Assembly (NCBI GenBank): GCA_016840085.1 | Contig: JAEOTA010000070.1 | Coordinates: 1 to 16,154, forward strand | Source: Promethearchaeota archaeon | GTDB taxonomy: Archaea > Asgardarchaeota > Lokiarchaeia > Sigyniarchaeales > SOKP01 | Reading direction: 5' to 3' | DNA length: 16,154 bases | Shown: positions 1 to 16,154 of the stretch, one piece after another | How the letters are laid out: each line of letters opens with the position of its first letter | Position numbering within the stretch: the first letter of the stretch is position 1 | Program-made: the position numbers and the translations under genes | The notes under the pieces: generated by a model | Databases searched by the model: none | What the model was told of the DNA's origin: nothing | The model's input: only the letters and a program-made list of their open reading frames with translations

Positions 1-737
1 GGACAAAAGCAGAAATTTCAATAGACATGTATTCTGTGTCAGAAACATTTAATGTAACTGTTAGTTTGATAAATGATACATGGGGCGAATATACAATTAA
101 TTGGATTAATAGACCTGTGCATAGAGATGTAATTACTACTTTTACAGTAGCCGAAGGCAAAATCTATAAATTCGATATTACTGATTATATAGAAGGAAGA
201 AATGATATATCTATTTGTCTTAATGCATCAAATTATTTACAGAATGGATATGTCCAAGGAAATTCAAAAGAAGGAGCTTATTCTAGTGAAGATTATCCTC
301 AATTAATTTGGACATATCCAGAAACTGCTGAAATAACTGTCACAAGCCCTAAATCTTCTGATGTCTGGGAAGATGTTAACTACTATGATATAAAATGGAC
401 ATCTAAGGGTCTAATCGAGTATGTAAAAATAGAATTATATAAAGGCACTACTTTTATAAAAGAAATCACTTATTTGTTTGGCTATACTGAAAATGATGGG
501 GAATATGAATTCTATGTCTCAAGTTCAGAAAATTATAAAGGTACAGATTACAGAATAAAAATCATGGATTATGACGATTCAAGAGTCTATAACTATAGTG
601 ATTATTTTTCAATTAATGAAGAACCCCCATCTGACGGAAATGGAGAGGTTGCAATCCCTGGATATAATCTATTAATAATTATCGGTATGGCTCTTGGAAC
701 TGGTATTTTTCTAATGAAAAAATTAAGATCTAAATAA
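1..737 (+). CDS. Secreted/surface protein, 5'-partial: DNRLRE/CBM96-like region, Ig-like (Kre9/GPI-anchored-type) domain, Loki-CTERM-type sorting tail
   Basis: Frame is open from nt 3 (TKAEISIDM...), so the gene probably starts before the window. W-x-E-x-T-I-N-W-x-N-x-P, FDITDY and SKE...YPQL fit DNRLRE-type domains. ITVTSP...IKWTS...VKIELYK...DYRIKI...SDYFSI is Ig-like. The C-terminus is IPGY, a hydrophobic helix, then KKLRSK. Confidence 0.75.
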   Translation, partial: TKAEISIDMYSVSETFNVTVSLINDTWGEYTINWINRPVHRDVITTFTVAEGKIYKFDITDYIEGRNDISICLNASNYLQNGYVQGNSKEGAYSSEDYPQLIWTYPETAEITVTSPKSSDVWEDVNYYDIKWTSKGLIEYVKIELYKGTTFIKEITYLFGYTENDGEYEFYVSSSENYKGTDYRIKIMDYDDSRVYNYSDYFSINEEPPSDGNGEVAIPGYNLLIIIGMALGTGIFLMKKLRSK

Positions 738-738
738 A

Positions 739-753
739 TTTTTTTTCTCTTTT
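739..753 (+). terminator. Oligo-T terminator
   Basis: T8-CTC-T4 immediately after the stop at 737. Confidence 0.5.
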
Positions 754-925
754 ATAAATTTGGATTAATTTGTAAACCTTTACTTGAGTTATAGATGTAA
801 CAACACCAACCCTTCTGATTCAATTTTCCCCATGAAAATTCACCTGGGTTTTGTCATCTTATAAATTCTAAATAGGTGAGTCTTCCTTTAATTATTAGAA
901 AAGGATAAAGAGAAATGCAATTATA

Positions 926-1315
926 ATGTATGAAGAAAATTATCAGACAAAAGGTATTGAGACTAAAAGTCTTGAAGAATTATATGAAAGCTTATATAAA
1001 AACTCAGAGTTACCTGGAAAAACTCACGGATTCATGTATATTATACGTTCTGTTGATGAACAAGGAAATTTTACCGATACTCGTTGTAAGATCGGAGAGA
1101 CAAGTAAGAATGTCGATGAATACGTAAAGCGAAGATTAGATCCTAGAAATCCATATAAATTAACAATTCTTGGAGAAATAAGAGGAGGAGAATGGGAGAC
1201 AATTTTTCATATAAGATACAGAAAATACCACATCCATCATGAATAGTTTGAGTTTGTTGATGAAATGCTTGAATTTATTAGACTTTTAGAAAATAAAGGT
1301 TATAGAGTAAGATAA
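926..1315 (+). pseudogene. T5orf172/MUG113-type GIY-YIG-like protein with in-frame TAG
   Basis: GFMYII...KIGET...RRL...NPYKL...E-x2-FH motifs. TAG at 1244-1246 sits where the family's EWF Trp is expected (HHE*FEFVDEMLEFIRLLENKGYRVR, TAA at 1313-1315). Confidence 0.7.
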
Positions 1316-1320
1316 ATAAA

Positions 1321-1563
1321 ACGTTTAAGTCAGAAAAAACTAAGTCTGTTCGATATATATTTAACTTGGGAATCATATCAAGACAAAAATAGTCATTAAG
1401 TCCACTGGTTGCTCTAATTTTCAGACATTTTTGATAAAAATGATTATATTTCCTGAAATCCTTTCTAAAATCAAGAAATAGAGATTTTCCATTGTCTTGT
1501 ACTAATATTTTATTGCCTCCAATCGTATTAGTCCCATCATAAATATATAGTTATTGAAGTCAT
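1321..1563 (-). pseudogene. 5' fragment of an RNase J-like metallo-beta-lactamase-fold nuclease
   Basis: ATG at 1563 gives MTSITI, then a frameshift in an AT run, then YDGTNTIGGNKILVQDNGKSLFLDFRKDF...IPKLNIYRTDLVFSDLNV. IGGNK...FLDF(G) is the typical N-terminus of this family. Similarity ends before any HxHxDH motif. Confidence 0.7.
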
Positions 1564-1658
1564 GTTTTTTTCATATTTGGAATAATTTATTACCCAATTA
1601 TTGCTGTATATATTTAAACAGATTGCTTCAGATGTTCTAGACAATATTATAATAATTC

Positions 1659-1928
1659 TTATATCTTTTTTAATTTATTAACCCCATCAATATTTTCCCA
1701 TGTAAAATCTGGATCCATTCTGCCAAAATGTCCATATGCGGCTGTTTTTTTGTAAATTGGACGTTTTAAATTCAGATCACTTATTATTACTCCTGGTTTA
1801 AAATCAAATGTTTTTAAAACTCCATTATAAAGTCTTTCAATAGATATTTTTTCTGTTCCAAAACAATCGATATCAATTGATAAAGGTTCAGCTTCTCCAA
1901 TAGCATAAGAAACTTGAATTTCACATTT
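1659..1928 (-). pseudogene. metK: 3' fragment of bacterial/eukaryotic-type S-adenosylmethionine synthetase
   Basis: A frame not in the ORF track reads KCEIQVSYAIGEAEPLSIDIDCFGTEKISIERLYNGVLKTFDFKPGVIISDLNLKRPIYKKTAAYGHFGRMDPDFTWENIDGVNKLKKI*. There is no start codon and an in-frame TAG lies upstream at 1970-1968. Confidence 0.92.
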
Positions 1929-2200
1929 CCCAAAAACTTCTCTTTTTGTTTTCGGAGTTGTTTTGCTCTATAATCGTGATGAAAGACCTCATTCCTTATT
2001 TTTGGGCACACTTTATTTAGGAGATTTTCGATTTTATTCGAATCGCCTATAATTTGATATTTAGCAAATACTTTGACAAAATTACAAAATGAGAATTGTT
2101 CATTTAATATAGTTATTCTACAAGGACAAGGGCTAAAATTCTCATAACAAATATCAACATTATGCTTATTACAATATTCATCAATTTCCTCGAAATTCAT
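1814..2200 (-). CDS. Hypothetical protein, probably truncated; the last ~38 codons read out of frame through the metK relic
   Basis: ATG start and protein-like first ~90 aa. From ~1928 it overlaps the metK fragment in another frame. Confidence 0.4.
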   Translation of the reverse strand: MNFEEIDEYCNKHNVDICYENFSPCPCRITILNEQFSFCNFVKVFAKYQIIGDSNKIENLLNKVCPKIRNEVFHHDYRAKQLRKQKEKFLGNVKFKFLMLLEKLNLYQLISIVLEQKKYLLKDFIMEF

Positions 2201-2306
2201 AAATGTTCAATTAAAGAAAAAAAATTCATAATTAAATATTTTTCTATTTTTTTATATGTTATATGTTCTAAAATAATATAATAGTAGTATTAAGATTAAG
2301 TCTAGT

Positions 2307-2686
2307 TCAAATAATGTTAAGTTTTTTTCTGATTTCTTCTGTATCTTCAAAGATCTGCCATTTAGCAACGAGATCATTTTCAATTGTTGCAGTCCATATT
2401 GCTGGCCCGTCTAAAGGTTCGTATGAACATGTAGAATAACCAATTAAAATAACATAATTATCTTGTGATTCAACTCTGGTAAAAATATTCGGTAATCAGG
2501 GAAATCCTCGAAAAAACTCACCCAGTTTTTAGTTATCAATTCTTTTCCCTTTTCAACTCTTCCAGGAATATCGATAAATGTAAAGTCTTCTGGCATTAGG
2601 CTAGTAAGCCCTTTTATATCTTGATTATTAATATATTCATTAAACTGGAGAGCAGTTAACTTTGGATCTATTTTATTCATAATCAT
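2307..2686 (-). pseudogene. SnoaL/NTF2-like protein with a 1-nt frameshift
   Basis: FNEYINNQDIKGLTSLMPEDFTFID...W-x2-FF-x2-FPDY, then after a shift at ~2490: NIFTRVESQDNYVILIGYSTCSYEPLDGPAIWTATIENDLVAKWQIFEDTEEIRKKLNII* (TGA at 2309-2307). Confidence 0.8.
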
Positions 2687-2718
2687 ATTCTTTTTTTATC
2701 TGATAGCATAAAAATTTT

Positions 2719-2779
2719 TCATTTTTCAATAAAACCCATATAAGAATAAGCTCTTTTTTGCTGATATTTCTTAAGAATC
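2719..2779 (-). repeat. Diverged second copy of the last 61 bp of the ParB-like gene (partner 3343-3403)
   Basis: 55/61 identical by manual alignment. Encodes ILKKYQQKRAYSYMGFIEK* versus ILKKNQQKRTYAYIGSIEK*. Confidence 0.9.
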
Positions 2780-2919
2780 TTACTTCCTAATAATTTATAA
2801 ACCATAACACCTTAAAAATAGTAAATTGTGAATCCCTATTAAGATGAACTTAAAAATCAACCAAGGGATAAAGAAAGAGGTGATGTGAAATAATATTTCA
2901 AGCAGATGCTGTTGCTATA

Positions 2920-3195
2920 TTGATTATATTGATTATGCTCTTTGGACCATTAGTTTTGATATTGTATTTTATATTTTCATGGATGAAAATGGATAATTTT
3001 TCGTTCAGGCATTATTCTTGGCAAATCGCTATAGGTCTTTTTTTGTTGATTATGGCCGGGCTCTCATTTATACTCGCATGGGGTCTAAGAGTATTTGGAG
3101 ATCTAAATCTTATTCCACTCGTGGAAGGAGTAATTATTTTAATTGTTGGGTTTACCTTCATTACTATTGGAATTGTAAATAAAATTCGATTATAA
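2920..3195 (+). CDS. Small membrane protein with about 3 TM helices
   Basis: Three hydrophobic segments. The frame is open back to ATA at 2890 (IIFQADAVAI...), just after SD-like GAGGTGA at 2877-2883, so the true start may be earlier. Confidence 0.65.
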   Translation: MIILIMLFGPLVLILYFIFSWMKMDNFSFRHYSWQIAIGLFLLIMAGLSFILAWGLRVFGDLNLIPLVEGVIILIVGFTFITIGIVNKIRL

Positions 3196-3342
3196 TCGAT
3201 TTTCTTTTTGGGGCTCCTTTTTATATCAACCATCTTTCGTTCAAAAATTATATTTTAAAGATTTCTCAATATTTCTATTTTTTTATAGGATCCTTTTACA
3301 GTTTTTTTGAATAAATGGTTAAATAAATGCTAAAGCTTATTA

Positions 3343-3789
3343 TCATTTTTCAATAGAGCCGATATAAGCATAAGTTCTTTTTTGCTGATTTTTCTTAAGA
3401 ATCATATAACGGGTATATCCGTCCATCAATTCCATATTTTCATTGTTAACAATTAAAGGTCCAATGGAACTTCCCTGCAAAAGGGATTCTTCCATTTCTT
3501 CCACTCTCAAATTCAATTCTTCTAAAAAATTATAAGAATCAGTTTTATAATTCATTAAATCTTGGCGTAGATTAATTTTATCTAAATCTACAACTAATAG
3601 TTTAAATTTCATGTCTGGTAAGAGATTTAACCATTCAATAGTCCATTGTTGATCTGGAAATTCTTTATGATCCATTTGCCATTCTTTTTCAATCCACTTT
3701 AATAAAAATGGTTTGATTTTGTACTTCTTTCCTATAACGTGATATGTAAATTTACCGCGTTTTTTATATTTAAACATTAAGTTAATCAA
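3343..3789 (-). CDS. ParB/sulfiredoxin N-terminal-domain-like protein
   Basis: MEESLLQG...GPLIV-x5-ELMDGYTRY-x-ILK resembles the PIxV...LIDGHHR motif of ParBc domains. Start is uncertain (TTG 3789 or ATG 3777). Confidence 0.6.
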   Translation of the reverse strand: MINLMFKYKKRGKFTYHVIGKKYKIKPFLLKWIEKEWQMDHKEFPDQQWTIEWLNLLPDMKFKLLVVDLDKINLRQDLMNYKTDSYNFLEELNLRVEEMEESLLQGSSIGPLIVNNENMELMDGYTRYMILKKNQQKRTYAYIGSIEK

Positions 3790-3827
3790 AACTTGAATTA
3801 TTATAAAGTGTTATATTTATTTATTAA

Positions 3828-3959
3828 ACAAAAATCGCAGTTCTGGTAATTTTTGGATTACTATTTTTACTTCCATTTGTTAAAATCTCTAGAGTACAAC
3901 CTTCTTATGTTGGAATACAAGAAGGTGAAGAATATGATTGGGAAACACTCAACTTATAA
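3828..3959 (+). pseudogene. Startless N-terminal relic of a secreted protein
   Basis: TKIAVLVIFGLLFLLPFVKISRVQPSYVGIQEGEEYDWETLNL*: a signal-peptide-like segment plus YVGxxEGxEYxW, bounded by stops and without a start codon. Confidence 0.45.
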
Positions 3960-4092
3960 GTTGATATTAAATAAATTTGTATTTTTCTGTTTACCATCTA
4001 CTGATTAAAAAAGATATTTTACATATACCTCATATATTATTATAAAAAAAATTAAAATCTTCTTTTTTCTTAAAAAGAATTCAGAAATCTCA

Positions 4093-5784
4093 ATGTTTTT
4101 GTCTAGAACAATGAAGAGTAAAAGAATATTTAATCCCCAAAGCGAGAGAAAGAAGTTTTTATGGGTTATTTATATTCTTATTCCAATGTTTTTAGTTACT
4201 TTAGGATTTTTGTTTATTTTTGGAAATTTAACACAATCAAAATATGGGATTAGTGAACAGGTAAAAGGGCAAATTATAGGGCTTGTTAGAGAAGCAACTG
4301 AGGATTATTTTATTGACAATTTAGGATGTAACCGTAGCGATTTGGAGATGGAAAGAGATTGGGAAGTTGAGATAATTATTTACCACTTGGGGCAAATAAA
4401 GGAACGAGGGATTGGAAAGAATACAACACTATCTATATCATTAGAAGAAGCAACAAGAAAAGCACTTGATGGCAGCCTAAATGATGAAATGGTTAAAGGT
4501 TCACGATTCGTAATTTCCTTCTTATCTCCTATTGTACACTCATTCACAATATATGGTAGGACAGGATATGAGCTTATCGAAGGTTTAGTCGCAATTCGTC
4601 AATTGGATAAAGAATTAATTAGCCAGAGAATTGAACAAGCAAAAGATTATTTGTTTCGAATAATAGATAAGAAAAATTACGGAACTCATAAATATTATTA
4701 CGCTTTAGATGATAACTTTGAGAAAAGATTGCATACAATTTACACATCTTCAGTTATTTATTCACTTCTAAAGATTTATGATTATAATAAGGATGAGAAT
4801 ATTTCTCAATATGTATACAATAGTGGTGAATTTATTCTTTCTATGCAAAATAAAGATATTGATAGTAAGTGCTATGGTGCATTCCACTATTCTTTTTATT
4901 TGGAAAATAAAGTAAAAGAAAATTATTTTGTTGTTGGAACTACTTCGAAAACTATATTTACATTATTAGAATTATATAATCGAACTGGAGATAATAAATA
5001 TTTAGAATCAGCAAAATTGGGTGCGAATTGGTTGCTTACAATGCAAAATCCAGATGGAGAGATAATATCTTGGTTGAAAAATATAAATAATGGTTGGATT
5101 TACTCAACAAAAGAATCTTATCTCTATACTGGTCAGGTCCTTTCGGCTTTATCTAGAATCTATAAAGTAACTGAAAAACAGGAATATTATAATGCAAGTC
5201 AAAAAATTGCCCAACATTTCGCAGAGATAATCGAAGAAGAAGGCTATTACTTGGGAGATGATTATCGACCACCTAATCCAATCTCAAGTTCTTGGGTCAT
5301 GCTTTCTCTTCTTGATTTTTATAAAATAAGTCAGGATGATAAATACAAAGCTATAGTTATTAATTGTAGTGAATTTCTTATTCATAGGCAAAAGACCACC
5401 AAAGAAGATCTGCTCAATTTTGGACGCTGGACAGGATCATCTACTACAAGTGGAAACGGTTGGTTATGTGAAGTTATGGTAGAGATTTATAAATTCTACA
5501 AAGAACAGAATATAATAGGATACGAGATTTATAAAGAGAACATAATAAAATCAATAATGTGGCTTATCCAGCATAGTTATTCAGAAAAAAATTCTTTTTT
5601 CATAAGAAATCCTGAAAGAGCAAATGGAGGACTAATTTGGTGTTTTGAAAATGGGGATATAGAAGTAAGAACTGATTCGGTCTGTCATGGAGTTAATGGA
5701 TATGTCGGGATTATAGATGATCTAGAAGATGGAACATTAATATCAATTCCCCAGAAATCTTTTGAAGAAATGTTGAATGGATAA
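4093..5784 (+). CDS. Membrane-anchored protein with a possible AMMECR1-like N-domain and an alpha/alpha-toroid (six-hairpin glycosidase/prenyltransferase-like) domain
   Basis: N-terminal TM. Repeated LxxxYxxTxDxKYLESAxxGAxWLLxMQNPDG-type helical hairpins. C-terminal RTDSVCH. Confidence 0.6.
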   Translation: MFLSRTMKSKRIFNPQSERKKFLWVIYILIPMFLVTLGFLFIFGNLTQSKYGISEQVKGQIIGLVREATEDYFIDNLGCNRSDLEMERDWEVEIIIYHLGQIKERGIGKNTTLSISLEEATRKALDGSLNDEMVKGSRFVISFLSPIVHSFTIYGRTGYELIEGLVAIRQLDKELISQRIEQAKDYLFRIIDKKNYGTHKYYYALDDNFEKRLHTIYTSSVIYSLLKIYDYNKDENISQYVYNSGEFILSMQNKDIDSKCYGAFHYSFYLENKVKENYFVVGTTSKTIFTLLELYNRTGDNKYLESAKLGANWLLTMQNPDGEIISWLKNINNGWIYSTKESYLYTGQVLSALSRIYKVTEKQEYYNASQKIAQHFAEIIEEEGYYLGDDYRPPNPISSSWVMLSLLDFYKISQDDKYKAIVINCSEFLIHRQKTTKEDLLNFGRWTGSSTTSGNGWLCEVMVEIYKFYKEQNIIGYEIYKENIIKSIMWLIQHSYSEKNSFFIRNPERANGGLIWCFENGDIEVRTDSVCHGVNGYVGIIDDLEDGTLISIPQKSFEEMLNG

Positions 5785-6005
5785 AATAAAATTTTTCCTA
5801 TTATTTATTAAATTCAAGCTTTTGTTATATAGCTTTTTGTAATTACAAATAATTAATGGATAGATAATTCTTTAAATTTAAAAGAAAAGGTAACAATGTT
5901 TTAACTTTTAACAACCAATCTTAATAAAATTAAAAGATTTAAAGAATAAATTATTACTCACTAAAATACAATAAAAAAATTCAAAAAAAAATATACAAAT
6001 TAAAG

Positions 6006-6941
6006 GTGAGTATAATACCTTATTTCGAAAAAGATAACTTACGATTATATTATAAGGATGTTGGAAAGGGAGAACCGATTATTACAAATCATGGGTTAAT
6101 GGAAGATGCAAATTATTGGAGTGAGACGGGTGTCACAGCAAAATTAGTAGAAAACGGATATCGAGTAATCTCTATAGATATGAGGGGGCATGGTCGAACA
6201 GTAATAAAAGAGGAACCGTACGGATATGATGCAGACACTATGGCATCTGATTTTGATGCTCTTGCTGATTTCTTAGGTATTAATAAATTTCATTTATTAA
6301 GTCATGCAACTGGAGGGATGGTGGCTGTACGTTACGGAATGACTAGATCTGAACGACTTTTAAGCCTTATGCTGACAGATACAGGTTCAAACACCCTTGT
6401 AGAAACTCCTGATTATAGAGAATTTACGGAGGAGGAAAAAGCAGAGAGAGATATGAGAGCTGAACAGTGGGAGAAGGCAACCGATGAACAAAGAGCACAA
6501 TTAAGAGAACTATGGATTGCTAATGATCTGAAAATGACTATTGAGGATAGAATGGCTGAAATTCGGCGTGAACCTGGACCATATTTATTTAAAATGGCTG
6601 AACGCCCTGAAAGTGATAAATTGTTTAAAATCTATGAAGGATTTTTACGACGTCATGATCGTAGGGCTGTTTTAACTTTTTTGACAAATTTTTATACGGA
6701 TCCTGACCCTAGAATTGAAGGGCTCAGACAGATTAATTGTCCAACTCTCGTCTTACTTGGAGAATTTGACATTGTCTTTTTAAAACCAAGCGAAATTATG
6801 GTAAAAGAAATTCCTGATGTAAGGCATGTGCTATTAGAAGGTCTCGGTCATATGACAGCTATCGAGGATCCTGATCGAACAATAAAAGAGATCCTTGATT
6901 TTCTTGAAACTGTTAAACAAACTGGAAAAGCAAACAAGTAA
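6006..6941 (+). CDS. Alpha/beta-fold hydrolase with an atypical nucleophile elbow
   Basis: HGL, DMRGHGRT, SHATGG elbow, PTLVLLGEFD and GHM motifs. Confidence 0.9.
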   Translation: MSIIPYFEKDNLRLYYKDVGKGEPIITNHGLMEDANYWSETGVTAKLVENGYRVISIDMRGHGRTVIKEEPYGYDADTMASDFDALADFLGINKFHLLSHATGGMVAVRYGMTRSERLLSLMLTDTGSNTLVETPDYREFTEEEKAERDMRAEQWEKATDEQRAQLRELWIANDLKMTIEDRMAEIRREPGPYLFKMAERPESDKLFKIYEGFLRRHDRRAVLTFLTNFYTDPDPRIEGLRQINCPTLVLLGEFDIVFLKPSEIMVKEIPDVRHVLLEGLGHMTAIEDPDRTIKEILDFLETVKQTGKANK

Positions 6942-7039
6942 GATAAGCTGGTTTTATAAAACATTACAATTTAAGACGATTTTTCTATTTTTTTACTTAT
7001 TGAAAAAAAAAGGAAAACTAAAAATATAATTAGGGCTAA

Positions 7040-7399
7040 TTACACAAATGACATAAAAATTCCACCATTTTTTCTAGTTTCCATGATTAGCTCTAGATAT
7101 CTCCTAGTCTCAATTGGCATAGTATCAGAAAGATCAGAAAGTTTGATTCTCCCTGCCTCCATACCATATTTATATGCCTTTTCTAAATCTACATGGTCCT
7201 CAATATAATACACTTTTGTTTTTTCTTTTTTTTGTCTTTCATCAAAGTAATCTTTCAATTCTGATACCGCACAAGGACCATTTACAATAAAAGGACCAGG
7301 ATGTTTATCTATTTCTTTAGTATCATGCCCCTTTCCAAAAATAATTGCATAGGGTCTAATTTTTTGGTAGGGTTTAATTACGGGATTATTAACAAACAT
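7040..7399 (-). pseudogene. Probable C-terminal remnant of a larger protein (weakly DUF362 C-terminus-like)
   Basis: YAIIFGKG...PFIVNGPCA. Its apparent start overlaps the start of a PfkB relic on the other strand, leaving no promoter space. Confidence 0.35.
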
Positions 7400-7535
7400 G
7401 CCCCTAGAGAAAATTCCTTATTTTGCGAATGCTGTTTCAGCCCTGAAAATAACAAAAAAAGGTGCAATGAATATCCCTAGTCGGTTAGAAGTTAAAAATT
7501 TTATGAAATCTAATAAAACCTTAAATAAAAAATAA
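7398..7535 (+). pseudogene. 3' fragment of a PfkB-family carbohydrate kinase
   Basis: MPLEKIPYFANAVSALKITKKGAMNIPSRLEVKNFMKSNKTLNKK* matches the PfkB terminal FANAxxAxxxTxxGA...PxxxEV motif. Confidence 0.8.
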
Positions 7536-7568
7536 CTAACGTCAGGTTTTTATATATATAAATAATTT

Positions 7569-8573
7569 TTATTTTAACAAATTCAAACATTCCTGTCTTC
7601 TTTTATCCATCCTTTGTATACCCTTAAGAATTCTTTTACGAATTTCTGGTTTCATGTATTTCAATTGTTCCATCGATTTTGCTATATTTTCCTGCAATTT
7701 ATTCATTATTATTTTTTGGTCATCAGGATCTAATGAATTTACCATTTTATAATATATCTCCATGTTTTCTTCAGGATCTTGCGGAATTCTTCCGGCTAAA
7801 AGACCCCCATCTACTAAAAGTGTCTCTCCTGTTATAAAACTACTTGAATCAGATGCTAAAAATAATGCGGCATTTGCAATATCTTCTGGTAAACCTGTAC
7901 GCCTAATTGGTTGCCCCCAGGCGAGAATTTGCTTCATCAATTCTCCCCATTTTTCAGCCGATTCACGAGATAATCCATAACCTTGCCCAAAAATACCTGT
8001 TGCTATGCCTCCTGGTGCGATTGCATTTGCTCTAATTCCAAAGATTCCAAATTCCACTGCAGCTATACGTGTAAGTTGAATAATTCCCGTTTTTGAAAGA
8101 GAATAGGGGAGTGAACCCATTCCTTGCTGAAAGCCCGCTACAGAACTTGTGGTTATGAAGCATCCTGAACCTTGTTTTTTCATAATTGGTACAGAATATT
8201 TCATGCATAAGAATGCGGCGCGAAGGTGAATAGCAATAGTTTCATCGAATTCTTCTGCAGTAATATCTTCAATTGTCCCCCCAGGACCGGGATTACCTGC
8301 ATTTGAAAATACAATGTCAAGTTGCCCAAATTTCTCGATAGCAAAATCTATAGCTTTTTTTATATCAGCTTCCTGAGATACGTCAGTATGGATGTATACC
8401 GCATTTGGACCGAGTTCTTCGGCAGTTCTCTCACCCATTTCATCCCAAATATCAGCCATCACGGCTCCTTTAGCTCCTTCTTTGATGAAAAGCTTCGAAG
8501 TTGCTCTTCCAATCCCCCCGGCAGCACCCGTAATAAGCGCTACCTTTCCATCTAATATCCCCATAATAGTCAC
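7569..8573 (-). CDS. Classical short-chain dehydrogenase/reductase with a ~70-aa helical C-terminal extension
   Basis: TGAAGGIG, SNAG, S...YSLSK, IRANAIAPG and ITGETLLVDGG motifs. Confidence 0.93.
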   Translation of the reverse strand: MTIMGILDGKVALITGAAGGIGRATSKLFIKEGAKGAVMADIWDEMGERTAEELGPNAVYIHTDVSQEADIKKAIDFAIEKFGQLDIVFSNAGNPGPGGTIEDITAEEFDETIAIHLRAAFLCMKYSVPIMKKQGSGCFITTSSVAGFQQGMGSLPYSLSKTGIIQLTRIAAVEFGIFGIRANAIAPGGIATGIFGQGYGLSRESAEKWGELMKQILAWGQPIRRTGLPEDIANAALFLASDSSSFITGETLLVDGGLLAGRIPQDPEENMEIYYKMVNSLDPDDQKIIMNKLQENIAKSMEQLKYMKPEIRKRILKGIQRMDKRRQECLNLLK

Positions 8574-8779
8574 ATCTTGATATTTTAAAAAATATTTATG
8601 TTAAAGATATAATCTTTAATCTACTAAAATATATTTTTAAGAATTAAAGGTCTCATAAGTTATAAAAATTCTTAAAATATTCTATTAAATAACCAATTAC
8701 CTAAAAAATTAAATTTCAGAAACAATTTTATTTACTTGATTTTAGAACGTATTCAGTAATAACAAGAATCTAATAAATC

Positions 8780-9913
8780 ATGAGTTCTAGTAAAAAAAGA
8801 GATTACTATGAGGTTCTAGGGGTAAGTAAGGAGGCATCTTTAAACGATATTAAATTAGCATATCGTCGATTAGCCCGAAAACTACATCCCGATGTGAATA
8901 AGACGGACCCACAAGCAAAAGAAAAATTTATTGAAGTTCAAGAAGCTTATGAAGTATTGAGCGATGAAAACAAAAGGCGTAATTATGATCGTTTTGGACA
9001 CAGTGGTGTTCAAATTGATATGAGTGACATTTTCAGTGGAGGTATTCCTGGTATAAACGAACTTTTTCGATCGATTTTTGGTGAATTTAGTCCTTTTGGG
9101 GGTTTCGATGATTTTGGATTTAGCGGTTTTGGTTCAAGATCGAGGAGGAGAGCAGCACCTCGTCGTGAGGTAGGGCAAGATATTGAAGATCATATTGAAA
9201 TTAGTTTTGAAGAAGCTATGTTTGGGGTAAAAAAAGATGTTCTTATAGAAAGGTACACTCCCTGTGATGCCTGTGAAGGAACGGGAGCAGAAGACCCTTC
9301 AAGTATAACAACATGTCCAGAATGCCAAGGAACAGGGAGGATAAGAAAAATGACACAGTCTGGATTTGGAACTATTATTCGCGAAGCAGGGTGTAATAGA
9401 TGCAACGGTTCTGGAAAAATAATTGAAAAGAAATGTAAGGTTTGTAACGGTTCAAAAATAGTTCCTGAACAAAAAACGATTCATGTAGAGATTCCACCAG
9501 GAATAGAAGATGGAATTCATTTAAAGGTTCAAGGTGCTGGTCATGTGCCCTCTGTTAATGCTATTCCAGGTGATCTTTATTTAGGTATTCGAATAGAAGA
9601 TAATGAAAATTTTATACGTCGAGGAAATGATCTTTATACTCCTATTGATGTAGATATTATCACAGCAATAGTAGGGGGAAAAATTAATGTTCCAACTTTA
9701 GATCATAAAGAAAAGAAAACAACTGAAAAAGAACTAACTATACCGCCTGGAACTCAACCTGGTACAGAATTTCGGATAAAAAATAGAGGAATCACTTATT
9801 TACGGGGAAGAGGTAGAGGAGACCAGTATGTAATAGTGAATATTGAAATACCTAAAAAAATTTCAGAGAAACAAAAAGAATTGTTATTGAAATTTCGAGA
9901 ATTGAACAAATAG
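8780..9913 (+). CDS. dnaJ: Class A DnaJ chaperone
   Basis: J domain with HPD, G/F-rich region, four CxxCxGxG-type repeats and C-terminal domain. Confidence 0.97.
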
Positions 9914-9944
9914 AGTTCTCTATACAATTCAAGAAAACCTAAAA

Positions 9945-10475
9945 TTGAAACCTAAAATTCTTATTACAGGACCACCTAGATGTGGTAAAAGTACACTAAT
10001 TTCTGAATTATTAGATTATTTTTTTAACAAGAATTATACAATTCATGGATTTTTAACTCCTGAAGTGAGGGAAGAAGGGAAAAGAATCGGTTTTGATATA
10101 AAAGATATATATTCAGAAGAGCGTGGAAAACTAGCGCGAATCGGTAATTTTGACACTTATCATAAATTAGGAAAATACTCAGTATTTGTTGGAGAACTCG
10201 AGGAAATGATATCAAAGTTGGAAACTATTGAATTTAAAGAGATAGATTTATTAGTTATTGACGAGATAGGAAAAATGGAGCTGTATTCCAAAAAATTTAA
10301 AAATTTTATTAGAAATATATTTTCTTCAGATGTTTCCATTTTAGCTACAATTGGATTAAAACTAAAACATCCAATCAAAGATTTTATTTTAAATCTTCCA
10401 AATGTAAGCATTTTTAGTTTAAATCGCCAAAATTTTCAGGTAACTTATCAAAAAATAGTTTCTAAGATTCTATAA
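9945..10475 (+). CDS. THEP1/NTPase_1-family nucleoside triphosphatase
   Basis: Walker A GPPRCGKST, GFLTPEVREEGKRIGF, Walker B VIDEIGKME. Confidence 0.92.
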   Translation: MKPKILITGPPRCGKSTLISELLDYFFNKNYTIHGFLTPEVREEGKRIGFDIKDIYSEERGKLARIGNFDTYHKLGKYSVFVGELEEMISKLETIEFKEIDLLVIDEIGKMELYSKKFKNFIRNIFSSDVSILATIGLKLKHPIKDFILNLPNVSIFSLNRQNFQVTYQKIVSKIL

Positions 10476-10689
10476 TTAATTTTTAAACACTATATTGGAA
10501 GAATTAAAAATTATATTAAGCCTTAATATTTATATTAGAAGAGGTTTATAACATTAAGCAGAATGTTCTAAATTAATTATACATCTTTATAAATGTATAT
10601 TTTTAGGCGTTTCTTTTCCTAAAAATTTAAATTAACATTAATTTTATTTTAATAATTAGAATACCGAGTAATACTTTTAAAAGGTATTT

Positions 10690-10815
10690 ATGGGATTTAT
10701 GAAATTTAAATGCGATAATTGCGGTCATGAATTTGATTCAGATGATTTTCCAGATGAGGAATTTAAATGTCCAGGATGTGGAGGAGAGGATTGCTCTTTT
10801 ACTCTTTTAGAATGA
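10690..10815 (+). CDS. Small rubredoxin-like/zinc-ribbon protein, 41 aa (not in ORF track)
   Basis: MGFMKFKCDNCGHEFDSDDFPDEEFKCPGCGGEDCSFTLLE*, with CxxCG...CPxCG. Alternative ATG at 10699. Confidence 0.8.
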   Translation: MGFMKFKCDNCGHEFDSDDFPDEEFKCPGCGGEDCSFTLLE

Positions 10816-10928
10816 GTGGTTTTTACTTCATATTTCATATTACCGTTTAAGTATTGTATTCTTATAAATAATAGTTGATTTAAACTGATTAAAATTACAT
10901 TTTTATAAGAAAATTGGAGAGAATAATA

Positions 10929-11065
10929 ATGAATGTAATCAAGAAGTTAGAAATAATTCTTGCACTTGTATTTATGAGTGCCATCGAAGAGATAAATGTT
11001 GCGAGTGTATTGAATATCATCTTTCAATGAACTAATTATCAAGATTTGTTTTTGCTGCGAATGAG
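10929..11065 (+). pseudogene. DUF6485-like Cys-rich small protein, degraded
   Basis: ECNQEVRNNSCTCIYECHRRDKCCECIEYHLSMN*LSRFVF matches CxCxY-C-R-x2-CCEC-x2-YH. ATG 10929 is out of frame by one base and TAA lies at 11033-11035. Confidence 0.6.
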
Positions 11066-11188
11066 AATTATTATTCTCATAGAAAGATTTTTATATTTAC
11101 CTTCTTATTTAATTAAAATGTTAATCCAATTTACTATAAAAAAAATAATTATTCTTAAAAACAAAAATTTAATTATGGAGGGATTAAA

Positions 11189-11950
11189 ATTTCGATAGAA
11201 GGGACTATAATTGCTGTAGTTGTTGGCGTTATCCTATTTTTTGTTGCTATATGGCTCTTAACAGGATTCAAAACAGCGACAGAATATAACAGGCTCATAA
11301 TTTTTCGATTTGGTAGATATAAAAGAACTATTGGACCGGGCATTGTCTATGTATTACCTCTTATGGAAAAATCGGTAAGTATTGATATAAGAATTAAAAC
11401 ATTGGATATAGCTAAGCAAGACATAATCACTAGAGATAACATACCTGTTACCGCAGATACCAGTGTTTTTTATAAAGTAATCAACCCGCAATACGCAACT
11501 ACCAAGATTGAGAATCATGTCAGAGCTGTATTCAATTACACTCAAGGAGCTTTAAGGGACGTCATTGGAAGTATGGAATTAGACGAAGTGTTAACTCAAA
11601 GAGAAAAAATTTCACACGAAATACGGAAAGTAGTCGATGAAGAGACTAGAGAATGGGGTATTGAAATTAGTCAAATTAAGATACAGCAGATATCATTACC
11701 AGAAAATATGAAACGGGCAATGGCAGTACAAGCTGAAAAAGAACGTGAAAAACGTGCTACAATTATTGCGTCAGAAGGAGAATATGAAGCAGCACAAAAT
11801 ATTGCAAAAGCAGCAGAATTATTATCAAAACATCCAGCAGCAATCCAATTAAGGACACTACAAACAGTTCAAGATATTTCTCATGAACCATCTCAAAAGA
11901 TTGTAATATTTATGCCATCTGATATAGGTTCTTTACTGAAAAAATTATAA
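11189..11950 (+). CDS. SPFH/band-7 (stomatin-like) membrane protein; true start is upstream of the ORF-track call at 11363
   Basis: In-frame extension ISIEGTIIAVVVGVILFFVAIWLLTGFKTATEYNRLIIFRFGRYKRTIGPGIVYVLPLM supplies the TM and the conserved RFG...GPG. Core motifs IDIRIKT, ITRDN, LRDVIG, WGIEI and RAMAVQAE. Confidence 0.9.
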   Translation: MSIEGTIIAVVVGVILFFVAIWLLTGFKTATEYNRLIIFRFGRYKRTIGPGIVYVLPLMEKSVSIDIRIKTLDIAKQDIITRDNIPVTADTSVFYKVINPQYATTKIENHVRAVFNYTQGALRDVIGSMELDEVLTQREKISHEIRKVVDEETREWGIEISQIKIQQISLPENMKRAMAVQAEKEREKRATIIASEGEYEAAQNIAKAAELLSKHPAAIQLRTLQTVQDISHEPSQKIVIFMPSDIGSLLKKL

Positions 11951-12074
11951 TTGTGATATAATTCTTTAAAAATAAAATCTAATATTTTTTTTTTATTTTT
12001 ACATGCTTTAGAAAAGAGTAAAAAACTATTTAATTATTTTAATAAAATTATTATTTGAATAAATTAGAAAAAAA

Positions 12075-13115
12075 ATGGTAATTGAAATGAAAGAAACAGT
12101 CAAGAATTTGATGCAAGCTTTTGTCTATGAATCACAAGCGCGAAATCGGTATGAATTATATTCAAAAACTGCTAGAAATGAAGGTTTAATGTTGTTCTCA
12201 AGATTTTTTGAAGAGATAGCAGATCAAGAAAGAGAACACGCAACTTGGAATTATTTATTACTCCAAAGACTGAAGAAGGATGAGATCTTTGGAAATTTAA
12301 AGGTTGAAATTGAGAGTACTACTGTATATGGTACAACTATCGAGAATTTAAAATCCGCTATTAAAGAAGAAGCTTTTGAATTTCGCGAGATGTATCCAAA
12401 TTTTGCCTCAATAGCAAAAGAAGAAGGATATTATGAAATTGCTAAAAAAATAAACGATATTGTGAAAATTGAAAGAAATCATTTTAATCGATTACAAATG
12501 CTTTTACAACTAGCGAAAGATGATAGTTTACTTAAACGTAGTAAAATAAATGTATGGAAATGTATAGAATGTGGATTTGAAGTTCCTAGAGATGAACTAC
12601 CTGATAATTTTCAATGTCCTTCATGCAAGCATTTTAAACCTTATTTTCAGAAACACGTTTTAACGTTAGTTCAAGAAGATGATGCAGAAAAAATACTTTG
12701 GATTTGTATGGAATGTGGATATGAAGTTGTAATGAATGAATTACCAGATAATTTTCAATGTCCTTCGTGCAATCGCTCGAAAGTTTATTTTAGAAGAAGA
12801 TCTTTGAAACCTGATCATTATAAGGTATCTGTCAAAGAAGCTGAAAAAGCCATATGGAAATGTATAGAATGTGGATATGAAGTTGTAATGAATGAATTAC
12901 CAGATAAGTTTCAATGTCCTTCATGTAATCGTTCGAAAGCCTACTTCAGAAGAAAAGCTTCAAAACCGCTAAAATATGATGTATCCTTGAAACAAGCCGA
13001 AAAAGATGCCGAAAAAGCCATTTGGATCTGTTTAGAATGTGGCAACGAAGAAGAAGTCGATATGCCAGAAGGGTGGAAATGTCCTATGTGCGGTTATCCT
13101 AATACTAAAAGATAA
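12075..13115 (+). CDS. Rubrerythrin with four tandem C-terminal rubredoxin-like domains
   Basis: Diiron ligand motifs ESQA..RY, EREH, EEAFE..MY and ERNH, followed by four WxCxECG...CPxC units. Confidence 0.9.
   Translation: MVIEMKETVKNLMQAFVYESQARNRYELYSKTARNEGLMLFSRFFEEIADQEREHATWNYLLLQRLKKDEIFGNLKVEIESTTVYGTTIENLKSAIKEEAFEFREMYPNFASIAKEEGYYEIAKKINDIVKIERNHFNRLQMLLQLAKDDSLLKRSKINVWKCIECGFEVPRDELPDNFQCPSCKHFKPYFQKHVLTLVQEDDAEKILWICMECGYEVVMNELPDNFQCPSCNRSKVYFRRRSLKPDHYKVSVKEAEKAIWKCIECGYEVVMNELPDKFQCPSCNRSKAYFRRKASKPLKYDVSLKQAEKDAEKAIWICLECGNEEEVDMPEGWKCPMCGYPNTKR
12555..13100 (+). repeat. Intragenic tandem repeats encoding rubredoxin-like domains
   Basis: Trp codons open the units at 12555, 12699, 12855 and 13023. 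Units 2 and 3 share gaatgtggatatgaagttgtaatgaatgaattaccagataa exactly. Confidence 0.9.
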
Positions 13116-13767
13116 TATTAAATTCTAAATTTTAGATTTAATGCTTCAAAATAATTTTAGACAGAATTGAGACATTATGAATCTCACCTTTTCTAGTTTT
13201 TAATAATAAGTTTTTAGATAGATACTAAGTAAGAACAAATAAGGTATTATTTATTGAAAGAGGTTGATGATTTTCTGATTTGGGTAAATTTATCACAAAT
13301 AAAGAGTCTGACTTTGAAAATCATATAGTATATTACAAAGTATAGATAAAAATCTCTTTACAAAAGGCGTTAACTTAATTATATCAAAAGAAATAATTCA
13401 AAATCTTTAATTTCTTATGAAGAGGATAAGAATAAGATAATTGGGCGCGGACATTTTGCATTCTCCATTTTTTTAAGGTGTGAACTAAACGAATCGTATA
13501 TATATTCGAATTTAATAGATTTCAAAGTGCTCCATAAAATGGGGCTACTAATGAATATTTGGAAAGACATTATCATAATAGAACTGATCAATTTTATATA
13601 GTCAACAGGGTTGTTTATACTTCAGGTGATGGTGATGATTTTGAAATTTATGACTCCCAAGGTTGTTATAAATTAGTTTTCGAATATTTCACAAAAGGTA
13701 GTCACAAAAAGTAGTTGACAAGATTATTGCAGAATTATCCACTATAGAGGTTGAGACTGATATTGAT

Positions 13768-15177
13768 GTGGAAGGAATGACTCCTCTTCATTATGCATTG
13801 TGGTATATTAAGACTCATAACGATATTTATTCTCGAAGTTTTAAGAAATTACTTCCGCATATTAAAAATCTAGATAAGTCAAGTTTCCGTCTTCCTTCAG
13901 AACGTGATCCTTTTATCAGACAAAATATAATAGAGGAATACAATCAAATGGTAATTTCTGGACACGTGCCTCGTTTAGTTTATACCGTGGTTCAGAAGAA
14001 AGATTTTAAGGGGATTCCATTATCAAGACCTCCATTATATATCGGAATTACAAAAGCAGGTGGTGACCCTATCCACAAATATGCCAGATGGCGTACTCAT
14101 AAAGAAGCTTCTTATAGGCGTTATCATTTTCTAAAGTTACATGATTTAGGTCTATTAGATTTTAATATTAGAAGATGTGTAAGGCTTTTAATTGCAAGAG
14201 ATGGCATTACATACCCTCAGGCGTTTGCAAGAGTTGATGAGTATTTTGAGTTTATTCCTTTTGATATTGCCACTTCTGATCGAGAATTATTTGATCTTGA
14301 AGAATTTTTCCAAATATATATAAATCGAGAGAATAATTTTCGAGGGTGGGATTTGAGGATTAATATGGAGTTTAATAGAAAGATTGGTGGCTCACGTCAA
14401 TTAGGAGTCTCGATTAGCAGAGCTCATTTAGAATCATTAATGGAAATAGGTCTAAGGGCGATTGATATTGCTTATGTGCTTAATATGGATGAACACATTC
14501 TTTATGACCATTTATCGCTATATTGGCCAGATAAAAGTTATAAAGATATTCAGACTGAATTAATGGGTGATTTTGTGTTCGGTTTATTTGAGAAAGGATT
14601 CAGTTTTGATGAAATTCGAAAATATTATCTTATGAAAGGTACCTTTCATTGGAGCTCATTTAAGGTATCATCTGGGATTAATTTAGAATTAAAATCTTAT
14701 TATGACGTTGCCAAGGATTATAAGCCTTTATACAGGCGTCTTTCTTCTTATTATGTTAAATCATTATATCAAGTTAGAGCTGATAATTATTTTAAGCCGT
14801 TAATGATATCTTTATATCGAGAAGGTCATATTACAAGGTATCAATTGATTGATGATTTAGCACAGGAACATCTTGAGAGAAGTGGACAGAGTTCGAATCC
14901 TGTAATATTAGCTTTCTTTTGGCTCCAAGAATTAGTTTTAAAGTTGGAAATAGATTTAATGATTATAGATGGTTTGGGATATTCAGATATGGTAATTCAA
15001 TTGGGGCTTTTACAGCCTGATTATACAGCTAAAGACCGTCGTTTAATGTATAGACATATGGAGAGATTAGTTAAACGTATATATGGGAATGTATCTCTTG
15101 ATTATTTAACTGTTTTACTTAAGTCACGTTATTTAGGAGATTTAACAGGTCGACTAAATTTCTATAGTCCAGTTTAG
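13768..15177 (+). CDS. GIY-YIG nuclease-like protein with C-terminal HTH-like modules
   Basis: LVY...LYIGIT...RWRTH...DLEEFF...FNRKIGG follows the GIY-YIG order (Y, YIG, R, H, E, N). LMEIGLRAIDIAYVLNMDEHILYDHL is HTH-like, with weaker echoes at LFEKGFSFDEI and MIIDGLGYSDM. Confidence 0.65.
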   Translation: MEGMTPLHYALWYIKTHNDIYSRSFKKLLPHIKNLDKSSFRLPSERDPFIRQNIIEEYNQMVISGHVPRLVYTVVQKKDFKGIPLSRPPLYIGITKAGGDPIHKYARWRTHKEASYRRYHFLKLHDLGLLDFNIRRCVRLLIARDGITYPQAFARVDEYFEFIPFDIATSDRELFDLEEFFQIYINRENNFRGWDLRINMEFNRKIGGSRQLGVSISRAHLESLMEIGLRAIDIAYVLNMDEHILYDHLSLYWPDKSYKDIQTELMGDFVFGLFEKGFSFDEIRKYYLMKGTFHWSSFKVSSGINLELKSYYDVAKDYKPLYRRLSSYYVKSLYQVRADNYFKPLMISLYREGHITRYQLIDDLAQEHLERSGQSSNPVILAFFWLQELVLKLEIDLMIIDGLGYSDMVIQLGLLQPDYTAKDRRLMYRHMERLVKRIYGNVSLDYLTVLLKSRYLGDLTGRLNFYSPV

Positions 15178-15197
15178 TTTTTATACTTTAATTACTA

Positions 15198-15228
15198 TTT
15201 TTTTTATTTTTTTTAATTATTTTTTTTT
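15198..15228 (+). terminator. Triple oligo-T terminator of the GIY-YIG gene
   Basis: T8, T8 and T9 tracts starting 21 nt after the stop. Confidence 0.5.
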
Positions 15229-15320
15229 ATTACCTTATAATTAGGTCGTTTTTTAGGTAAATTACCCTTTTTTTATTACTTATGACTATTCAGGTTATAT
15301 TGAGAAAAATTACTTTAAAT

Positions 15321-15651
15321 TGACACCTTGAGCTTATACCCGCCCTTCTGTCTACTACTTTCGTCGCCAAAAGTAGGATTGAGCATCCAACTATGCGGCC
15401 TACCTAAAGCTCGTTCCAAGTGCCTCATAGCTTTCATTTGGCCTTGCACCAAGGTCTGATCCGTTCCAACCATTCCCTCCTACAATTTCTCTGGCTTATT
15501 TCCAAGTCATTAATATCTGTAAGAAGGTAGTGTCGTTTCAGTTATCAGATTATGGTTTTCACCATAGTAGTTTTCTACACCTTGCTTGGAGTGTGGGGCG
15601 AAGTTCCTCAGCGAGTCAAGCCCACCGTCAGCTCAACAGCTCAATGTGTCA
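15321..15651 (-). ncRNA. rnpB: RNase P RNA, archaeal type A, complete
   Basis: Manual folding of the minus strand: P1 UGACACaUUGAGCU/AGCUCAAgGUGUCA; P2 UUGAGC/GCUCAA; CR-I GAGGAACUUCGCCC pairs with CR-V ACAGAAGGGCGGGU (P4 with bulged U); P6 UCCAAG/CUUGGA; P7 CAAGGU/ACCUUG; P8; P9 with GAAA loop; ACUGAAACGACAC; GUGCAAGGCCAAAU; L15 GGU; P16; P19 with GCGA loop; no P18. Confidence 0.95.
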
Positions 15652-15671
15652 TGTTATATAATTTTTTTTCT

Positions 15672-15687
15672 TTATTAAATCCTTCTG
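15672..15687 (-). promoter_or_regulatory. Candidate BRE/TATA for the complete rnpB
   Basis: Minus-strand CAGAAGGA-TTTAATAA, with the TATA-like element starting 28 nt before P1. AT-rich context makes this weak. Confidence 0.35.
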
Positions 15688-15990
15688 TACTGACACTCGT
15701 CACCAAGCGTCAGTTGGAGCATCCAATTATGCAGCCTACCTAAAGCTCGTTCCAAGTGCCTCATAGCTTTCATTTGGCCTTGCACCAAGGTTTTAGCTCG
15801 TTCCAACCATTCCCTCCTTCAATTTCTCTGGCTTATTTCCAAGTCATCAATATGTGTAAGAAGGCAGTGTCGTTTCAGTTGCTAAAATATGGTTCTCACC
15901 ACAGTAGTTTCCTACGCTTTGCTTGGAGTGTGAGGCGATATTCCTCAGCAGGTTAAACCCACCCTCAGCACCATATCTCACTTGTGTAAT
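15681..15990 (-). pseudogene. rnpB: Second, diverged RNase P RNA gene lacking the 3' strands of P4 and P1
   Basis: Colinear with the complete copy (offset ~336 nt, roughly 85% identical by manual count, 58-nt exact match 15398-15455/15734-15791). Ends at ACAGAAGG and runs into AT-rich spacer. Confidence 0.88.
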
Positions 15991-16154
15991 TCCTTAAGAA
16001 ATATGGATAAATACAAATATAAAATTAAAAAAAAACTTAATTGTTGAACCACACTCACCCGACAAAATCAATACGGGCGCGTCCTCATGATAGAAAGATT
16101 TATCTTTGTGAAAACCTTATTATAATTAATGCCAGCAAAACCTTCCGATATAGA

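What the first reader, a model, noticed from the sequence alone, without database searches (positions are those of the whole stretch)
13768..15990. Candidate system: free-standing GIY-YIG/HTH endonuclease coupled to replacement of the RNase P RNA gene
Seen: a nuclease-like gene converging on a complete rnpB, which sits 29 bp downstream of a second rnpB broken inside its most conserved motif (CR-V/P4). Known: GIY-YIG plus HTH modules is the architecture of homing endonucleases, and free-standing phage ones spread by cutting a neighbouring conserved gene while the linked allele is resistant. Inference: a selfish cassette that disables the resident essential ribozyme gene and supplies its own allele. 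The copies differ most in P19, right next to the break. I do not know of such an element targeting rnpB. Adjacency could be coincidental, and the nuclease may be a remnant of a larger protein.
Basis: partly seen in the sequence, partly recalled or inferred. Interest (0 to 1): 0.72.

Follow-up and report, generated by a model that had tools for sequence, protein, structure and literature searches.

The report
Nuclease cassette replacing Asgard RNase P
In this Asgard archaeon a 2.5-kb piece of foreign DNA, carrying a relative's version of the RNase P ribozyme gene and a DNA-cutting enzyme gene, has landed inside the host's own copy and left it broken; related enzymes sit in the same kind of scar in other conserved genes, which points to a selfish gene that breaks a gene and supplies the spare part.

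Summary
Confirmed. The resident rnpB (15987-15681) lost 19 nt of its 3' end; its last 5 nt survive at 13173-13169. Between them lies a 2,507-bp insert: a promoter, a complete foreign-type rnpB and a convergent GIY-YIG/multi-HTH gene with its catalytic residues intact. The broken copy is the vertical one; the intact one groups with an allele that has moved between lineages. No other genome searched links this nuclease family to rnpB, and rnpB stubs occur without it, so a dedicated rnpB element is not shown. But the closest homolog sits between a broken purA start and a replacement start with an intron-like insert at the break, and other members flank stubs of thrS and fwdA. Two relatives carry tRNA-type introns in rnpB inside the 19 nt lost here; I found no report of these. 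Best reading (0.55): a free-standing homing endonuclease that replaces gene ends, like fungal mitochondrial mORFs. Main rival (0.3): passive anchored gene transfer, which left about 20 nuclease-free stubs in this genome. The scan noted similar cassettes in CPR bacteria and the purA intron before. Cleavage untested.

The parts
13116..13173 (-). Last 5 nt of the resident rnpB (13173-13169) and its native downstream spacer up to the rubrerythrin gene; right junction of the insert
   Evidence: Window 13047-13173 is colinear with single-copy relative G024 up to and including the gene's last 5 nt, then diverges. Similarity beyond that point is not significant, p=0.36.
13174..15680 (.). 2,507-bp insert that replaces 19 nt of the resident rnpB 3' end
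   Evidence: Absent from G024 and G108, where rnpB is followed directly by rubrerythrin. Whether it came in one step is inferred, not shown.
13250..13767 (+). Decayed coding DNA 5' of the nuclease: pieces of reading frame broken by stops and frameshifts; the nuclease frame is already open from 13702
   Evidence: Three-frame translation, stop-to-stop frame. No homolog found locally.
13768..15177 (+). GIY-YIG/multi-HTH nuclease gene, 469 aa (466 from the ATG at 13777)
   Evidence: Neutral decay of 4% would leave such an ORF open only 2-7% of the time.
13969..14388 (+). GIY-YIG catalytic domain (residues about 68-207): Y72, Y91-I-G93, R107, H111, E178, then G-W-D-L at 193-196 and N199
   Evidence: E178 invariant; Y72, G93, R107, N199 in at least 90% of 21 family rows. 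4 of 21 members hit PF01541, best 9e-6. I-TevI catalytic domain Z 4.3, rmsd 3.6, 80 aligned.
14410..15132 (+). Helical DNA-binding region: tandem HTH (residues 215-343) and a further HTH (389-455)
   Evidence: VIA-align: AraC-type Z 7.6, rmsd 3.1, 97 aligned; LuxR-type Z 6.1, rmsd 2.3, 56 aligned; model pLDDT 68. Z under 8 is only moderate.
15178..15320 (.). T-rich spacer between the converging nuclease gene and intact rnpB; likely terminator region
   Evidence: Sequence; function inferred.
15321..15651 (-). Intact replacement rnpB of foreign 'type B' (P1, P2, P10/11, P19), with a P12-P17 middle and P4 of resident type
   Evidence: Rfam 130 bits. Groups with G004/G025/G107/G109/G010 at 100/99. 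Grouping with the upstream copy rejected, p-AU 0.008. 67-nt run identical to G108 against at most 26 nt to type B genes.
15652..15680 (-). 29-nt linker holding a TATA-like box (15679-15672) 20 nt before P1; the purine run at the end of the broken gene stands where type B genes have their BRE
   Evidence: Same TATA-to-P1 spacing (20-21 nt) as G004, G025, G107; promoter function inferred.
15681..15987 (-). Resident rnpB, now a pseudogene: cut off in CR-V, P4 5' strand altered
   Evidence: Sister to G108 on the rnpB tree as on the RpoB tree. 17 lineage-specific changes against 5 in G108; 5 changes at columns conserved in 95% of relatives.
16005..16027 (-). Decayed promoter of the resident copy: 6-nt deletion removing the BRE and a changed TATA box
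   Evidence: Alignment to G108 and to a metagenome relative.
16028..16154 (.). End of a repeated IS-like element at the contig end, just upstream of the dead copy; not part of the insert
   Evidence: Identical to the end of contig C61, 80% to four other contig ends; its inverted repeat ends contig C49 after the gene that precedes rnpB in G024 and G108.

Best explanation
A free-standing GIY-YIG/HTH homing endonuclease gene came in from another lineage of the genus together with that lineage's rnpB. Shown: the insert sits inside the resident gene, removed 19 nt of it, and supplies the only working RNase P RNA gene. Inferred: the enzyme cut the resident gene in or beside CR-V. With no homology beyond the nuclease, the break was healed from donor DNA by illegitimate joints; on the left, at a short purine match between CR-V and the donor promoter's BRE, which brought in the whole donor gene with its TATA box. 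The resident copy then decayed, while gene conversion moved resident sequence into the middle of the new copy. The family does this at several conserved genes: it lands near a gene end, breaks a conserved motif and carries the replacement end. tRNA-type mini-introns at such sites would make alleles resistant (collaborative homing).
For: Both junctions bracket rnpB and nuclease together. Broken copy vertical, intact copy foreign. Type B alleles are one clade on the rnpB tree but not on RpoB (p-AU 6e-63), and the gene next to them follows the species tree. Catalytic set kept and ORF open despite the age of the event. Closest full-length homolog (33%) lies between a purA start broken at the P-loop aspartate and a new purA start with a 30-nt hairpin insert 2 nt from the break, in two independent assemblies, with the empty site in G000. 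Other members: thrS 5' stub (G090), fwdA 3' stub with the same convergent layout (G006), a zinc-ribbon gene stub. Flanking repeats at 5 of 28 family loci against 18 of 400 control ORFs, p=0.012; the four control hits opened in full were not stubs of this kind. G108 and G114 carry different bulge-helix-bulge introns in rnpB 7 nt 3' of the break, inside the lost 19 nt. Precedent: fungal mORFs (PMC3630166); intronless and collaborative homing (PMC2988022).
Against: No family member at 139 other rnpB-region loci, including all five type B genomes. rnpB stubs without a nuclease in G108, G104, G017. G000 holds about 20 gene-end stubs around ordinary cargo, so the layout is a common by-product of gene transfer here; against a guessed pool of accessory genes the family's enrichment is only about fourfold. 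The intact copy has the same 17 nt around the break as the resident type and no intron, so resistance is not visible. The left joint is explained by BRE similarity alone. Many homologs are C-terminal parts of long proteins and most show no stub. The nearest stub-flanked members P0004 and P0006 lack the catalytic Arg or Tyr. No cleavage data.
Confidence: 0.55

Rival explanations
1. Homology-facilitated illegitimate recombination with the nuclease as passenger: foreign DNA holding rnpB and an adjacent nuclease module (a detached C-terminus of a long protein) entered using the conserved RNA gene as anchor, and microhomology fixed the joints. The enzyme made no cut.
For: About 20 nuclease-free stub-plus-cargo insertions in G000. 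Stubs and gene-order shuffling at rnpB across the genus without a nuclease. Break coincides with a BRE-like purine run. Decayed coding DNA 5' of the ORF and long fused homologs. The process is known (PMC3784515, refs 42-44).
Against: It does not predict very short 5' stubs broken at catalytic motifs that are also intron sites (purA, rnpB). Background stubs are mostly 3' stubs of ordinary genes. It does not explain the ORF staying open.
Confidence: 0.3
2. Two unrelated events: the foreign rnpB replaced the resident first, and the nuclease gene later dropped into the spacer behind it.
For: The open ORF could reflect recent arrival rather than selection. Type B donors have no nuclease beside rnpB.
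Against: It needs a second insertion in a very small window between the new gene and the 5-nt resident remnant. No internal scar or target duplication was seen.
Confidence: 0.1
3. No transfer: local tandem duplication, or two ancient rnpB paralogs with differential loss.
For: The copies share long identical tracts (58 nt). Type B branches outside the genus's type A alleles.
Against: In-place duplication rejected, p-AU 0.008. Type B lies inside the resident gene, which is intact in both closest relatives. Paralogy needs more than ten losses of type B against four gains.
Confidence: 0.03
4. Assembly chimera of two co-occurring species' rnpB genes.
For: Genome contamination estimate 7.6%. The joint between the copies was not checked on reads.
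Against: The upstream copy is decayed and has a dead promoter. The linker is unique and has correct promoter spacing. The resident remnant lies 2.5 kb away. An independent contig confirms rubrerythrin-nuclease-type B end.
Confidence: 0.02

Closest known systems
Fungal mitochondrial mobile endonuclease ORFs (mORFs) that make hybrid genes: Allomyces macrogynus atp6, Glomus atp6/atp9/cox2/nad3 (PMC3630166)
   Same: Free-standing endonuclease (GIY-YIG at Glomus atp9) that carries a foreign copy of a gene end and leaves the displaced native end beyond it; native part groups with relatives, inserted part does not.
   Different: Here an archaeal chromosome, a ribozyme gene as target, a whole replacement gene with its own promoter rather than a fused end, a convergent nuclease, 19 nt deleted. 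Activity untested.
Free-standing GIY-YIG homing endonucleases of T4-like phages (Seg family); intronless and collaborative homing (PMC2988022, PMC10448857)
   Same: GIY-YIG plus HTH modules beside an essential gene; target site coincides with an intron insertion site in relatives.
   Different: Cellular genome, 470-aa protein family with no Pfam hit for most members, broken stub left in place, and the introns are host-spliced bulge-helix-bulge type rather than group I.
Integrase-driven islands at tRNA/tmRNA/rnpB 3' ends (own knowledge; scan note e1-5289461)
   Same: Foreign DNA at the 3' end of a stable-RNA gene, gene function restored by the incoming DNA.
   Different: No integrase in the insert, no att duplication (19 nt lost, not repeated), and the whole gene is replaced.
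Homology-facilitated illegitimate recombination (PMC3784515, refs 42-44)
   Same: Stub-plus-cargo-plus-replacement layout, microhomology joint.
   Different: Needs no nuclease and has no reason to favour catalytic motifs or intron sites.
Archaeal bulge-helix-bulge introns of tRNA, rRNA and cbf5 (10.64898/2026.10.13.758758 for Asgard tRNAs; cbf5 from own knowledge)
   Same: The G108 and G114 rnpB inserts have a 4-bp central helix, two 3-nt bulges and an intron helix; removal restores the normal end exactly.
   Different: They lie in RNase P RNA, just after CR-V; that preprint does not mention RNase P, and four paper searches found no report.

Membership tests
GIY-YIG nuclease superfamily | Two beta-strand motifs (Tyr; Tyr-Ile-Gly), helix-1 Arg, metal-binding Glu | tested here: met
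   Y72, Y91-I92-G93, R107, E178 present and conserved across the family; 4 of 21 members hit PF01541.
GIY-YIG nuclease superfamily | C-terminal Asn of the Gly-Tyr-Asn motif | tested here: inconclusive
   The family reads G-Y/W-D-L with a conserved Asn four residues later (N199).
GIY-YIG nuclease superfamily | Fold matches solved GIY-YIG domains | tested here: inconclusive
   I-TevI domain Z 4.3, rmsd 3.6, 80 of 92 aligned, and PD-T4-3 Z 4.2, both within background range; Atlas features 0.88, 9 of 10 best named hits in one clan.
Free-standing homing endonuclease / mORF | Patchy distribution, present at a site that is empty in close relatives | tested here: met
   Absent at the locus in G108, G024 and a metagenome relative; family in 40 of 161 class genomes at differing sites.
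Free-standing homing endonuclease / mORF | Carries a foreign replacement of the target gene part; native part displaced | tested here: met
   Trees and junctions; same at purA, thrS, fwdA for homologs.
Free-standing homing endonuclease / mORF | Recurrent linkage of close homologs to the same target gene | tested here: not met
   0 of 139 other rnpB-region loci; but no homolog above 35% identity exists in the databases searched, so orthologs with the same specificity were not available.
Free-standing homing endonuclease / mORF | Linked allele resistant to cleavage | tested here: inconclusive
   17-nt core identical to resident type; flanks (P19, P1 3' strand) differ on both sides.
Free-standing homing endonuclease / mORF | Site-specific double-strand cleavage and biased inheritance | not testable with these tools
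   Needs biochemistry.
Tyrosine-integrase island at a stable-RNA gene | attL/attR duplication of the gene end and an integrase gene | tested here: not met
   19 nt lost, no repeat at the two joints, no integrase in the insert.
Archaeal RNase P RNA (RF00373) | Complete P1-P4 core with CR-I and CR-V above the gathering score | tested here: met
   Met by 15651-15321 (130 bits; genus range 119-136); the upstream copy lacks the P4 and P1 3' strands.
Bulge-helix-bulge intron (rnpB of relatives G108, G114) | 4-bp central helix, two 3-nt bulges, intron helix; precise restoration on removal | tested here: met
   exon-side outer helix is missing (relaxed form); both genomes have two splicing-endonuclease subunit genes.
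Bulge-helix-bulge intron (rnpB of relatives G108, G114) | Spliced out of the RNA | not testable with these tools
   No RNA reads available.

The most novel reading that the evidence does not exclude
Lokiarchaeia chromosomes carry an undescribed family of large GIY-YIG/HTH homing endonucleases that invade conserved cellular genes (rnpB, purA, thrS, fwdA) by breaking a catalytic motif and supplying the replacement. They drive horizontal swaps of an essential ribozyme allele and select for host-spliced mini-introns at the cut sites, including introns in RNase P RNA. This would give a DNA-level route for the spread of tRNA-type introns into core genes in the closest prokaryotic relatives of eukaryotes.
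Probability: 0.4. Interest if true: 0.85.

Novelty: new variant of a known kind. Interest (0 to 1): 0.68.

Why it matters
RNase P RNA is a single-copy core gene usually treated as vertically inherited; here a replacement by a foreign allele is caught half-finished, in a genome with no protein-only RNase P match. If the nuclease is the driver, gene-end-replacing homing, described for fungal mitochondria and phages, also acts on Asgard chromosomes. It would offer a testable reason why mini-introns gather at catalytic motifs of Asgard core genes. The rnpB introns in two relatives would add a new RNA class to archaeal endonuclease splicing. One cleavage assay with three natural alleles tests the whole model.

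Tried and rejected
Pfam, PDB sequence and Foldseek (PDB, viral, Atlas) searches gave nothing significant for the protein itself; weak rows there are no evidence about the fold. The single-sequence fold of the N-domain failed, pLDDT 34. The word-based homolog search found only the protein itself. A metagenome scan for clade-specific rnpB gave one locus: single, intact, no nuclease. A spliced product joining the two copies was considered: no bulge-helix-bulge motif at the joint, and the P1 strands are of different types. A longer decayed 3' remnant at 13174-13203 is not significant. The alaS stub beside the G080 homolog was set aside because G000 has tandem alaS paralogs. The GTPase stub in L069 (27 nt, 5 kb away) is weak. 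Mis-binning of G010 as the cause of type B spread was rejected: its adjacent gene follows its RpoB. A phylum-wide intron pattern gave 33 hits; of the 20 fetched, only G108 and G114 lie in rnpB. The bacterial promoter scan was at chance level.

Full report
1. Observation. The window is contig C66 of a Lokiarchaeia (Promethearchaeota) genome (a homolog's cluster is named Loki_b32). Rfam finds two tandem RNase P RNA matches on the minus strand, one complete (130 bits) and one without a proper 3' end. They are the only two in the genome. The upstream copy stops at 15681 inside CR-V; 29 nt later the intact copy starts. A 469-codon ORF converges on it. No other of 102 family genomes with a match has a near-full tandem pair.

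2. The insert has two mappable joints. By RpoB the closest relatives are G108, then G024. In both, rnpB is followed directly by the rubrerythrin gene. The window is colinear with G024 from the rubrerythrin end to 13173, which includes the last 5 nt of a normal rnpB. So the resident gene is split: its first 307 nt at 15987-15681, its last 5 nt at 13173-13169, 19 nt missing, and 2,507 bp in their place. That insert holds a TATA-like box, the intact rnpB, the nuclease gene and about 500 bp of decayed coding DNA. Contig C49 ends with the gene that precedes rnpB in G024 and G108 and with the inverted repeat of the IS-like end at 16028-16154, so the upstream copy is at the native locus.

3. Which copy is whose. 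The broken copy is sister to G108, as the species tree predicts. The intact copy falls in a separate 'type B' clade with G004, G025, G107, G109 and G010 at 100/99. Holding the two copies together is rejected (p-AU 0.008). Type B genomes are not a clade on RpoB (p-AU 6e-63), and the gene beside rnpB follows the species tree, so the allele has moved on its own several times (inference by parsimony). The intact copy is a mosaic: its ends are type B, but P4 and the P12-P17 middle are of resident type, with a 67-nt run identical to G108; gene conversion from the neighbour is the simplest cause. The broken copy is decaying: 17 changes against 5 in G108, about 5% against 6.5% at fourfold sites on the same branch, and its promoter lost the BRE. 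The swap is therefore old. No protein-only RNase P matched in this 99% complete genome, so the insert probably holds the only working gene.

4. The protein. It has no close homolog; 14 representatives pass E 0.001, the best at 33%. The wider family occurs in 40 of 161 class genomes, both free-standing (about 450-530 aa) and at the C-terminus of long proteins. E178 is invariant, and Y72, G93, R107 and N199 nearly so; four members hit Pfam GIY-YIG. The model matches the I-TevI catalytic domain weakly (Z 4.3) and HTH domains moderately. The window protein keeps the full set, with Asp where GIY-YIG enzymes have the last Asn. An ORF of this make-up would stay open in only 2-7% of neutral runs at 4% decay, so it is either maintained or younger than the swap.

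5. Where homologs sit. None is near rnpB: 0 of 139 other rnpB-region loci, and none of the family loci holds rnpB. But the closest homolog lies between a purA start that breaks right after the P-loop aspartate codon and a new purA start; the new start carries a 30-nt hairpin insert 2 nt from the break. A second assembly shows the same, and the upstream neighbour is the gene that faces purA in G000, so this is an insertion in the resident purA. G000, G093, G004 and G033 have bulge-helix-bulge introns at that purA site. The G090 member lies between a 10-codon thrS stub and a new thrS start. The G006 member, a remnant, converges on an intact fwdA with the displaced old 3' part beyond it, the layout of this window (a scaffold gap is near). 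A zinc-ribbon gene stub flanks P0006. Flanking repeats occur at 5 of 28 family loci against 18 of 400 control ORFs (p 0.012); two of those five (alaS, G148) I do not count as clean cases.

6. Introns in rnpB. G108 has a 32-nt and G114 (another genus) a 30-nt insert at one site, 7 nt 3' of the break here and inside the lost 19 nt. They are unrelated in sequence, yet both form a 4-bp central helix with the exon, two 3-nt bulges and a 7- or 9-bp inner helix, and removal restores the normal end. Both genomes encode two splicing-endonuclease subunits. That is 2 of roughly 90 family rnpB ends read. Paper searches found no such intron, and the Asgard tRNA-intron preprint does not mention RNase P.

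7. What weighs against. G000 has about 20 gene-end stubs around ordinary cargo with no nuclease, so anchored gene transfer makes this layout routinely. rnpB itself is such an anchor: G108, G104 and G017 have stubs or decayed second copies beside other genes. The left joint falls on a purine run that resembles the BRE of type B promoters, at the right distance from the TATA box, which can explain its position without a cut. The new copy keeps the resident 17-nt core at the break and has no intron. Type B genomes have no nuclease beside rnpB.

8. Mechanism and odds. Most likely (0.55) the nuclease is a free-standing homing endonuclease that cut in or near CR-V, and repair from donor DNA installed the donor's rnpB, promoter and nuclease. 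The cut, the single step and resistance are inferred. Passive anchored transfer gets 0.3, two separate events 0.1, duplication or paralogy 0.03, chimera 0.02.

9. Against what is known. It works like fungal mitochondrial mORFs, which carry a foreign gene end and displace the native one (PMC3630166), and like phage intronless and collaborative homing (PMC2988022). It is not an integrase island. Membership among homing endonucleases is not established, since cleavage is untested and same-target recurrence was not met. I found no paper on such elements in Asgard archaea. Earlier notes of this scan describe small GIY-YIG replacement cassettes at tRNA genes and glyQS in CPR bacteria, one at a phage RNase P RNA, and the purA intron; these are unchecked AI notes, except that I found the purA intron independently.

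10. Verdict. Real feature, new variant of a known kind, interest 0.68. The allele replacement and the rnpB introns are well supported by sequence; the nuclease's causal role is a little better than even.

Noticed in passing
L047:8191-8233 (G108) and L128:3290-3330 (G114): Two unrelated 32- and 30-nt bulge-helix-bulge-type introns at the same site in RNase P RNA genes, just after CR-V; no report found.
   Followed up: partly
L228 (G000:C49:147217-147265, minus); also G093, G004, G033: 31-32-nt frameshifting bulge-helix-bulge intron in the purA P-loop aspartate codon; the scan had noted this intron in other genomes.
   Followed up: partly
L067:31-65 and 1630-1732; L264:3010-4748: purA broken after the P-loop aspartate, nuclease gene, then a new purA start with a 30-nt hairpin insert at the intron site.
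   Followed up: yes
L210:5047-5100: thrS 5' stub before the G090 nuclease; the bases right after the break resemble the 3' end of the rnpB introns plus the rnpB 3' exon (about 15 of 20). Unexplained, may be chance.
   Followed up: no
L248:1128-3583 (G006): Intact fwdA, convergent nuclease remnant, then a displaced 81%-identical fwdA 3' fragment; a run of N follows.
   Followed up: partly
L051, L052, L054, L055, L056 (G107, G109, G004, G025, G010): Genomes with only the type B rnpB have the gene inverted relative to its neighbours, with no remnant of type A detected.
   Followed up: partly
L047:3963-4122; L048:5586-5621 and 5843-5908; L049:1457-1623: rnpB 5' stubs with promoters, a 3' stub starting at CR-V, and a decayed second copy in G108, G104 and G017, without a nuclease.
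   Followed up: partly
whole genome G000: About 20 duplicated gene ends, mostly 3', flanking 1-5 kb of ordinary cargo genes: a record of frequent anchored gene acquisition.
   Followed up: partly
window 16028-16154: End of a repeated IS-like element sitting between the surface-protein gene on contig C49 and the dead rnpB promoter; transposase not recovered.
   Followed up: partly
window 12075-13115: Rubrerythrin with four C-terminal rubredoxin-like repeats (144-168-nt period); several relatives have shorter versions of about 290 aa.
   Followed up: no
window 926-1246: 106-aa ORF with a weak MUG113/T5orf172-like match (E 0.058), perhaps a second decayed GIY-YIG-type gene.
   Followed up: no
G000:C19:186214-187089: 5'-truncated paralog of the nuclease family (292 aa), converging on a leucine-rich-repeat gene; similar genes neighbour several family members.
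   Followed up: no
L208 and L050 (G017:C30), L051:1-6083, L258 (G121): Very long ORFs (over 8,000 aa near rnpB in G017; 13,771 aa with a weak family match in G121).
   Followed up: no
G000:C49:156715-157662: Xer-like tyrosine recombinase gene in the conserved neighbourhood about 10 kb from rnpB; no link to the insert was tested.
   Followed up: no

Follow-up and report, generated by a model that had tools for sequence, protein, structure and literature searches.

Tandem RNase P RNA genes in an Asgard archaeon: probable xenologous displacement of an essential ribozyme gene by a chimeric replacement

RNase P RNA is a universal and essential ribozyme, and its gene, rnpB, is normally single-copy and usually treated as vertically inherited. 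Among the described systems that come closest to the locus reported here is xenologous displacement in situ, in which an essential ortholog is replaced at its own locus by the copy of a related lineage. Integrative elements in tRNA and tmRNA genes are another, and these leave partial duplicates of the gene behind. Free-standing GIY-YIG endonucleases cause co-conversion of flanking genes (PMC2988022), and segmental amplification is driven by one of them, the tRNA gene-associated SegB (PMC13096335).

We analysed a 16,154-nt stretch of DNA from a member of the Promethearchaeota (hereafter the window), in which two copies of rnpB stand in tandem; the whole locus is known from one metagenome-assembled contig. 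The original prediction had taken the tandem to be either a xenologous replacement in progress or a non-catalytic decoy RNA. We consider it probable that the locus records the xenologous displacement of an essential ribozyme gene by a chimeric replacement. Phylogeny and synteny support a replacement from another lineage, with the amendment that the incoming gene does not look like a clean xenolog, as its core is of native type. The chimeric core, the promoter and probable GIY-YIG gene that accompany the complete copy, and the recurrence of 5' rnpB remnants are all aspects beyond that prediction. Genomes are cited by our own numbers where they must be told apart (the genome under study is G000).

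Two rnpB copies, one of them truncated

On the minus strand, two tandem genes match the archaeal RNase P RNA family of Rfam (RF00373, RNaseP_arch), and both score above the gathering score of 84, so the tandem that had been proposed is real. The downstream copy matches at 15647-15325 (130.1 bits) and is complete, covering model positions 1-288. The upstream copy matches at 15981-15651 (90.8 bits), but the 'full-length' alignment returned by Infernal is forced: model positions ~262 to 288 are placed on an unrelated A/T-rich spacer, and true homology stops at 15681, right after ACAGAAGG. The 3' strands of P4 and P1 are therefore missing from this copy, as had been predicted. Identity between the two copies is ~85-87%, and the longest exact run that they have in common is 58 nt.

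The differences that had been described as structure-preserving were each confirmed against the sequence. P10 reads UCUGAU/AUCAGA in the downstream copy (15549-15544 / 15460-15455) and UUUAGC/GCUAAA in the upstream copy (15886-15881 / 15797-15792), a total of four pair changes that are all fully compensated. The P19 hairpin is CUACUUUUG-GCGA-CGAAAGUAG downstream (15376-15355) and ACUGACGCUUG-GUGA-CGAGUGUCAGU upstream (15714-15689). The loop of P9 reads GAAA downstream and GAGA upstream, and one pair of P2 is swapped between the copies. Because of the P4 pseudoknot, neither RNAalifold nor MFE folding recovered the canonical structure, so we defined the helices by hand from the Rfam alignment. 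By the resulting pair list, which was derived from the downstream copy and biases the counts in its favour, all listed helices of that copy are intact (P4 with 8/8 pairs, the extended P1 with 12/13 and P2 with 7/7), and 3/8 P4 pairs of the upstream copy are broken, including those beside the bulged U.

The tandem state is exceptional within the genus. An RF00373 search gave exactly one match in 19 of 24 same-genus genomes, and the downstream copy, used as a DNA query, found matches in 44 of 53; neither search found a second complete rnpB copy in the other genus genomes. Extra fragments, all of them partial, turned up with the DNA query in three of the 53 genomes (G067, G055 and G017), while G062 has two partial matches at contig ends that look like a single gene split by assembly. 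Same-genus orthologs score 119-136 bits with RF00373, a range that includes the downstream copy.

The upstream copy (15681..15985, minus strand) is the resident, orthologous rnpB, following the species tree; both its promoter flank and its phylogenetic grouping argue for this. The flank (15986..16027, minus strand) carries a TTTATATT-type TATA element that may act as a promoter, and is syntenic with the rnpB 5' flank of G024, with which it aligns up to window position 16000. The copy itself is 92.5-93.4% identical to the rnpB genes of G024 and G067, and the whole-gene tree places it with them (support 97/99), as sister to G067 and then G024. By DnaJ, G067 and G024 are also the nearest genomes (95% and 91%; all others at most 86%).

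What is left of this gene is its 5' ~305 nt, namely P1-5', P2, P3, P4-5', P5-P12, P15/16, P2-3', P19 and ACAGAAGG. One could suppose that the truncated RNA is kept for a function, either as a decoy or regulator whose S-domain and L15 bind pre-tRNA or RNase P proteins, or as a 5' leader that controls the complete gene. Its native promoter is retained, no oligo-U terminator lies ahead of the downstream gene, and P5, P8, P9, P10, P15, P16 and P19 are still fully paired; two changes unique to it in the P4 5' strand (15940-15939, CC to UA) even happen to pair with the new junction sequence. The pattern of its other changes speaks against such a function. It has six singleton changes at genus-invariant sites, the highest number among 35 sequences, and these break pairs without compensation. 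The mismatches previously noted in P2, P7 and P12 are present, a further one was found in P3, and the break in P7 is unique among the sequences. The conserved P15-P2 joining region is altered, and P1, like P4, lacks the 3' strand that it requires. In 214 core columns the copy has 10 changes of its own, compared with 4-5 in the other three native-clade sequences, and its terminal branch in the core is ~3x that of the complete copy. No such copy is kept in the other genomes of the genus, and the fragments that do occur, in G067, G055 and G017, differ in length, as expected for debris. Retention for a function is thus very unlikely in our view, and the decoy RNA of the original prediction found no support. 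Because unpaired changes have accumulated at genus-invariant sites, we read the upstream copy as a decaying, probably non-catalytic relic.

Ancestry of the complete gene

The downstream copy (15322..15650, minus strand) is the only intact rnpB in a genome that is 98.8% complete, so it would have to supply RNase P activity. Its P4 consists of a GAGGAA... 5' strand and an ACAGAA-GGGCGGGU 3' strand with the bulged U, both strands being of native type. P5-P9, P11/12, P15/16 and the joining regions are native-type as well. P1, P2, P3, P10 and P19 are foreign-type and match another rnpB clade (G064, G004 and G059). No helix combines strands of the two types.

The partition trees follow this division. 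In the whole-gene tree, the downstream copy groups with G064, G004 and G059 (support 100/97), and the 88 peripheral columns give the same grouping (100/100). In the 211 core columns it groups instead with G024, G067 and the upstream copy (98/96), and its core is 96% identical to that of G024. The AU test rejects a native grouping of the periphery (p = 4.7e-9) and a grouping of the core with the G064 trio (p = 0.022), though both values are optimistic, as core was divided from periphery with the pattern already in view. Among the diagnostic sites, the downstream copy has the state of the rival clade at 35, a native state at 20 and another state at two, and these fall into 17 runs where 26.5 are expected (p = 0.004). 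Derived states are found on both sides: P10 UCUGAU/AUCAGA is common to the downstream copy and the G064 trio, and the P9 U:A pair and A242 are common to it and the G024/G067 lineage. Fifteen of the 20 'native' states occur widely across the genus, where they could have been retained from an ancestor. The mosaic requires at least eight switch points, many for ordinary gene conversion. In its core the downstream copy resembles G024 marginally more than it does the relic or G067, so the native-type core may not derive from the resident relic. These comparisons argue that the complete gene is a chimera, with the foreign periphery of a same-genus clade on a native-type core. The donor lineage is unsampled (the best peripheral match is 92%).

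A tandem duplication in situ followed by divergence would need no foreign DNA, with the likeness of P1, P2, P10 and P19 to the other clade arising by convergence. The adjacency of the copies, their common orientation and the native-type core of the downstream copy are all compatible with this. Convergence would, however, have to account for 25 diagnostic states of the downstream copy that are otherwise found only in the clade of G064, G004 and G059 (many also in G069 and G010), including the four compensated P10 pairs, the whole of P1 and P2, the 5' flank AUGACA and the layout of the promoter. It is also at odds with the AU result for the periphery and with the 3' flank, a 2.1-kb stretch absent from relatives. 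By these sequence comparisons, duplication in situ is already effectively refuted.

A truncated copy beside a mosaic could also be produced by assembly, if reads of at least two co-occurring strains or species had been threaded into one contig. There are grounds for caution: the MAG has an estimated contamination of 7.6%, the genus is species-rich (at least 54 species genomes), a contig end that falls in a repeat is no more than 500 nt away from the tandem, and the tandem junction was not found in JGI metagenome contigs. However, the contig end overlaps another by exactly 127 nt, which indicates a de Bruijn graph with k=127, and as no exact run above 58 nt is common to both copies, an assembly path in such a graph cannot switch between them. 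The copy-specific bases that flank the 30-nt spacer fit within one 127-mer, as do several of the mosaic switch points, and the joins should accordingly be present in reads. Nor were the native-type blocks of the downstream copy taken over from the upstream one, since the two differ at 15 positions in 214 columns, and an artefact would therefore need a third parental population. Furthermore, the locus is single-copy in the genome (one DnaJ, no other rnpB), and a similar layout of relic and complete gene is present in the sister genome G067, which was assembled independently. We regard an artefact as unlikely.

The insertion and its cargo

Relative to G024, positions 13174-15680 (2.5 kb) are an insertion, which encloses the complete gene and stands in place of 19 nt at the 3' end of native rnpB. 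From 13173 on, a position that corresponds exactly to the 3' end of the G024 gene, the sequence is native flank again and continues with rubrerythrin (12075..13115, plus strand; Pfam PF02915), the conserved downstream neighbour of rnpB in G024 and G067. The inserted stretch has no counterpart at the G024 locus, and in G067, too, rubrerythrin directly follows rnpB. Within the insertion, 2147 nt (13174-15320) have no nucleotide relative in 135 family genomes except for low-complexity A/T runs; the right-hand part (13174..13767) is non-coding.

The left end of the insertion (15651..15680, minus strand) contains a donor-type core promoter, with a TATA-like element, TTTAATAA, at 15679-15672. This element sits 21 nt before the GAC that opens the extended P1 of the complete gene and, from the comparison with other promoters, would be expected to drive it: G064, G004 and G059 have TTAAATAG/T at the same 21-nt spacing, with AGAAG before it. 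At the left join the AGAAG is supplied by ACAGAAGG of the relic, a 5-nt microhomology. An oligo-U run (UUUUUC; 15304..15309, minus strand) 13 nt after P1 of the complete gene is a likely archaeal terminator. (A scan for sigma-70 promoters and intrinsic terminators is inapplicable to archaea.)

At the other side, the contig ends in a multi-copy, IS-like repeat (16028..16154), which breaks the assembly ~45 nt upstream of the relic's promoter. These 127 nt recur with 100% identity at the end of contig C61 and with ~80% identity at the ends of four others (C63, C88, C85 and C30), and the syntenic neighbour contig C49 ends in an inverted counterpart of the repeat (CACTCACyCGACAAAAT).

The layout of partial 5' copy, insert and complete gene recurs in G000, G067 and G055, such that 5' remnants of rnpB are also found in sister species. 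Such a layout would be left by an integrase-type mobile element that attaches at rnpB and brings along part of the gene to make it whole again, and the IS-like repeat adjoins the locus. Yet no integrase or recombinase domain was found by Pfam in the 10 largest ORFs of the window or in the inserts of G067 and G055, and no direct repeats flank the insertion besides the rnpB copies; a repeat scan of 12900-16154 gave only these copies and A/T-rich noise. The relics end at differing points (about 308, 162 and 74 nt), so there is no common crossover core, and the cargo of the three inserts is unrelated (a GIY-YIG-like ORF, a peptidase-like surface protein, and GNAT plus aldo-keto reductase). An element of this type is highly improbable here. 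We also considered a target-site duplication, as 9 nt of the G024 flank matched both 15326-15318 and 13173-13165 by BLAST; these matches are merely similar strands of the P1 extension (GUGUC, GUCUC), which rules it out.

The cargo in G000 is ORF469 (13768..15177, plus strand), an orphan protein of 469 aa that is convergent with rnpB and absent from this locus in G024 and G067. It had no match in Pfam, PHROG or PDB sequences, and 14 relatives, none of them close, were found among 1.8 billion cluster representatives. Structure and language-model matches suggest a GIY-YIG nuclease domain at ~aa 68-190 and a C-terminal LuxR/GerE-like HTH at ~aa 386-453. The AF2 model of the N-terminal domain has a pLDDT of 83.6. 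Its best match of 48,161 PDB chains is I-TevI, with a modest Z of 7.0 (84 aa, rmsd 2.8), and ranks 2-4 are T4 EndoII (5.6), PD-T4-3 (5.5) and UvrC (4.4), so that all four are GIY-YIG nucleases. Of 30 matches to named ESM Atlas clusters, 18 are GIY-YIG (PF01541). These two lines of fold evidence agree, each remaining under a firm threshold. Residues 386-453 match LuxR/GerE-type HTH domains with Z 6.6 (rmsd 2.2, 56 aa), and whole-protein Foldseek searches with both models returned nothing at E <= 0.001. Candidates for the catalytic residues, which we matched to I-TevI by eye, are Y72 (VYTV), Y91-I-G93, R107-W-R-T-H111, E178 and N186. Y, G, E and Y do not vary across the aligned family, and N and R hardly do; the YIG motif of the G041 homolog seemed not to be conserved. 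On balance, ORF469 is probably a GIY-YIG nuclease with a C-terminal HTH.

ORF469 matches the C-terminal 480 aa of a 1322-aa protein of G041, and we considered and set aside the idea that it is a 5'-truncated pseudogene. A full-length homolog of 460 aa (P0002) is 33% identical to it end to end, so ORF469 may be complete. Matches of the family profile to designer PPR proteins were treated as spurious, because they sum ~2.4 bits per repeat over eight identical repeats. ORF469 is carried by three contigs in all (NCBI and Logan sources). No rnpB lies near its homologs at 15 loci scanned in other genomes or in the region of the G000 paralog, and the homolog in G042 is 53 nt from a tRNA-Ala gene. Neither ORF469 nor a 21-nt conserved rnpB motif common to all genus sequences was found in IMG/VR, and ORF469, like the tandem junction, was not found in JGI metagenome contigs.

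Proposed history and comparison with known systems

The cut of native rnpB after ACAGAAGG coincides with the insertion at 13174-15680. We propose that a double-strand break in the 3' end of the native gene captured foreign DNA, whose source would have been the homologous locus in a related Promethearchaeota species that is unsampled, and which would have been joined on the left through the AGAAG microhomology. Isolated differences in the core may then have been converted, by heteroduplex repair or by gene conversion with a native-type copy, leaving the clustered and mutually compensating differences of the peripheral helices foreign. Selection would have kept only combinations able to pair.

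The cause of the break is a separate matter. That it was made by the GIY-YIG/HTH protein encoded beside the incoming gene, in a form of intronless homing like that of the T4 Seg endonucleases, is a serious possibility that falls somewhat short of likely; a homing endonuclease as the cause is plausible but unproven. The fuller version, which we put forward tentatively and with some doubt, would have ORF469 active as a free-standing GIY-YIG homing endonuclease with the 3' end of Asgard rnpB as its target; it would have cut the resident gene and driven in the linked, cleavage-immune allele, with co-conversion producing the helix-by-helix chimera. If ORF469 did cause the break, the range of intronless homing would grow beyond phages to include Asgard archaea and a ribozyme gene, and homing would be one way in which core RNA genes pass laterally from one archaeal species to another. 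An active endonuclease would further imply replacement of an essential catalytic RNA driven by a selfish element and a natural swap of RNase P modules. Since rnpB serves as a marker gene, mosaic copies would mislead rnpB phylogenies.

Seg homing in T-even phages (SegB, SegE, SegF, SegG; PMC2988022, PMC13096335) resembles this locus in that a GIY-YIG nuclease with a C-terminal DNA-binding domain, here a probable one, is encoded beside a conserved essential gene. The neighbourhood of SegB is a cluster of structured RNA (tRNA) genes, and here it is rnpB. In Seg homing, too, the linked allele replaces the resident one with patchy co-conversion of the flanks, and SegB can generate tandem segmental amplification, comparable to the tandem found here. 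In place of a phage, the host here is an Asgard archaeon; the gene that would be targeted is rnpB, and the nuclease is itself putative, its fold assignment being only moderately supported. The outcome also differs, as a tandem of relic and chimera joined at a microhomology is not a clean allele swap.

With the integrative elements of tRNA and tmRNA genes the locus has in common that incoming DNA interrupts a structured-RNA gene and supplies the sequence of an intact one. In contrast to these elements, no integrase or att repeats were found here, the breakpoints differ between genomes, and what is duplicated is not a short 3' segment but the 5' ~305 nt. Compared with archaeal type A RNase P RNA (RF00373), the downstream copy has every helix and conserved region; the genus differs from the family in an extra P19-like GNRA hairpin between P2-3' and P4-3' and in an extended P1. 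Our literature searches found no report of a tandem, mosaic or endonuclease-linked rnpB.

The conflict between gene tree and species tree, and the presence of blocks of different ancestry, are likewise known from xenologous displacement and from rRNA or housekeeping genes made mosaic by gene conversion. Unlike in the usual displacement, remnant and replacement still stand side by side, and the locus therefore appears to catch the replacement of rnpB midway, with the dead resident, the incoming gene and its cargo all in place. Unlike in known mosaic genes, the blocks follow RNA helices, with both strands coming from one parent. It would seem that a native catalytic and protein-binding core tolerates P1, P2, P3, P10 and P19 of another lineage provided that each helix keeps both strands from the same parent, which makes this locus a natural test of ribozyme modularity.

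Tandem rnpB copies in their genomic context

The source genome is a MAG of 4.68 Mb in 89 contigs, with an estimated completeness of 98.8% and contamination of 7.6%; the window is the entire contig C66 (16,154 nt). Two minus-strand matches to RF00373, the archaeal RNase P RNA family (gathering score 84), lie head to tail in the window at 15647-15325 (130.1 bits) and 15981-15651 (90.8 bits), and they are the only matches in the whole MAG. The tandem arrangement in the original prediction was therefore borne out with Infernal. The upstream match (the copy at 15985-15681) was called full length, with its last ~27 model positions falling on A/T-rich spacer. Compared with at least 30 orthologs, homology of this copy stops at 15681, immediately 3' of ACAGAAGG, so it does lack the 3' strands of P4 and P1, as had been proposed. 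The two copies are ~85-87% identical, and their longest exact common run is 58 nt. All of the helix differences first described are present: the two copies differ in P10 (UCUGAU/AUCAGA versus UUUAGC/GCUAAA), in the P19-like GNRA hairpin, in the P9 loop (GAAA versus GAGA), and in one swapped P2 pair, and the upstream copy has additional mismatches in P2, P7, and P12, to which we add P3. Exactly one RF00373 match was found in 19 of 24 same-genus genomes. The downstream copy, used as a DNA query, matched 44 of the 53 genus genomes searched, none of which had a second complete copy.

The DnaJ gene of the window is 95% identical to that of G067, 91% to that of G024, and at most 86% to that of every other genus member, making G067 and G024 the nearest sampled species. 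In G024, the region upstream of rnpB matches the end of contig C49, the 5' rnpB flank matches window position 16000, and the 3' flank and rubrerythrin gene match the window from 13173 downwards. Identity to the G024 and G067 genes is 92.5-93.4% for the upstream copy, whereas no gene compared exceeds 87.8% identity to the downstream copy. The maximum likelihood tree of 35 genus sequences contains two deep rnpB clades and separates the copies: the upstream copy is sister to G067 and then G024 (support 99/93 and 97/99), and the downstream copy belongs to the other clade, together with G064, G004, and G059 (100/97).

The rubrerythrin gene adjoining rnpB (12075-13115, plus strand) encodes a long form of 346 aa, a ferritin-like domain followed by three rubredoxin-like zinc-ribbon repeats. 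This adjacency is kept in G024 and G067; in G064, the only genome of the rival clade examined here, a GNAT gene and an H+-pyrophosphatase take its place. On the other side, ~45 nt upstream of the promoter of the upstream copy, a multi-copy IS-like repeat (16028-16154) lies between the window contig and its syntenic neighbor C49. At both contig ends the sequence reaches inverted termini CACTCACyCGACAAAAT, and the last 127 nt of the window are ~80% identical to four other contig ends (C63, C88, C85, C30).

An insertion carrying a mosaic rnpB gene

Relative to G024, positions 13174-15680 (2,507 nt) are an insertion that takes the place of the last 19 nt of native rnpB. In minus-strand order it consists of a 30-nt spacer containing TTTAATAA; the complete rnpB (15650-15322), which has an extended P1 of its own (GACAC...GUGUC) and is followed after 13 nt by a U5 run; ORF469 (13768-15177), a gene for a 469-aa orphan protein on the opposite strand to rnpB; and ~600 nt of non-coding DNA. 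From TTTAATAA to the GAC opening the extended P1 is 21 nt, and the spacing is identical for TTAAATAG/T in the promoters of G064, G004, and G059. AGAAG precedes these three promoters; at the join it is provided by ACAGAAGG of the upstream copy, giving a 5-nt microhomology. No nucleotide relatives of the 2147-nt stretch 13174-15320 were found in 135 family genomes. We conclude from the sequence that the native gene was truncated and that the insertion brought a complete rnpB with a donor-type promoter.

The incoming gene is not uniform in its affinities. Diagnostic sites were those at which G064, G004, and G059 share one state and G067 and G024 share a different one. The upstream copy has 48 native, 6 rival, and 3 other states at these sites; the downstream copy has 20 native, 35 rival, and 2 other, which alternate in blocks and form 17 runs where 26.5 are expected (permutation, p = 0.004). 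Its rival-type blocks are P1-5', P2-5', P3, P10-5', P10-3', P2-3', P19, and P1-3', and its native-type blocks are both P4 strands, P5-P9, P11/12, and P15/16. P4 covaries between the clades (G57:C314 and C60:G311 versus A:U and U:A), and both P4 strands of the downstream copy are native in type. Fifteen of its 20 native states occur widely across the genus and may be ancestral; the other five, including the P9 U:A pair and A242, are derived and common only to the G024/G067 lineage. Twenty-five rival-type states are limited to the rival rnpB clade, some of them (e.g. the P10 sequence) to G064, G004, and G059 alone.

In a tree of the core (the native-type helices with their joining regions; 211 columns), the downstream copy, 96% identical there to G024, groups with G024, G067, and the upstream copy (98/96). 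In a tree of the periphery (P1, P2, P3, P10, and P19; 88 columns), it groups with G064, G004, and G059 (100/100), its identity to G064 being 92%. AU tests reject the opposite placements (core p = 0.022, periphery p = 4.7e-9), though these values are optimistic because the partition was chosen after the pattern was seen. Site states and trees together show mosaic ancestry for the downstream rnpB.

An assembly error could in principle produce both the tandem and the mosaic, and we consider this quite improbable. Over its final 127 nt the contig is identical to the end of C61, an overlap of the length that a k=127 graph leaves. A path jump between the copies is impossible since they have no longer exact run in common than 58 nt. 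The junction and each mosaic switch point are contained in single 127-mers, and the locus is present in only one copy in the genome.

Decay of the upstream copy and remnants in relatives

The upstream copy has six singleton changes at sites invariant in the other 34 sequences, the highest count (the next are 5, 5, and 4). These break the P3 closing pair, one P7 pair (the only broken one among 35 sequences), and one P12 pair; they also weaken P15 and change the conserved joining region that follows it. It has 10 core changes of its own, versus 4-5 in the downstream copy, G067, and G024, and a terminal branch of 0.081 versus 0.025. This excess of uncompensated change marks the copy as a decaying relic; the earlier suggestion of a decoy RNA is left unsupported. 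The excess is small, which makes the truncation recent relative to species divergence.

In the P4 5' strand of the relic (15940-15939), two unique substitutions change CC to UA; of the other genus sequences, all have C at one of these sites and 29 of 33 at the other. The new bases form U-A and A-U pairs with the junction sequence (15677-15676); such pairing could arise by chance where DNA is A/T-rich, or could reflect some selection that remains.

Partial copies also occur in relatives. The sister species G067 has a promoter and a 162-nt 5' rnpB fragment (contig C104, 3960-4121), the fragment sharing 95.7% identity with the full rnpB of the same genome (7893-8205). The order there is relic, 3.7 kb with a peptidase-like surface-protein gene (1173 aa, C1-peptidase/CARDB), full rnpB, and rubrerythrin. 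The full G067 gene has an additional hairpin (GCGAUUCUAAACCUCUUUGGAUCGC) between the P4 and P1 3' strands. In G055, a 74-nt 5' fragment (contig C32, ~5835-5908) lies 1.9 kb upstream of rnpB, separated from it by GNAT and aldo-keto reductase genes; its closest relative is the G049 sequence and not the full gene of G055 itself. In G017, a separate contig (C12, ~1390-1630) carries a diverged 3' fragment of ~236 nt. Breakpoints vary among genomes, and no recombinase is present at these loci. The recurrence of such remnants makes rnpB a repeated insertion point in this genus for incoming DNA with rnpB sequence of its own.

ORF469 and a possible route to replacement

The ORF469 protein has no Pfam match even at E <= 10 and no PHROG match, and it matches only itself in a 90%-identity protein database. 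Fourteen relatives were found among 1.8 billion representatives, including one full-length homolog of 460 aa. A further match is to the C-terminal third of a 1322-aa G041 protein (contig C21, 5832-9800, minus strand), in which the ORF469-like module is the C-terminal 480 residues. No Pfam or PHROG match was found for that protein, whose N-terminal part recurs in giant open frames (up to ~14,500 aa) of several Promethearchaeota genomes.

The whole-protein AF2 model of ORF469 is mediocre (pLDDT 67); in it, residues 386-453 resemble LuxR/GerE HTH domains (Z 6.6). The N-domain (aa 52-192) is modeled better (pLDDT 83.6, pTM 0.75), with a beta-beta-alpha...beta-alpha fold. A search of 48,161 PDB representatives, independent of Foldseek, gave I-TevI as its best match (Z 7.0, 84/92 residues, rmsd 2.8), with T4 EndoII, PD-T4-3, and UvrC completing the top four and R.Eco29kI and Slx1 further down. 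I-TevI, UvrC, and R.Eco29kI are GIY-YIG nucleases, as we take the other three to be. Among 30 named matches by protein-language-model features, 18 were GIY-YIG clusters, including a SegE-type cluster. The models thus make ORF469 a probable GIY-YIG plus HTH protein. By comparison with I-TevI, the catalytic candidates would presumably be Y72, Y91-I-G93, R107-W-R-T-H111, E178, and N186, which we offer as a lead. A PPR-like motif in the helical insert (family profile positions ~196-228, ...alrrfkklkkeGiiP...) was weak, its significance summed over eight identical designer repeats, and is probably spurious. None of ~15 homolog loci elsewhere has rnpB beside it, and a structured-RNA gene is near only one, in G042, where a 453-aa homolog (contig C111, 898-2259, minus strand) starts 53 nt from a divergently oriented tRNA-Ala(GGC) gene (2312-2385, plus strand).

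We suggest that the native gene was broken in its 3' end and that the homologous locus of an unsampled congener supplied the DNA captured there, with the AGAAG microhomology used at the left join. Scattered differences in the conserved core would then have been converted by heteroduplex repair or by gene conversion against a native-type copy. Differences in the peripheral helices, which are densely clustered and compensate one another, would have survived, and selection for pairing would have filtered the outcome. The native-type core could come from the resident relic or have been gained in an earlier host; it has one derived site in common with G024 and lacks the one derived site common to the relic and G067. 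Phylogeny and synteny support the xenologous replacement originally proposed, which can be refined to a chimeric replacement beside a decaying relic.

The processes at work are known ones (gene displacement, gene conversion, and possibly intronless homing), and we found no precedent in the searchable literature for their acting on rnpB. The T4 Seg endonucleases replace neighboring alleles with co-conversion (PMC2988022), and SegB, located among tRNA genes, generates tandem amplification (PMC13096335). By analogy with these enzymes, ORF469 may have made the break.
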